Below are positions 1-64,000 of a stretch of DNA of 64,000 nucleotides, piece after piece (the first letter of the stretch is position 1; each line of letters begins with the position of its first letter). The stretch spans positions 1,760,001-1,824,000 of the forward strand of contig OZ242320.1 in NCBI GenBank assembly GCA_965208125.1, in the 5' to 3' direction. Source of the stretch: Candidatus Latescibacterota bacterium (lineage in GTDB: Bacteria; Latescibacterota; UBA2968). Both the position numbers and the translations under genes were made by a program. Below the pieces are notes generated by a model. That model saw only the letters and a list, made by a program, of their open reading frames with translations, ran no database searches and was not told where the DNA came from.

Positions 1-2
1 TG

Positions 3-3000
3 GACATCACAGTAACAGTTACAGCCGAAGATGGCGTCACCCAATTGACCTACACCATCACAGTCAACCGGGCGCCAGCAGGACTTCCACAGGTGACAAT
101 CAACGCGAAATCCACAAGCATCACCGAAGGCGCAACTGCCACATTCACAATCACAGCAAACCAGCCATCGGTAACCGACCTGACCGTGAACGTAAACGTA
201 ACCGAAACCGCCAAAATGCTCAGTGGCACACCGCCCTCAACAGTCACCATCAGCGCCGGCCACACCACCGCCACCCTCACAGTAGCAACAGACGACGATG
301 GTGTAGATGAACACGCCAGCGCAATAACCGCGCAAGTGGAAACCGGAACAGGCTACACAGTAGGCGATCCATCCTCCGCCAGAGTACTCGTGTTGGACGA
401 CGAAGTGGTATTATCGACCAACGCAAAGCTGAGCAGCCTGACCATCAACCCCGGCACACTGAACCCGGCATTCGATCCCGGCACATACACCTACACCGCC
501 ACAATGCCGTACGCGACCACAACAGTAACAGTCACAGCAATACCCAATCACACAGACGCAACCGTCACCATCAACGGGCAGACCGCGACCACATCGAACG
601 TACCTTTTACCGGCGACACAATGGACATCACAGTAACAGTCACCGCCGAAGACAACACCACACAGTTGACATACACCATCACAGTCAACCGCGGTGCCCC
701 ATCGACCGACGCAACCCTGAGCGACCTGACAATCAACCCCGGCACACTGAACCCGGCATTCGATCCGACAACATTGGACTACACCGTCTCAGTGGAAAAC
801 GGGGTCTCGACAATAACGATTACAGCCACAGCCAATAACCCGGGTGCGACCATAACCATCAACGGGCAGACCGCGACCACATTGGACGTATCACTTGTAG
901 AAGGCACAAACACCATCACAGTAATAGTCACAGCCGAAGACAACACCACGCAATTGACATACACCATCACAGTCAACCGCGCAGCGCCGGTCCCACAGGT
1001 GACCATCTCGGCAGGGACCTCACCCATCACTGAAGGCACGGATGCGACCTTCACAATCACAGCGACTCCTGCACCCACAACAGCACTGACCGTGACCGTG
1101 AACATCACCGAAACCGGCAATGTCCTCAGCGGCACACCGCCCTCGGCCATTACCATCGACGCCGACAATACCACCGCCACCCTGACAGTCGCAACAGACG
1201 ACGACAATGTAGATGAAGAAGCCAGCGCAATAACCGCGACACTACAAGCTGGAACAGACTACACAGTGGGCACACCATCCTCGGCAACCGTCACCGTCAA
1301 CGACAACGACGCTGCGCCCAACTCACCAGCCACAGGTGCCCCAACAATCAGCGGCACACCTGAAGTGGGCGAAACACTAACAGCGGACGTCTCGAACATC
1401 CGGGATGCCGATGGCCTCGAAAACGTCACCTATATCTACCAGTGGATCCGCGTAATCGGCGGTGTGGAAACCGAAATCTCAGGAGCCACAAGCACGACAT
1501 ACGTAGTCGCAACAGCCGATATCGGTTCCCGGATAAAAGTCCGGGTAAACTTCACCGATGATGCGGGCAACGCCGAAGAACTGGAAAGCGAATTGACAGC
1601 AGTTGTGCCTGCACCAGTCGTAACACCCGTCGTGACAATCTCGGCAAATGTCACAAGCATCACCGAAGGCGCGGCTGCCACATTCACAATCACAGCAACC
1701 CCTGCATCCACAACAGCAATAACCGTAAACGTAAGCGTGACAGAGACCGGCAACGTCATCAGCGGCACACCGCCCGCGACCATCACCATCAGCGCCAACC
1801 AGACCACCCTGACAGTCGCAACAGAAGACGACAATACAGATGAAGAAGCCAGCGCGATAACCGCGCAAGTACAAACCGGAACAGGTTATACAGTGGGCGA
1901 CCCATCCTCGGCGAGCGTCACCGTCAACGACAACGACATCCCCCCGAACTCCCCAGCCACGGGCGTCCCAACAATCAGCGGCACACCTGAAGTGGGCCAC
2001 ACACTAACCGCGGATGTCTCTAACATCCAGGATGTAAATGGCCTCACCAACGTGTCATACACCTATCAATGGATCCGTCTGGTAGGCAGTGTGGAGACCG
2101 AGATCATCGGAGCCACGGGTGTGACATACCAGGTCACAATAACCGACACAGATCGCCAGCTAAAAGTTCGGGTCAACTTCACCGACGACTTGGGCTATGA
2201 CGAAGGATTGGAAAGCGCATGGACAATTGTTATTACACCAGAGGAACCTCGCGTGGTAAAACTGGACGGATGGCTGGCGCGATTTGGGCGAACCGCATCG
2301 AATCACGTAGTCGAAACAGTGCGCGAACGCGTGAGGGGGCACGTGGGCACCAACCATGTGGTAATCGGCGGGTACAACCTGAATGAGATGAATTATAACG
2401 GCCTATTTTTCAACCCGACATGGATGACGGGCGATTCCCCAATGAGATTTAGCATTGAGGCCGCGCAGAGTGCTCACGACAAAGAGATATTGAAGCAAAT
2501 CATATCGAGTACATCATTTGCCCTGTCTGGCACAATGGGACCATATAGCGAACCTCGATGGGCAGTGTGGGGCCGGGGCGCAACAACGCGCTTTAGCGGC
2601 ACCGACGACGATCAGACAGTAGAAGGCGACGTAACATCGGTCATGCTGGGCATCGACTATGGAGATAACAGTTTCCAGGGCGGGCTTGTCCTATCCTACA
2701 CCATGGGCGATGGCATACTGGGCACCATCGCCAATACCCGCGACGAATGGTCAGTAGAGACAACGCTGACGGGTATTTATCCCTGGGCGCGCCTCGCATT
2801 GACAAACCGGTTCTCTGTATGGGGAATGCTGGGCTATGGCGGAGGCGATCTGCCCCTATCACTCGAAGGCATCAAAAAATTAGAAACAGACGCAAACATG
2901 GTAATGGGAGCCATTGGTACCCGCACCGACTTAATCGGATCGACCTGGCATGACGGATTCTCATTATCACTGGCATCAGATGCGATGCTATCGCGCGCAA

Positions 3001-3713
3001 ATGCGGATGATCTGAGGGATCTGTTGGAAAACAAGGGCACTGCGAGCCGCGTACGCGTATTATTAGAAGGATCACACGTACTCTGGGTCGCCGGGGGATC
3101 ACTGCAACCATTGGCCGAGGTGGGAATGCGGTATGATGGCGGCGATGCAGACACAGGCATGGGGATAGAAATTGGTGCCGGAATGCGCTATGTACTGACC
3201 TCGCTGGGCCTGATGATTGAAGGTCGGGTACGCGGCCTCATAGCACACCAGGAAGGCAGTTATGAAGAATGGGGCGGTTCGGGCACAATCCGCCTGTCTC
3301 CAAATCCATCAGGCGAAGGACTATCGCTTCGGGTATCGCCAACATGGGGCAACGCATCTGGCAGCGCGCGTGCCCTGTGGTCAAGACCCGACATGAGCGA
3401 CATCGCATCTGGTCGCAACTCGGAAGTCTTCGCATCTAACCGCGTATCCACCGAAGTAGCTTATGGCGTGCCGCTGAGCGATAAATTAGTTGCAACCCCA
3501 TTTGTCGGACTACAAGACAGGCACAAACGGCTCGGCCTCGGCTTGCACAGAGGTTCGTTGTTCGGCCTCGCAGTCGAAGGCATGCAACACAACCAGGACC
3601 TTGCCCTGCGGGTTCGCGCGGGCATGCACACGCACAACTTCATCCTCCGCCTTGAAGGCAGCCTCGATAAATATGGTCACCACGCCTACTTCAGGCTACA
3701 CCACGATATGTGA
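3..3713 (+). CDS. Large Thr-rich surface adhesin/autotransporter with repeated cadherin-like beta-sandwich and Calx-beta-like modules and a C-terminal beta-barrel; 5' end lies outside the window
   Basis: The frame is open from base 3. Repeated units LSDLTINPGTLNPAFDP..VTAEDNTTQLTYTITVNR and ITEG..ATFTITA..YTVG.PSSA.V.VNDND. WLARFGRT and WAVWGRG precede an amphipathic barrel region. Confidence 0.85.
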   Translation, partial: DITVTVTAEDGVTQLTYTITVNRAPAGLPQVTINAKSTSITEGATATFTITANQPSVTDLTVNVNVTETAKMLSGTPPSTVTISAGHTTATLTVATDDDGVDEHASAITAQVETGTGYTVGDPSSARVLVLDDEVVLSTNAKLSSLTINPGTLNPAFDPGTYTYTATMPYATTTVTVTAIPNHTDATVTINGQTATTSNVPFTGDTMDITVTVTAEDNTTQLTYTITVNRGAPSTDATLSDLTINPGTLNPAFDPTTLDYTVSVENGVSTITITATANNPGATITINGQTATTLDVSLVEGTNTITVIVTAEDNTTQLTYTITVNRAAPVPQVTISAGTSPITEGTDATFTITATPAPTTALTVTVNITETGNVLSGTPPSAITIDADNTTATLTVATDDDNVDEEASAITATLQAGTDYTVGTPSSATVTVNDNDAAPNSPATGAPTISGTPEVGETLTADVSNIRDADGLENVTYIYQWIRVIGGVETEISGATSTTYVVATADIGSRIKVRVNFTDDAGNAEELESELTAVVPAPVVTPVVTISANVTSITEGAAATFTITATPASTTAITVNVSVTETGNVISGTPPATITISANQTTLTVATEDDNTDEEASAITAQVQTGTGYTVGDPSSASVTVNDNDIPPNSPATGVPTISGTPEVGHTLTADVSNIQDVNGLTNVSYTYQWIRLVGSVETEIIGATGVTYQVTITDTDRQLKVRVNFTDDLGYDEGLESAWTIVITPEEPRVVKLDGWLARFGRTASNHVVETVRERVRGHVGTNHVVIGGYNLNEMNYNGLFFNPTWMTGDSPMRFSIEAAQSAHDKEILKQIISSTSFALSGTMGPYSEPRWAVWGRGATTRFSGTDDDQTVEGDVTSVMLGIDYGDNSFQGGLVLSYTMGDGILGTIANTRDEWSVETTLTGIYPWARLALTNRFSVWGMLGYGGGDLPLSLEGIKKLETDANMVMGAIGTRTDLIGSTWHDGFSLSLASDAMLSRANADDLRDLLENKGTASRVRVLLEGSHVLWVAGGSLQPLAEVGMRYDGGDADTGMGIEIGAGMRYVLTSLGLMIEGRVRGLIAHQEGSYEEWGGSGTIRLSPNPSGEGLSLRVSPTWGNASGSARALWSRPDMSDIASGRNSEVFASNRVSTEVAYGVPLSDKLVATPFVGLQDRHKRLGLGLHRGSLFGLAVEGMQHNQDLALRVRAGMHTHNFILRLEGSLDKYGHHAYFRLHHDM

Positions 3714-3731
3714 TTCCCAGCCCCTTTTTCC

Positions 3732-4724
3732 ATGACCCTCAAAACCCTGAACCACACCCTCTCCAAATTCCGCAACCTCGCCCTCCTCGTTATCGGCGAC
3801 TACTTCCTCGACCGCTATCTCATCACGGACCCCGACCTCGCCGAAACATCCATCGAAACCGGCCTTGAAGCGCGCCAAATCGTCGCCATTCGCAACCAGC
3901 CCGGCGCAGCCGGCACCATCACCTCCAACCTCTGCGCCCTCGGCATTGGACACATTTATGCCCTGGGCATAATCGGTCGCGACGGTCAGGGCTATGACCT
4001 CAAACAGGGACTGCGCGCCACGGGTGTAGATATCACCCACCTCATCGAAACACCCGACCGCTTTACCCCGACTTATACCAAACCCATAAACAAAAAAACA
4101 GGCGCTGAAATGGAACGCCTGGACATAAAAAATCGAACGCCTTTACCCCTCGACCTCGAAAACCAACTCATTAAAACCCTGCGCCATCTCCTCCCCAAAG
4201 TAGATGGCGTCATCGCCCTCGACCAGGTGCAAGAAGCCAACTGCGGCGTACTCACAGATCGCGTCGTCGCCGAACTCGCAAGCCTCTCCAAAACCCATCC
4301 CAACACCATCTGCTTTGCCGACTCCCGCACCCGCATCACCAACTTCAAAAACGTCATACTCAAAGCCAACCGCGACGAAGCCATACACGCCACGGGAGAA
4401 CGCGACCTCAACCAATGTGCCCGCATCTTTTCCCAGCGCACCGGCAAACCCGTCTTCATCACCCTTGGACCCGACGGCATTCTCGTTGCCAACAACGAAA
4501 ACCTCATGCATATTCCCGGTATAAAAGTTCCATCCCCCATCGACATCGTGGGCGCAGGTGACAGCGTCTCGGCATCTGTGGTCTCCGCCCTTTGTGCTGG
4601 CGCATCACTATCCGACGCCGCCCAAATCGGCGTATTGGCCTCATCCATCACCATACAACAAATCGGCACAACCGGCACAGCCTCGCCCGAACAAATCGTA
4701 AAAACAGCCCGACGCGAACTATAG
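3732..4724 (+). CDS. PfkB-family carbohydrate kinase (RfaE/HldE kinase-domain-like)
   Basis: LVIGDYFLDRY, PGAAG and the ribokinase motif DIVGAGD. Confidence 0.85.
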   Translation: MTLKTLNHTLSKFRNLALLVIGDYFLDRYLITDPDLAETSIETGLEARQIVAIRNQPGAAGTITSNLCALGIGHIYALGIIGRDGQGYDLKQGLRATGVDITHLIETPDRFTPTYTKPINKKTGAEMERLDIKNRTPLPLDLENQLIKTLRHLLPKVDGVIALDQVQEANCGVLTDRVVAELASLSKTHPNTICFADSRTRITNFKNVILKANRDEAIHATGERDLNQCARIFSQRTGKPVFITLGPDGILVANNENLMHIPGIKVPSPIDIVGAGDSVSASVVSALCAGASLSDAAQIGVLASSITIQQIGTTGTASPEQIVKTARREL

Positions 4725-4900
4725 ATTCTAGTGACTACTCCCAACGATAGAGCAGTTGGGCTTCTTGGCGGTCAATCCGCCTGACGTTGTAGCCCCAACG
4801 TCAATATGTTTATCGCAGCATTGTGGTCTCTGTCCGTCTTATAGCCACATGCCTTGCAATGATGCACACGCTGAGACAATGCTTTCTTTTCTCTATGTCC
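4711..4900 (-). ncRNA. Predicted TnpB omega/reRNA: scaffold from the tnpB 3' end and right end, guide from flank 4730-4711
   Basis: Follows the established TnpB architecture and the right-end hairpin is visible. The 5' boundary is approximate. Confidence 0.55.
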
Positions 4901-5896
4901 ACATGCTGAGCAATCTTGTGACGTATAGTCAGGATCAACGGCCTTGAATCCAATACCAGCTTCTTCCGCTTTGTATTCGAGACAGTGCCGAAACAGTGAC
5001 CACGCTACGTCTGATATTGATTTAGCCAATCGTCTGTTCTTTTGCATCTCTTTAACGTCCAGTTTCTCTACGGCAATGAAACTGTGACGATTGACCATTT
5101 TTCTTGATTCTTGATGAGCAAAGTTGTGACGCTTATTACGGATACGCTCATGCACTTTGGCAATGACTTTACGACGCTTTTCTCTTACCGCGTCGGTCTT
5201 GGGTCTTTTTTTCACTTTGTCCCATTTGCGCTGTGCTTTGGCAAGAGACTTTTCCTCTTTGCGAAAGAAACGTTGATTCTCTATTTTCTCGCTGTCACTG
5301 GTCACAGCAAAGGACGTAAGACCCACGTCAATGCCAACAGCAGAGTTAGTGTTTGGTTTCTTATCTTTTTCGCCAATATCGCAAGAGATAGATACAAACC
5401 ATTTGCCTGTTGCTGTGCGTGTGATTGTGCAAGACTTAGGGATACCTAAGAGTGACCTGTGCTGGACAATGCGAATGCAACCAATACTGCCCAATCGCAA
5501 GCCCTTGTTGTCCAATCGACATCCATTGGCAAACTGAGGATAGGTGATAGAATCATAGCGATTCTCATTCTTGTATCTGGGAAAGCCCGCTTTCTCGCCA
5601 GTCTTTGACTTCTCTTTGAGACGCCGAAAGAATGCTTTGAATGCTAAATCCACCCTTGCCGATACTTGTTGCAATACCTGACTATATACTTGCTTGAAAG
5701 CGGCGTGTTGCTGTTTCAACAATGGTATTGTTTTAGTCTGGTCATATTGAGAGAGAGACTTATTCTCATTCTTCCATGCTTGTATTCTGGCACAGAGTAG
5801 TTGATTGTAGAGAATGCGGCATTCGTCAATATGCGCCAGCAAGATTTGTTCTTGTTTTTTGGTCGGACGCAATCTGTATTTAAATGACTTAACCAT
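4772..5896 (-). CDS. tnpB: RNA-guided endonuclease TnpB
   Basis: N-terminal KSFKYRLRPT, RuvC-I GIDVGL, RuvC-II AVEKL, Zn ribbon CSAC/CKAC, RuvC-III DRDHNAAINI. The catalytic D/E/D residues are intact. Confidence 0.95.
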   Translation of the reverse strand: MVKSFKYRLRPTKKQEQILLAHIDECRILYNQLLCARIQAWKNENKSLSQYDQTKTIPLLKQQHAAFKQVYSQVLQQVSARVDLAFKAFFRRLKEKSKTGEKAGFPRYKNENRYDSITYPQFANGCRLDNKGLRLGSIGCIRIVQHRSLLGIPKSCTITRTATGKWFVSISCDIGEKDKKPNTNSAVGIDVGLTSFAVTSDSEKIENQRFFRKEEKSLAKAQRKWDKVKKRPKTDAVREKRRKVIAKVHERIRNKRHNFAHQESRKMVNRHSFIAVEKLDVKEMQKNRRLAKSISDVAWSLFRHCLEYKAEEAGIGFKAVDPDYTSQDCSACGHREKKALSQRVHHCKACGYKTDRDHNAAINILTLGLQRQAD

Positions 5897-5902
5897 AATA
5901 AA

Positions 5903-5931
5903 AATATATAGTTATGTATTGTTTTTGTCAA
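5903..5931 (-). promoter_or_regulatory. Sigma70-type promoter for tnpB, probably giving a leaderless mRNA
   Basis: TTGACA-17 bp-TATATT, with the ATG 6 nt downstream and no SD. Confidence 0.6.
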
Positions 5932-6128
5932 GTGTAATATGGAATGAGTTTTGTTGATGAAGTGCTGGCGCACTTGTACACCGCTCTACCGCCACCGATA
6001 GTCCCTTGAGGACTATCCCATAGGCTAAAGCCGCCCCATAAATTCTATGCGCTTCGCCGCGACCCAACGCTAAAGCTCTCTGCGAGTGGGTTTTACGCGC
6101 ATTTCTAATAAAGGATGGAGTCCTATCC

Positions 6129-7085
6129 ATGAACCGCATTATTTCTCTTCTACCCAGCAGCACCGAAATCATCTGTGCCATCGGTGGTGGCGAACACCTT
6201 GTCGGCCGTTCCCACGAATGCGATTACCCGCCCATCGTCGCCAACTTGCCCATCTGCACAGCCCCCAAATTCGACCCGGACGGCACCTCGTATCAAATTG
6301 ACCAGCGGGTCAAAGCCATCTTACAAGAAGCCACCTCGGTATATCGGGTAGATGCCGACCAGCTCGACGAATTGGCACCGGATTTGTTGGTAACACAATC
6401 GCAGTGCGACGTCTGCGCCGTCAGCCTCAAAGACGTCCAGGAAGCAGCCTGCCAATTGGTGCATTCTCAGCCAACCATTCTATCACTGGAACCCAACGCC
6501 CTAACCGATGTCTGGCGCGACATTGAACGGGTGGGAACTGCTCTTGGAATGGAAGATAATAGTGGTACTCTCGTGACTCAACTAAAGAATCGACTACACA
6601 AAATTGCAACCCGCGTCCGCGAGATCGACTACCGTCCACGCGTGGCCTGCATTGAGTGGTTCGAACCGCTCATGGCTGCGGGCAATTGGATCCCCGAACT
6701 GGTGGAAATCTCCGGTGGTCAAAACCTCTTTACCTCGTCAGGAGATCATTCTCCCTATCTATCGTGGGAGGCCATAGAGGAAGCCCAGCCGGATATCATC
6801 ATCCTGATGCCCTGCGGTTTTACTATGCCCCGTTCGCGAAACGAATTGCCATCTCTCACCCAACAGCCGGCGTGGTCCCGGCTACGAGCCGTACAGCAGG
6901 AGCAGGTATTCCTCACCGATGGCAACCAATTTTTCAACCGTCCGGGACCGCGCCTGGTGGAATCGGCTGAAATCCTCGCCGAGATTTTCCATCCCCAGTA
7001 CTTTGGTTGTACACACGAACACATAGGATGGGAGCGATGGAAAACGGATAAAAGCATCTCGCCTGAAAGGAACCCTCATGTCTGA
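6129..7085 (+). CDS. Cobalamin/siderophore-type periplasmic-binding-fold protein (BtuF-like, no obvious signal peptide)
   Basis: RIISLLPSSTEI, VGRSHECDYP, PDLLVTQ, FNRPGPRLVE. RBS AAGGATGGAG. Confidence 0.85.
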   Translation: MNRIISLLPSSTEIICAIGGGEHLVGRSHECDYPPIVANLPICTAPKFDPDGTSYQIDQRVKAILQEATSVYRVDADQLDELAPDLLVTQSQCDVCAVSLKDVQEAACQLVHSQPTILSLEPNALTDVWRDIERVGTALGMEDNSGTLVTQLKNRLHKIATRVREIDYRPRVACIEWFEPLMAAGNWIPELVEISGGQNLFTSSGDHSPYLSWEAIEEAQPDIIILMPCGFTMPRSRNELPSLTQQPAWSRLRAVQQEQVFLTDGNQFFNRPGPRLVESAEILAEIFHPQYFGCTHEHIGWERWKTDKSISPERNPHV

Positions 7086-8349
7086 CAAACCCAACTTCAT
7101 CGTATTCATGAGTGACGACCAGGGACACCGCGACCTCTCTTGCATGGGCGCGACCGACTTTCAAACCCCCAACTTTGACCGCATCGCATCTCGGGGTGCC
7201 AAACTCACCCGCTGGTATTCCAATGCCCCGATCTGCTCCGCCGGACGCTGCGGCATACTCACCGGGCGCTATCCCATTGCCGCGGGCATTCCCGGCAACG
7301 TAGGCGTAACTGCCGACGGCCTATCACCGGACTTGCCCACCATACCCAAAGCACTCAAAAAACTGGGCTATCAAACCTATATGTCGGGCAAATGGCACCT
7401 GGGCAACCGCGAACCCTTCTTGCCGCACAACCACGGCTTTGACCACTGGTTTGGCTTCACCAACGGCTGTATCGACTACTACTCGCACATCTTCTACTGG
7501 GCACTATCTTCGAAAAACCAGGCGCGGCACGACCTCTGGGAAGACGGTCGAGAAATATATCGCAACGGCACCTACTTCGTCGATCTCATGCGCGACAAAG
7601 CCATTGAATACATCCAAAAAGCCAAAAACGATGGCCGACCTTTCTTCATGTACATCCCCTTCAACACCCCACACTATCCCCTGCACGCCCCAGAAGAATA
7701 CATGGAACGCTATGCACATCTATCTCGCTCGCGACAACTCATGACCGCCATGCTCACCGTCATGGACGACGCCATCGGCAAAATCCTCGACGAACTCGAA
7801 CGACTGGACCTCTTTGACAACACCTGCATCTTCTTTCAACCCGATCACGGCCCCTCGCGCGAACCGCGCAACTGGACCGACGGCACAGACCTCCCCTATC
7901 CCGGCGGCGACACAGGTGGCCTGCGCGGACACAAAGGCACCCTCTGGGAAGGCGGCATTCGCGTCCCCACCCTCATGAGCTGGCCCGCGCGTGTACAGGG
8001 CGGAAAAACCATCGACGAAATCGGCATTGGCATGGACATCTTCCCCACCATCCTCACCGCCGCAGGCGGCGACCCCGAACAATACAACCTCGACGGCACG
8101 GACATCCTCCCAATGATCGCCGACAATGCCCCCTCACCGCACGGCGACCTCTTCTGGACACAAGGACCCAGAGGCAACACCCGTGTGATTCAACGCGACC
8201 GCTACAAACTCCTCCTCGACGGCAATGAAATACACCTCTCCAACCTCGACACCGATCCCAATGAAACCACCAACATCGCGGGCGACGAACCCGACCTGAC
8301 AAACGACCTCCTCACCCGCCTCAACGAATGGCACGCCTCTGTAACCTGA
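7078..8349 (+). CDS. Sulfatase (formylglycine-dependent)
   Basis: KPNFIVFMSDDQG, CSAGRCGILTGR (CxAxR variant), GKWHLG, GHKGTLWEGGIRVP. Confidence 0.9.
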   Translation: MSDKPNFIVFMSDDQGHRDLSCMGATDFQTPNFDRIASRGAKLTRWYSNAPICSAGRCGILTGRYPIAAGIPGNVGVTADGLSPDLPTIPKALKKLGYQTYMSGKWHLGNREPFLPHNHGFDHWFGFTNGCIDYYSHIFYWALSSKNQARHDLWEDGREIYRNGTYFVDLMRDKAIEYIQKAKNDGRPFFMYIPFNTPHYPLHAPEEYMERYAHLSRSRQLMTAMLTVMDDAIGKILDELERLDLFDNTCIFFQPDHGPSREPRNWTDGTDLPYPGGDTGGLRGHKGTLWEGGIRVPTLMSWPARVQGGKTIDEIGIGMDIFPTILTAAGGDPEQYNLDGTDILPMIADNAPSPHGDLFWTQGPRGNTRVIQRDRYKLLLDGNEIHLSNLDTDPNETTNIAGDEPDLTNDLLTRLNEWHASVT

Positions 8350-8352
8350 CCC

Positions 8353-9111
8353 TTACCCCCTACCCCCCTTCACACTCCACACCGAACCCGACGTATAAGT
8401 ATTGCGTTCAGAACACAAAAACTCAATCACCTCGGCCACCTCCTCCGGATCCGAATACCGCCCCATCGCCTGACCCGGAGGACTGGCAATATACTCGGGC
8501 GAAAACCTCGGCACTACCATATCCGTCAACGCCCGCCCCGGCTCCACGCCATTGACAAACACACCCTGTTTGCAATACGCATTGCCCAGCGCGCCGATAA
8601 ATGAATACACAGCCCCCTTCGACACCGAATACGGCACCTGATTTGGACTGCCATTTCGCGCACCTGAAGTAATCGTCACACAGCGCCCCCAACCCCCTGC
8701 GAGCATATGGGGAATTGCAGCCTGATGAAAATGATAAACCCCGTACACATTGATACGCATCACCTTATCAAACTGCGCCACAGGCTGCTCAAAAAACGGC
8801 TTCTCCCATCCCAAAATACCGGCACAACACACCAGAATATCCAATCTCCCAAAACGCGCAACCGCCTGTGCCACACACGCCTGAACAGCGGACTCATCCG
8901 TCACATCGGTCTCCACAAACAACGCCTCCTGCCCCAATGCCTCAATCTTTTCAACCATCTCCGCCCCCTCTCTTGCCAGAACATCGGCAATAACAACATC
9001 CCGCCCCTCCTCCGCAATCCGAACCGCCGTTGCCCCACCAATACCCCGCGCGCCCCCTGTAACAAGTGCAACCCGCCGTTCCTTTTCCGCTGCAAAACGC
9101 AAATTCGACAT
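8353..9111 (-). CDS. SDR-family oxidoreductase
   Basis: TGGARGIG, LDILVCCAG, YSVSK. Start placed at MSNLRF after an RBS GAGGAGGG. Confidence 0.9.
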   Translation of the reverse strand: MSNLRFAAEKERRVALVTGGARGIGGATAVRIAEEGRDVVIADVLAREGAEMVEKIEALGQEALFVETDVTDESAVQACVAQAVARFGRLDILVCCAGILGWEKPFFEQPVAQFDKVMRINVYGVYHFHQAAIPHMLAGGWGRCVTITSGARNGSPNQVPYSVSKGAVYSFIGALGNAYCKQGVFVNGVEPGRALTDMVVPRFSPEYIASPPGQAMGRYSDPEEVAEVIEFLCSERNTYTSGSVWSVKGGRG

Positions 9112-9287
9112 CTCACCCTCCTCGTATTCTATTGCCCATTGTCGTCTCATCGCGTAATATAACCCAATAAGATCAGAATCGGGAAAAGGATTTCCCTCCT
9201 ACAATACACCTGAGCGGCATCCCTGCCGCGATCAGAGGCAAACTCACAGGTATATTGACGGTCAAATTTGTTTTAGCTTTGTAGTCT

Positions 9288-9325
9288 TAATTTCTAATTC
9301 TTAATTTCTAATTTCTAATTCTTAA
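9288..9325. repeat. Heptamer tandem repeat TAATTTC/TAATTCT, about 5 copies
   Basis: Read directly. It lies just upstream of the RBS of the next gene. Confidence 0.8.
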
Positions 9326-9338
9326 CGGGAGCATATCC

Positions 9339-10466
9339 ATGAAAATCGACCAGGTCGAACACTTCCTGCTCGGCAACAGCTATGTCGTCCGCCTTACCAC
9401 CGACACCGGCATCTCCGGCATCGGAACCTCTGCTTGCTGGGGCTATCCCGAAGCCATCCGATCCATAGCGAAAGTCTTCAAAGAATACCTCATCGGACAA
9501 AATCCCATGCGCATAGAACACCACTGGCAGCACCTCTACCGCATGGCACCCTTTCGCGGCACCGCGCTTTGCGGTGCAGTCAGCGCAATGGACATCGCCC
9601 TGTACGACATCAAAGGCAAACACTTTCAAGTCCCGGTCTGGGAACTCCTCGGCGGCAACTGCCGCGACAAAATTCGCCTGCACCTCCTCGCGGGCGGACC
9701 CACACCCGAACAAATGTATAAAAACGCAAAAGCCGCCGTTGCCGAAGGCTTCACCGCCATCAAATTTGATCCCATCACAGGCGGATACCAGAACCAGGCG
9801 CAATCGCGCATCATACAAAACGCCGTCGAAATCGTCGCCGCTGCCCGCGAAGGTGCCGGACCCGATGTGGATCTCATCGTCGAAGTCCACCGCAAACTCA
9901 CCCCAATGGTCGCCGTAGCCCTGGGCGAAGCCCTCATCCCCTATCACCTCTACTTCATGGAAGACCCCATCCAGATAGACACCATCACCACCCAGGCTGA
10001 AATCGCCAAACGCATCCCCGTACCCCTGGGCAATGGCGAGCGCTTCACCTCAATATGGGAATTTCGCGAACTCCTCGAACACGGCGGACCCCAATACGTG
10101 CGTCCAGACATTGCCCTGGCAGGAGGCCTGACCCACTGCAAAAAAATCGCCGCCATTGCAGAATCCTATCACTGCGCGGTCGTCACCCACAACTTTCTCA
10201 GTCCCCTGGGCACAGCCGCATCCCTTCACCTCGACGCCAGCATCCCCAACTTCATCACACAGGAATACTCCAAAAACGACGAAAGCGAACGCAACGCCGT
10301 GTACAAATGCGCGCACAAACGCGAAGGCGGCTATATTCCCCTCCCCGAAGCACCTGGCCTTGGCGTTGAACTTGACGACGCCAAAATCCCCGACACGCCC
10401 TTTGCCCCCTTGACCAAAGTCAATACACCCAGACGAGAGGACGGATCAATCGCGTATGCGGTGTGA
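9339..10466 (+). CDS. Mandelate racemase/muconate lactonizing enzyme family dehydratase (galactonate dehydratase-like)
   Basis: SAMDIALYDIKGK, FTAIKFDP, FMEDP, GNGER, HN, PGLGVE. Confidence 0.9.
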   Translation: MKIDQVEHFLLGNSYVVRLTTDTGISGIGTSACWGYPEAIRSIAKVFKEYLIGQNPMRIEHHWQHLYRMAPFRGTALCGAVSAMDIALYDIKGKHFQVPVWELLGGNCRDKIRLHLLAGGPTPEQMYKNAKAAVAEGFTAIKFDPITGGYQNQAQSRIIQNAVEIVAAAREGAGPDVDLIVEVHRKLTPMVAVALGEALIPYHLYFMEDPIQIDTITTQAEIAKRIPVPLGNGERFTSIWEFRELLEHGGPQYVRPDIALAGGLTHCKKIAAIAESYHCAVVTHNFLSPLGTAASLHLDASIPNFITQEYSKNDESERNAVYKCAHKREGGYIPLPEAPGLGVELDDAKIPDTPFAPLTKVNTPRREDGSIAYAV

Positions 10467-11634
10467 AACAAATTACAAAACCGCCATCCTCAATGCGGTA
10501 TCAAACCCCGAGACCTTTCTCAGGCTTACCCTGAGCCATCCGCGTCGTGGCACAACCTGTAACAAAATCGCCGTCCGCATGGTCCAGATCAAAAATGCGC
10601 CCCATCTCCAGATCGCGCGATATAGCCGCACGCAAGACATCACGGAAAACATCCCACTGACCGACGCGAACGCCGCGCTCGACGAACTACTCGCCCTGCC
10701 CTTCGCACAAATCCACGTACAAAATAGTCACGAAGACCTCCACATTCGCATCACAAAAAAAGGCCGCGCACTATTCAAACGCGCAAAACCCTCGCGTCCA
10801 AACATCCAGCCCGCACTATCGCACAACCGCGTCAAACACCACCCCCTATCCGACAACCGTCCCGACGCCTTTCTACAGGGCCTCGGCATCATGGATCAAA
10901 ACGGACGCGTACGCGCCTCCATGCGCGACAAATTCAAACAAATCAACGCCTTTCTCCACCACTTACAACCCGTCATATCAGAAACAAATCGCCCCCTCAC
11001 CCTCATAGACTGCGGCTGCGGCAACGCGTATCTCACATTCGCAGCGTATCACTACCTGAACAACATTCAGAACATCCCCGCGCGACTCATCGGCATTGAC
11101 CACAACCCATCCCTCATCGCCAAATGTCGCACCCTCGCCCGTGACCTCGGCTGGTCAGACCTCGCCTTTCACAATTCCAGCATCGCCGACTTCACACCCC
11201 AAACACCGCCCGACATCGTCTTTAGCCTGCACGCCTGCGACACAGCAACCGACGACGCCATTGCCCGCGCCGTACAGTGGAACAGCCCCGTCATCCTCGC
11301 AGCCCCCTGCTGCCAGCACGAACTGCGCCCACAACTCGACGTATCTGTCTTCGCACCCGTAATGGCGCACGGCATCCTCAAAGGGCGCACCGCCGACATC
11401 CTCACCGACGCCTGCCGCGCACAACTCCTGCGCATACTGGGCTATCGCACCGAACTCATAGAATTCATCGACTCCAAACACACGCCCAAAAACATCCTCA
11501 TCCGCGCAAAAAAAACCTCCCGAACAAGTGATCCAACCCTCGTTCAGGAGTATTGCACCCTGCGCGACTTCTGGCACATCAAACCCAGCCTCGAACACCT
11601 GCTCACTCGCGAACTCGCGCCCTTTTTATCCTGA
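10456..11634 (+). CDS. SAM-dependent methyltransferase (Methyltransf_32-like)
   Basis: IDCGCGNAYL, SLHACDTATD, APCCQH, HTPKN. Confidence 0.85.
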   Translation: MRCETNYKTAILNAVSNPETFLRLTLSHPRRGTTCNKIAVRMVQIKNAPHLQIARYSRTQDITENIPLTDANAALDELLALPFAQIHVQNSHEDLHIRITKKGRALFKRAKPSRPNIQPALSHNRVKHHPLSDNRPDAFLQGLGIMDQNGRVRASMRDKFKQINAFLHHLQPVISETNRPLTLIDCGCGNAYLTFAAYHYLNNIQNIPARLIGIDHNPSLIAKCRTLARDLGWSDLAFHNSSIADFTPQTPPDIVFSLHACDTATDDAIARAVQWNSPVILAAPCCQHELRPQLDVSVFAPVMAHGILKGRTADILTDACRAQLLRILGYRTELIEFIDSKHTPKNILIRAKKTSRTSDPTLVQEYCTLRDFWHIKPSLEHLLTRELAPFLS

Positions 11635-11645
11635 CTTACTTACAT

Positions 11646-11683
11646 AAAAACGGGTAGAACTACAATTCTCTACCCGTCTCTTT
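11646..11683. terminator. Probable bidirectional terminator
   Basis: ACGGGTAGA..TCTACCCGT stem between convergent genes, with an A-tract on the left. Confidence 0.55.
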
Positions 11684-11745
11684 GGGGATCATATACAATA
11701 GCCCCGAATCTCAAATACTTAACAGACTCATGAGCATTTTGTCGA

Positions 11746-12111
11746 TTATGCACAATACCTCTGATAAAACTCTTTTACTTCTTCTGGTGTCTGGTCTGAT
11801 TCACAAAGTCCTTGACGAATTTTGAGCAAAAGTACTGGTGCTATAGGCGGTTGAAAAATACCATCACGCAGAAGAATATTGGCCCGCCATTCCTCAAGTA
11901 TGTCCGCATATTCATAAGCAACAACCGATTTTTTTTGTACAAAAGGATGATCATTCGGTTGAAGGATACATGTTTCATCTATTCCCGGATACCATGACGT
12001 GATATTCAACAGTATTGTTTGTGGTGGATTGCCTACGCATTCTATAAGAAATAAGTATAAATGATGACCGCCAGAATCATCAATCAATACACATCTACCT
12101 GCTAACGGCAT
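11746..12111 (-). CDS. Putative toxin (PemK/MazF-like fold) downstream of a Panacea antitoxin
   Basis: H-x-hydrophobic strand, NITS, DETCILQPNDHPFVQKKSVVAY. Lies 8 bp from the partner gene. Confidence 0.55.
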   Translation of the reverse strand: MPLAGRCVLIDDSGGHHLYLFLIECVGNPPQTILLNITSWYPGIDETCILQPNDHPFVQKKSVVAYEYADILEEWRANILLRDGIFQPPIAPVLLLKIRQGLCESDQTPEEVKEFYQRYCA

Positions 12112-12119
12112 ATTTTACC

Positions 12120-12728
12120 CTATCTTATTTCTTGACTCATATTTTCAATCCTGCGTTCAAATATTGCCCTCCCACTAAGTTTTTGTTTAATCGCTATTAA
12201 ATCATCACCACACCATCCCACAGCTTTGAGTAAAGTATCCCAATCTATTGGAGAAGAGGACATGCCAGGGTCATCAAACTCTGGCAATGAATGCACATAT
12301 CTCTGTAATTCATCAAATGATTTTTTTCCAAATTTCTCAAATACCTCACGTATCAAATCAACTTCAAAGCGGGACAGTTTACCTTCACCTGTATCACCTC
12401 TGAGTAACTTAATGACATGCGGGGATTCAGGAGAAGAAAAAAATTGAGACCAATATTCCCCTGTCCACGGATTATTAATAAGATGATACGTATTACTCGG
12501 TGTCGGACCTAATGGTGTATTATATGGACGATCATAAGTTATTGGGCTTCCCCGACGTTTCAAAGACTCTCTATCAATGAGATAAATTAACTTGACCAGT
12601 TTATGTACATCAATTTTATCGCCACAATAAGTTGCGAGTATCGCAGCAACCTGGGTCGTCTTGTGTTCTTTAAACTGAGGCACTTCCAGTGTCGGTATAA
12701 ACGTCTCAGCAGGTGTGGGATTAGACAT
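12120..12728 (-). CDS. Panacea-domain (DUF4065/SocA-like) antitoxin
   Basis: KLVKLIYLIDRESL..G.PIT.D..GP motif and a C-terminal LQRYVHSLPE. Confidence 0.8.
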   Translation of the reverse strand: MSNPTPAETFIPTLEVPQFKEHKTTQVAAILATYCGDKIDVHKLVKLIYLIDRESLKRRGSPITYDRPYNTPLGPTPSNTYHLINNPWTGEYWSQFFSSPESPHVIKLLRGDTGEGKLSRFEVDLIREVFEKFGKKSFDELQRYVHSLPEFDDPGMSSSPIDWDTLLKAVGWCGDDLIAIKQKLSGRAIFERRIENMSQEIR

Positions 12729-12822
12729 AACGTTTTACTCTTTCTTCAAGGGATAATCTGCCTCGCAGATGGGCAATCAAAATGGACGTATCAATCAATA
12801 CGCCTCGATTTTCTTCTGCCAT
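12721..12822 (-). pseudogene. Truncated VapC/PIN toxin (33 aa)
   Basis: Hand translation MAEENRGVLIDTSILIAHLRGRLSLEERVKRYV*. It has the PIN beta1 DTS motif and overlaps the end of the upstream small gene. Confidence 0.7.
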
Positions 12823-13064
12823 TCATCCCATTCCTTTTCAACTTCTCGAAAAGCTGTCGCAATTCCCTCGTCGTCTTTCCAAATGCCGTGCGTCTGTGCC
12901 AGTGCTTCCAGCATCTTTTTTTTATTTTGCGCCTTCAACTTCACAGGGACCTGTGGAACGGTATGTGACAACTCCTGAATAGTCATTTCCAACAGGCGAA
13001 GACGCTCTGCCATGGATAGGGGTTTGACATATTTTTTGTAGATTATTTCCAGGTGATCCGCCAT
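12795..13064 (-). CDS. Putative antitoxin of the truncated VapC
   Basis: 89 aa with KPLSMAERLRLL helix and GIWKD. RBS AAGGAG. Overlaps the PIN start. Confidence 0.65.
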   Translation of the reverse strand: MADHLEIIYKKYVKPLSMAERLRLLEMTIQELSHTVPQVPVKLKAQNKKKMLEALAQTHGIWKDDEGIATAFREVEKEWDEWQKKIEAY

Positions 13065-13298
13065 GTTATCTCCTTTTATGGAAACAATGTATCAAAAAGT
13101 AACATTTCTCAGAATGTCAGACAATACAAATCTCACAATTTATGACATTGTGCCTATCTCAGTCGAAATAATGAAGACTTCAATGTAAATTGAATACCGC
13201 AAGTAAAAATACTGTTTCCTCAACCATTAGGAGAAAACGCCTGAGACATCTTACTCGATCTGTGCAGGCAACAAACCGATGCTTCTATCCAACCCTGC

Positions 13299-14132
13299 TC
13301 AGGGGCTTAAAGTCAGTCCTTCGCGGGCAACCACCGCCCCTGCGAACAATCGGCGCGCCGCCGCTTCGATTCTACTGAGTGCCTCGTCGTCGCGCTTCGG
13401 TGCGTGGTGGAAGATGACGTACGTCTTGACGCCAGATACACGGCATAGCCGCGCCCCTTCCTCGAAGGTCGAATGACCCCAGCCGCGATGACGGGGGAAC
13501 TCAGCATCGGTAAACATCGCGTCATAGATCACGATATCAGCCCCTTCAATAAGGCCAATGACGTTCTCATCCTGCATCCCCGGCTCGTGCTCGGTATCCG
13601 TGATGTAGCAGATGCTTTTTCCAGCGTATTCGACCCGGTAACCTGTCGCCCCACCGGGATGTCGAAGCGGCGCAGTGCGAATGGCTATTCCGGGCTTCGG
13701 ATTCAGTGTCTCGCCAGCCTGAAAATCAAAGAACGCAACGTGGGCGGGAAAAATTTCGGGCGACACGGGAAAGAGCGGCGCGCTCATAAGGTGGCGAACC
13801 GCCCCTTCGGTGGTACCGCCCGCTGGCTGATGTCCGGACCATACCCGGAGCGTGTTGCCGCGCTGGTAGGCGAACGGGAAGAACGGCAGACCGAGGACAT
13901 GGTCGATATGACTATGGGAAAGGAACAGATCAACATCGGTACATCCTTCCTCAACCAGGGCAACTCCGAGCCTGCGAATGCCTGAACCAGCATCGAAAAC
14001 AAGCACCGCCTCATCACATCGGACCTCGACACAGGAGGTATTGCCGCCGTAGCGGATGTAATGAGCATCCGAGACGGGGATGCTCCCCCGTACTCCCCAG
14101 AACCGGACGTACATGTGATTTAAAGCACTCAT
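13299..14132 (-). CDS. MBL-fold metallo-hydrolase, putative cyclic-nucleotide phosphodiesterase
   Basis: FWGVRGS, YGGNTSC, DAGSG, SHSHIDH (HxHxDH), HPGG, TDTEH, WGHST, FHH. Confidence 0.85.
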   Translation of the reverse strand: MSALNHMYVRFWGVRGSIPVSDAHYIRYGGNTSCVEVRCDEAVLVFDAGSGIRRLGVALVEEGCTDVDLFLSHSHIDHVLGLPFFPFAYQRGNTLRVWSGHQPAGGTTEGAVRHLMSAPLFPVSPEIFPAHVAFFDFQAGETLNPKPGIAIRTAPLRHPGGATGYRVEYAGKSICYITDTEHEPGMQDENVIGLIEGADIVIYDAMFTDAEFPRHRGWGHSTFEEGARLCRVSGVKTYVIFHHAPKRDDEALSRIEAAARRLFAGAVVAREGLTLSP

Positions 14133-14202
14133 CTAAGGAAATATTCGGAAATGTACAACGTGAAAGGTCTGCAACGGGCGACTTCTCATGGTTCGACTCC
14201 TC

Positions 14203-16395
14203 TTATAGATGGTGCCCGAGCTCCCGCGTAGAACGATCCAGGCGGGCGGCGATCATCTTGACGATAGCGGCATGAAAACGACCAGCGGCTTCGGGATGCC
14301 GCAATTGCAAGTGCTGTAGGGCCTCGGCGTCAAGACGGTACAGGACACTCGAGGTTTCGATTCGAACGCTCGCCGTACGCGGCCCTTCCATATAGACGGC
14401 CATCTCGCCGAGGATCGCACCACTCGTATAAACACACACGACGTGTTCACCGCCGTATGCTGCATCGACCACCACCGACACGGTACCCGAATCAACGATA
14501 TAAAGACTGTCTCCCAGATCCCCGCGCCGAAACAACCAGTTCCCCTCGGCATGTTTCTGCCTCTGGAAGAAGGGCACTATTCGGCGAGCGGCATCCTCGT
14601 CTCTCAGCATCTTGCTGAGCCGGCCTTCGAGTGTGTCAGTGCCGACGAGCCTCGACGCCTTGTGATCGTCCAAAATCCGGTCCTCGCAATAGGCAATGCC
14701 TTCATTGAGTTGAGAAAATTGACAGCGATGGACACGTGATGTCGGTTTCGTGAAAAACGCGATGCCTTCCAATTGTTCTCCCATCCTTTCGTCATGTCCC
14801 GTGATGACCACCGAAACCCCGTAATTTTCCGTCACCTGGGCCAGTCTCGAAAAGAGCGTGACACCCGACGCATCCATGAAGACGACATGTTTGAGATCCA
14901 GAATCAGATACTTTAACCTCAGTTCCTCCGGCGATGTCAGCTTTTCGCGTATGATGCCCATCAAGTCGCCAGCCGTTCCAAAGAAAAGAGCGCCTTGCAC
15001 CTCCATAATGAGAATACAGTCGCTCTCGTGGTCGAGAATCTCCCGAATCTCCGGATCGCGCTCAATGTGGCTGATGCGATCCCGTCCGGTGTATTCGCTT
15101 CTGATGCTGGTGAGCCGACTATAGTTGATTACGAACAGGATCACCGATATCAACAGCCCAAAAATTATCCCCTCAAGAAGACCCTTCCAGATGCAGACCG
15201 TCAGAATCAGCAGTACCACGATATAGTCCGACGACGGCAGTTCTTTTCGAGCCATCCACACCCATTTCAGCAGAAAATCGATTCCTATATAGACGAGCAG
15301 ACCGCCTACGATAAAAATCGGAAACATAGAGATGAAATTGATCGCGACGAAGACCGCGGTCAGGATGCAGGCAACGAAAACGAACCCCGCTAAACGGCGA
15401 TCGCCGCCCGACATGTAGAATAGGGCCGTATCCGGCAGACTCTGAACGCCAGCACAACCGCCGAACAGACCACAGGCCACGTTCGCGACCCCAGCCACCT
15501 TTAGTTCGCGATTTGGATCGAGCCCCTTATTGACGATGATTTCGATGGCCGTAACGTCGATCAAGAGCAGGATGACGCACACCATCGCAACCGCCCCGAT
15601 GCTACCAGCCTGCCCCGCGACAGTCAGCCAATGCACGCGGGACAAGTCATCGAAATCGAAGACCGGAAATAAGGTCGGGAAATCGGAAAGCTCCAGCAAC
15701 CAGCCCGAGGCCATGGCTACTTCCAGGGCCTGACCGCTCAACCACAAGAGCGTGTAGAACACCGCAAATCCCAGCAGCAAAAGGATCGGAATAACGAACC
15801 ACTGATTCCACCGGCGTTTAAAAACGTACAAAAACACGCCAAAAATCAACGGCGAAGCCCACTGCTGTATAATCTCCGGTGAAAACCATATAGCGAGGTC
15901 ATTCCAGGGGATGGGCTGATGCGTAGCGACCGACAACCCGCCTGTGAAAAGCGCGAATCCTCCTCCGGCAAAGATCCCTCCGGCGACCGGGTAAGGAAAG
16001 TAACGCACGAGTCTGCCCAGACCAAATTGTCCGACCAGCACCAGGACCAGACCGGTCACAATACTCGTGATCCCGAATGCCGCGATCACCGTCGCTAACA
16101 CATCGGCCTCTCGGCCCTGAGCCGCCATCGTTACTGCAATTTTTGCCGCCATCGCGGAAAAAATAGGTATCGTGGCTGATCGAAGCGAGACTATGATGCC
16201 GGGATAACCACTCCCCAGCGTCCCACCGAGTGCGATTACAACTGTGCTGATCAGAAGCAGGACAATTCCCGTCGAGAGATACTCTACCATAGGGCCGGAA
16301 AAAATCAACGCTGCTAAAGCAATCGTTCCAAATATTGCCAGGATCCCATTGATAATTCCGGCCAAAATATTTTCGATGTTCTTTTGCAACTTCAT
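14203..16395 (-). CDS. SulP/SLC26 anion transporter with STAS and C-terminal cNMP-binding domains
   Basis: Many TM segments with RYFPYPVAGG and DPNREL..G.AN. STAS GALFFGTA..LDLKHV.FMDASG. cNMP cassette GEMA..PRTASV. Confidence 0.9.
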   Translation of the reverse strand: MKLQKNIENILAGIINGILAIFGTIALAALIFSGPMVEYLSTGIVLLLISTVVIALGGTLGSGYPGIIVSLRSATIPIFSAMAAKIAVTMAAQGREADVLATVIAAFGITSIVTGLVLVLVGQFGLGRLVRYFPYPVAGGIFAGGGFALFTGGLSVATHQPIPWNDLAIWFSPEIIQQWASPLIFGVFLYVFKRRWNQWFVIPILLLLGFAVFYTLLWLSGQALEVAMASGWLLELSDFPTLFPVFDFDDLSRVHWLTVAGQAGSIGAVAMVCVILLLIDVTAIEIIVNKGLDPNRELKVAGVANVACGLFGGCAGVQSLPDTALFYMSGGDRRLAGFVFVACILTAVFVAINFISMFPIFIVGGLLVYIGIDFLLKWVWMARKELPSSDYIVVLLILTVCIWKGLLEGIIFGLLISVILFVINYSRLTSIRSEYTGRDRISHIERDPEIREILDHESDCILIMEVQGALFFGTAGDLMGIIREKLTSPEELRLKYLILDLKHVVFMDASGVTLFSRLAQVTENYGVSVVITGHDERMGEQLEGIAFFTKPTSRVHRCQFSQLNEGIAYCEDRILDDHKASRLVGTDTLEGRLSKMLRDEDAARRIVPFFQRQKHAEGNWLFRRGDLGDSLYIVDSGTVSVVVDAAYGGEHVVCVYTSGAILGEMAVYMEGPRTASVRIETSSVLYRLDAEALQHLQLRHPEAAGRFHAAIVKMIAARLDRSTRELGHHL

Positions 16396-16432
16396 GGAAA
16401 TTTGTCTTTTCGAATACCTTTAGAACAGCTTC

Positions 16433-19400
16433 TCAGGTTTCTGCGTGCCCGGTGCGCACAGCTCCTTCCCGTATCTGTCGCACCGGCTGCGCGTCCAGAA
16501 AGGTGTGCCGCCGTTCGGAATCTTGCAGTTGCGTCGCCACCTCGTGAATGATGTCCAGTGCCTCGCGATAGGCAGCGCGAGCCCGATCCGTCTCGCCCCG
16601 ATCTTCATACAGCATCCCCAGGGCCTGGTGCGTCCGCCAAATCTGCGGCGGATTGCCGAGGTCCCGGCTAATCGCCAGTGCCCGGCGGAGGGCTTGCTCG
16701 GCTTCCTCATCGCGTCCTTGAGCGAGGAGGGCCTGCCCTTGCAGGCGCCATCCCTTGGCGAGGTTCTTGCGGCTTGCCGTCGGCTCTGCCTCCTTGCAGC
16801 ACAACTCGGTATATATGAGAGCCTTCGCGCTGTCTCCCTTAGCCAGCCACAACTCGCCCAGGCTGTGCCACAAATGCTGGGCGTATCGCCATTTCATCCA
16901 GTCTTCGCCCCATGTCCCGTGCCGCTGCAGGCTTTCGTGGACCTCCTCGAGATGCTCTTCGGCCTCTTCCAACCTGCCGAGCAGGAGGAGAGTATCGCCC
17001 TGGTTCAACTGTGCGTTCCTGATGACTTCGGGATCGCCGATTTCCTCCGAGGCGTCGAGACACGTCTGGTTGTAATGAAGAGCCGCCTCCAGGTCATAGA
17101 GCTCGCCGCACACCCAGCCCAGAGTATTGAGAATCCGCCCTCTGTGGGCGTAGTCACCGAGACGCTCGCTCAGATCCAGGGCTTCTTCGAGGGACGCAAG
17201 AGCCTTCTCGTAGTCACCCCTCCCACACAGGATAATCCCTCTCATCCACAGCACCCCAGAGATGAGAAATGGCAGGTTCTGCGTCCGGCCGATGTGCAGT
17301 GCCTGATCCAGAAGCTGGAGTGCCTGTGCGTATTCCCCCTTCCAGTTCCTGATCTGTCCCAGCACCCACAGGCAGAACCCTTCCTGCTCCTCATCCTTGG
17401 CTTCTCGACTTATCTGCAACGCATCATTGCAATGACGCCTGGCCTCGTCGAGATCACCGAGCACGGCGCGTACCCAGCCGATGACGAAGGTACTCGCCGC
17501 GACCGTAGATCCGGCACCGATCTGCTGTGCTAACACCTTCGCGCGCTCGCTGCATTGCAAAGCCTCCTCAAATTCGTGGGCCCAGTGATAGCCCAAACCC
17601 ATCTTATAGAGGGCGAACGCCTCTTGCGCCCGGTCTCTGTTTCGACGGGCGATCTCGAGCACTTGTCGATAGGCTTCGACAGAAAGCAAGAACTCGCTGC
17701 GGAGAAAATGCGCCTCGCCTTTGTGGGCGTAGATCGACATCATCTCCGGATTGACCGCCGAGCCGAGTTGTTCACAGACGACCAGGGCACGCGCGTGGAA
17801 ATCAAGTGCTTCCTTTAGAGCCGAGGCCTGCTGTGCCTTCTGTCCGGCTTGCACGAGATAGGTCAGTGCCTTTTTCCACATTTCCCCCCGCTCGAAATGA
17901 TGGGCCAACACTTCAGCGTGTTCGACCAGGTGATCAACCTCGAATTTCTCGATGGTTTCGCCAATCAGCCGATGCAGATATTGCTGGCTCCTGACCAATA
18001 GCGATTGGTACGCCACCTCGCGCGTGAGCGCGTGTTTAAATATATAGCTTAGATCTGGCTCCGAATCCATTTCGCGGATCATTTCAATATCCGTCAGGTC
18101 CCGCAAATAGGTATCGAGCAGGTCCGGCTGAGCCACCTCCAGCCGGACGAGTAGCCCGCGTGTAAACTCTCGACCAACCGCGGCGGCGAACTGAAGCGTT
18201 GTCCTGTGCGCCTCCTCAAGGCGATCAAATCGCGCCGAGAGAACGTCCTGGACGGTCTCGGGAATAGAAATATCCTCAATGGGCCTGGTCAACACACAAC
18301 GATGCTCAACTCGTCGTATGGCCCCGACTTCCTGGAGCGATCTGACCACTTGTTCGATAAAGAACGGATTCCCTTCCGTTTTGCGGTCAATCAGGCTTGC
18401 GAGCTCGTCCGGCAAAAAATCGACGCCCAGTATGGTCTTGGCTATCTGTGTGCTATGCTTTGTCGAGAGTGGTTGCAGAGTCAAGTGCGTATGATAGGTT
18501 CGCTCGCCAAATGGAGAGGCATAACCGGGCCGATAGGTCAACAGGAACAAGACATGGCTTGTCGAGATGCTGTCGGCAATGACCTTGAGAAAGTCTTGAG
18601 TCGCCTGATCCATCCAGTGGATATCCTCCAGGACGATCACTCTGGGGGACAACTCCGAGGCGTAGAACAGGACACGCTGGAGCGCGCGGAAAAGCTCGTT
18701 CCGGCGCAGTTGAGGGTCCATCCTTCGCACGTTCTCGTCTCCGGGGTCTAAGGCGAGAAGGTAACGCAGATAAGGCAGATCGGAACGCAAGGCATCGCTG
18801 TGACTTAACAACGTCTGCTCGATCTTTGTGACGACCGTCGTGTCCGCCTCTGCCTCCTCGATACCTGCGCTTCTCTTGAGCATATCGATTAAAGGATGAA
18901 ATACTGAGGAACTTCCAAACGAAAGGGCGCGGCCTTCAAGCCAGGTAGCAGCGGTGGCAGCGATCCGCTGACGGAACTCCAGCAGGAGACGCGATTTGCC
19001 AATACCTGGATCCCCGACCAGAAAGACCATCTGTCCATGACCCGCCTGTGCCTGTGCAAAGCAGTTCTGCAGTGTCTGCAACTCGCGTTCGCGCCCCATG
19101 AAATGCGTCAGACCGCGTTTGATTTCCACGTCGAGTCTATTCACGGATTCAAACGCGGCAAGCACCTCCCAGGCCAGCATCGAATCGGCCTTTCCCTTCA
19201 GGTCAAGGGTGCCGAGCGAGCGCGTTTGGCAATATCCTTTAACCAGACGATGGGTGGACTCTGAGATCACGATCTGGTCGGGGGCGGCCTGACCTTCCAG
19301 GCGAGCCGCCACATTCGTGGTGTCCCCCACGGCGGTGTAATCCATCCGCAAGTTGTCGCCGATGGCTCCCACCACCACGGTACCCGTATTTATTCCTATC

Positions 19401-20056
19401 CGGAGGGTAATCTGGGCATCGCTTTGTCGCGTCCTCGCGTTGTTCCATGCCTCAATCTGATGACGAAGCCCCAACGCGGTGAGCACTGCGCGTTGGGCAT
19501 GATTCTCATGGGCGATAGGGGCACCAAACAACGCCATGAAACCATCGCCCAGGAATTGATTGACATTGCCTTCGTAGCGATGGACGGCATCAAGGGCGAG
19601 CTTGAAGAACTGGTTCAGGAGGTCGTGCATGGCCTCTGCGCCGAGTTGCTCGGCCATACCCGTCGAGTTCGCCATATCGCAGAACAGTACCGTGACCTGC
19701 TTGCGTTCTCCTTGCAAAGCGGCACGAGACGTGAGTATTTTCTCGACCAGATGGGGCGGGGTGTACATGTTCGGATCGCGCGTGCCCGTCTCCGACGCCG
19801 GAAACGCCGCGGGTGGTGTGGCATCCTGGTCCGAGGCGGAGCATTCGGCCCATACGAGCCCCCGACCATCCTCATCCTTCGCCTGGGGATGGTCAAAGAG
19901 AATCGCCTCTTTGAGGTCCTCAAGCACCTCGTCATCGAGATCAAACTGGCGTTTGAGAGCGCGATACGAAACCCGGCCACGACCGCGAAGCAGTTCCAGT
20001 ATCTGGTCAACTATCTCGTAAAAATCTATATCTTCACCCCTTCCGATGACACACAT
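16433..20056 (-). CDS. Class III nucleotide cyclase fused to a STAND/AAA ATPase and TPR repeats; start uncertain
   Basis: VTVLFCD, FLGDGFMALFG, RIGINTG, GDTTNVAARL. Walker A GDPGIGKS, Walker B VLEDIHW. About 450 aa of TPR-like helices follow. Confidence 0.9.
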   Translation of the reverse strand: MCVIGRGEDIDFYEIVDQILELLRGRGRVSYRALKRQFDLDDEVLEDLKEAILFDHPQAKDEDGRGLVWAECSASDQDATPPAAFPASETGTRDPNMYTPPHLVEKILTSRAALQGERKQVTVLFCDMANSTGMAEQLGAEAMHDLLNQFFKLALDAVHRYEGNVNQFLGDGFMALFGAPIAHENHAQRAVLTALGLRHQIEAWNNARTRQSDAQITLRIGINTGTVVVGAIGDNLRMDYTAVGDTTNVAARLEGQAAPDQIVISESTHRLVKGYCQTRSLGTLDLKGKADSMLAWEVLAAFESVNRLDVEIKRGLTHFMGRERELQTLQNCFAQAQAGHGQMVFLVGDPGIGKSRLLLEFRQRIAATAATWLEGRALSFGSSSVFHPLIDMLKRSAGIEEAEADTTVVTKIEQTLLSHSDALRSDLPYLRYLLALDPGDENVRRMDPQLRRNELFRALQRVLFYASELSPRVIVLEDIHWMDQATQDFLKVIADSISTSHVLFLLTYRPGYASPFGERTYHTHLTLQPLSTKHSTQIAKTILGVDFLPDELASLIDRKTEGNPFFIEQVVRSLQEVGAIRRVEHRCVLTRPIEDISIPETVQDVLSARFDRLEEAHRTTLQFAAAVGREFTRGLLVRLEVAQPDLLDTYLRDLTDIEMIREMDSEPDLSYIFKHALTREVAYQSLLVRSQQYLHRLIGETIEKFEVDHLVEHAEVLAHHFERGEMWKKALTYLVQAGQKAQQASALKEALDFHARALVVCEQLGSAVNPEMMSIYAHKGEAHFLRSEFLLSVEAYRQVLEIARRNRDRAQEAFALYKMGLGYHWAHEFEEALQCSERAKVLAQQIGAGSTVAASTFVIGWVRAVLGDLDEARRHCNDALQISREAKDEEQEGFCLWVLGQIRNWKGEYAQALQLLDQALHIGRTQNLPFLISGVLWMRGIILCGRGDYEKALASLEEALDLSERLGDYAHRGRILNTLGWVCGELYDLEAALHYNQTCLDASEEIGDPEVIRNAQLNQGDTLLLLGRLEEAEEHLEEVHESLQRHGTWGEDWMKWRYAQHLWHSLGELWLAKGDSAKALIYTELCCKEAEPTASRKNLAKGWRLQGQALLAQGRDEEAEQALRRALAISRDLGNPPQIWRTHQALGMLYEDRGETDRARAAYREALDIIHEVATQLQDSERRHTFLDAQPVRQIREGAVRTGHAET

Positions 20057-20283
20057 CCGGCCTGCACCCGGACCAATGGCATTGGGTTTTGGCAATCCTT
20101 ATATATCGGCTTTGAGCCGCGATTTTTGCTTGCCAATCCATCGCGTTCTTGCTTCTATATAAAGTATAATTCAGCAATCAAGATATGCGAATTCACAGGC
20201 GCGTCAAGCGCGTTTTGCGAACCTCTAACCATCCACAAACTCACGAACCAAATCCACCTCCCAACCAACATTGGAGAACCCGC

Positions 20284-21684
20284 ATGAAAAAACACCTTAT
20301 CCTGATCTGTATCCTGAGCTTCGTACATCACCCGGCATTCGCACAGGACGGAAAAGCCCTGTACGCGACATATTGCGCGCAGTGTCACGGACCCGACCTG
20401 AGAGGAGGCAATGCACCGAGCATGGTCGATGGCATCTGGAAATACGGAGACGGACGCGGCTATCGCATCCGCAACATCAAAAACGGACTCACCGAACTGG
20501 GCATGCCCGGCTATGAAAAACAGCTAACAAACAGACAGATCGCAATGATCGTAGATTTTATCGAACAACAAGAAAAAGAAGTGGGCCAACCCAAACCCCC
20601 GCCACCCGACTTTGTACAAACACTCGACTACGACATAAACGTCGATATCTGGGTACAGGACCTGCAAATCCCCTGGGGAATCGACTTTATCGATCCACAA
20701 ACCGCACTGATTACCGAGCGCCCAGGCACACTGAGAATGGTAAAAAACGGGCAACTCCTCGACCCCGTTGCGGGAACGCCCCAGGTGGTTCACGAAGGAC
20801 AGGGCGGCTTGATGGACGTAGCAATAGACCCGAACTACGTTGAAAACGGCTGGATCTACCTCGCCTACAGCCATGAACTCGCCCACCGCGAAGGACAGCG
20901 TCGCTCTCCCGCAATGACCCGCATCGTGCGCGGTCACATCAGGGACAACACCTATGTCAACCAACAAGTAATCTACGAAGCCCCGCATGAAACCTATCTC
21001 ACCACCCGGCATCACTACGGCACTCGCATCGTATTCGACGCAGACGGGTACCTCTACTTTGCAATAGGAGACCGGGGCTTGCAAAACCAGGCACAGGACT
21101 TGACCCGACCAAACGGCAAAGTCCACCGCATCCACACAGACGGGCGCATCCCCAAAGACAATCCCTTTCTGAGCCAGGAAGACGCCCTCAAAACCATCTA
21201 TTCCTATGGCCATCGCAATCCTCAGGGCATGGCAGTCAATCCAGTCACTGGAAAAATATGGGACGGCGAGCACGGCCCAATGGGCGGTGATGAACTCAAT
21301 GTCGTAGCCAGAGGAAAAAACTACGGATGGCCTGAAATCACCTACGGCCTCAACTACAACGGCACAATCGTATCCGACCGCGTCAGCCAACCGGGAATGG
21401 AACAACCAACCCTTTATTGGAGACCCTCAATCGCCATCTGCGGCATCAACTTTTACCAGGGCAACATGTTCCCCAAATGGCACAACAAATTGCTTGTGGC
21501 ATCCCTGAAATACGAAGATGTGCGGGTACTCTCCATTGACGGAGATCGCGTCATGCACGAAGAAGTGATCCTCAAAAATGCGGGACGGGTACGCGAAGCT
21601 ATATCCGGACCAGATGGCGCAGTGTACGTAGTCCTCAACCAGCCTGATATAATTTTGCGCTTAACGCTAAATGAAGAGAGATGA
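20284..21684 (+). CDS. PQQ-dependent sugar dehydrogenase (GSDH/YliI family) with an N-terminal cytochrome c domain
   Basis: Signal peptide, CAQCH, GQGGLMDV, YGHRNPQG, EHGPMGGDELN, NYGWP. Confidence 0.9.
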   Translation: MKKHLILICILSFVHHPAFAQDGKALYATYCAQCHGPDLRGGNAPSMVDGIWKYGDGRGYRIRNIKNGLTELGMPGYEKQLTNRQIAMIVDFIEQQEKEVGQPKPPPPDFVQTLDYDINVDIWVQDLQIPWGIDFIDPQTALITERPGTLRMVKNGQLLDPVAGTPQVVHEGQGGLMDVAIDPNYVENGWIYLAYSHELAHREGQRRSPAMTRIVRGHIRDNTYVNQQVIYEAPHETYLTTRHHYGTRIVFDADGYLYFAIGDRGLQNQAQDLTRPNGKVHRIHTDGRIPKDNPFLSQEDALKTIYSYGHRNPQGMAVNPVTGKIWDGEHGPMGGDELNVVARGKNYGWPEITYGLNYNGTIVSDRVSQPGMEQPTLYWRPSIAICGINFYQGNMFPKWHNKLLVASLKYEDVRVLSIDGDRVMHEEVILKNAGRVREAISGPDGAVYVVLNQPDIILRLTLNEER

Positions 21685-21697
21685 CAGGAGGGGCAAT

Positions 21698-22186
21698 TCA
21701 AACAAGGCTTCGCTGTAATTCAATTTTAACACCCATCTTTTCCGCTTCTTTTAACAAAAACGAAATGATATCAATGGGTTCAGACACAAGGGATTTGGCC
21801 ACCAATTTCATCATTAAATCCGCCGTTCGGGTCTGTTGATTGACCCGATCCTGGCGCTCCCAATTATAGATTGACTGTCGGGTACAGCCAATCAACTGGG
21901 CAAAATCGGTCACCGAAAGCCCAAGCGACTCTCGAAGCGTTTTGATCTCCTCGCGGGTATAAAAAATCTCATCGTCTTCAAGACGTTGATAAAACAAATC
22001 CTGCCATCGCTTCGTCTCTCTGGGGTCGAAGGCACGGGCATTACAAGTATCACACACGCCCACAATTGCATCTGGAACCACAAAGGGATAGGCTTTAACT
22101 TTGATCTTGTAATTCTGAAACCGCATAGGCTCAATAGTTCCCTTGCCACATTCAGGACAAGGAACGCCAAACATTCTATCATCCAT
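21698..22186 (-). CDS. MqsA/YgiT-type Zn-finger plus HTH antitoxin
   Basis: CPECG..CDTC, then the HTH LRESLGLSVTDFAQLIGCTRQSIYNWE. Confidence 0.8.
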   Translation of the reverse strand: MDDRMFGVPCPECGKGTIEPMRFQNYKIKVKAYPFVVPDAIVGVCDTCNARAFDPRETKRWQDLFYQRLEDDEIFYTREEIKTLRESLGLSVTDFAQLIGCTRQSIYNWERQDRVNQQTRTADLMMKLVAKSLVSEPIDIISFLLKEAEKMGVKIELQRSLV

Positions 22187-22201
22187 TTTTTTATCCTTCC
22201 T

Positions 22202-22498
22202 TTACTCGGCATGATGGGCGGTAATAAAAAAATAAAAACGCCCTGTGTAACTTCTCACCACTTTTCCAGCGGTGTAGAATAGATGTCCATGTGTATCGCG
22301 TCCAATGATCACATATTTCATCCCATCCACTGCCTGTTTCAGTTCGTCTCGCTCCCGTTTATAAACTCGCGTTGCCGTAAAGATGCAATGTTCGAGATCT
22401 GCTTCTGAAAAATAACCTTCTTCTATGAGGTCTTCAACTTTAGACGAAATCAAGTATTGTTTTCTTGCAATGAGTTTTTTAATATCATTGAGGGTCAT
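22202..22498 (-). CDS. Putative toxin (DUF4258-like) paired with the MqsA-like antitoxin
   Basis: 98 aa with KYVIIG and FFITAH. Toxin-first gene order. Confidence 0.65.
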   Translation of the reverse strand: MTLNDIKKLIARKQYLISSKVEDLIEEGYFSEADLEHCIFTATRVYKRERDELKQAVDGMKYVIIGRDTHGHLFYTAGKVVRSYTGRFYFFITAHHAE

Positions 22499-22575
22499 TC
22501 TCTCCCCTTCTATTTCTTGTCAAACTATAATATATGTAAAAATATGGACTCTTCAAAAGTAAAATTTTATACATC

Positions 22576-24561
22576 ATGGCACTCGCGCAACCCGTAAACA
22601 ACACCGAAGCCCTGCCCAATCGCGACCGCGTAACTGCGCGCTGTGTATTGCTGGGATTGGGACTCGTCGTAAGCGTGAACACCTGGCCCATCTACGGGCT
22701 ATATGTGATCCACATCAACCAGATGGTATTCAGCTACATGGCGATGGCACTCATGATCCCATTCGTATTGCTATCGCTGGGGCTGAACGTACTCCTGCGA
22801 AAATTCTGGCCCCGCGCCGCATTTTCCCCCCTCGAAATGGCCGTCGTCTTCTCCATGGGACTGGTAGGCGCATTATTTCCCCTCATGAACTTCACCGGCC
22901 TGATCATGGGGCACCTCGCAACGCCCTATTATTTTGCCTCCGCGCAAAATCGGTGGTCCGAATTTCTCCATCCCCACTTGCCGCACTGGTTATTCCCCAC
23001 AGATGAAAACGGGGCCATGCGCCTCTTCTTCGAAGGCCTGCCGCCCGGCCATGCAATACCGTGGGAAGTCTGGATCGTCCCCCTATTCTGGTGGTTTGCA
23101 TTTGCAGGCGCAATCATCTGGACCTGCTTGTGCATCGCCGTAATTTTGCGACGACAGTGGTCCGAACACGAAAAACTACCCTTTCCCGCAGCACAGGTCG
23201 CGCTGGAACTCGTACGAGAAGAAAGCAAAAAAATATGGCCTCCCCTCGTAGGACGCCCGGCATTCTGGATCGGCATGGCAATTCCACTCACCGTAATATG
23301 CTGGAATATCCTATCGTATTTCATGCCCGACTTCCCAAAAATACCAATCACCCGAGCAGGCGACGGCGTCACATTTTTGCACATCAGCCGATATATTCCA
23401 GATCGGTACTTCTATATCGGAATACAATTCTTCATCGCGGGATTTGCCTACTGGACCAGCCTGGAAGTACTATTCTCAATCTGGTTTTTTTACTTACTCG
23501 TCGTAGCCGAAGTCTATACCTTTAACCGAATCGGATACACCATTGGAACACCCGGCTTGTGGTCCTCAACACACGCGGCCAATGCGTGGCAGGCATTTGG
23601 CGCACTCGCCTGTATGCTATGCCTGGGATTGTGGATGGGGCGCGAGCATCTCAAAGGCGTATGGCATGCCATCAGAGGACGAAAAAAATCGGACGACACA
23701 GAAGAACTCATGTCCTATCGCACAGCCGGCATAGGTGGCCTGGCTGGATTATTATTCATCATCGGATGGCTGCACACCGCGGGCATGGCCTGGTACGTAA
23801 TCATACCCTTCTTAATCGGCATGGGCATATTGTATGTGGGCATCGCCCGGGTCATAGCCGAAAGCGGACTGGTATATTTGCGCGGCTCCATGATGCCCCC
23901 GACCTTCGCCCTCTACACCCTCGGCTCGGCGAATATCCCGGCGACGAGCATGGCAAATTTCGCGTTCTCCTTCGCATACTTTACAGACGCCAAAAGCCTC
24001 GCCATGGCCAGCATGGCGCATTGCTCGTGGATCACAGCAGCCATAAAAGGACGCAAACGCATGGTCGCGATAGCCCTCGTATTGGCAGGTATTACAGCCG
24101 CCATCTCATCGGTCGCATTCACACTGTATCTGGGCTATGAAACAGGCGCATATAACTTCAGAGCATTTGAATTTCGCACACACCCGCGGATCTTCGATTA
24201 CTGGATCCGACAGATGCAAACCTTTAACCCACCCGACTGGAAGCGAATTGGCTTTTTCGGTTTTGGCGCAGCCGGAATGGCGCTATTGACATTCTTGCGG
24301 TATCGCGTATCCTGGTGGCCCTTGCACCCGGTTGGATTCGCCATCATGGAAACCCAGGCCGTGCGGGGAACGATCTTCACAATCTTTCTCGTATGGCTGT
24401 GCAAATTGCTCATCTTGCAAATCGGCGGCATCGCCCTATACCGCAAAGGCCAGCCCTTATTTCTCGGTATCCTCGTCGGGTTCATCCTCGGCGTGGCAAT
24501 CTCGGCAACAGTAGATACCATCTGGTTCCCCGGCAGCGGGCACTCGGTTCACCATTGGTAA
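22576..24561 (+). CDS. DUF6785-like polytopic membrane protein (OPT-like transporter)
   Basis: Many TM segments. RRQWSEHEKLPFP, RVIAESG, WWPLHPVG, GGIALYRKGQPLFLG. Confidence 0.75.
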   Translation: MALAQPVNNTEALPNRDRVTARCVLLGLGLVVSVNTWPIYGLYVIHINQMVFSYMAMALMIPFVLLSLGLNVLLRKFWPRAAFSPLEMAVVFSMGLVGALFPLMNFTGLIMGHLATPYYFASAQNRWSEFLHPHLPHWLFPTDENGAMRLFFEGLPPGHAIPWEVWIVPLFWWFAFAGAIIWTCLCIAVILRRQWSEHEKLPFPAAQVALELVREESKKIWPPLVGRPAFWIGMAIPLTVICWNILSYFMPDFPKIPITRAGDGVTFLHISRYIPDRYFYIGIQFFIAGFAYWTSLEVLFSIWFFYLLVVAEVYTFNRIGYTIGTPGLWSSTHAANAWQAFGALACMLCLGLWMGREHLKGVWHAIRGRKKSDDTEELMSYRTAGIGGLAGLLFIIGWLHTAGMAWYVIIPFLIGMGILYVGIARVIAESGLVYLRGSMMPPTFALYTLGSANIPATSMANFAFSFAYFTDAKSLAMASMAHCSWITAAIKGRKRMVAIALVLAGITAAISSVAFTLYLGYETGAYNFRAFEFRTHPRIFDYWIRQMQTFNPPDWKRIGFFGFGAAGMALLTFLRYRVSWWPLHPVGFAIMETQAVRGTIFTIFLVWLCKLLILQIGGIALYRKGQPLFLGILVGFILGVAISATVDTIWFPGSGHSVHHW

Positions 24562-24581
24562 ATCCTTAAAGGTCATCCAAA

Positions 24582-24836
24582 ATGAAAGACCCCAACACTC
24601 ACAAACCCTCATCCCTCAGCCAGGCCTACCGCAGTGTCGGACCCTATTTAACCCTGGGCATCCAACTCATCGCCACAATATTGCTATGTGTATTCGCGGG
24701 ACATTGGGCAGACGGCAAATTTGACACCGCGCCCCTGTGGACCTTAATCGGTGGCCTGTTAGGCATTGCCGCGGGATTTTACCACTTCTTCAAAGCCGTC
24801 TTAAAAATAGACCGCAAATCGGAGGAAGATAAGTGA
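24582..24836 (+). CDS. atpZ: AtpZ/AtpI-family ATP synthase accessory protein
   Basis: Two TM segments, GHWADGKFDTAP, first gene of the atp operon. Confidence 0.8.
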   Translation: MKDPNTHKPSSLSQAYRSVGPYLTLGIQLIATILLCVFAGHWADGKFDTAPLWTLIGGLLGIAAGFYHFFKAVLKIDRKSEEDK

Positions 24837-25222
24837 GATCTTTCGTCAAACAAATTGCCGTCGTCTTATTGGTCGCGTGGGTCCTCGGAGGCTACCCCCT
24901 CTACCTCTGGCAGGGAACAGATATACTCATTGCCGCAGGGATTGGTTGTGCGATCTGCACGCTAAATGCACTCGCCGGTGCCTATCTCGCACTGTGGGGC
25001 ATGCGCCGGGATAACCGCACATTTATGACCGTCGTATTCGGCGGAATGGGGATTCGCCTAATTATTGTACTGATTTTCTTTTTTGTCGCACTAAAATTAG
25101 TTAAACTTCACGTTTTTAGCTTGACTCTTTCACTATTTTTATTTTACGTAGTATTTCAGATTTTAGAGATTCGGTTCTTCGTTGGGCGCCCGCCCGACAA
25201 AGCCAATAATTCAGGAGTCTGA
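24833..25222 (+). CDS. atpI: ATP synthase protein I-like membrane protein
   Basis: Four TM segments with GMGIR, located between atpZ and atpB. Confidence 0.7.
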   Translation: MRSFVKQIAVVLLVAWVLGGYPLYLWQGTDILIAAGIGCAICTLNALAGAYLALWGMRRDNRTFMTVVFGGMGIRLIIVLIFFFVALKLVKLHVFSLTLSLFLFYVVFQILEIRFFVGRPPDKANNSGV

Positions 25223-25225
25223 CGG

Positions 25226-26023
25226 ATGGCAGCACAGGCAGAGGAGCAAAGCAGCGGCAGTTTCATCCTCGAGCATATCACAGACCATCACGAGCTTCAC
25301 CTCGGTCCACTCCATATCCCTTTACCCCATATTGAGCTTTTTGGCATTGATATGTCCATCACCGGCCACCTGGTCATGATGTGGGTCGCCTCTCTATTAC
25401 TCATTCTCACCCTGACTATCTCCACAAAACGACGCGGACTCATACCCTCGGGCTTTGCCAATGCGATTGAAGCCATCGCCATATTTATCCGCGACGACGT
25501 CGCCATACCCAACCTGGGAGAACGGGACGGGCCGAAATACATGCCGTTCTTAATGACCGTCTTCTTCTTTATCCTCGTCTGCAACCTATTGGGATTAATA
25601 CCCTTTGGACAAACCGCAACCGGCAATATCAATGTAACGGCTACACTGGCGGGCATCTCGTTTGCAATGATGCTCGGCGCCGGAATCAAACACAACGGCC
25701 TGTTCGGCTTTTTCAAAGGCTTGATCCCCCCCAATTTGCCAATTGCATTGCTGCCGCTCATGATCCCGCTGGAATTTCTGGGCCTGTTGACCAAACCATT
25801 TGCACTGTGCATTCGTCTCTTTGCCAATATGCTGGCCGGTCACGTCGTAATATTGTCTTTGATCGGCATCATTTTTCTTCTCGGATATTTTGTCATCCCC
25901 ATTTCCATTGCCTTTGCACTGGCAATGTACATGTTGGAAATCTTCATAGGTTTTCTTCAAGCTTATGTATTCACGCTCCTGACCGCCCTGTTTGTGGGCC
26001 TGTGTATTCATCAGGAGCATTGA
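25226..26023 (+). CDS. atpB: F0 subunit a
   Basis: TATGNINVT, KPFALCIRLFANMLAGH, LQAYVFT. Confidence 0.97.
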   Translation: MAAQAEEQSSGSFILEHITDHHELHLGPLHIPLPHIELFGIDMSITGHLVMMWVASLLLILTLTISTKRRGLIPSGFANAIEAIAIFIRDDVAIPNLGERDGPKYMPFLMTVFFFILVCNLLGLIPFGQTATGNINVTATLAGISFAMMLGAGIKHNGLFGFFKGLIPPNLPIALLPLMIPLEFLGLLTKPFALCIRLFANMLAGHVVILSLIGIIFLLGYFVIPISIAFALAMYMLEIFIGFLQAYVFTLLTALFVGLCIHQEH

Positions 26024-26287
<264 letters not shown>

Positions 26288-26325
26288 ACCGCGCGAACCA
26301 AACGCGGTGAAAGAGAGACATAACA

Positions 26326-26820
26326 ATGGATTTGTTGAGTCCAAACCCCGGCTTGATCATCTGGACGCTCGTCACATTTGTGCTCGTTTTGCTCGTTTTG
26401 AAGAAATTTGTTTGGGGACCGTTATTATCGGCACTCGACCAGCGAGAAACGCGCATCCGAGAAGCACTTGAGCAAGCCGAAAAAGCGCGTGCCGAAGCCG
26501 AAAGAGCCGCCGAAGAGAACAAACAGGCACTCGCACAGGCACAGACCGAGGCGCAAGCTGCGATAAACAAAGCGCGCGAAGACGCCGAACAGGTCGCTCG
26601 GGACGTGCAAGCACGCGCCGAAGCCGACGCTCAGCAACTTCTCGAACAGGCGCGTCGCACCATTCAACAAGAGCGCAATCAGGCCCTTCAGACATTGCGT
26701 CAGCAAACAGCCGAACTGGCGATTCTCGCTGCCGGACAATTGCTGGAGGAAAATTTGGACGACGAGCACAACAAAAAAATCGTAGATGATTTCATCAACC
26801 GCATGCCAGAACATTCCTGA
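26326..26820 (+). CDS. atpF: F0 subunit b
   Basis: PGLIIWT, KFVWGP and a long coiled coil. Confidence 0.95.
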
Positions 26821-26834
26821 GTTCGGAGTTTGTT

Positions 26835-27374
26835 GTGAGCCAATCAGCCGTTTCCATCCGATACACCAGCGCACTGATCGACGCCGCGCAAGAAAGCGGG
26901 GTATTGGATCGGGTTGAAGCCGATGTGCAGGCATTATTGGACTTATTGCACGCCTCGGAAGATTTGCGGGGATTTGTCGCAGATCCGATGATGCGATCCG
27001 AGCAAAAGCGCGCGGTATTGAACAATTTGTTCGCCGGAAAAATTGAGGACATAACCCTCAGATTTTTGCTATTGCTGTGCGATAATCGCCGCGAGCGCGT
27101 ATTGCCCGAGATATTGTCGGATTTCCTATCCGTATTGGAAGACCAGCGCGGCCAGGCCACGGCTCAGGTGACGGTTGCTGCCCCCCTGTCCTCTGAACAG
27201 GAAACGCAATTAATTGCAAAACTCTCGACCTATTCTGGCAAGCAAGTGCGATTGGAAACCACAATAGACGAACAGTTAAAAGCCGGGTTTGTGGTGCGAC
27301 TCGGCGACCGTGTATTTGATGGCACACTGGCCACGCAACTCAACCGATTGCGACAGCGCCTCGTGTCTGATTAA
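26835..27374 (+). CDS. atpH: F1 subunit delta
   Basis: RYTSAL and AGFVVRLGDRVFDGT. Operon position fits. Confidence 0.95.
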   Translation: MSQSAVSIRYTSALIDAAQESGVLDRVEADVQALLDLLHASEDLRGFVADPMMRSEQKRAVLNNLFAGKIEDITLRFLLLLCDNRRERVLPEILSDFLSVLEDQRGQATAQVTVAAPLSSEQETQLIAKLSTYSGKQVRLETTIDEQLKAGFVVRLGDRVFDGTLATQLNRLRQRLVSD

Positions 27375-27392
27375 AAGTAAGGCAGGCAAAAC

Positions 27393-28910
27393 ATGGCGAC
27401 GAATTTACAGATTCGCCCCGACGAAATTTCGGCGCTGCTCAAACAGCAAATCCTGGACTCCAGGACTGAAATAGACGTCTATGAAAGCGGCACCGTACAG
27501 CAGGTGGGCGATGGCGTGGCCCGCGTGCAGGGGCTGGGCAACGTGCAGACCAGCGAACTGGTCGAATTTCCCAACGGTATTATGGGGATGGCGCTCAACC
27601 TCGAAGAAGACAACGTGGGCTGTGTGTTATTTGGCGATGACACATTGATCCGCGAAGGCGACGAGGCCAAACGCACCGGACGCATTGCCGAAGTGCCCGT
27701 GGGCGAAGCCCTCCTCGGTCGCGTGGTAAATCCACTCGGCATGCCAATAGACGGCAAAGGCCCAATCAACCCCGAAGCAACACTGCCCATTGAACGCAAG
27801 GCTCCAGGCGTCATTGAGCGACAGCCCGTAACCGAAGCCCTGATGACCGGATTAAAAGTAATCGACTCAACCGTGCCAATCGGGCGGGGGCAGCGCGAAC
27901 TGATCATCGGCGACCGGCAAACGGGCAAAACGGCGATTGGCGTCGATACCATCATCAACCAGAAAGACAGCGATGTAAAGTGCATTTATGTCGCCATTGG
28001 GCAAAAAGCTTCTACAGTGGCCAAAGTCGTGGCCGAACTGGAAGCCAATGGCGCAATGGAATACACCATTGTCGTATCGGCCACAGCCAGTGAACCCGCC
28101 CCGCTTCAATTCCTATCACCCTATTCGGGCTGCTCAATGGGCGAGTATTTCCGCGACAAGGGCGAACACGCACTGATCATTTACGATGACTTGTCCAAAC
28201 AGGCGTGGGCTTACCGCGAAATGTCCCTGGTATTGCGCCGCCCGCCGGGCCGCGAAGCCTATCCCGGCGACGTATTTTATTTGCACTCGCGCCTGCTCGA
28301 GCGCGCCGCCAAAATGAGCGACGAACAGGGCGCAGGTTCGCTCACCGCATTGCCCGTCATTGAAATTCTGGAAGGCGATGTCTCCACCTTTGTACCCACC
28401 AATGTAATATCGATCACCGATGGGCAGATCCTGCTCAAACCCGAGTTGTTCTACGCGGGTATCCGCCCCGCCATGGACGTGGGCGCGTCCGTATCGCGCG
28501 TGGGCAGTTCCGCACAGACGAGCGCGATGAAAGCCGTTGCCAGAACCATCAAAGCCGACATCTCGCGCTACAACGAAGTCAAAGCCTTTGCGATGTTCGG
28601 CACAGAAGGCCTGGATGCCTCAACCCAGAATTTGCTGAACCACGGCGAAAAACTAATCGAAATTCTCAAGCAAGATCAGTATTCCCCAATGTCGCTGGAA
28701 GAGCTCACCGTGGCACTTTTTGCCGCTAATCTGGTCGATGATTTGCCCACCGAAGACGTGCGGCGCTTCGAGCGAGAATTGCTGGCGCATATCGGCCACA
28801 GTGAGTTGATGGAAGAAATCCGCGAAAGCGAAGACTTGAGCGACGAAAACGCCGAAAAGCTCACAGAAATAATTGAGAACTTTAAGCGCGGCTTCCGCGT
28901 ATCGGTATAA
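27393..28910 (+). CDS. atpA: F1 subunit alpha
   Basis: [41 protein letters not shown]. Confidence 0.98.
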
Positions 28911-28915
28911 AAACT

Positions 28916-28986
28916 GGGACGGCACAGGGGCCGTCCCCTACACGGACACGACCATTGCATGTAGGGGCGACCCCCTGTGGTCGCCC
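28916..28986. repeat. Inverted pair of GTAG-type REP elements
   Basis: Reverse complement of GTAGGGGACGGCCCCTGTGCCGTCCC plus GTAGGGGCGACCCCCTGTGGTCGCCC. The same two REPs occur at 55369-55432. Confidence 0.85.
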
Positions 28987-29003
28987 GCGACAAAGGACCG
29001 GAT

Positions 29004-31240
<2,237 letters not shown>

Positions 31241-31243
31241 AAA

Positions 31244-31648
31244 ATGGCCACCTTCCAATTAGACATCGTAACACCCGAAAAAACCGTGTACTCCGGTGAA
31301 ATTGAGCATTTTCAAGCGCCGGGTGTTGACGGCAGCTTTGGCGTACTGGCGCGCCACCAACCCATGCTGGCCGCACTGGGCATTGGTCGGGTCGGCTTCC
31401 GAGAAGCAGACGGCACCGAGCGCACCCTCGCCATCAGCGGCGGCTTCGCCAATGTATCGGGGGATGGCGCAACCATCCTCGCAGAAGCAGCCGAATTTGG
31501 CGATGAGATCGACATAGAACGCGCCCGCGCTGCGCGAGACCGCGCACAAGAGCGATTGGACAATCGCACGCCAGACGTAGATGTAGAACGCGCACAAAAT
31601 GCACTGGCACGGTCGTTTATGCGGCTGCGTGTATCTGGAACCGAGTAA
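31244..31648 (+). CDS. atpC: F1 subunit epsilon
   Basis: IVTPE, GSFGVLARH, ISGGF, IDIERA. Confidence 0.96.
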   Translation: MATFQLDIVTPEKTVYSGEIEHFQAPGVDGSFGVLARHQPMLAALGIGRVGFREADGTERTLAISGGFANVSGDGATILAEAAEFGDEIDIERARAARDRAQERLDNRTPDVDVERAQNALARSFMRLRVSGTE

Positions 31649-31668
31649 TATTTCTATAAATAGGAATG

Positions 31669-31703
31669 AAAAAGCACGCTCTGTTTAGAGCGTGCTTTTT
31701 TTT
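31669..31703 (+). terminator. Intrinsic terminator of the atp operon
   Basis: AAAAAGCACGCTCT-GTTT-AGAGCGTGC followed by T8. Confidence 0.9.
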
Positions 31704-31778
31704 CACAGGATGACTATTTTTTTGTATATAAATCCCAAATCTATACATTCACAGCGATTGAAAGGATAAAAATTAAAC

Positions 31779-32804
31779 ATGCCTGATATTGCGCGACGCG
31801 TACTCGTAACAGGTGCTGCGGGATTCATTGGCTTTCATCTCTCCAAACGACTGCTCGAAATGGGTCATTCGGTAGTCGGATTGGACAACGTGAACGACTA
31901 TTACAGTCCCCAACTCAAAGAAGACCGCCTATCCATCCTGAAGCGAGAAAGCGGATTCAAATTTGTCCGCATGCACCTCGAGGACGAAGCGGGAATAGCA
32001 AACCTCTTCCGCGCAGAGAACTTTTCTCATGTCATCAACCTCGCAGCTCAGGCGGGTATGCCTTACAGCCTGAAAAATCCCCAAGCCTTCGTCAAAAGCA
32101 ATGTCATGGGCTTCCTCAACATCCTGGAAGGATGTCGCCATTGCGGCATCGAACATCTGGTCTATGCATCCTCCAGTTCCGTTTATGGCTTGAACGCCAC
32201 CACGCCTCGTGGCGTCCGTCAAAGCGTCGATCATCCGATCAGCCTTTACGCAGCGACAAAAAAATCAGATGAACTAATGGCGCATGTGTATAGCCATCTA
32301 TACGGCATCCCGACCACAGGATTGCGCTTTTTCTCCGTGTATGGGCCCTGGGGACGTCCAGATTTTGTCGCCTATCTGTGGACCAGAGCCATCCTGGAAA
32401 ATCAACCAATCAAAGTCTATAATCACGGAAAAATACGCCGCAGTTTTACGTACGTCAGCGACATTGTCGAAGGCGTGACCCGCGTTTTGTCAAATCCCGC
32501 AAAGCCAGATCCCGAATGGACGGGACAATGCCCCGATCCGGGATCGAGTTCCAGCCCTTATCGGATCTACAATATCGGCAATCCGAATGTCATAGAACTG
32601 GAGTATTTCCTCTCGCTATTAGAGGACTTGCTGGGCAAAAAAGCCATCCGAAAAGATTTGCCCATGCAGCCCGGAGATGTACAGGATAATGCAGCAGATG
32701 TATCAGACCTGATGCGAGATGTGGGCTACAATCCCACAACGCCCATAGAAACAGGACTTGCAAATTTCGTCGCGTGGTATAAGGACTATCACAACGTAAA
32801 ATAA
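31779..32804 (+). CDS. NAD-dependent epimerase (UDP-glucuronate 4-epimerase type)
   Basis: TGAAGFIG, LAAQAG, ASSSSVYG, YAATK, RFFSVYGPWGRPD. Confidence 0.92.
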   Translation: MPDIARRVLVTGAAGFIGFHLSKRLLEMGHSVVGLDNVNDYYSPQLKEDRLSILKRESGFKFVRMHLEDEAGIANLFRAENFSHVINLAAQAGMPYSLKNPQAFVKSNVMGFLNILEGCRHCGIEHLVYASSSSVYGLNATTPRGVRQSVDHPISLYAATKKSDELMAHVYSHLYGIPTTGLRFFSVYGPWGRPDFVAYLWTRAILENQPIKVYNHGKIRRSFTYVSDIVEGVTRVLSNPAKPDPEWTGQCPDPGSSSSPYRIYNIGNPNVIELEYFLSLLEDLLGKKAIRKDLPMQPGDVQDNAADVSDLMRDVGYNPTTPIETGLANFVAWYKDYHNVK

Positions 32805-32827
32805 AGATGAGATAGGCGTTGAACAGG

Positions 32828-32970
32828 TGCATCCAACTGTATGCACTTGCGCCAGAAACTCGCAGGTGTAGCACAAATCATTCTCAAATTTTATCTCATT
32901 GTTTTTCAAGCACTTGAATAATTTCAAGTGCTTTTTTTTGTGCCAAAACGATTTTTGGCACGAATCTTGC
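32828..32970 (+). promoter_or_regulatory. Sigma54 promoter module, copy 1 (diverged)
   Basis: TGGCAC-GAATC-TTGC at 32956-32970. Palindrome AAGCACTTGAA-TAAT-TTCAAGTGCTT plus T-run. Upstream TGCAT-N8-ATGCA. Confidence 0.8.
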
Positions 32971-33168
32971 ACTAAATAGAATGAGACACTGGAAGTGGTT
33001 TCACGAAACCAGTGCCAAACACAATAAAGAAAGGAGATCCCCACACGTCACGGCGTTTCACAGCACTGCCATATATCCCACCTCAAAGATGAAAGGAGGC
33101 AACGCAACATCACGGGTTTTCATAGTTCTATTGTAGATCACACCTCAAAAATGTATAGGAGAATCGTC

Positions 33169-33498
33169 ATGAAAAAGCGAATCAGGACAAACAAAATGCG
33201 CTCTCACATCCTCATCCCGTTTCTCATGGTTGGAATGGGACTTGGAATTTGGATAAGCTGTTCCACAGACAATATGATCTCCAGCATAGACCAGACCTCA
33301 ACCGACGATGGCGTCTCCGGTCAAAGATCGGTTGGAACAAAGCCTGCTGTTGGGGGTTCAAATTATGCCGACTTTCACCCACAGACGAATGTCAATTACG
33401 ATCCTTTCGACTTTTCTTCCGAGAAAGGAGTCTCCCGTGACTATAAAATCTGTAGTATTCACATTGATTGCCTTCACCTTTTTTGCTTGCGGCGATAG
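33169..33498 (+). CDS. Putative lipoprotein, possibly truncated
   Basis: RBS AGGAG, basic N-terminus, hydrophobic stretch and WISC lipobox-like motif. Overlaps the next gene by 62 bp. Confidence 0.45.
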   Translation: MKKRIRTNKMRSHILIPFLMVGMGLGIWISCSTDNMISSIDQTSTDDGVSGQRSVGTKPAVGGSNYADFHPQTNVNYDPFDFSSEKGVSRDYKICSIHIDCLHLFCLRR

Positions 33499-33901
33499 CC
33501 CAACAAAGCCTCATTCTCCTGTCATTGTGCATACACTTGTGAGCGATTCTTACGACTCTGGCGGCAACATCTCTATCTATGATAGTCGCCTAAAAAAGAT
33601 ACACCACTACATGATCGAACTCGTCATAACACAAAAAGGTGAAGACCCACGAGAGAAAATTGGGCATACAATCGCTGATAGCATTATCCCGAGCCAACAA
33701 TTTTTTCAAGATATGGCTGAAGAATGGATGGACCAAAACGCCCTTGACTTTGTTGTTTCTATCACCGAAGGCTTCATTCGCATTGCCGACCCCAATAGGA
33801 CAATTTTAGCCTATGCAGAGGTTGTCAAAAATGCTTATGATGGTGACAACAAATCCGCTCATCTCGTTATCCATTTTGCTCCTACAGCCGGGGATCTTTA
33901 G
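33437..33901 (+). CDS. Hypothetical lipoprotein
   Basis: AAAGGAG followed by GTG. Signal VVFTLIAFTFFA-CGDSPT. Confidence 0.7.
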   Translation: MTIKSVVFTLIAFTFFACGDSPTKPHSPVIVHTLVSDSYDSGGNISIYDSRLKKIHHYMIELVITQKGEDPREKIGHTIADSIIPSQQFFQDMAEEWMDQNALDFVVSITEGFIRIADPNRTILAYAEVVKNAYDGDNKSAHLVIHFAPTAGDL

Positions 33902-33983
33902 GAGGTGGAGTTACCCCGCTTCGGTGGAGAGTTTAGGGCTTGTCAACCCATCGGCTCGACGACTCCCGGTAATCACGAAAATG

Positions 33984-34018
33984 AAAAAAGCGAGTCCTTT
34001 TAGGCTCGCTCTTTTTTT
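33984..34018 (+). terminator. Intrinsic terminator, paralogous to 44011-44050
   Basis: AGCGAGTC..GGCTCGCT-C-T7. Confidence 0.75.
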
Positions 34019-34299
34019 AAAATATATCGCTCAGGTCTTATCTGGTGGCTTCTCAAACACCTTTAATTCTGCATCCAGATTATAGATAGAGATGATGTTC
34101 CGATTCCGTCAACCTGGTCAACTTGTCGTAGTCTATGGCGGCAACATGATCAATCCTGAACTCCACCAGATCACGACTCAGGTGAAGTATGCCTTTTATT
34201 TTTATTTTTTCTTCCGCAAAATAAGCATATCATGTAATGCCTTACAATTCAAGACAAAATATAGCCATCCTGATGAGACCAGAATCTCGAGGTGGTACG

Positions 34300-35460
34300 A
34301 TGAACACTCAAAGCGAGCATAGAGACCAAACCCTCACAGCACTTGAAGAGGCGGCAAGCCATTACAAAGCGATCCTGGAAACCACCGTTGACGCGATTAT
34401 TACGATTGACAGTCAGGGGATTGTACAAACATTCAATTCTGCTGCCGAGAAGATATTCGGCTATCGCGCTGAGGAAGTGATCGGAAACAATGTCAAGATG
34501 CTGATGCCCGCGCCTTACCGCAGTGAACACGATAGCTATATTGGCAGATATTTAGAGACGGGCGTACCCAAAATTATCGGAACAGGACGTCAAGTGACTG
34601 GCCTGCGTAAAGATGGAACTGAATTTCCAATGGATCTGGCTGTCAGTGAGGTCCCCTTAAAAGACAAGCGATTATTTGCTGGCATTATCCGCGACATGAC
34701 AGAGCGCATACTGTTGGAGGAGCAATTGGTGCAATCAACCAAACTCGCAGCCGTGGGTAGATTGATTAGCGGGATTGCACATGAGGTGAACAACCCCGTG
34801 AGCATTATCAAACTCCATATCACCAGTGTGATGCAAAATATCGAAAGTCAAAAATTGCCAGAGGACCTGATTGAGACGCTGAAGGTCATTCAACGCCAGA
34901 ACAATAAGGTCGGGCAGATCATATCGGGACTACAGGCTTTTTCTCGGCAGGGATCTTTCAGCCCTGACTGGATCAATATCAACCAGACCGTGCATACTGC
35001 CTTGAGACTGGTTGAAAATACGCTGCAAAATCAGGACATTGTGTATCATGCTGAATTGGAAGACAGTTTGCCCAAAGTGTTGTTGGATCCCATACGCATT
35101 GAGCAGGTGTTGTTGAATCTGTTTAACAATGCGATTGAAGCGATGCCCGGTGGCGGTGTTTTGACCGTATCAACGACACTGGAGACAGACCAGACAGATG
35201 AAGATTGGGTGGTGGTCCGGATAAGAGATACAGGCACGGGCATTGAGGAAGAACATCTCAGCCATCTATTTGATCCTTTTTTTACAACCAAAGAAGTGGG
35301 TGAAGGAACCGGCCTGGGTCTTTCGGTCAGTTATGGTTTAATTCAAGAGCACAAAGGCCGAATTGAGGTGAGCAGTCAACCGGGCAAAGGCAGTGAGTTC
35401 CAGATTTATCTTCCCGTAACGGAGGAAGAAACATGGACAAAGAGAAAATCCTCGTCATAG
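34300..35460 (+). CDS. Cytoplasmic PAS histidine kinase with a FixL-like heme PAS domain
   Basis: LMPAPYRSEHDSYIGRY..IIGTGR.VTG.RKDG. H-box IAHEVNNP, N-box, DTGTG, FDPFFTTK, GTGLGL. Confidence 0.9.
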   Translation: MNTQSEHRDQTLTALEEAASHYKAILETTVDAIITIDSQGIVQTFNSAAEKIFGYRAEEVIGNNVKMLMPAPYRSEHDSYIGRYLETGVPKIIGTGRQVTGLRKDGTEFPMDLAVSEVPLKDKRLFAGIIRDMTERILLEEQLVQSTKLAAVGRLISGIAHEVNNPVSIIKLHITSVMQNIESQKLPEDLIETLKVIQRQNNKVGQIISGLQAFSRQGSFSPDWININQTVHTALRLVENTLQNQDIVYHAELEDSLPKVLLDPIRIEQVLLNLFNNAIEAMPGGGVLTVSTTLETDQTDEDWVVVRIRDTGTGIEEEHLSHLFDPFFTTKEVGEGTGLGLSVSYGLIQEHKGRIEVSSQPGKGSEFQIYLPVTEEETWTKRKSSS

Positions 35461-36788
35461 ATGACGAGCAGGATATGTTGCGCGGTTGCCAGAAGTTTCT
35501 GGAGACAGCGGGATACGCGGTTGTCGTAGCAGATTCGGGTAAGGCTGGAATCGCGTTGTTCGAGACTGAAAACCCCGATCTGGTCATAGTGGATTTGAAA
35601 ATGCCCGGAATGGACGGGATGGCTGTACTTGAAAGCATTATGGCACGCGATCAAGAGGCTATTGTGATCGTCTTTACCGGATATGGAACCATTGAGAGTG
35701 CAGTGAAAGCGATCAGAGCAGGCGCGTTCGACTTTGTTCGTAAACCATTTGATCCAGATACATTTTTAATCGTAATAGAACGGGCATTGAAACTGCGGCG
35801 CGTGAGGATAGAGAACAGTGCTCTCAAGCAAATGCTGGATACGCGATTCCGGTTTGAAAACATCATCGGGAACAGTGAAGCGATCACGCAGGTATTTGAT
35901 CTGATGCGGAAAATCAGTGACATAGATGCCAACGTCCTGATCACGGGGGAAAGTGGAACGGGAAAGGAACTGGTTGCCCAGTGTATTCATGCCAATAGCA
36001 AGCGCAGCCATAAGCCGTTTGTGCCGCTCAACTGTGGGGGCCTGCCAGAGCCTCTCATTGAAAGTGAGATATTTGGTCATACAAAGGGGGCATTCACAGA
36101 TGCGAAACAGAATCGCGTCGGGTTAATCGAACACGCGAAGGGCGGGACATTTTTTCTCGATGAAATCGGGGAATTGCCCATGCCCCTTCAGGTGAAATTC
36201 TTGCGGGTTTTGGAAGATCACAAAATTCGCAGGTTGGGAAGCAATCAGGAGATAGAAATCGACATCCGTCTCATCTCGGCGACCAATCAGAATATCGAGG
36301 CATTGATTGAAGCAGGTAAGTTTCGAGAAGATTTATTTTATCGACTTAACACCTTTGAGATTCACCTGCCACCTCTCAGGGAACGGCAGGGAGATATTCA
36401 ACTTCTTGTTCATCACTTTTTGAACGACTTTACCGAGACCTCTGAAAAAGTGGTTCAAGGAATTTCCACCGAGGCGATGGATGTATTGTGCGAATATACC
36501 TGGCCAGGCAATGTGCGAGAACTGATGCATGTGATAGAACGCGCTGTCGCACTGTCAGAAGAAGGTCGTGAAATTACGCCTGATTTGTTCCCAAAGCCTA
36601 TTGGGGGTAGCCTGGGGATAGAGACACAGACTAAAGGCCACTTAAAAGCGAGGGTCGCAGTGTTTGAAAAACAGATGATCCAGGATGTGCTCAAGAAACA
36701 CGCAGGCAATATCACGCAGACGGCTGAAGAATTGGGGCTGACCCGCGATGGTTTAATAAAAAAGATGGCGCGCCTGAAGATGCGTTAG
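35433..36788 (+). CDS. Sigma54-dependent response regulator (NtrC/AtoC family)
   Basis: Receiver DD..DLKMP..K, GESGTGKE, GAFTDA, FLDEIG, WPGNVREL, Fis-type HTH. Confidence 0.95.
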   Translation: MDKEKILVIDDEQDMLRGCQKFLETAGYAVVVADSGKAGIALFETENPDLVIVDLKMPGMDGMAVLESIMARDQEAIVIVFTGYGTIESAVKAIRAGAFDFVRKPFDPDTFLIVIERALKLRRVRIENSALKQMLDTRFRFENIIGNSEAITQVFDLMRKISDIDANVLITGESGTGKELVAQCIHANSKRSHKPFVPLNCGGLPEPLIESEIFGHTKGAFTDAKQNRVGLIEHAKGGTFFLDEIGELPMPLQVKFLRVLEDHKIRRLGSNQEIEIDIRLISATNQNIEALIEAGKFREDLFYRLNTFEIHLPPLRERQGDIQLLVHHFLNDFTETSEKVVQGISTEAMDVLCEYTWPGNVRELMHVIERAVALSEEGREITPDLFPKPIGGSLGIETQTKGHLKARVAVFEKQMIQDVLKKHAGNITQTAEELGLTRDGLIKKMARLKMR

Positions 36789-36802
36789 CAAATTGGACGT
36801 GA

Positions 36803-36987
36803 CCTTGTGAGGTGTATAATTTTTTCGTGGTTTCTTTTCAAATCGTATAAAAAATTATATACTTCGCAGAAAGCAACAACTTATAGCACCTGAAACATAA
36901 AAATTTTATCTTTTTGTTTTTCAAGCACTTGAGCATTTTCAAGTGCTTTTTTTTTGCGTTAGATAATTTATGGTACGCATCTTGCTT
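36803..36987 (+). promoter_or_regulatory. Sigma54 promoter module, copy 2
   Basis: TGGTAC-GCATC-TTGC at 36971-36985. Near-identical to 40284-40467, with a UAS-like CGTATAA-N4-TTATATA and an IHF-like TTTCAAGCACTTG. Confidence 0.85.
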
Positions 36988-37051
36988 CATATTTAGATAC
37001 AACAGTTTCCAATCAGTAAACGCTGTATCCTCAACCAAAGGAGAGTTGAAG

Positions 37052-38032
37052 ATGACTGAGAATAAATGGAAAACCGATGTGTGCAACCCTGTGTATTGTT
37101 CAATCGGCTTGCTTTTCATTCTGTGTCTGTTCTCTGTGCCATTGGCATGGGGGGATTATCAGGATGGTAGGGAGGCATATAACCGAAAGGACTACACAAT
37201 AGCACTGGAGGCATTGCGATCTCTCGCCGAGCAAGGCCATGCTGGCGCGCAGTATGTCATCGGCTATATGTATTACAAAGGTCAAGGCGCGAAGAAAAAT
37301 GGTGCGGAGGCTGTGAAATGGCTCCGCAAGGCTGCCGATCAAGGAAATGTCAAAGCGCAATTACGCCTTGGCATGATGTTTCGCATGGGGTCGGGCGTGT
37401 CGAAAAACTATGCGGAGGCGCAGATGTGGCTTCGCAAAGCGACCGAGCAAGGGGATGGCAAAGCAGGGTACAATCTCGGTTTGATGTATTACAGAGGCGA
37501 AGGGGTGGATAAAGATGAAGAAGAGGGGTTAAAGTGGTTTCGCAAGGCTGCCGAAGCAGGCTATGTCAATGCTCAACTCGCGCTTGGTGGCATGTATTTG
37601 AAAGGCCAGAGTGTTGCCAAAGACAATGCAGAAGCCGTGAAATGGTTTCGCAAGGCCGCTGAGCAAGGCCATGCCATGTCTCAGTTTGCTCTTGCCGACA
37701 TGTATTCCAGAGGTAAGGTCGTTGCAAAAAACTATACAAAAGCCGTGAAGTGGCTTTGCAAGGCCGCCGCAGGTGGAAATGCTCATGCCCAATTCGCCCT
37801 GGGCAGATTCTATGTTACGGGTGTAGCTGAGCTCGGCGTGTCGAAAGATATCGTGGAGGCGCACAAATGGTTGAGCCTATCTGCGGCACAGGACCATGAG
37901 AAGGCACGCGAAAAACGCGATGAGATTGCCCAACTGATGACCCCTGAGCAACTTGCCGAAGCCGAGCGCCGGGCGCACGAATGGAAATGGAAGCAAATTG
38001 AGAAAGTGCAAAGTAGGCAGGCTGGAAGATAG
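37052..38032 (+). CDS. Secreted Sel1-like repeat protein
   Basis: Signal peptide and about 6 AQxxLGxMYxxGxGVxKDxxEAVKWFRKAAEQG repeats. RBS AAAGGAG. Confidence 0.92.
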   Translation: MTENKWKTDVCNPVYCSIGLLFILCLFSVPLAWGDYQDGREAYNRKDYTIALEALRSLAEQGHAGAQYVIGYMYYKGQGAKKNGAEAVKWLRKAADQGNVKAQLRLGMMFRMGSGVSKNYAEAQMWLRKATEQGDGKAGYNLGLMYYRGEGVDKDEEEGLKWFRKAAEAGYVNAQLALGGMYLKGQSVAKDNAEAVKWFRKAAEQGHAMSQFALADMYSRGKVVAKNYTKAVKWLCKAAAGGNAHAQFALGRFYVTGVAELGVSKDIVEAHKWLSLSAAQDHEKAREKRDEIAQLMTPEQLAEAERRAHEWKWKQIEKVQSRQAGR

Positions 38033-38054
38033 GCTGTGGACTTGACCCGTTTCG

Positions 38055-38183
38055 GATGCTGTTGCCGAATTTCGAATCTGTCTCGATGCAACTAAACATA
38101 AGGCTTACAGAGCCTGCATTCAGGCCACAAATAGCCTTTTTTGTAATCGCAGACTCCCTCCCCACCAATTCGGCAACAGCATC
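38055..38183. mobile_element. MITE copy 1 (129 bp, 17-bp terminal inverted repeats)
   Basis: GATGCTGTTGCCGAATT...AATTCGGCAACAGCATC. A second copy is at 40704. Confidence 0.85.
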
Positions 38184-38318
38184 TAAAGCGGGATAACTCC
38201 AGTGGTTGTCGGTTGTAAAAAGCTGTGTGATTTCGGTATCTTGTGAGAGTGATATGGGCAGATCAAGCGGTGTACAAACCTGCGCTCTAATTGGCGTTAA
38301 ATGGGACTGCGATTCAAT

Positions 38319-39107
38319 ATGTTTTTAAATCAAAAAAAACTGGTGAGAATACTGATTATTTTGTATTTGCTACTTGGGGGAATGGATGCTGTAGCAGAAC
38401 AAAAGAAGAAAGAAGATGCAAAAGAAAAAAACAAGGAATGGATTGGAGTCCTGGGAGGTCTGTCGCAATTTTACTTAAAAGATGAATTGGGTTCCTACTT
38501 GCGATTCGGAGGTCAGACGCAATCCATCGCTTTGACTGGACTAACCGAAAAACTCAAAAGCTACCAGTGGGGGTCTGGTGCATTCGGTACTGGCAAACTC
38601 CAGGCGCCTTTTGCAAGTGTTGATCTAATGTATATGCAGATTGAATTTTTTTACGGTCGCTATTTGGCATCCTATTTCGAGAAAAAAATGAGGGTGAGCA
38701 TAATGGGAGGCGGAACAGTGGAAATATATCGCAAAAAGTATGCCTATCCGCGTCTTAGTGAGCAGGTTTCAGATATGATTTTGAGTCTGAATTTTGCGGT
38801 GGCGGGTGACTATCGTCTCAATGCAAGACACCATCTCAAAGCATATATGGGTAGCAATATCGCGTCGTACAATAATATCTATCACGTACCGGGAACCAGT
38901 CTTTTGCTCAGCAAGTACCGTTTCGCATTGTGGAACCGCTTTTTGCACGTCAATATGGGTGTTCAATACGAAAACCAACTGTTATCATCCATGCGGCTTT
39001 ATGTACTTTATCGCATGGATTTTCGACGCTTGCAAAGGCGTGATCGTATGTCCTCAGCGTTCACGCATAATCTGTTGATCGGTTTTGCTTACAAGTACAA
39101 AGGCTAA
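38319..39107 (+). CDS. Hypothetical exported protein, probably an outer-membrane beta-barrel; start uncertain
   Basis: Signal-like N-terminus, alternating aromatic strands and C-terminal IGFAYKY. Closely coupled to the S41 peptidase gene. Confidence 0.6.
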   Translation: MFLNQKKLVRILIILYLLLGGMDAVAEQKKKEDAKEKNKEWIGVLGGLSQFYLKDELGSYLRFGGQTQSIALTGLTEKLKSYQWGSGAFGTGKLQAPFASVDLMYMQIEFFYGRYLASYFEKKMRVSIMGGGTVEIYRKKYAYPRLSEQVSDMILSLNFAVAGDYRLNARHHLKAYMGSNIASYNNIYHVPGTSLLLSKYRFALWNRFLHVNMGVQYENQLLSSMRLYVLYRMDFRRLQRRDRMSSAFTHNLLIGFAYKYKG

Positions 39108-39112
39108 TAGAT

Positions 39113-40183
39113 ATGAAACGGTGCGTACACATACTATGGGTCGTTGTCATCGGTGTTCTTACTTTTTCCTGTGGAAAATCCATCATAGGTGGAGACCAAG
39201 ATCTATCTCCCGAACACAACTTTGAAATTCTGTGGCAGGAATTTAACGATTTTTACGCACTATTTGAGACCAAGAATGTCGATTGGGACGGGATTTACAG
39301 GTTTCTTCGCCCCAATATCACACCTCAATCTACTCCACAGGAACTATTTGAAATCTGTGCTCTCATGTTGGAATATCTCAATGACCGGCATGTCGCTCTC
39401 GTTACGCCATTTAGTGGTTTTTTATCAGGGCGCAGTGATGAGCCTTTAACTTTTGATCCGAGCATAGTCGGAAGAGATACGACAATTGTGCTTGGCGGTA
39501 GAAGAGACGAGTCTTTCGATTTTGACCGCGTCAGAAATTATGTTGGAAATATGCACAGTCAGAGCAGTCTTCAGTATGGTATTATCCAGAATCATATTGG
39601 GTATCTTTTTATTCCTGGATTCTCAGGGTCTGTTAAAGACTGGGAACGCGATATTGACGCTGTATTAGAGCAGTTGAGGAATACGTCTGGCATAATTATT
39701 GATCTGAGACAGAACTCGGGGGGCTTGCGGAAGTTGTCTAAAGTTATAATGTCCCGATTTATTGAGACAACACAGGTATATGGCTATGAAGAATTTCGCA
39801 ATGGCCCCAATCGATCTGATTTTACATCTCCTCGTGAACTGAAAATAGAACCTGCGGGCACACGGCAGTATATCAATCCCATTGTTTTGCTTGTTGGAAG
39901 AAATACCGGGAGTGCGGCTGAAAAAATTGTTTTGGCTCTTAGAGAACGCCCACATGTCACGGTTGTTGGCAGCCCGACCGCAGGTGCGCTTGGAGCCACT
40001 AAGCGAGGCCAATTGCCCAATGGGTGGACTTACCAACTCACGATTTCTAAGTTTGTTTCTGGGGATGGGATAAGCTATGAAGGTATCGGTATTCCACCCG
40101 ATATTGCGGTCAGCTTTTCCGATGCCTCCCCGACGGACGACCCCGTGCTTGAGGCGGGTATTGAGGTTTTGGCAGGAACGTAA
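39113..40183 (+). CDS. S41-family peptidase lipoprotein
   Basis: Lipobox LTFSC, LNDRH, IIIDLRQNSGG, TGSAAE, EGIGIPPD. Confidence 0.9.
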   Translation: MKRCVHILWVVVIGVLTFSCGKSIIGGDQDLSPEHNFEILWQEFNDFYALFETKNVDWDGIYRFLRPNITPQSTPQELFEICALMLEYLNDRHVALVTPFSGFLSGRSDEPLTFDPSIVGRDTTIVLGGRRDESFDFDRVRNYVGNMHSQSSLQYGIIQNHIGYLFIPGFSGSVKDWERDIDAVLEQLRNTSGIIIDLRQNSGGLRKLSKVIMSRFIETTQVYGYEEFRNGPNRSDFTSPRELKIEPAGTRQYINPIVLLVGRNTGSAAEKIVLALRERPHVTVVGSPTAGALGATKRGQLPNGWTYQLTISKFVSGDGISYEGIGIPPDIAVSFSDASPTDDPVLEAGIEVLAGT

Positions 40184-40283
40184 GAGAGGGCATAGATCAT
40201 GTTTATCAGATATCTTGGGCTAATGTCATAGACATTTTGCAATCTTTTACCTCACAACTTGAGTTAAACTATAGTACTGGAGT

Positions 40284-40467
40284 CCTTGTGAGGTGTATAA
40301 TTTTTTCGTAGTTTCTTTTTTAATCGTATAAAAAATTATACACTTCGCAGAAAGCGACAACTTATAGCACTTAAAATATAAAAATTTTATCTTTTTGTTT
40401 TTCAAGCACTTGAGCATTTTCAAGTGCTTTTTTTTATTTTGAAAAATTTATGGCACGCATCTTGCTT
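40284..40467 (+). promoter_or_regulatory. Sigma54 promoter module, copy 3
   Basis: TGGCAC-GCATC-TTGC at 40451-40465. Perfect 14-bp inverted repeat GTGTATAATTTTTT/AAAAAATTATACAC. Same hairpin plus T-run. Confidence 0.85.
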
Positions 40468-40517
40468 TATAGAATGTGCAAGAAAATAACAACAATTAGA
40501 TTTTACTAAGGTGACTT

Positions 40518-40688
40518 ATGAATGTTCAGACACAGATAACAATACGCGATTATTTGGCTCATCTCGCCTTACTCTATGCTATCTGGGGCGATAAAGTTCG
40601 ATCCGAAGCCTTGCGCACGATGATGAGTAGAATAAACAGAGATAGAGCAGCGACCAGTACAATCACAGGCTTGAAAAACAAGCCCTAA
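40518..40688 (+). CDS. Small ORF (56 aa), not in the ORF track
   Basis: TAAGGTGA RBS, then MNVQTQITIRDYLAHLALLYAIWGDKVRSEALRTMMSRINRDRAATSTITGLKNKP*, directly after the sigma54 promoter. Confidence 0.5.
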   Translation: MNVQTQITIRDYLAHLALLYAIWGDKVRSEALRTMMSRINRDRAATSTITGLKNKP

Positions 40689-40703
40689 ACTCTCCGCCAA
40701 AGC

Positions 40704-40831
40704 GATGCTGTTGCCGAATTCCGAATCTGTGTTGATGCAACTAAACGGGCTTACAGAGCCTGCATTCAGGCCACAAATAGCCGTTTTTCTAATCGCAGAC
40801 TCCTCCCTCCCCACAATTCGGCAACAGCATC
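40704..40831. mobile_element. MITE copy 2 (128 bp)
   Basis: Same TIRs as 38055-38183 and a highly similar core. Confidence 0.85.
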
Positions 40832-40983
40832 TAAATAACTCCAGTGGATGCTCTCAGATACGAGTGAATGGCCCTGCTTGCGTACGTGATCCATAGAAAT
40901 TTCAGAAGCGAGTGCGTCTTTGTTACAGCGCCGTTATGCTCTGGAAATGGTTACTATATGTCTTAAACAGAGAGGTGAGACAT

Positions 40984-41883
40984 ATGTATAAAATTTCAGA
41001 CTTCAAAATTCCGGATCGGCTTAACCTGGACACAGACTGGAGCATTGGTGAGACAGCATTTGAGAGAATCGCAACCACGCTTCTTCAGATGTCCCCAGTA
41101 GAAAAAATTCTCGAATTTGGGAGTGGTCCGAGTTCTATCCGTCTGGCGATGGCGTTTTCTGAAACTCAAGTTCTGTCTGTGGAAGGCGACTGGCGGAATT
41201 ATGCAGAGACCATGAATCTGATGCAAACATTCTGGAATAAACGCAATCTATCGATCAAATATCGTCCAATTACACCTGAATCTTATGGAGACGCGGAATT
41301 TTTGACTTATAAAGATGGGATGTTTTGGGATGACCAAAAAGAGATAGATTGCGTGATTATTGATGGTCCGCCTGTCTATACCTTGCGAGGTCGAGAGGCG
41401 TGTCTCTACCAGATTTATGATCAGATCAAGACTGGTGGTCTGGTCGTCCTGGACGATTTCAGAAGGCCTTATGAGAAGCAAATTGTCGAGAACTGGCTAT
41501 CCGTCTATCCCGGTAGTTTTACAGTGGAAATGATCCGCGAAGACCACCATCTGGCCGTGCTGCGTAAGGTCAGATCCACGACACCGTGTTGGGATGCGCC
41601 TTATAGGCTTTCTGATGTTCAGTCTGTCAGTAAAATGCTCGCCCGCATTACACAGGCATTATCGCAGGTTGATGATGTGTACTTGAGAGTGCTGGCCAAA
41701 GCGAATAACTGCTATGAGACAGATCTGATTGACCTATTCAACATCCTTCGCAACATCTATGGGGTAACACCTGAGCATATCCACAAGTTCGCGGATCGAA
41801 ATGCTACACTCCCACCAGACGCGAAAAAAAGAAAACAGAATGCCTGTTATATGACAATTTTCAATGCGTTTTTTCGGAACTGA
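40984..41883 (+). CDS. Class I SAM-dependent methyltransferase (Methyltransf_24-like)
   Basis: ILEFGSG, SVEGD, VIIDGP, GGLVVLDD. RBS GAGGTG. Confidence 0.8.
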   Translation: MYKISDFKIPDRLNLDTDWSIGETAFERIATTLLQMSPVEKILEFGSGPSSIRLAMAFSETQVLSVEGDWRNYAETMNLMQTFWNKRNLSIKYRPITPESYGDAEFLTYKDGMFWDDQKEIDCVIIDGPPVYTLRGREACLYQIYDQIKTGGLVVLDDFRRPYEKQIVENWLSVYPGSFTVEMIREDHHLAVLRKVRSTTPCWDAPYRLSDVQSVSKMLARITQALSQVDDVYLRVLAKANNCYETDLIDLFNILRNIYGVTPEHIHKFADRNATLPPDAKKRKQNACYMTIFNAFFRN

Positions 41884-41900
41884 ATGTACAGGGGGGAGAT

Positions 41901-42548
41901 ATGAGATACTTTATGGGTATTCTGATATTTGCGGTCCTGTCCTATCCCGCCTCGATTCTTGGGCAATCGACACTCTCTTTTAGGGAGGGCCTGAATCTGG
42001 CAACCCTGAGCGGAGAGATAATGGATAGGCATCCAGTGAATGCACGCGCCACCCTCAAGCTGGGTGTTTCCGGGACTTTTCCAGTACGGGGCAGATTTGG
42101 CTTTCAACTCAATGGTGACTATGTGCAAAAGGGTGCTCATGACTTCTTATACGATTTCATCATAGAAGTTGACTATATTGAGTTTTCTGGGCTGGTCAAT
42201 ATCACACTTATCTCCCCCTATCATGCACCTTCTTTATTTATACTCGCAGGGCCATCAGTAGCATTCAAAGTTAGGAGCGAGGGCGAACAGTTAGCGAGAA
42301 GACACTGGAGAGATCGCTTCGAGTTCAAGACCACAGACTTTGGTATCATTGTAGGACTTGGCACGCAAATGACATTTTCTGAAGCGATGATAATCAAAGC
42401 AGAATTTCTATACACCGAGGGCATTCGATCTATCAACAAAACCGCTCTCTATGATCCTAACTTCAATGCAGAAACCAGTATCAAAAACCGAGCGCTCTCC
42501 GCCTGTGTCGGCCTCGGTTTTCCTTATGGGCGAAGAACGGGAGGTTAA
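41901..42548 (+). CDS. Outer-membrane beta-barrel (porin-family) protein
   Basis: Signal peptide, GLNLA, YVQKG, DYIE, AGPS, DFGIIVG, KNR..S..LG. Confidence 0.75.
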   Translation: MRYFMGILIFAVLSYPASILGQSTLSFREGLNLATLSGEIMDRHPVNARATLKLGVSGTFPVRGRFGFQLNGDYVQKGAHDFLYDFIIEVDYIEFSGLVNITLISPYHAPSLFILAGPSVAFKVRSEGEQLARRHWRDRFEFKTTDFGIIVGLGTQMTFSEAMIIKAEFLYTEGIRSINKTALYDPNFNAETSIKNRALSACVGLGFPYGRRTGG

Positions 42549-42549
42549 A

Positions 42550-43947
42550 ATGAAATCTGCCATGGCAACATATATTCGCAGGATCCTCGTGGTAGCACTG
42601 GCTACTGGTGTGATGGAAAGCCCTATATGGGGGCAGGAGATTGAGACGGCTGTGACCTCATTTGTGATAGGCGGCGTGACACTTCAGGAAGATGTGAAGA
42701 ACCCACCTGTGCCGAGTGGCATGCAGAGATTTGAAATCACAATGAATAAACCAGTCGTAACTTTTAACGAATTGAGGGAACCTGAAACTTTGCCCTATTT
42801 CGATGGCGACAGCATTGCTATAGCAACTATCACTAAGTACTTTGATATTGACCGAGATTTTATTTCCTATCCTCCTGATCTGATGGTAGAGGTTCTAACT
42901 GCTCCTGACCTATCAGCCAGTGCGGATGGCTTTACATTAACAGGGACTATCAATTTGCCTGACAGTATGAGCTACCAGGTCCTTATTGGTGAGTCGGATT
43001 CAGACCCTATTGATGAACAGCAGCAATATTTCTTTGGGACTTCAGAACTGCCAGATGCTGTTATTTCCGGTATAGGCACCTTACCTGATGGTTTTACAGT
43101 CAACACGCGGTCACACCCAGGCGGAGCCATAATTATTGACCCTGAACGATTTGTGACGGCTTTCCCATACTACCAAGAATGGGATGATCTAATCATATTA
43201 TCTATGGTTCGCATTGCCGATTTCAATGAACAACAGATATTTGAGATAAAACATGTCCCTGATGGCGCTTATGCTATGATAATGGGAGCGGATCTGCTCG
43301 ATTCAGTGGGAAATAGGTTTCAGTCACTTACTCCCAGAGGAATCAATCTTACGACAGGTGAGGTCGATTCTACCGAATTTGTTCATGTCATTGGTGGCAA
43401 AAGTGTAACAGATTTACAAATGATGTTACAGATAGTACCGCGGGATCCAGAGCCACAGATTTCTGAAATTCTGGAGGTCAAGGTTCAAAGCGTCAATGCT
43501 GAAACAAAATCGTTTGTCATTCAACCTGGCAACCAACAGATACAGATAGATGCTTCAGAGGCCCTGGCAGTTTCCCCAGGCCAAATAAGTGCTGAGGAGA
43601 TCCTCAAGATCTTTTTGTTTCATAATCCTGATGATTTCGCACGAATCATTTTTCCTATTACCGACCTGATGGTAGGAGATACCGTTTCTCTCCTGGGAAC
43701 ATACACTTCTGAAACGATGTTCCAGGCCTTTATAGTAATCCGCCATGAATCGCCTCTGGCACGGAATGGAGATATAGATGGGGACGGAGATGTCGATTTC
43801 TCTGATTTTCTACTTTTTACTTCTGCCTTTGGCACAATTGAAGGGGAACCAGAATACAATCCCGCGGCAGATTTGGACGGGGATGGTGCGGTCGTATTCT
43901 CAGACTTTCTGATATTTGCCAGTGCCTTCGGCAAACCCGTGGGTTAG
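42550..43947 (+). CDS. Secreted acidic protein with a C-terminal dockerin/EF-hand-like Ca-binding pair
   Basis: Signal peptide. GDIDGDGDVDFSDFLLFTSAFG and ADLDGDGAVVFSDFLIFASAFG. Confidence 0.8.
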   Translation: MKSAMATYIRRILVVALATGVMESPIWGQEIETAVTSFVIGGVTLQEDVKNPPVPSGMQRFEITMNKPVVTFNELREPETLPYFDGDSIAIATITKYFDIDRDFISYPPDLMVEVLTAPDLSASADGFTLTGTINLPDSMSYQVLIGESDSDPIDEQQQYFFGTSELPDAVISGIGTLPDGFTVNTRSHPGGAIIIDPERFVTAFPYYQEWDDLIILSMVRIADFNEQQIFEIKHVPDGAYAMIMGADLLDSVGNRFQSLTPRGINLTTGEVDSTEFVHVIGGKSVTDLQMMLQIVPRDPEPQISEILEVKVQSVNAETKSFVIQPGNQQIQIDASEALAVSPGQISAEEILKIFLFHNPDDFARIIFPITDLMVGDTVSLLGTYTSETMFQAFIVIRHESPLARNGDIDGDGDVDFSDFLLFTSAFGTIEGEPEYNPAADLDGDGAVVFSDFLIFASAFGKPVG

Positions 43948-44010
43948 AAGTACGGTATGACACAATAAACAGCCCAAGGACTGACCCCCAGGAATGTTTT
44001 CCATTTCTCT

Positions 44011-44050
44011 AAAATGAAAAGAGTGAGTTCTTTTTGGCTCGCTCTTTTTT
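44011..44050 (+). terminator. Intrinsic terminator, paralogous to 33984-34018
   Basis: AAAAGAGTGAGT..GCTCGCTCTTTTTT. Confidence 0.7.
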
Positions 44051-44163
44051 GCTAAAATGCTTCGTTGTGCCGCGCGAAGCATAATTTAATACGGCTCGTT
44101 GACACCCTTTTGGATTTGGGCTATATTGCACAAATAAGAAATGTGAATTGGAGAATTTAAGTC

Positions 44164-44403
44164 ATGAATACTTATCGCAGGCGTCTTGTAGTCCAAGACC
44201 CCAAACAGATTGTGCTTTCTGATGTTCCTTTTCAAACAGGTCAAGAAGTAGAAATTACCCTGCGTTCAATAGAGCAGCCTACAGTAGAGCGGAAGAATGA
44301 GTTACGCGCCCTGTTAAAGAAGACGCAATCACTTCCCCAAATTCAAACCCTCACAGAAGAGGATATTCTTGCTGAAATTGAAGCCTATCGGAAAGGCCAA
44401 TGA
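44164..44403 (+). CDS. Putative antitoxin
   Basis: 79 aa with VPFQTGQEVEI and LTEEDILAEIEAYR. ATGA overlap with the PIN gene. Confidence 0.7.
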   Translation: MNTYRRRLVVQDPKQIVLSDVPFQTGQEVEITLRSIEQPTVERKNELRALLKKTQSLPQIQTLTEEDILAEIEAYRKGQ

Positions 44404-44813
44404 TAGTAGTCATTGATACAAGCGTTCTGGTCTCGGCTGCATTTCGTGACCGCACACCCGAAGAAGTGATTCTGTTTGTTACCGGGCAAGACGCCTTTCA
44501 TTGGATTGTTTCTGATGAAATTTTAGCTGAATATCGAGAGGTTTTAAGTCGCCCTAAATTTGATCTGTCAGAAGAAATTTTGAATCAATGGATAGAAATG
44601 CTGGAATTATCCACAATCGAAATAGATGTTGACTTAGAAATTGATTTTCCAAGAGATCGCAAAGACGCCAAATTCATCGCCTGTGCCCTTGCTGCACAAG
44701 CGAATTTTTTTATTACTGGAGATCATGATTTCAGCGAGGCACAGCAGATGATGAATACAACAATTATATCCGTGTCGCTTTTTAAAAGGACTGTGTGTGA
44801 TAACTGGATATAA
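44400..44813 (+). CDS. PIN-domain toxin (PIN_3 type)
   Basis: VVIDTSVLVSA, EY.EVL.RPKF, RDRKDAKF, ITGDHD. Confidence 0.88.
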   Translation: MIVVIDTSVLVSAAFRDRTPEEVILFVTGQDAFHWIVSDEILAEYREVLSRPKFDLSEEILNQWIEMLELSTIEIDVDLEIDFPRDRKDAKFIACALAAQANFFITGDHDFSEAQQMMNTTIISVSLFKRTVCDNWI

Positions 44814-44908
44814 TCATTTAATTGATAGGGACGTAGGATGACACAGGAACAAAATGAGAAAGTCCAAATGCGGGGGCTTGTAGATTACTGCATCATATCT
44901 TTTAGCAA

Positions 44909-45409
44909 CTACTGAGTCTTTATCGGCAATGTAAGTTGCATCCTGAATGTGGTACTTTTGTCTTCGACGCTAAGATCAGTGCGGATTTTTGGATTGTCTT
45001 TATTTCTGATTGATATATTGCAAGGGGCTGTAAATATCACCTGTCGGTGGGCTTGTTGGTTGATCTCAACGAGACCGGGAAAAATATTAATCACAGCGCG
45101 TTGATTAATCTCGCGAACAATGTCAAAGGAACCGTACTCGCTTATGACGCCCTCAGCCAGGCCACCCACTCGCCTACAGGTCTCGACTGCGGCTTTTACA
45201 GAGGAATACTGCTGATTAACAGTGAATTTGACAAACTTTTGATCATTTTCAAACCTTGCAAGAGCGTCCAAACCCCACAACTTCCCCTTATAGCTCCCCT
45301 TATCTGGTCCCACTTCTACTTTTTTCCATGATTCTTCTGCTCGGATGGATGACGTATGCGACATCACCAAAAAGAAACATAGTGTTGCCAAAATCACACT
45401 GGTCCTCAT
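44909..45409 (-). CDS. Hypothetical exported protein (166 aa)
   Basis: RBS GGGAGG, then signal peptide MRTSVILATLCFFL..IRA. Confidence 0.65.
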   Translation of the reverse strand: MRTSVILATLCFFLVMSHTSSIRAEESWKKVEVGPDKGSYKGKLWGLDALARFENDQKFVKFTVNQQYSSVKAAVETCRRVGGLAEGVISEYGSFDIVREINQRAVINIFPGLVEINQQAHRQVIFTAPCNISIRNKDNPKIRTDLSVEDKSTTFRMQLTLPIKTQ

Positions 45410-45422
45410 AGCATCCTCCCAC

Positions 45423-47150
45423 CTAATATTCCCGACACCGATTCGTAATCGGCAAGCGCCTATCGCGTCCAAATGCGCGGGGCGTAATCTTGATACCTGG
45501 CGGTGCCTGGCGGCGTTTGTACTCGTTGATATCAACCGTGCGGATAACCCGCATAACGAGTTCCTCGTCATATCCCAGCGCAATAATATCTTGCAAACTG
45601 GTATCGTCCTCCACATACGCTTTGAGAATCGGATCCAGCACCGGATAAGGCGGCAAACTATCCGTATCTTTCTGATCATCGCGCAACTCAGCCGTGGGTG
45701 GTCGCTCGATAATCGAAAGGGGAATAACGGGATGATCCGACAGACCATTGCGATAATGCGCCAGATCGTAAACAAGCGTCTTGTAAATATCCTTAATAAC
45801 CGCAAACCCACCCGCCATATCCCCGTAAAGCGTCGCATAGCCCATACTCAACTCGCTCTTATTCCCCGGAGCCAGCACCAGCGCGCGGAACTTATTGGCA
45901 AGCGCCATCAGCAAAGTACCCCGAATGCGCGGCTGGATATTCTCCTCTGCAGTATCAGAAGGCAAATCGCCAAACTCATCCGCAAGAAGACCGAGATACT
46001 GGTCGAACAACCTTTGAATCGGCAACGTCAGAATGCGAATATCGAGATTGCCCGCCATCTGCAAGGCATCGTTAAACGTACCCTCTGAAGAGAACTGAGT
46101 CGGCATCGTCACACACACCACATTCTCTCTCCCCAGCGCATCATAGGCAACAGCCGTGACAAGCGCCGAATCAATCCCGCCAGACAACCCGATAAAAACC
46201 TTCTCAAACCCATTCTTCACAACATAATCGCGCGTACCCAGAACAAGCGCATGGTAAATATTCTTGAGACGCTCATCTGGACGCGGAAAATCCGGTCTCT
46301 CAGGCGGAGAAAGACACACAGATTTGGGTTTCAGATCGGGCAGATCAATGGCGGTCGGAGAAGAAACATCGCGTTTCTCCTTGCGCCGACGCGAATCGTG
46401 CAGACGATTGCGAAAAACAGCCTCAACATCAACATCCGCCATCAGCAGATCTTCCGCAAACCGGGGAGACCGCGCAATAACGCGCCCTTCCTGATCGACA
46501 ATCAAACTGCCCCCATCAAAAATCAACTCATCCTGCCCACCGACCAGATTGCAAAAAGCCAGAACAGCACTATTATCCGTCGCGCGCGTAGCAATCATCT
46601 GCTCGCGCAACAACTCTTTGCCATCGTGGAAAGGGGAGGAAGAAATATTGATCAGCACCTCGGCATCGCCGGCAAGTGCTTGCTCTCGAGCGGGACCGCC
46701 GGGATACCAGATATCTTCGCAGATCGTAACCCCAAACGCGATGCCATTGAGGCGGTACACCCCTGCGGTCTTGCCAGATTGGAAATAGCGGTCTTCGTCA
46801 AAGACCCCGTAATTGGGCAAATAGGTCTTGTGATAAACATCGATCAAGCGCCCGTCGCAAGCAATCGCTGCGGCATTGTAGATATCGTCGTGACGATCCA
46901 CAAATCCGAAAATCGCAGCAATACCCTGCGTCGCCCGAACGAGTTCGTTCAACACATCGAGGTTGGATTGGATAAACCGGGGCTTAAACAGCAAATCCTC
47001 GGGCGGATAGCCCGGAATCGCAAGCTCGGGAAAAACGACAACATGCGCCCCCGAATCGCGTGCTCTGTGAACATAGTCGAGAATCTTTTCACGGTTGCCC
47101 GCAAGATCACCAACGGTGACATTAATCTGCGATAGGGCAAGGCGGATCAC
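45423..47150 (-). CDS. nadE: Glutamine-dependent NAD+ synthetase
   Basis: Nitrilase FPEL/K/ICEDIW triad, GLSGGIDS, GNKSE..GYATLYGD, NEYKRRQ. Confidence 0.96.
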   Translation of the reverse strand: MIRLALSQINVTVGDLAGNREKILDYVHRARDSGAHVVVFPELAIPGYPPEDLLFKPRFIQSNLDVLNELVRATQGIAAIFGFVDRHDDIYNAAAIACDGRLIDVYHKTYLPNYGVFDEDRYFQSGKTAGVYRLNGIAFGVTICEDIWYPGGPAREQALAGDAEVLINISSSPFHDGKELLREQMIATRATDNSAVLAFCNLVGGQDELIFDGGSLIVDQEGRVIARSPRFAEDLLMADVDVEAVFRNRLHDSRRRKEKRDVSSPTAIDLPDLKPKSVCLSPPERPDFPRPDERLKNIYHALVLGTRDYVVKNGFEKVFIGLSGGIDSALVTAVAYDALGRENVVCVTMPTQFSSEGTFNDALQMAGNLDIRILTLPIQRLFDQYLGLLADEFGDLPSDTAEENIQPRIRGTLLMALANKFRALVLAPGNKSELSMGYATLYGDMAGGFAVIKDIYKTLVYDLAHYRNGLSDHPVIPLSIIERPPTAELRDDQKDTDSLPPYPVLDPILKAYVEDDTSLQDIIALGYDEELVMRVIRTVDINEYKRRQAPPGIKITPRAFGRDRRLPITNRCREY

Positions 47151-47162
47151 GTTTCCGACCCT

Positions 47163-48986
47163 CTAATAATTGGAGTAGAAGAAGTGACGGTAATCAACAA
47201 TGTCGGCATTCTCCCGCAAATCGGCAAACCAGGCCGTGAAAATCTCCTGGTGTTTTTGTGAGAGCACCTGCTGCAACAACGTCCCTTTTGCCGACGCTAA
47301 ACCCGTTTCATCAACAGATTGTTTTTCTTCTACGCGCAAAATATAAGCCCCGCGGTCCGTTTTGACGATCTCGCTCGTCTGACCCGTTGACAGACGAAAT
47401 GCCGCGCCCACAAAAGCATTGCGACTGCCCACACTGGGAACAAAGCCCGTGCGCGCAAAAGGCTGCGGTGTCTGAACCGTGAGATTGAAAAACTCGGCCG
47501 CCTCCTCGAGCGTTTTGCCCGTCTTGATCTGCCCCATCACCTCGTCCAGCCGACCGGCTGCAACCTCGACCTTCTTTTTGTTCTTCAAACGCATCTCAAC
47601 CTGCGGTTTAACCTCGTCCAGAGGCCGGGGACCTGCCTCGCGGATCTCCCGCAAAGCGAAAACGTGAATACCCTGGTCATTTTCATAAACACTGGAAACA
47701 TCCCCTGGAGAACTGTGCAAGAATTTGTTCACCAGACCCGATGTGCTATTGCCCAGCAGGGGGAAAAAGCTCCCAGCGGTAATAAACTCCGAATCCTGAC
47801 TCTGCAAATCCCTCTGGTTGACAGCCGAGTCAAACCCGACATCCTCGGCTATTTCTGCAAACTCTTCGGCAACCACGCGCAAACTGTCGAGCGTATCGCG
47901 CCCGGGGCGCACCTCAATGAGAATATGCCGCGCGTGAACCTCGAGACTATCCGCCGCACCGCGCGTCTCCTCCACCTTAATCACATGCCAGCCAAACTGC
48001 GTTTTAACCGGATCGGATATTTCCCCTGCTTTGAGCGCAAAAGCCGCATCTTCAAAAGGCTTGACCATACGCCCCCTCCCAAAGAAGCCGAGATCGCCAC
48101 CGCGCGGGCCACTTGGACCATCGGAATACGCCCTGGCGAGTTCGGCAAAATCCTCACCGGCTTTAGCCTCGGCGAAAACCCGATCAATCTCGGCTTTGGC
48201 TTCGGCTTCATCGCGTGCGGTCGCTATTTTGGGCAATGAAATAAACGCTGCGCGTATGGCGGCATCTTCCTCGTATTCGTCCCGATGGCCTTCGTAATAA
48301 GTCTGAATCTCAGCATCCGCGACCAGCGCGAGCGAGTCGGGAATGGCATTGACATCAAAACCGACATAAGACACGCGCACTTTTTCATTCCGTTCGATAT
48401 ACGCCTGCTCGATCTCCGCATCGGTAACTTTGACCGAACCTACAATGAGCGTTTCGAGCTTTTGCGAAAGCAACTGACTTCGCGCATTCTCTTCGGCGAA
48501 CAGAACAAACTGTTTCATTCGGGGATCGCTGTACGTGCTGGGATCGTCGAGAAATTGGTTATATTTAGCCGGATCAAATACGCCATCGGTCTGAAAAAAT
48601 TCTTGTTGTTGTATCCACTCGGCGGGTTGTGTGCGGTTGATGTGATTGACTTCAGTATCGGAAACAGTAATGCCGTACTTCGCAATTTGTTGCCCAAACA
48701 GGATTTGCGTAACCACGCGTTCCCAGGTCTGCGAAATAATCTGGCTCACATCGGGATCTTCATTGCCTTGCGCCCTGGCCTGTTGAAGGCCATTTTGGAC
48801 TTCGGCCTCAAACTGCTTCACAGAAATATCCTGACCATTCACAGAACCGATATTATCACCAATAGCGGCAAACCCCCGACTGCTAAAATCAGCCCCCCAT
48901 TCAAACACCATAAGGCCCACAAAAGCAACCGCAACAATAATCATCATCGCCTTGATAAAAGTAGCACTACGCATTTGAGCGAGCAT
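47163..48986 (-). CDS. PpiD/SurA-type membrane-anchored parvulin PPIase
   Basis: N-terminal TM, SurA_N region, [29 protein letters not shown]. Confidence 0.9.
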
Positions 48987-49005
48987 TGGGACTTCTCCTC
49001 CAGAT

Positions 49006-49044
49006 AGGATCAGGATAAACAGGATTTACAGGATTATGCAGGAT
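49006..49044. repeat. Five short-spaced AGGAT motifs
   Basis: TAGGAT CAGGATAAA CAGGATTTA CAGGATTATG CAGGAT. A similar tract is at 52061-52096. Confidence 0.6.
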
Positions 49045-49240
49045 GCCACCCAGCCACACCAATTTTGTAATCTACTTGTTGGACTTTGTACTGGCAAGGT
49101 TTTTTTCTACAAATGCAAGCCAATACAGCTTCTTGACGGAGGTCGGCAAAAGTCATATACTGAGAAGTGAGAAGTGAGAAGGAAGAAGTGAGAAAGCCAC
49201 CCTACACCACTCAAAAACGGGTGTCTTATCCTACTTCCTA

Positions 49241-49349
49241 CTTCACACTTCATCCTTCACACTTCATCCTTCACACTTCATCCTTCACACTTCATCCTTC
49301 ACACTTCATCCTTCACACTTCATCCTTCACACTTCATCCTTCACACTTC
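49241..49349. repeat. 14-bp tandem repeat CTTCACACTTCATC, 7 full copies and one partial
   Basis: Read directly. An inverted-sense heptamer tract (TGAGAAG)n lies at 49161-49193. Confidence 0.95.
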
Positions 49350-49351
49350 GC

Positions 49352-51367
49352 ATGCTCCGTCTATCTGCCATAAGTTGTATTCTCCTATCCCTCCTCACAA
49401 CTGCACACACAGAAAACTATCACTGGCCCATGGATGCCCCCCCGGCATTGACATCGACCTTTGGCGAATATCGGGGTGGGCGATTGCACGCGGCCATCGA
49501 CTTGAAAACCTATGGCAAAGAAGGATATCCCGTAACAGCAGTAGCCGATGGATACGTCTGGCGGATCCGCACATCGCCCTGGGGATACGGCAGGGTGGTA
49601 TATGTTCAACTCGACAATGGCCTGTTCGCGCTCTGGGCGCATTTATCCGGATTTTCCAAACGCATCGAAAAATACGTGCAGCAAGAGCAAGACCGCCGCG
49701 GAACATACAGCGTAAATCTGTATTTCCGCCCCGATCAAATCCCCGTCAAGCGCGGAGAAATAGTGGGATATTCGGGCAGCACGGGCATTGGCGTACCGCA
49801 TCTGCATTTTGAATTGCGCGACGCGAAACACCGCCCCATAAATCCCCTGCTCCATGGATTTGATATCAAAGACACCATATCCCCAACCATACAGGCAATC
49901 GGCCTCGCACCCTTAAACGCAAATGCCCGGGTCAAAGGCGGACACAAGCCAGTGTCACATCGCCTCGCCTATCGAACAAAAGAAAATATCTTCACACATC
50001 CCGATACCATAGCAGTCTGGGGTCCCATTGGCATTGGCTTGAAAGTATTTGACCGCGCAAATGACTCGCAACTAACAAATCGATTGGCCCCTTACCGCAT
50101 GAGACTCCTGGTAAATGGCGAAGAGATATTTCAAAAAACCTGTGGCCTATTTGGATACGACGTAACCCGCCACGGAGAACTCGCCTATGACTTTTACATG
50201 AGCCGCCGCGGCCTGGGGCGATTTCACAGCCTGTATCGCAAACCCGGCAACCGCCTGCCTTTCTACGGCGATCACAAAGTGGGATCAGGCGTATTATTTG
50301 CGGGAACAAAAACCGACGGTGCGGGACATGAACTCTCGCCGGGCGTACATCGTCTGCAGATCATTGCCGAAGACGTAAAGGGAAACCGCGCAACAGCAAT
50401 CGTATTTCTCCGGGTGCAGAACGCGGATAGAATATTCCCCTCAAAAAATTCACCACAACAAAGCAGCACCCCGAAAATAACCAGCAAAATATCCTACTTC
50501 CCCACCTTTGCAGTTATCTACATCACAGCCAATCAGACACTGTCAGAAATACCAACCGTACGAGCACAACTTTCCAAACAATGGACGCGAAACCTCGCAG
50601 TTCAACAGACAGGTTTGAAAACATATCAGGTTGTCATTCCATTTGATGAAAAGCACGCCCACGACATAGACCTGCAAATTGAAACAGCCGGACAAACACA
50701 GAAACTGTGGATCATCCAGCAAACCGTCACACAAGATGGCGGAGAAATGCGCTCGGATGACGGACTGGTGCGGGTGCGATTTGAGAAAGAGGGCGTTTAC
50801 AAAACCTTATATGGACGCATAGTATCTGAAAGCCGGATAAAGGACAAACGAATGGTGGGAGCCGCATTTCGAATAATGCCCGAAGATGTCGCATTCAAAG
50901 GGGCGGAGATCGCGTTTATCTACCCTCCTGATCATCCCAATATAGACAAACTCGGCATTTACAAATGGAATGGAAAAAATAGCTGGACTTTTATCGATAA
51001 GGAACGCGATTCAAAGACAGGTGCTATAACGGGAAACGTGAGAAACTTTGGTGTATTTGCATTGCTCGCCGACACTGTACCCCCCAGAATTGCCAGCATA
51101 ACCCCTGCCAACGGCACAGCACTCACACAGCGCCAACCCAGAGTTGCAGCTTCTGTGTGGGATACCTCTTCGGGTATTTGGCGAGAGGAAGATATGGTGA
51201 TGCGCATCGACGGCAAAGCTCTCATTGTAGAATATGACCCGGAAGAAAATCGCATCTTTGCCAAACCGCGAAAACCCCTGACACCCGGAGCGCATAAACT
51301 GGAAGTCATCGTACGCGACATCTGTGGCAATGAATCGCGACGCACCACCACATTCAGGATCAAATAG
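49352..51367 (+). CDS. M23-family metallopeptidase with C-terminal Ig-like domains
   Basis: Signal peptide, TFGEYR..HAAID, WAHL, PHLHFELR. Confidence 0.9.
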   Translation: MLRLSAISCILLSLLTTAHTENYHWPMDAPPALTSTFGEYRGGRLHAAIDLKTYGKEGYPVTAVADGYVWRIRTSPWGYGRVVYVQLDNGLFALWAHLSGFSKRIEKYVQQEQDRRGTYSVNLYFRPDQIPVKRGEIVGYSGSTGIGVPHLHFELRDAKHRPINPLLHGFDIKDTISPTIQAIGLAPLNANARVKGGHKPVSHRLAYRTKENIFTHPDTIAVWGPIGIGLKVFDRANDSQLTNRLAPYRMRLLVNGEEIFQKTCGLFGYDVTRHGELAYDFYMSRRGLGRFHSLYRKPGNRLPFYGDHKVGSGVLFAGTKTDGAGHELSPGVHRLQIIAEDVKGNRATAIVFLRVQNADRIFPSKNSPQQSSTPKITSKISYFPTFAVIYITANQTLSEIPTVRAQLSKQWTRNLAVQQTGLKTYQVVIPFDEKHAHDIDLQIETAGQTQKLWIIQQTVTQDGGEMRSDDGLVRVRFEKEGVYKTLYGRIVSESRIKDKRMVGAAFRIMPEDVAFKGAEIAFIYPPDHPNIDKLGIYKWNGKNSWTFIDKERDSKTGAITGNVRNFGVFALLADTVPPRIASITPANGTALTQRQPRVAASVWDTSSGIWREEDMVMRIDGKALIVEYDPEENRIFAKPRKPLTPGAHKLEVIVRDICGNESRRTTTFRIK

Positions 51368-51369
51368 CC

Positions 51370-52056
51370 ATGATGATTCCCCTCAAAGACGAAACCCCTT
51401 CTGGTCGTATCCCCGTATTGATGATCGGCATTTTGCTGACCAACGTGGGCATCTTTGTGTACGCCTGGTTATTGGGTGACATTGGATTTCATGTACTCAA
51501 CGCGCGATATGGGGCAATCCCCTTTGAAATAATGCAAGGCGTTGACGCGATCTCTCCCACACCCATCCCAATATATCTCACGCTATTATCGTCGATATTT
51601 ATGCACGGCGGCATATTACATCTGGGCGGCAACATGCTGTATTTGTGGATCTTTGGGAACAATATAGAAGCGGCACTGGGGCATGCGCGATTCTTATTTT
51701 TCTATTTATTTTGCGGAGTAATAGCAACACTATCACATGTGATATCCGAACCGGAATCCACCATACCAATGGTGGGAGCCAGCGGTGCGATTGCGGGAAT
51801 ATTAGGAGGCTATTTGGCGGCATATCCCGGCGCGCGAATACTGGTACTCGTATTTTATTTTATCCTTCGCGTACCAGCCCTGATCGTACTCGGTGGCTGG
51901 TTTGTCATTCAATTGCTCAACGCCTCAAGCGCCAGCAGCACAAGCGACGTGGCCTGGTTCGCCCACATCGCCGGATTTGTCGTGGGCTATGTGCTCATGC
52001 GGCAATGGAAGAACAAAATCCCGGCCAAAAGAGTATATGAGCAGTGGGAGTATTAA
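51370..52056 (+). CDS. Rhomboid intramembrane serine protease
   Basis: FMHGG..HLGGNM, VGASGAIAG, VAWFAHIAG. Confidence 0.93.
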   Translation: MMIPLKDETPSGRIPVLMIGILLTNVGIFVYAWLLGDIGFHVLNARYGAIPFEIMQGVDAISPTPIPIYLTLLSSIFMHGGILHLGGNMLYLWIFGNNIEAALGHARFLFFYLFCGVIATLSHVISEPESTIPMVGASGAIAGILGGYLAAYPGARILVLVFYFILRVPALIVLGGWFVIQLLNASSASSTSDVAWFAHIAGFVVGYVLMRQWKNKIPAKRVYEQWEY

Positions 52057-52110
52057 CAGCGGATCAGGATGATCGGGATTAAAAGATGATCAGGATATTT
52101 CTCAGCGGTC

Positions 52111-52145
52111 AAAAAAAGTGGCGTGCTAAAAGAAAGAGCACGCCA
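52111..52145 (-). terminator. Intrinsic terminator
   Basis: TGGCGTGCT..AGCACGCCA stem with T7 on the minus strand. Confidence 0.75.
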
Positions 52146-52254
52146 TTGTCGTATCAATGATACGACAATCTCGGATTGCCAAACGCTTCAACCAATTATC
52201 TCTACACTGTCGAGACAATTGTTGCGACAGTGTAGCAACAATCTCCTAATTTCT

Positions 52255-54618
52255 TCAATCAAGCCCCACGCTATCTACATCCCTTGGCGTCATCCCGGAT
52301 TTCCACTTTTCTATAATCGCGTGTATATCTTCGGGATTTTCTATTGGCGGGCCGAGGCGGAGCAGGTTTTCAAGCGCAGAAATAGCGCGAGTTGCGTCAC
52401 CCGACTCGTAAAAATAAAGGGCTATATCGCGATAGTGTGCGCCAACGAGTTGCCATGTCTCCGGGAAATCGAGCGCGTAGGGAGGCACGCGTTTTTCGAC
52501 TTCCATGAGAACCTCATAAGCCTCGTTGTACATACCCAGCCGAATGTACGCACGGACAAGCCCATCAAAGAGAATCAAATAATTGCTGAGCAAACGGCGC
52601 GCAACCGGGTCTTTGTGAACCGTGCTATCCGCAACACCGGTGTACCGATAGACCTCGAGCAAATTGCGTTTGATCTTTTCCTCCTCAAACTGCTCGTATC
52701 CACGGGACTTGACCAGTTTATACGCCATCCCCTCCATAGACAAATAGGGCTTCAAACCCGCCATATTGACATCGGGCACGGTCACGGCAAAATAAATAGG
52801 CCGATTTTCCCAGTTGTGTTTCACAATGCGCCATATCATTAAAGAGTGAGGCTCCAGAACCGGCACCGTCTCTCTGCCTCTGCCCGTAGGATACGGGACT
52901 ATGGGAAGATCCCCTCCCTCGAGTTTAAGACCTGCTACTTCTACGCCTCTGTCGTAATCCCAGGGAAGAGCCGCGAGCCAATCTTCAACCTCATCATCCT
53001 CGAGACCAAATTCAATACCGTACCGCTTCAGTTGTTTAATGTACCACGACGTCTTGATCAGACTGAGATTGACAATCTGAATATCGTTTCGCACATCCTC
53101 AACGCCCTGCAAGAACCACAGGGGATACGTATCGTTATCCCCATTCGTAAACAAAATGGCGTTTTCGTCACAGGTTGCCATAATATTATAGGCATAATCA
53201 TAAGGCACAAAATCGCCTGTGCGATCGTGTACGTGATAATTTTTCACCAGAATACCCGATGGCACCAGAAGCATGAGAGCCGCCACGAGAACCGCCAGCG
53301 ATCTGTTTTTCACCTCAGCGATAAGACCTGCGGCGCCAATACCCATCCAGATACCAAAAAATGTGTACGCTCCCACAAAGATATATTCGCGCTCGCGGGG
53401 TTCTGGATCGGGCATATTGAGATAGAGCACAAGACCCATGCCCATCAGGGCAAACATCGCAAAAAGGGAAGCAAAGCGTTTCCAATCCTTGCGCAGGTGA
53501 TACACAGCACCGCCGATACCGAGCGCGAGCGTAATCAGAGAAAAGTGAATGACCTCATATCGGCCCATATAAACATCTACGGCACGGCGAAAATGTGCGG
53601 AAATACCATCGAAAAACGGAAACTGCTGAAGAAAATATTTGATAAAAATATTAAACTGAAAAGCCCAGGGTTCGGCGCGGCGTGGAAAAACAAGGTGAAT
53701 CCCGTATTGCTGACGTCCCAGAAATGCCTTGAAATTCTCCCAGGTCTCGGGATCGTTCATATCAATCATGGGATTGAGACCCGACCGAATAAAAAGGGCA
53801 AAGTACGTGGAAAAACCCAGCGCACCGATGATAATTCCCAAAAGCCAGAATTGGGGATTGCGCCACGCAGGTCTCAAAATGAGCAACCCGATAACAACAG
53901 CACCCGTCAGGAGTGCAGCGACTCCGATGGGAAAAACAATAGATAAAAAGGGATAGAGGGTAAGACCCACGACCACAAGCACCTGATGCTTGAGTGGTCG
54001 ATCTTCCATCAAATCGGTAAAAAGCAGAATGAGAATACCGGGAATGGTGAGCAAACACTGGAGATGTACACCTGCGCCGAGTCCAAAAAGATAGGCAATA
54101 AAGAGCAAAAGGCGATCGCTATTGTGGTCTTTATCTGCGTCATCCCAGCGCAGAGCCACCCACACCGCCAGCATGGTAATACACATCGACAGACCATAAA
54201 CTTCGGCTTCGATGGCATTATTCCAAAAAGAAAAAGAAAATGCCGTGCTGAGGGAAGCAACCACACCACCGACCAAAATGGCGATTTGTTGGACGGTATC
54301 CTCGCGGTCGAGCCATGTGCAGAGCAAACGGACAGTACACAAATAGATGAAAACGACTGTGGCAATACCAGCAGCGGCCGACAGGAGATTCACGCGAAAA
54401 GCGATTTCCCCAAATGGCAACAGAGAAAAGATACGCCCCAGCAAAGTATAGAACGGCGCGCCGGGGGGATGGGGAATGCCCAGAGTATAAGCGGTAGTGA
54501 TAAACTCGCCACAGTCCCAAAATGCAACAGTAGGCGCCAGTGTTGAAAGATAAATAATAGTCGTGACAAAAAATACCAGACCAGCGACGATCCTATTGCG
54601 CTGTCCAAATTCGCTCAT
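52255..54618 (-). CDS. DUF2723/TMEM260-like GT-C glycosyltransferase
   Basis: FWDCGEFI, GIPHPPGAP, AIEAEVY, PREREY, FTNGDNDTYPLW. Confidence 0.9.
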   Translation of the reverse strand: MSEFGQRNRIVAGLVFFVTTIIYLSTLAPTVAFWDCGEFITTAYTLGIPHPPGAPFYTLLGRIFSLLPFGEIAFRVNLLSAAAGIATVVFIYLCTVRLLCTWLDREDTVQQIAILVGGVVASLSTAFSFSFWNNAIEAEVYGLSMCITMLAVWVALRWDDADKDHNSDRLLLFIAYLFGLGAGVHLQCLLTIPGILILLFTDLMEDRPLKHQVLVVVGLTLYPFLSIVFPIGVAALLTGAVVIGLLILRPAWRNPQFWLLGIIIGALGFSTYFALFIRSGLNPMIDMNDPETWENFKAFLGRQQYGIHLVFPRRAEPWAFQFNIFIKYFLQQFPFFDGISAHFRRAVDVYMGRYEVIHFSLITLALGIGGAVYHLRKDWKRFASLFAMFALMGMGLVLYLNMPDPEPREREYIFVGAYTFFGIWMGIGAAGLIAEVKNRSLAVLVAALMLLVPSGILVKNYHVHDRTGDFVPYDYAYNIMATCDENAILFTNGDNDTYPLWFLQGVEDVRNDIQIVNLSLIKTSWYIKQLKRYGIEFGLEDDEVEDWLAALPWDYDRGVEVAGLKLEGGDLPIVPYPTGRGRETVPVLEPHSLMIWRIVKHNWENRPIYFAVTVPDVNMAGLKPYLSMEGMAYKLVKSRGYEQFEEEKIKRNLLEVYRYTGVADSTVHKDPVARRLLSNYLILFDGLVRAYIRLGMYNEAYEVLMEVEKRVPPYALDFPETWQLVGAHYRDIALYFYESGDATRAISALENLLRLGPPIENPEDIHAIIEKWKSGMTPRDVDSVGLD

Positions 54619-54645
54619 AGTATCTCTACTCGAAAGTATAGGTTA

Positions 54646-55296
54646 TTACTCCGGAAGGTCTTCGGGACGCTCAATTTCAATATCGACAAATGTACCATCA
54701 ACTCTGGCCGTAACATAAAAAACTTCATTGCCTCGCAAGACCCATACAGAGCTACCTGTACCGTGCATAAGAACGGGTTCGGAGGGACCATAGGTATTGG
54801 GAGGCAGGTCTTCGGGTCCATAAATCTGCACATTTCCATACGTGGGATCCCATTTGAGATAAAAGAGACTATAACCCTTCAAAACCCACGCCCTGGCACC
54901 ACCACCCGCCATCATAACCGGTTCGGATCCTTCTGAATCCGGAAGTTCTTCGGGACGCTCGGCTTCCAGCCTCACAAACGTACCTTCGCGTTTTGCAGCG
55001 ACAAAATAGACATCATCACCTCGCAGTATCCACGCAAAATCGCCTGTGCTTTGCATCAGCAGAACTTCTTTGATATCCTCACCACCGATTTCCAGGGGAC
55101 CGTAAATCTGCGCTTGTTCAAATTCCCTATCCCACTTGAGATAGTAAATTTTATTTCCCTTCAAAATCCAGGATGTCATCCCGCTACCGTCCATCATCGC
55201 AGGTTCTGGCATAGCTTCATCCTGAGCAAAAACAGACGCGGGTTTAAAAAGTAAAAACAGAGCAAGGAGCACGTAGATAAAACGCCGATTAGACAT
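54646..55296 (-). CDS. Hypothetical secreted protein with an internal duplication
   Basis: RBS GGAGG and a signal peptide. Two copies of W.LKG..YLKWD..QIYGP..W.LRG..GTFV..ERPE.LP. Confidence 0.75.
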   Translation of the reverse strand: MSNRRFIYVLLALFLLFKPASVFAQDEAMPEPAMMDGSGMTSWILKGNKIYYLKWDREFEQAQIYGPLEIGGEDIKEVLLMQSTGDFAWILRGDDVYFVAAKREGTFVRLEAERPEELPDSEGSEPVMMAGGGARAWVLKGYSLFYLKWDPTYGNVQIYGPEDLPPNTYGPSEPVLMHGTGSSVWVLRGNEVFYVTARVDGTFVDIEIERPEDLPE

Positions 55297-55368
55297 GTGT
55301 GATCCTCCAGGTTGAGTTAAAAAAATTTTTAGACGAACAAATGTATGGGTTATGGAAGAATGAGTCAA

Positions 55369-55432
55369 GTAGGGGACGGCCCCTGTGCCGTCCCGAAGAC
55401 AGCAGCGGGCGACCACAGGGGGTCGCCCCTAC
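55369..55432. repeat. Inverted pair of GTAG-type REP elements
   Basis: GTAGGGGACGGCCCCTGTGCCGTCCC plus the reverse complement of GTAGGGGCGACCCCCTGTGGTCGCCC. Confidence 0.85.
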
Positions 55433-55462
55433 TATACACCCCAGCAAACCAAAAGTTCTACC

Positions 55463-55507
55463 AAAAAAATAATAGGCCACATCGGGCGAACCCGTTTGTG
55501 GCCTATT
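55463..55507 (-). terminator. Probable terminator of the sigma-factor gene
   Basis: AATAGGCCACA..TGTGGCCTATT stem with a nearby T-run on the minus strand. Confidence 0.6.
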
Positions 55508-55523
55508 GGAATAGCGGTCCGTA

Positions 55524-56381
55524 TTAATGCAAATAAGATTTCAGCGGACGGCTGCGCGAGGTATGGCGCAATCGCCGAAGTGCTTTCTCTTTAATCTGAC
55601 GCACGCGCTCTCGAGTCAATCCAAAACGTTCGCCAATCTCCTCGAGGGTAAGAGGCTGTTCGCGATTGATGCCAAAATAAAGTGTAATGACTTCGGCTTC
55701 ACGGGGGGTAAGGGTAGCGAGGGCTTTTTCTATTTCTCGTCTGAGTGCGTCATCGAGAAGAGGATCGTCGGGTGGGGGTTGCATACCGTCTTCAAGCACA
55801 TCGAGCAAATTGTTGTCTTCGCCATCTTTAAATGGCGCATCCAATGAAAGATGCCGGCTCGAAATTTTGAGCGTATCGCGCACTTCGAAATCATTCATGC
55901 CGAGTTCATCGGCAATTTCACCCGGGCTGGGTTCGCGTCCATACTCCTGTTCGAGACCACTCGATGCCTTGCCGATTTTGTGGAGCGCACCAACCCGATT
56001 CAGCGGCAAGCGAACAATGCGAGACTGCTCGGCAAGAGCCTGTAAAATCGCCTGTCGGATCCACCACACGGCATAAGAAATAAATTTGAAACCCTTAGTT
56101 TCATCAAAACGCTGGGCGGCTTTGATGAGTCCGAGATTCCCTTCGTTGATCAGGTCGCCCATCGAAAGGCCCTGATTCTGGTATTGTTTAGCGACGCTTA
56201 CCACAAATCTCAGATTGGCTGTGGTCAATTCTTCAAGAGCGCCTTGATCGCCCTTTTTTATTCGTTTGGCCAGCACGACTTCCTGATCTGCTGTAAGCAA
56301 CGCAACTTCGCCTATTTCCTGCAAATACTGATCCAGTGATTCGTCTTCACGAGCATAAGGTCTTTTAGATAGTCTTGGCAC
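55524..56381 (-). CDS. RNA polymerase sigma factor, short RpoD/SigA family lacking region 1.1
   Basis: [49 protein letters not shown] start after AGGAGAGG. Confidence 0.93.
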
Positions 56382-56589
56382 TTCGTCAACCTCTCCTTCT
56401 TTGCACAGGGGATTTGCGCAGGCAGATGAACTGTCTATCTTCCTGCAAGGATAAAGGACAAAGGTCTTTGAACAACAAAGGGAGAACTTTACATGAACAC
56501 CTCCTATCTTTACCCGATTACCAGTGCCAAATCCCTTCCCTTCTATTGGCACGGCAACGAGGCTCTAACTTCTGAGTGGGGTCAGAAGT

Positions 56590-56913
56590 CTAAGCTTTAG
56601 TCGTGCTGTCGGCTTCTTGTAATACTTTGAATTGCGCTTCCTGGTTTTGCAATTGCTCTTCGAGTTTGCCAATCGTCTCAATCTGATCTTGAACCGCTTC
56701 TGTCTGTGCCTGAATGGCGGCTTCATGATCTTTGAGTTCATCGTATATTTGTCCGCCAAGTTCAGTAAATGCATCGTGAATGGCGTGGCGGGTGCGCGCA
56801 ATATCGAGACGTGCGCGACCGAGTTTGCCCAAATACTCGGCTTTTTCCGCTGCTGTAGCCGCGCCATCGCGAAGACTCTGCTTGATTCTTTCCCAAAGAG
56901 TTTCGGTGTTCAT
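56590..56913 (-). CDS. Hypothetical coiled-coil protein
   Basis: RBS GGAG and LWERIKQ..ELGGQIY. Lies in the same strand cluster as BMC and sigma. Confidence 0.7.
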   Translation of the reverse strand: MNTETLWERIKQSLRDGAATAAEKAEYLGKLGRARLDIARTRHAIHDAFTELGGQIYDELKDHEAAIQAQTEAVQDQIETIGKLEEQLQNQEAQFKVLQEADSTTKA

Positions 56914-56929
56914 TGTGTTTGCTCCAGCA

Positions 56930-57385
56930 TTAAGCGTCAGCTTGATTTCTGTTTGCCTTGCGAAGTTCGGATAGCAATTGCGCTCGATTTGCGCGGGAAA
57001 TTTCCCGCCCTTGAATCGCAATGCCCGGCGTTTCACGAGCAATCTGGCGCAGACGATGTACGGGCAGACTTTCGAGATCCCTTTCGTTCGTTTCGTCTAT
57101 TTCATCCGTGTTTTCCATCAACCCAAAAACATCGACGAGGTCCTCGTGTGGATTGGGAATCACATGATGTGCCACCAGAGTGCCCACCTGTTGCGCCGCA
57201 TGCACACCTGCCTCGACCGCGGCCTGTACTGCGCCAACATCGCCTAAAAAACGAATCGAAATAATACCACCTTCTATTTGTTCAACAGCAGACAACTCAA
57301 CGGCCGCTGCTTTGGTTGCTGCATCGGCCGCTTCTGTAACGCCGACAAAACCCAGCGTTTCAATGAGTCCGAGGGCAGGTTTCAT
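56930..57385 (-). CDS. BMC-domain (microcompartment hexamer shell) protein with a C-terminal extension
   Basis: ALGLIETLG..AADAATKAAAV..GDVGAVQAAV..HVIPNPH. Confidence 0.92.
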   Translation of the reverse strand: MKPALGLIETLGFVGVTEAADAATKAAAVELSAVEQIEGGIISIRFLGDVGAVQAAVEAGVHAAQQVGTLVAHHVIPNPHEDLVDVFGLMENTDEIDETNERDLESLPVHRLRQIARETPGIAIQGREISRANRAQLLSELRKANRNQADA

Positions 57386-57685
57386 AAATGCTTATTTCCA
57401 AACAAAGAAAAGCGGCTACTCAAAACGCCATATGCGTATAGAACAGCCGCCGAACGAATCAACTCAACGGTGTGTATTTTTGGCAGAGAAAATGAAAATG
57501 GTGGTATGATCCAACGGAAGGTTCATTAGACTTGCCAATCTACTAATGTGTTGATTTATATGGATACCGCGAAAGTCAAAAGTAACAAATTTAAGGTCAG
57601 ATGTCACGCATTTTTTTGCACCTGAAAGTTGGCCTAATGTTCTTTATTGCAATATAGTTGCATAGCTTATAAATATATCCGCAAG

Positions 57686-59128
57686 TCACCTGCGAAAACG
57701 ACTCAGCCCCTCAGCAGTACCAAACCAGACATATCCGCCATCTCGAAGAACAACCTGTACCCGCGTGTGTGCGAGACCATCGTACATCGTGTAATGCGTC
57801 CACAGGTGGCGCGGCACATCCAGAAGAAAGGCTCCTGCGCCCGTGGCAACCCACACCTCATTGCTATCGGCCTCAATTGAAACGCGGTCTCTCCCGCCTA
57901 TCTCGGCGAGGGGATACTCGCGCCAGGTATTATCTCCCGGGCGGTATCGCACAACTGCTGATAGAGCTTCTGTAGCAAGCCACAGATCATTGTTGTGCAT
58001 AGCCAGCGCGCGTATCCTTCGTTTGGCAATATTATTTGCCACTGGTCGCCAGGTGCGATCCCCTCGGGCACATTGAAAAAGACCGCTCGCAGTACCTGCC
58101 CAAATATAATCGGGACCCTCAACCATAGCATTGATAACCGCGTATTCGCTACCCTGCACATAGTCGAGCGAATCGGCTTTGATATCCAGCATTGCCAAAC
58201 CGCGGTCCGAGCCGATCCAGAGGATATTGTCGTCGCGTGCCAGTGCCTGCACCCGTCCCCAGCGGCGGGTCTCGCGATACGTAAACCATTGTCCCGTGCG
58301 TCTATAATACCGCATCAAGCCATTATGGGTGCCAAACCACACATTTTCACCACCGGGTAATATCGTGACAATCTGGGGATCGTCGAGACCGATGATGCGG
58401 TTGGCTTCAAAATATTCCCACGTACTTGTACCAGGGCGATATCGAGTAATACCGCGCGCAGGTGCGCGATAGGTGTCCGCCCCCCCAATCCACAAAACAT
58501 CGCCATCGCGTGCAATAGCCGTAACATTTTCTTCCAGCGGACCATAAGTGAGGAATGAAAGCTGACCATCTATGAGTTCTGCCTGCCCCACGCCCAGCCC
58601 CCATGTGGCGATCCAGAGGTGGCGCCACGAATCAATCAACACATCTGTAATAGCATAATTGCGCCGAGGACCTATAACCTGATGGTCGTCGACATAATAA
58701 CCAAAGGGCGGAAAAACCGGTGGAATTTGGGAAACTGACCGGGGGGTGTGGAGATATGCAGGAGGCCTACCGCCCGGCATGACACTCTGTACGCCAGTGA
58801 GCCATCTGCCCACACCCGAAGGCGTTTCAAACCACAGGTCACCTGTATCTCTATCATAAGCAATTCGCTGCACCCTGTTATCCGGCAGACCATCGCGGGT
58901 TGTCACCGGAGCCAACCACTTCTTGGCAAACCGGTCATAGCGGCGAATGCCCCCGGTCGTCGCCACAAAAATGACCGTCGGGCTTTCCGCTATAGACGTG
59001 ACGTAATTCATGCTGGTAAAATTTTCCCAGCGGTCGCGATCATATCCGGGTGAAGGCGCAGAAATCAGGACGGTCAGAAGTGCGATAGAAAATAGCGCTG
59101 CACATCGGTGAATAACAAGCTTAAACAT
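57686..59128 (-). CDS. Secreted beta-propeller repeat protein (two-component regulator propeller-like)
   Basis: Signal-like N-terminus. Repeats such as DGLPDNRV, LWIAT.G.G and VWFGT..GL. Confidence 0.75.
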   Translation of the reverse strand: MFKLVIHRCAALFSIALLTVLISAPSPGYDRDRWENFTSMNYVTSIAESPTVIFVATTGGIRRYDRFAKKWLAPVTTRDGLPDNRVQRIAYDRDTGDLWFETPSGVGRWLTGVQSVMPGGRPPAYLHTPRSVSQIPPVFPPFGYYVDDHQVIGPRRNYAITDVLIDSWRHLWIATWGLGVGQAELIDGQLSFLTYGPLEENVTAIARDGDVLWIGGADTYRAPARGITRYRPGTSTWEYFEANRIIGLDDPQIVTILPGGENVWFGTHNGLMRYYRRTGQWFTYRETRRWGRVQALARDDNILWIGSDRGLAMLDIKADSLDYVQGSEYAVINAMVEGPDYIWAGTASGLFQCARGDRTWRPVANNIAKRRIRALAMHNNDLWLATEALSAVVRYRPGDNTWREYPLAEIGGRDRVSIEADSNEVWVATGAGAFLLDVPRHLWTHYTMYDGLAHTRVQVVLRDGGYVWFGTAEGLSRFRR

Positions 59129-60275
59129 TACCTGGGACCTCGAACATATCCCTCGCCGCCTCAAATTCGGGTATTGATGTCTTGCCATTGAGACTGAGTT
59201 CAGACAAAATGCGACCCGTGAGCGGCCCGAACTTAAAACCGTGCCCGGAAAAGCCCGCCCCGATAACCACATTGGGATTATCTGGATGGACATCCAGAAT
59301 AAAATCCTCAGTACCCGTATTGGTATAGAGACACGTCTCCCAATCGAGAAACCGCTCAACCGGCGGAACAAATTGCGCTTTAATAAATACGCGAAGATCC
59401 TCAATCGCGTCTTCCGGCATCTGCGTGGGCACATCGTCGGGATCGTCGTCAACGCCACTGACAATATGTTTGGCCAGCTTGATCCCCTCGCGTCCAAATT
59501 GTGGAAGACCGTAATAACTTATATCGCCCTTTCGCAGGAGATAGCCCCAAACCGGAAAAGCCCCGGGTTGAAATTCTTCCCGCGCCCCCTCAAGCTGGAA
59601 AAACCCAACCGTCTGGCGCGCCACTGCAACCCGAGAATTGAGAACCGGAAGCAAGCGAGACACCCAGGGACCAGCCGTCACAATCAGACGCTCTGTTTCA
59701 AAATCCCCCGCAGAAGTCTCCACGCGAATGGGCTCCCGGGTAATATCAACGCACTGCACAGTCGTATTTTCCCGGATCTCCCCATCCCAACTGCGAATCA
59801 GGTGAATAAGAGACTGAACAGCCTGCGCAGCAGCCACAAGCCCGGCCGTGCGGTCGTACAGAACGCCAGCGGCATCTTCAAAGCGAAAAACCGGAAAGCG
59901 TTTCCGCCCCTCTTCCGGAGTGAGAGGTTCCACATCCACACCAACCTCTGTCACAGCCTCGGCATAGCTCGTGTATTTTCCCCCGGGTGGACCAAAAAAA
60001 CAGCCGGGTGTGGGATAGATGAGTTGAACATCTGCATCGCGCTCGAGCTGGGGCCACGACTCGCCGTGAGCAATTTGCATGAGACGCACATAGTCTGCAT
60101 TCACATACGCACTGCGGGTAATGCGCGAATCCCCGTGTGAACTGCCCCGGCCATGACCGAGTTCAAATTGCTCAATCAGCCCAACATCGCGTATTCCCTG
60201 CCGCAAGAGATGATAGCATGTACACAGGCCATTAATCCCTGCGCCGATGACGAGTGTATGGTATGTAGAAGACAT
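59121..60275 (-). CDS. FAD-dependent oxidoreductase, monomeric sarcosine oxidase/SolA family
   Basis: VIGAGING, GSSHGDSRITR, CLYT, GFSGHGFKFGP. Confidence 0.9.
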   Translation of the reverse strand: MSSTYHTLVIGAGINGLCTCYHLLRQGIRDVGLIEQFELGHGRGSSHGDSRITRSAYVNADYVRLMQIAHGESWPQLERDADVQLIYPTPGCFFGPPGGKYTSYAEAVTEVGVDVEPLTPEEGRKRFPVFRFEDAAGVLYDRTAGLVAAAQAVQSLIHLIRSWDGEIRENTTVQCVDITREPIRVETSAGDFETERLIVTAGPWVSRLLPVLNSRVAVARQTVGFFQLEGAREEFQPGAFPVWGYLLRKGDISYYGLPQFGREGIKLAKHIVSGVDDDPDDVPTQMPEDAIEDLRVFIKAQFVPPVERFLDWETCLYTNTGTEDFILDVHPDNPNVVIGAGFSGHGFKFGPLTGRILSELSLNGKTSIPEFEAARDMFEVPGNV

Positions 60276-60427
60276 CGTTTTCTCCGAAAGAACCAAACTG
60301 CAACCTCTCCAATATAGCCAAATCCAGTTCGATAGCCACCTGATTTTTTTATTTGTGCAACACAAAGTTTATATTTACATTTTGAATATAAAATAGAAAA
60401 CTGTAAACCAAAAGGCTGAGGCATCAC

Positions 60428-61504
60428 ATGTTTGGAAAGCACCTGCAACTCGCCCGAAAAAAGGCCGGTTATTCACTACGCGGCCTCTCCCACGCGCTGG
60501 ATGGCGAAGTAACCGCACAAGCCATTGGAAAATATGAACGCGGCGAAATGATGCCGCGCTCCAGCGTACTAATTCATCTCGCCAGCGTCCTCGGCGTTTC
60601 ACTGGAATATCTGCTCAGCGAACGCGTCGAAGTCCTCAAAATCCCCGAATTTCGCAAGCACTCGGGCATGAGTGTCGGTGATCGAGCACGCGTTGAGGCG
60701 GCAGTCATTGACGGCCTGCAACGCTACTTTGCCATTGAAGAGATACTCTCAGGCGATAGCGGGACCTCGAAGGCTCCCCGATTGGGCAACCGGTGGCTGG
60801 GACACGAGGATGACGGCGAAGTTCTGGCACAGAACCTGCGCCAAAAATGGCAACTGGGGATTGATCCCATCCTCAATATGACCGCTCTACTGGAAGACCG
60901 AGGCATCAAAGTACTCATGATGCCCCTGCCCGACCGCGTCTCGGGACTCACCTGTTTTGTGTACAGGTCGCAGCAAAAGACCAGGATACCGGTTATTGTT
61001 ATAAACGCGGAGGCCTCGCAGGAAAGGCGGCGGTTTACCCTCGCCCACGAACTTGCACACCAGCTAATCGATAAGACCTCGCCCGTTGATCGTGAAAAGG
61101 CGTCAGACATCTTCGCAGGAGCTTTCCTGATGCCTAAAGATCATCTGATGCGCGCAATAGGTGAACAGAGAAAGGCTCTCTGTTATCGGGAATTGATCCA
61201 GATCAAGCGCATATACCGGGTAAGCGCGGCAACGCTTTTGATCCGCCTCAGACAGGTCGGCATCATCAATCAATCGACTTTCGACTATGCGTTCCGGACG
61301 TATGCACGCGGCTGGCGGAAGAATGAACCGGAATCGCTAAAAGGAAATCACGAAGTGCCGCAGCGATTTGAGAGGCTTTGTTATTGGGCACTTGCCGAGA
61401 AACTCATCGATCCAGGAAAAGCTTGCGAGTTGTTGCAAAAGCCATTGGCAGACATCGAAAAAGGGCTGAGAGGACCTGCCAGTGGCAATTCGGACAGTAG
61501 TTAG
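60428..61504 (+). CDS. XRE HTH fused to an ImmA/IrrE metallopeptidase
   Basis: ARKKAGYSLRGLS..IGKYERG, FRK, RRRFTLAHELAH, FAGAFLMP. Confidence 0.92.
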   Translation: MFGKHLQLARKKAGYSLRGLSHALDGEVTAQAIGKYERGEMMPRSSVLIHLASVLGVSLEYLLSERVEVLKIPEFRKHSGMSVGDRARVEAAVIDGLQRYFAIEEILSGDSGTSKAPRLGNRWLGHEDDGEVLAQNLRQKWQLGIDPILNMTALLEDRGIKVLMMPLPDRVSGLTCFVYRSQQKTRIPVIVINAEASQERRRFTLAHELAHQLIDKTSPVDREKASDIFAGAFLMPKDHLMRAIGEQRKALCYRELIQIKRIYRVSAATLLIRLRQVGIINQSTFDYAFRTYARGWRKNEPESLKGNHEVPQRFERLCYWALAEKLIDPGKACELLQKPLADIEKGLRGPASGNSDSS

Positions 61505-61589
61505 CGATACGAGTTGCATGATTGATCTGAGGAAGGGCGGTCTTCTCGAAGCGATGTTGCAACCCGCATACGCATCAAGACACCCTTAA
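61482..61589 (+). pseudogene. Truncated PIN/DUF3368-like toxin (35 aa)
   Basis: Hand translation VAIRTVVSDTSCMIDLRKGGLLEAMLQPAYASRHP*, overlapping the end of Xre-ImmA. Confidence 0.7.
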
Positions 61590-61601
61590 AGTCCAATATG
61601 A

Positions 61602-61904
61602 AAGACAATCCAGGATGTATGTCCTAAACGGGAAAAACGCCGCGCCGAGTCTCCATACTCGAGCTTATGGGAAGAGGTGAGTGAAAATATAGGTGAGAGG
61701 ATCCAGTCCCAGTCTTTTGAGACCTAGTTTCAGCCGCTTTTCATCTCAGAAGTAGGAAAGACATCGGTTGTCTTCGATGCTCCAGATCAATTGGTGGCCG
61801 ACTGGGTCGAAGAAAACTACATTGGACTATTGACATCAGCACTCAAAACTGCTGGCATATTTGATCGATCAATCTCCTTCGAAACATCCACGCCATCATC
61901 GTGA
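61602..61904 (+). pseudogene. Remnant encoding a DnaA N-terminal-like domain, with an internal stop
   Basis: LWEEVSENIGERIQSQSFET*FQPL..APDQLVADWVEENYIGLL. TAG at 61725 occupies the position of a conserved Trp. Confidence 0.7.
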
Positions 61905-62095
61905 CGGTTCTCTCACCTGGGATCTCCTCCTGCATCCCACTATCCCCTTCATATGAATGACATTCTCCCTTCATACCCTTCTGATAGATGTGGTACACGT
62001 TGTGCAAACTCCCCCTCAGCATTCGACATTTGACACCAGAGACATTTAGAATTTTGTAGAATCAATATGCGTCGCGTTTTCCCCAGATCTATTTC

Positions 62096-64000
62096 TCATC
62101 GCCAGGGAATAGCGGCGAAAAAACTTTTGATCTCCTCGTAACGGTCCAATCTTTTTTCGAGGGTCTCGATATCTTCTTGACTACCTCCAAAAGCATCTTT
62201 CATATCTTTGATATGGTTTTCGTACTGCGTATTAAGGTTCTCTGCTCCTTTCTGGAAAGCAACCAGTGTTTCCTTCCAGAAAGTATCGATATTTTTCTCT
62301 ATCATTGAAAGGACATCTTCTTTTTTAAATACATCCTTGATTTTTTTTGCTAAACGTCGTTCCCAACTGTCTCCAAAGAGCCAGGAAGACAAGGCACCCA
62401 TCGCAAGAGCTACCCCGATCGCCAGAGTAATTGGTCCTCCTAAGGCCGAGACAAGAGCAGCTGCCCCTCCCGCGCCTCCCGCGAAAGAGAATCCCAAAAC
62501 GGACAGCACACGAACCATTTTTGCGACTATTATATATCCACCCAGATTTCCCAATGTGGATGCCCAAGCACCAAGAGCACCAAGGGTACCAAGCCCTGCT
62601 AATCCTCCGAGAAATGCTCCTTTCGCATCGAATGGTATAGAAAATTCTTCTGCACCTTGATCCTGTGGTACTTCTAACAATCTGTCTTTTCTTATACTTC
62701 GCATGAAACCATCAATGAGATCTTTAATCTCATCAAGCAAATCACGCCGACAATCCTCTGTCCGGGATTGAATTTCTGCAAGGACATAAGCAGCGGCATG
62801 CGTCTCCGCTTTTTTTTTATCCCCTTCATAGCGATCTTTAATCATCTGTTCTATCTTCTCGACCGCAGTTTCGTCCTCAAAAATTTCTCGGAATTTTTCC
62901 AGTTCTCGGTATTTCAATTTGTTGATTTCCCCTTCTATACGCTCTACCTCGCGTTTATGTCCCTTCTTTCTATCAGGCTCCCCTTTTTTTAACCTTTCAT
63001 AGTGTTTTTTTGCTTTTTCCTTCTCATCCCTAATTTTTGCAAACTTGTCGATTTCCTGTGCGTAAAAGTCCTTTCCTTCATCCTTAAATTTGAGAATTTC
63101 TTCGTTTACGCTTTCTTTTTTAATCGGCGGTATTTTCTTCCCAAGTAAGCGTTTTAGATCCTGTTCCAGCCTTTTTCGTCTTCCTCGTATTTCCTGGTAA
63201 AAACTGAAAAAGCGAGCATGGACATGCTCATGCGTAATTGACTGTTCACGACTGCTTAGTTTGGGAAGAAGGTTGTCCTCAAAGTGTTTATAGAAATCCT
63301 CACTACCTCCTCTCAATATCTGATTCTCAAGTTGTTTTTTTGGGATTCCAGGATGAGCGTGCGTCCCAATGATGAAAAGATTGCCGAGCTTAGGAAAGTC
63401 ATCATAAATTTCTTCATACCGTGGAAGACCACGTAGCAAATCAGCGAGGTGTGTCAGATCTCCACCACCGAGAAATCCTTGAACGGGACAAAGATATAAT
63501 AAAATAGCTCCACGACTGCTTAACTGGCCAATAAGAGACTCATCTGTTATCCTGTCACCGTACCCAGGCAAATCTACCAGGACGCACGAGTGGAGTAACG
63601 GAGCATCGACAAAAGCCAAGACAGCGCCTTCTCCGCTGTTATCATTCCGACCTTTTAGAGTGGCATGCTTTTTAAGCGTATCCCAACTTCCAGCGAGGAT
63701 TCGATTGTCTGTACAATAATCTTCGACAGCCCATTTTTCATGCTCTGTAAAACCGGGTCCCATAAGCCACAAGTCTTCCTTGAACCATGAAGGACGATCA
63801 GAGATATGACGAATAAAGGTGGGGTACCTGGTGACCGGACGGTAGCCCGTTGGAAGCCGGCCTTCTCCCAAATAGAAATTACAGAAATGGGACTTGCCAG
63901 CATCAAAACGTCCGGTGAGTACGACCCAGGGTTTTTCTTTAAGAACAGTAACACGGTCTCGAAACTGTTCAATAGTTAGGCCAAATGACTCATCACCTAA
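62096..64000 (-). CDS. Dynamin-like GTPase; 5' end lies outside the window
   Basis: The frame is open to 64000. G1 GRFDAGKS, G2 PVT, G3 VDLPG, coiled coil, Gly/Ala-rich hydrophobic segment. Confidence 0.8.
   Translation of the reverse strand, partial: LGDESFGLTIEQFRDRVTVLKEKPWVVLTGRFDAGKSHFCNFYLGEGRLPTGYRPVTRYPTFIRHISDRPSWFKEDLWLMGPGFTEHEKWAVEDYCTDNRILAGSWDTLKKHATLKGRNDNSGEGAVLAFVDAPLLHSCVLVDLPGYGDRITDESLIGQLSSRGAILLYLCPVQGFLGGGDLTHLADLLRGLPRYEEIYDDFPKLGNLFIIGTHAHPGIPKKQLENQILRGGSEDFYKHFEDNLLPKLSSREQSITHEHVHARFFSFYQEIRGRRKRLEQDLKRLLGKKIPPIKKESVNEEILKFKDEGKDFYAQEIDKFAKIRDEKEKAKKHYERLKKGEPDRKKGHKREVERIEGEINKLKYRELEKFREIFEDETAVEKIEQMIKDRYEGDKKKAETHAAAYVLAEIQSRTEDCRRDLLDEIKDLIDGFMRSIRKDRLLEVPQDQGAEEFSIPFDAKGAFLGGLAGLGTLGALGAWASTLGNLGGYIIVAKMVRVLSVLGFSFAGGAGGAAALVSALGGPITLAIGVALAMGALSSWLFGDSWERRLAKKIKDVFKKEDVLSMIEKNIDTFWKETLVAFQKGAENLNTQYENHIKDMKDAFGGSQEDIETLEKRLDRYEEIKSFFAAIPWR

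Follow-up and report, generated by a model that had tools for sequence, protein, structure and literature searches.

The NtrY/NtrX system of Brucella consists of a heme-PAS kinase with an NtrC-family regulator; NtrY is membrane-bound, and its domain order differs from that of the kinase described here. Integron cassettes and promoter-bearing MITEs such as Correia elements are short repeated units that bring varied cargo under a common expression signal. In E. coli, the sigma-54 promoter of atoDAEB lies 3' of the two-component genes, and upstream of its start is an inverted palindrome to which the activator binds (PMC3118216). To that extent, the locus studied here is like AtoS/AtoC-atoDAEB, as its two-component genes are followed by a sigma-54 promoter with a palindromic activator site.

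The locus lies in a stretch of 64,000 nucleotides (the window) of a Latescibacterota genome, called G000 here; G001 to G020 are 20 other genomes of the genus. The host bacterium is sponge-associated. A short module occurs three times in the window, and the whole is best explained, in our opinion quite probably, by a genus-wide family of self-contained sigma-54 promoter modules with a regulator-specific UAS and a built-in terminator. One compact promoter unit is re-used before different exported-protein genes. The features are as follows.

31779..32804, + strand: NAD-dependent epimerase/dehydratase gene, conserved left flank (Pfam PF01370, E 1.2e-52; synteny)
32822..32975, + strand: module copy 1, UAS class B (repeat search, terminator and folding analysis, motif count)
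33169..33498, + strand: small lipoprotein 1 with leader (ORF, lipobox-like ...GIWISCS)
33437..33901, + strand: small lipoprotein 2, likely GTG start, lipobox-like ...FTFFACG; separate mosaic piece
33906..33943, + strand: solo terminal repeat of an insertion sequence (TGGAGTTACCCCGCTT...GGGCTTG), at least 15 genome copies (local blastn)
33989..34017, + strand: terminator-like hairpin with T-run closing the lipoprotein block, also upstream of the kinase gene in G015
34237..35460, + strand: FixL-type sensor histidine kinase (heme-PAS, HisKA, HATPase), cytoplasmic (Pfam; PDB matches to FixL heme domains)
35433..36788, + strand: NtrC-type response regulator EBP (REC, AAA+ sigma-54 interaction domain, Fis-type HTH ...LGLTRDGLIKKMARLKMR; Pfam, sequence)
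36803..36991, + strand: module copy 2, UAS class A, directly 3' of the EBP gene; ancestral position
37052..38032, + strand: Sel1-repeat protein, first gene of the block unique to this genome at the locus (Pfam PF08238, E 7e-58)
38037..38201, no strand: MITE, about 165 nt long; its terminal inverted repeats of 35 nt match an IS3-like element end; genome copies
38301..39107, + strand: exported protein, possible outer-membrane barrel (signal peptide, C-terminal aromatic motif)
39113..40183, + strand: S41 peptidase of the tail-specific protease type; the inserted block ends with this gene (Pfam PF03572, E 2e-30)
40284..40471, + strand: module copy 3, UAS class A, duplicate; its 3' junction is the ancestral one
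40518..40688, + strand: small conserved ORF, family c11, 3' end overlapped by an IS-end remnant
40660..40835, no strand: IS-end remnant (40660-40703, minus) joined to a 5'-truncated MITE copy (40704-40835)
40984..41883, + strand: methyltransferase-like protein (weak Pfam PF13578 match)
41901..42548, + strand: outer-membrane beta-barrel protein, cargo conserved in relatives (Pfam OMP_b-brl_2; synteny)
42451..43947, + strand: dockerin-domain protein, conserved cargo, true start probably after 42548 (Pfam PF00404; synteny)
44006..44050, + strand: terminator-like hairpin closing the third block, paralogue of the first-block hairpin

The repeat search and direct reading delimited three copies of one 150-190 nt module (32822-32975, 36803-36991 and 40284-40471), and in each of them a UAS palindrome, an AT tract and a T-run hairpin precede, in that order, TGGYAC-N5-TTGC. 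In copy 1, the UAS is TGCATCC-AACT-GTATGCA (32828-32845), AAATTTTATC, which is found in every copy, lies at 32886-32895, the hairpin occupies 32908-32933 with its T-run to 32939, and the -24/-12 element TGGCACGAATCTTGC at 32956-32970 gives a predicted start near 32982. Copies 2 and 3 have the palindrome CGTATAA-AAAA-TTATAYA and the distal half-site TGTATAATTTTTT. The half-site, palindrome and hairpin are at 36813-36825, 36844-36861 and 36923-36948 in copy 2 and at 40294-40306, 40325-40342 and 40404-40429 in copy 3, and the promoters TGGTACGCATCTTGC (36971-36985) and TGGCACGCATCTTGC (40451-40465) have predicted starts near 36997 and 40477. The hairpin reads AAGCACTTGA-N6-TCAAGTGCTT and then T8-9 in all three copies, and the -24/-12 element, starting at 32956, 36971 and 40451, is TGGCAC or TGGTAC-N5-TTGC. 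Copies 2 and 3 are 95% identical over 152 nt (36803-36954 and 40284-40435); copy 1 shares with them a 71-nt core (32869-32939) at 79-82% and the promoter stretch. The window contains the -24/-12 pattern three times against 0.26 expected, a number reached in none of 100 shuffles, and the hairpin pattern three times against 0.00 expected. The threefold unit of UAS, AT tract, T-run hairpin and TGGYAC-N5-TTGC described by a sequence-only reading of this DNA was thus borne out, far above chance.

That reading treated the module as a feature of an island and proposed a genome-wide BLASTN-type survey. We ran it and found seven copies in this genome, none weaker, and the module in 20 of the 20 other genomes of the genus searched, which makes it a genus-wide family instead. 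No module was found in four genomes of other genera of the family, and one of 16 genomes of the next family gave a 48-nt partial match. Full cores numbered 82 from 21 genomes. The UAS lies at -125 to -129 from TGGCAC in 69 modules, and the T-run is 7-9 long in 67 of the 72 scored. In 52 of the 82, a same-strand EBP gene (one an internally deleted remnant) ends 90-255 nt upstream, and 13 of 25 EBP genes of G000 have a -24/-12 motif within 330 nt downstream. The one rpoN and about 25 EBP genes of the genome, with the constant UAS offset, argue for the sigma-54 enhancer architecture proposed earlier. The usual unit would run from an EBP gene through an enhancer site in its 3' untranslated region, a terminator and a sigma-54 promoter to the target genes; each module would comprise a palindromic enhancer about 119 bp upstream of the -24 element, an AT-rich tract, an 11-bp hairpin with a U-run, and the -24/-12 promoter.

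The kinase gene has an upstream region of its own that is conserved (34181-34239); no sigma-54 motif was found at the gene, the window holding just three -24/-12 motifs. Its PAS domain gives a gap-free match of 118 aa to the heme domain of B. japonicum FixL (E 2.8e-35) and keeps the heme-pocket residues, namely the His of RSxHDSY and the Arg positions mutated in 2CMN (R206A) and 1Y28 (R220A), so that the FixL-type assignment of the earlier reading very probably stands. Its best NCBIfam match is FixL (276 against a cut-off of 850) and its second best AtoS, below the equivalog cut-off of 646. The EBP gene overlaps the kinase gene by 28 nt. Pfam agreed with the expected sigma-54 activator beside the kinase, of NtrC type; its best NCBIfam match is AtoC (469 bits, below the equivalog cut-off of 714), and NtrX gave 380 bits (cut-off 600). 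The resident EBP has GAFTDA instead of the canonical GAFTGA, and GAFTDA was found in 13 of 13 RR-type EBPs. A FixL-like kinase is here unusually paired with a sigma-54 activator: in a sample seeded with peptides of this kinase, an EBP AAA+ domain lay within 4 kb of the FixL-like gene at none of 74 loci of other phyla vs all six Latescibacterota loci. We infer from homology alone that the locus responds to O2 and that low O2 activates the kinase, as it does rhizobial FixL. At low O2, the cytoplasmic heme-PAS kinase would phosphorylate the NtrC-type EBP, which would bind TGTATAA-N4-TTATACA and activate copy 2 (Sel1 protein, exported protein, S41 protease), copy 3 (small ORF, methyltransferase-like protein, OMP, dockerin protein) and a fourth promoter before two exported TPR proteins (G000:2912741).

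Across the modules, the UAS half-site and the recognition helix of the adjoining EBP vary together. The helix TRAGLQ (Ser/Thr-kinase EBPs) goes with TGC half-sites in 17 of 17 cases, TRVGLH with TGTA half-sites in 12 of 12, LTRDGLI, the type of the resident EBP, with class A (TGTATAA-N4-TTATACA) at 7 of 7 loci, and MNRHRLQ with class C in 3 of 3; the kinase locus of G011 combines a class C DNA-binding end with a class C site. For three of these helix types, G000 has exactly one EBP each. Class A modules occur in nine genomes, seven of which (G000 and six others) have a full-length EBP at 90% or more; just the 3' end of this EBP was found in G012, and in G013, where a class A module is present, a search for the class A EBP found none. 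By the helix/site rule, copies 2 and 3 and the fourth copy, 1.1 Mb away, are predicted to belong to the resident FixL-type kinase and NtrC-type regulator. Copy 1 (TGCATCC-N4-GTATGCA), which heads the lipoproteins, is predicted to be controlled by an EBP fused to a Ser/Thr kinase, whose gene lies 1.3 Mb away (G000:494533-499443). As the half-site changes in step with the EBP helix, a module copied elsewhere without its EBP would stay in that EBP's regulon. The associated features are neighbours that are inherited together, and the independent lineages behind the association number perhaps 6-8, so that much of it could come from shared descent.

In G002, G003, G008, G012, G015 and G020, one class A module heads varying combinations of the small ORF, methyltransferase, OMP and dockerin genes, in five of the six directly after the EBP gene; the EBP of G012 is internally deleted. 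The contig of G007 ends at the class A module. Neither the Sel1 block nor the lipoprotein block was found at this locus in the relatives compared, and by the junction sequences, copy 2 has the ancestral edge on its upstream side and copy 3 on its downstream side. The Sel1-barrel-S41 block with the duplicate module, and the lipoprotein block, are therefore read as insertions seen here alone, with IS and MITE scars nearby. The extra copies would have arisen recently in the lineage of this genome, and the Sel1 block would have arrived with the duplicate module, as recombination within the module would give. This comparison of cassette content, also proposed earlier, and the promoter swap at the lipoprotein gene support the idea of promoter duplication and cassette swapping.

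On the left, the epimerase gene of G002 and G011 has a terminator of its own, after which comes the kinase gene. In three relatives, at four loci in all (G015, G019 with two, and G001), lipoprotein 1 is preceded by a different sigma-54-like promoter; these DNA matches cover query 50-432 only, and since the homology ends near 33407, its 3' end is probably fused to the next piece. Lipoprotein 2 has a single DNA match, in G003 (query 437-930, 88%). The block would be a mosaic that came to lie downstream of a peptide-operon promoter copy. The hairpins closing the first and third blocks (33973-34017 and 44006-44050) are 87% identical and fold at -14.4 and -16.6 kcal/mol, which confirms the paralogous terminators noted earlier.

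Regarding the cargo, the Sel1, S41, OMP beta-barrel and dockerin identities named in the sequence-only reading were recovered by Pfam, the methyltransferase weakly, and the 'barrel' at 38301-39107 is left with no Pfam or NCBIfam match. The Atlas neighbours of the latter are hypothetical proteins, and its single-sequence fold has a pLDDT of 39; with its signal peptide and C-terminal ...GFAYKYKG, the name stays plausible. Elsewhere in G020, a class A module precedes a Sel1 gene of 59% identity. An open frame, presumably IS3-type, comes after the end of a full IS copy (G000:4811870-4811916). The c11 ORFs lie about 50 nt after modules following RR-type EBPs and also within the kinase-fused-EBP peptide locus of G006, and paralogues of the methyltransferase-like protein (81% and 78%) are found in the peptide/radical-SAM loci G000:2467318 and 504761. 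One RNA-library contig joins 40637 to 40868 without the IS/MITE stretch between; these contigs are from relatives and cannot show transcript ends.

The sequence-only reading had placed all three promoters under the resident FixL-type system as one O2-responsive regulon, the UAS of copy 1 being a diverged enhancer. All three copies do cluster around the kinase and EBP genes, in a span of 7.6 kb. Every UAS class fits TGYAT-N8-ATRCA at a common offset, so the resident EBP could cross-recognize them, and the related DNA-binding ends of three module-associated EBPs of G000 (...GNITxTAxELGxTRxGLxKKxxRLxxR) make overlapping specificity conceivable. However, copy 1 carries the UAS class of TRAGLQ EBPs; its 18-mer recurs unchanged beside the Ser/Thr-kinase EBP (G000:499703), where the complete module (G000:499556-499705) shares 89% identity with copy 1, whereas none of the seven LTRDGLI EBPs is followed by TGCATCC. 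The absence of the lipoprotein block from the locus in the relatives compared also indicates a recent position, and we regard a single regulon as improbable. The hairpin is most likely an intrinsic terminator, predicted to halt transcription from the upstream gene. Module hairpins fold at -13.5 to -14.8 kcal/mol (z -3.2 to -5.1), were picked as terminator-like, and have 95.8% of alignment cells paired, although just 4 of the 11 stem pairs are G-C. Stem transitions in 77 rows gave G.U 29 times vs A.C 3 times, or 18 vs 3 as distinct events, with a share of 0.64 predicted from flanking columns (p 6e-4 and 0.025); for the distinct events, the excess is modest after correction for a background bias. 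These substitution patterns favour a sense-strand RNA hairpin and hence the terminator. The element could instead be a DNA-level site between enhancer and promoter, bent by IHF/HU or bound by another palindrome binder, with the T-run as part of a bent AT-rich tract; we consider this rather unlikely. The hairpin centre falls about 60 nt ahead of the predicted start, in the usual position of IHF sites at sigma-54 promoters, TTTCAAGCACTTG is one specified position off the IHF consensus, WATCAANNNNTTR, and the genome has four HU/IHF-family genes. The loop varies, whereas the arm sequences are kept in 74 of 82 copies; a DNA-binding protein could account for such conservation as well, and two-sided covariation is at shuffle level (two pairs changed on both sides; 145 of 500 shuffles reach that). 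Yet a DNA site gives no reason for one-strand tolerance of G.U and avoidance of A.C, IHF would need one arm only, the element scores as a canonical terminator, and 52 of 82 hairpins stand at the end of a co-oriented EBP gene. The terminator and IHF roles are mutually compatible.

The 1-7 copies per genome among the extracted cores, the abrupt identity edges of copies 2 and 3, and the IS ends and MITEs in the region would suit a small MITE-like element that transposes and carries a promoter by chance. On reading the sequence, however, neither terminal inverted repeats nor target duplications flank the copies; copy number is low, positions are orthologous across species, 52 of 82 copies hold an equal place relative to the EBP gene, and every copy faces downstream genes, so we give such an element very little credence. 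It is equally hard to believe that the module - Sel1 block - module tandem is an assembly artefact in which two loci were joined at the repeat. The tandem is seen in this one assembly only, and the best DNA runs contain only half of the sampled words of the stretch; but the repeat is about 190 nt, its two copies differ at 5% of positions, and the genome is a single 5.75-Mb contig with unique sequence at each junction.

Unlike AtoS, the sensor has a cytoplasmic FixL-type heme-PAS domain, and unlike atoDAEB, the promoter unit recurs with exchange of its enhancer sites and includes a U-run hairpin; the cargo of atoDAEB is fatty-acid catabolism, whereas here it is exported proteins. As in rhizobial FixL, with which it aligns gap-free over 118 aa, a heme-PAS domain with the proximal His and the Arg206/Arg220 positions precedes HisKA and HATPase, but the partner is an NtrC-type sigma-54 activator and not a FixJ-type regulator. 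A heme-PAS sensor kinase wired to an NtrC-family regulator is also the arrangement of Brucella NtrY/NtrX; we know of no relation between the promoters of that system and the module. In contrast to integron cassettes and Correia elements, the module lacks an integrase and an attC site, and it has neither inverted ends nor target duplications. Its spread looks like duplication and homologous recombination, each copy being tied to one activator through its enhancer site.

The three promoter modules described in the sequence-only reading proved to be real. A repeat search of the window showed 95% identity over 152 nt between 36803–36954 and 40284–40435, and a 71-nt core together with the promoter stretch was common to all three copies, with a core identity of 79–82%. 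Reading of the sequence gave the same element order in copies 1–3, namely a palindrome, AAATTTTATC, the hairpin AAGCACTTGA-N6-TCAAGTGCTT with T8–9 and, about 20 nt after the hairpin and T-run, TGGCAC/TGGTAC-N5-TTGC. The −24/−12 pattern occurred in the 64-kb window only at these three places (0.26 expected), and the hairpin pattern occurred three times (0.00 expected). The modules and their surroundings are as follows.

32822–32975, module copy 1
33169–33498 and 33437–33901, small lipoproteins lipo1 and lipo2
33906–33943, solo end of a second IS, distinct from that of the MITE below, directly 3' of the lipo2 stop codon (TGGAGTTACCCCGCTT... ends, at least 15 copies genome-wide)
34237–35460, kinase gene
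35433–36788, resident sigma-54 activator (EBP) gene
36803–36991, module copy 2
37052–38032, Sel1 gene
38037–38201, MITE (about 165 nt) whose 35-nt inverted ends exactly match the terminus of a full IS copy at G000:4811870–4811916
38301–39107, exported 'barrel' protein gene
39113–40183, S41 protease gene
40284–40471, module copy 3
40518–40688, small ORF
40660–40703, minus strand, the IS end of 33906–33943, inverted, overlapping the small ORF 3' end
40704–40835, truncated copy of the MITE
40984–41883, methyltransferase-like gene
41901–42548, OMP gene
42451–43947, dockerin gene

The sigma-54 enhancer architecture claimed earlier was also borne out. The spacing of the GG and GC elements in TGGCAC-N5-TTGC is present in all three copies, the palindrome lies at −125 to −129, and the genome holding the window (G000) has one Sigma54_DBD match (rpoN) and about 25 Sigma54_activat matches of 217–248 bits, which are EBPs. 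These data support the module as a sigma-54 enhancer-dependent promoter with a predicted activator site and start. Rfam at gathering thresholds gave no match and ARAGORN no tRNA in the window, so the repeats are not known RNA genes. The module was also considered as a MITE or other mobile element, which is unlikely, as neither terminal inverted repeats nor a target-site duplication was found flanking copies 2 and 3 or the remaining copies in the genome. Pfam agreed with the cargo names for the Sel1, S41, OMP and dockerin proteins and gave a weak methyltransferase match, but the 'barrel' was left without a family. This protein has a signal peptide and an aromatic C-terminus; its single-sequence AlphaFold model was of low confidence (pLDDT 39), and its Atlas neighbours are all hypothetical.

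The module is a genus-wide family and no local feature. A genome-wide BLAST, suggested in the sequence-only reading, and an nhmmer profile found exactly seven copies in the 5.75-Mb G000 (next-best match E 0.5), of which four, near G000:499687, 2465457, 974555 and 2912757, lie beyond the window; the cargo was catalogued for the family. All 20 other genomes searched in the genus had the core, as against none of four genomes from other genera of the family; the 16 genomes of the next family gave one 48-nt partial match to it. After the loci were fetched, 82 full cores were extracted from 21 genomes, and in the 81 that were aligned the GG of −24, the TTG of −12 and the TTAT of the AT tract were invariant. 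In 69 modules the enhancer palindrome lay 125–129 nt ahead of TGGCAC; T-runs of 7–9 were seen in 67 of the 72 scored. A same-strand EBP gene, in one case an internally deleted remnant, ended 90–255 nt upstream of the module in 52 of the 82. As 13 of the 25 EBP genes of G000 have a −24/−12 motif within 330 nt downstream, an EBP gene followed by its putative target promoter is a customary arrangement here.

Comparison of the kinase locus among relatives bears out the idea of promoter duplication and cassette swapping, through synteny, module edges and insertions found only in G000. Kinase orthologues occur in 11 of the 20 other genomes, and in six of the kinase-bearing genomes an EBP of class A, the type with TGTATAA-N4-TTATACA sites, is at least 90% identical. 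One class A module is found at the kinase locus of G002, G003, G008, G012, G015 and G020, with varying combinations of the small ORF, methyltransferase-like gene, OMP and dockerin protein as cargo; it follows the EBP in all but G012, where the EBP is internally deleted. Both the Sel1-barrel-S41 block and the lipoprotein block are absent from this locus in these six genomes. The G007 contig ends at the module of the kinase locus. The edges that match the relatives' single module lie upstream of copy 2 and downstream of copy 3. It suggests that the Sel1 block entered with a duplicate module, the expected product of recombination within the module. At another locus of G020, a class A module preceded by a kinase-gene fragment heads a 59% identical Sel1 gene. 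In G016 and G010 a module with cargo separates the kinase gene from the EBP gene, a further case of rearrangement at modules.

The lipoprotein block is a mosaic in the variable spacer between the epimerase and kinase genes, and this spacer is an apparent hot spot for insertions and deletions. G015, G019 (two loci) and G001 also have the lipo1 gene and its leader, the homology beginning about 50 nt after the predicted start, and there the gene has another sigma-54-like promoter, TGGCACATATTTCGC, with another enhancer type and no hairpin; lipo2 alone is found in G003. This second conserved promoter type carries upstream repeats of GTGCGACAGGAATGTCC (loci L223, L224, L226 and L225), and its upstream flank (GGTTGGTCAACGGA...) is common to the class C modules, whose sites go with EBPs of the MNRHRLQ helix type. 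In G007 an intact reverse-strand gene separates the epimerase and kinase genes; its 3' end is 91% identical to a 136-nt remnant at 34049–34184. At the right edge of the module region, a small ORF and a PIN-domain protein (44164–44813, 4-nt overlap) are likely a toxin-antitoxin pair; copies of the small ORF flank the G020 kinase locus on either side. The open frame of the full IS copy is presumably of IS3 type. The repeat at 38037–38201, considered as an integron-like attC site, turned out to be a MITE with IS ends, and it has 5–6 copies in G000, two of them inside the module region. One RNA-library contig from a relative lacks the inverted IS end and the truncated MITE, with 40637 joined to 40868.

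Which regulator acts on which copy can be predicted from the recognition helix of the EBP and the half-site beside it. EBPs with the helix ...TRAGLQKK... had TGCATCC-type half-sites in 17/17 loci and those with ...TRVGLHKK... had TGTA(T/A) half-sites in 12/12, the window regulator and its orthologues (...LTRDGLIKKM...) had YGTATAA-AAAA-TTATAYA in 7/7, and ...MNRHRLQRL... went with a different, longer palindrome in 3/3. The two half-sites change symmetrically. Moreover, the EBP at the G011 kinase locus is 78% identical over residues 1–444 and has the MNRHRLQRL helix type, and the adjoining module has the matching site. The link is thus supported by this symmetry, the G011 exchange and perhaps 6–8 independent lineages, although part of it is shared descent, because helix and site are neighbours and inherited together. 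For three helix types, G000 has exactly one EBP each. The helix/site rule would assign copies 2 and 3 to the resident regulator, and likewise the copy at G000:2912741, which heads two exported TPR proteins. The 18-mer of copy 1 is identical to the site beside a 1,636-residue Ser/Thr-kinase-fused EBP (G000:494533–499443), and the whole module is 89% identical to the module there, which argues that copy 1 belongs to that EBP. The proposal that the resident two-component system controls all three copies is therefore not supported for copy 1. The window EBP was also considered as the closest paralogue of the kinase-fused EBPs; it is 42–46% identical to many EBPs, with none singled out, and its distinctive part is the DNA-binding end only.

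The hairpin may be read as an intrinsic terminator or as a binding site for IHF or HU. All three window hairpins came out as terminator-like in a consensus scan; they have 11 pairs, a loop of 4 and T8–9, at −13.5 to −14.8 kcal/mol, with only 4 G-C pairs. Across modules, the arms are strongly conserved and the loop is variable, so that ordinary covariation is uninformative here (95.8% of cells paired, 2 pairs changed on both sides, not above shuffles). The direction of change in the stem was more telling. In 77 rows, transitions giving G.U on the sense strand (C>T, A>G) numbered 29 against 3 giving A.C (G>A, T>C). The per-site C>T rate was equal in stem and flanks, and T>C was seen 0 times at 5 stem sites vs 73 times at 33 flank sites. 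The G.U share exceeded the flank background (expected 0.64) with p 6e-4 on copies and p 0.025 on 18 vs 3 distinct events. The same DNA contains TTTCAAGCACTTG, one mismatch from what we take to be the IHF consensus, WATCAANNNNTTR with an upstream AT tract, and the genome has four HU/IHF-family genes; the match does not tell IHF from HU. This DNA may also serve as an IHF or HU site, but the G.U bias, the U-run and the location behind a co-oriented gene favour an intrinsic terminator as a part of the module. Without an activator, sigma-54 promoters are silent, and such a terminator would stop transcription from upstream ahead of a promoter meant to stay silent. The three window hairpins would act in this way on the epimerase gene, the EBP operon and the S41 operon, respectively.

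The kinase was identified earlier as FixL-type, and this stands for its sensor domain. Residues 41–160 match the FixL heme domains of B. japonicum (1DP6, E 2.8e-35) and S. meliloti (E 1.5e-33) in the PDB, and that of E. coli DosP more weakly. The alignment is gap-free; the Arg of IGRY and the Arg of GTGRQ lie at the positions of FixL Arg206 and Arg220, which are marked by the mutant entries 2CMN and 1Y28. The His of RSEHDSY aligns with the FixL proximal His (His200 by the same numbering), which we take to be the heme ligand. The score for NCBIfam sens_FixL_Rhizob was 275.9 bits vs a cut-off of 850. The kinase (PAS-HisKA-HATPase by Pfam) is thus FixL-like in its predicted sensor domain and no FixL equivalog. 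Rhizobial FixL senses O2 and is active at low O2, and by analogy we infer the same for this kinase.

The gene overlapping it downstream encodes an NtrC-type EBP (REC-AAA+-HTH_8), and no FixJ-type (LuxR HTH) partner. PF00072 receiver, PF00158 AAA+ and PF02954 Fis-type HTH domains were all above the Pfam cut-off. The phospho-acceptor context is DLKMPGMDG, Walker A is GESGTGKE, and GAFTDA replaces GAFTGA in the sigma-54 contact loop. All 13 RR-type EBPs examined in the genus have GAFTDA, in contrast to kinase-fused EBPs from these genomes, which show GAFTGA apart from one GSFTGA and one GAFSEA. Among 80 FixL-like loci fetched from GTDB genomes, a sample seeded with the window kinase's own peptides, an EBP AAA+ domain lay within 4 kb of the FixL-like gene in 6/6 Latescibacterota loci vs 0/74 from other phyla. 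The literature listings for FixL with an enhancer-binding protein, sigma-54 or an NtrC-type regulator gave no such system.

Across the family, the commonest cargo is a precursor peptide together with a radical-SAM/SPASM enzyme. Such an enzyme is headed by 37 of the 82 modules, which come from most of the genus's genomes, and 35 of these 37 modules sit behind a kinase-fused EBP. The best NCBIfam matches of the enzyme are SCIFF, QhpD and PapB-type thioether maturases, all below the cut-off, and a conserved peptide of about 60 aa (MATRRKLTLINGTID...C...PLPFPDDDDWDDFDQ) usually precedes it. Two such loci in G000, at G000:494533–501408 (L026:4533–11408) and G000:2461938–2467161 (L027:3938–9161), share one layout. 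A Ser/Thr-kinase-AAA-TPR-GAF-EBP fusion (1,636 and 1,093 aa) comes first, followed by the module, then by a precursor-like peptide of 60 aa that contains one or two Cys and ends in an acidic tail, and last by the radical-SAM/SPASM enzyme. They probably represent an undescribed modified-peptide family under sigma-54 control. The window methyltransferase-like gene has 81% and 78% paralogues in two peptide/radical-SAM loci. Other cargo includes FN3/Ig giant proteins, type IX sorting-tail proteins, FGE-sulfatase-like enzymes, MacB/ABC transporters and TPR proteins. A small ORF family with no family match (M.VQ..I.KR..LA.L.LLYAIWGD.VRSEALR.MM.R...; window 40518–40688, L060:6306–6509 and relatives) lies about 50 nt after modules behind RR-type EBPs in at least 6 genomes; in G006 it lies inside a kinase-fused-EBP peptide locus. 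There are more than 50 scattered dockerin-domain matches in G000 and many EBPs of about 1,070 aa, the two examined being kinase-fused; these counts suggest a large sigma-54-controlled surface and secretion repertoire.

RNA contigs from four metatranscriptome runs (sponge and coral), placed at ≥88% likeness, covered the epimerase, kinase, EBP and methyltransferase-OMP-dockerin genes; the lipoprotein and Sel1 blocks had almost no cover, and such holes prove nothing, because the contigs come from relatives. The contig in which 40637 is joined to 40868 has an end at 40490, some 13 nt downstream of the start predicted for copy 3, which is a weak hint at best. DNA runs with parts of the stretch include several labelled sponge metagenome.

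Taken together, we consider it possible, though rather doubtful, that the module is a portable insulated promoter and a landing pad for exported-protein cassettes, with the helix and half-site splitting regulons and anoxia driving surface remodelling. A terminator and a sigma-54 promoter would be fused to an exchangeable enhancer address; new cassettes would be recruited to the sensor's regulon through homologous recombination within modules, with no need of an integrase; helix changes (Ala/Val, Gln/His) with the half-site change TGC/TGT would split regulons; and a FixL-type kinase on sigma-54 would let a sponge symbiont remodel its surface when the host tissue is anoxic. 

A unit that blocks read-through and has its own enhancer address is an insulated part of the kind that synthetic biology builds by hand, and here it appears to have evolved and spread naturally, reaching some 80 copies across 21 genomes. 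A recognition code that links a Fis-type helix to a DNA half-site can be tested directly in this family, which is also a rare case where regulon growth by promoter copying and cargo exchange is readable from synteny. In a sponge symbiont, a FixL-type sensor coupled to sigma-54 would make exported Sel1, protease, porin and dockerin proteins answer to the oxygen level of the tissue, and the commonest cargo points to undescribed modified peptides under sigma-54 and Ser/Thr-kinase control.

The literature listings on Latescibacteria sigma-54 and on terminators upstream of sigma-54 promoters gave nothing on such a system. The feature is real and orderly, a variant of enhancer-dependent promoters and FixL signalling in which binding, termination, starts and the O2 response are predicted. 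For atoDAEB, a sigma-54 promoter with a palindromic activator site is described after the two-component genes (PMC3118216), and the window layout is like this AtoSC-atoDAEB arrangement. The sensor domain of the window kinase is like FixL. Unlike both systems, however, the window has a heme-PAS kinase predicted to be wired to sigma-54, a built-in hairpin with a U-run, and one promoter chassis that is reused with exchanged enhancer addresses.
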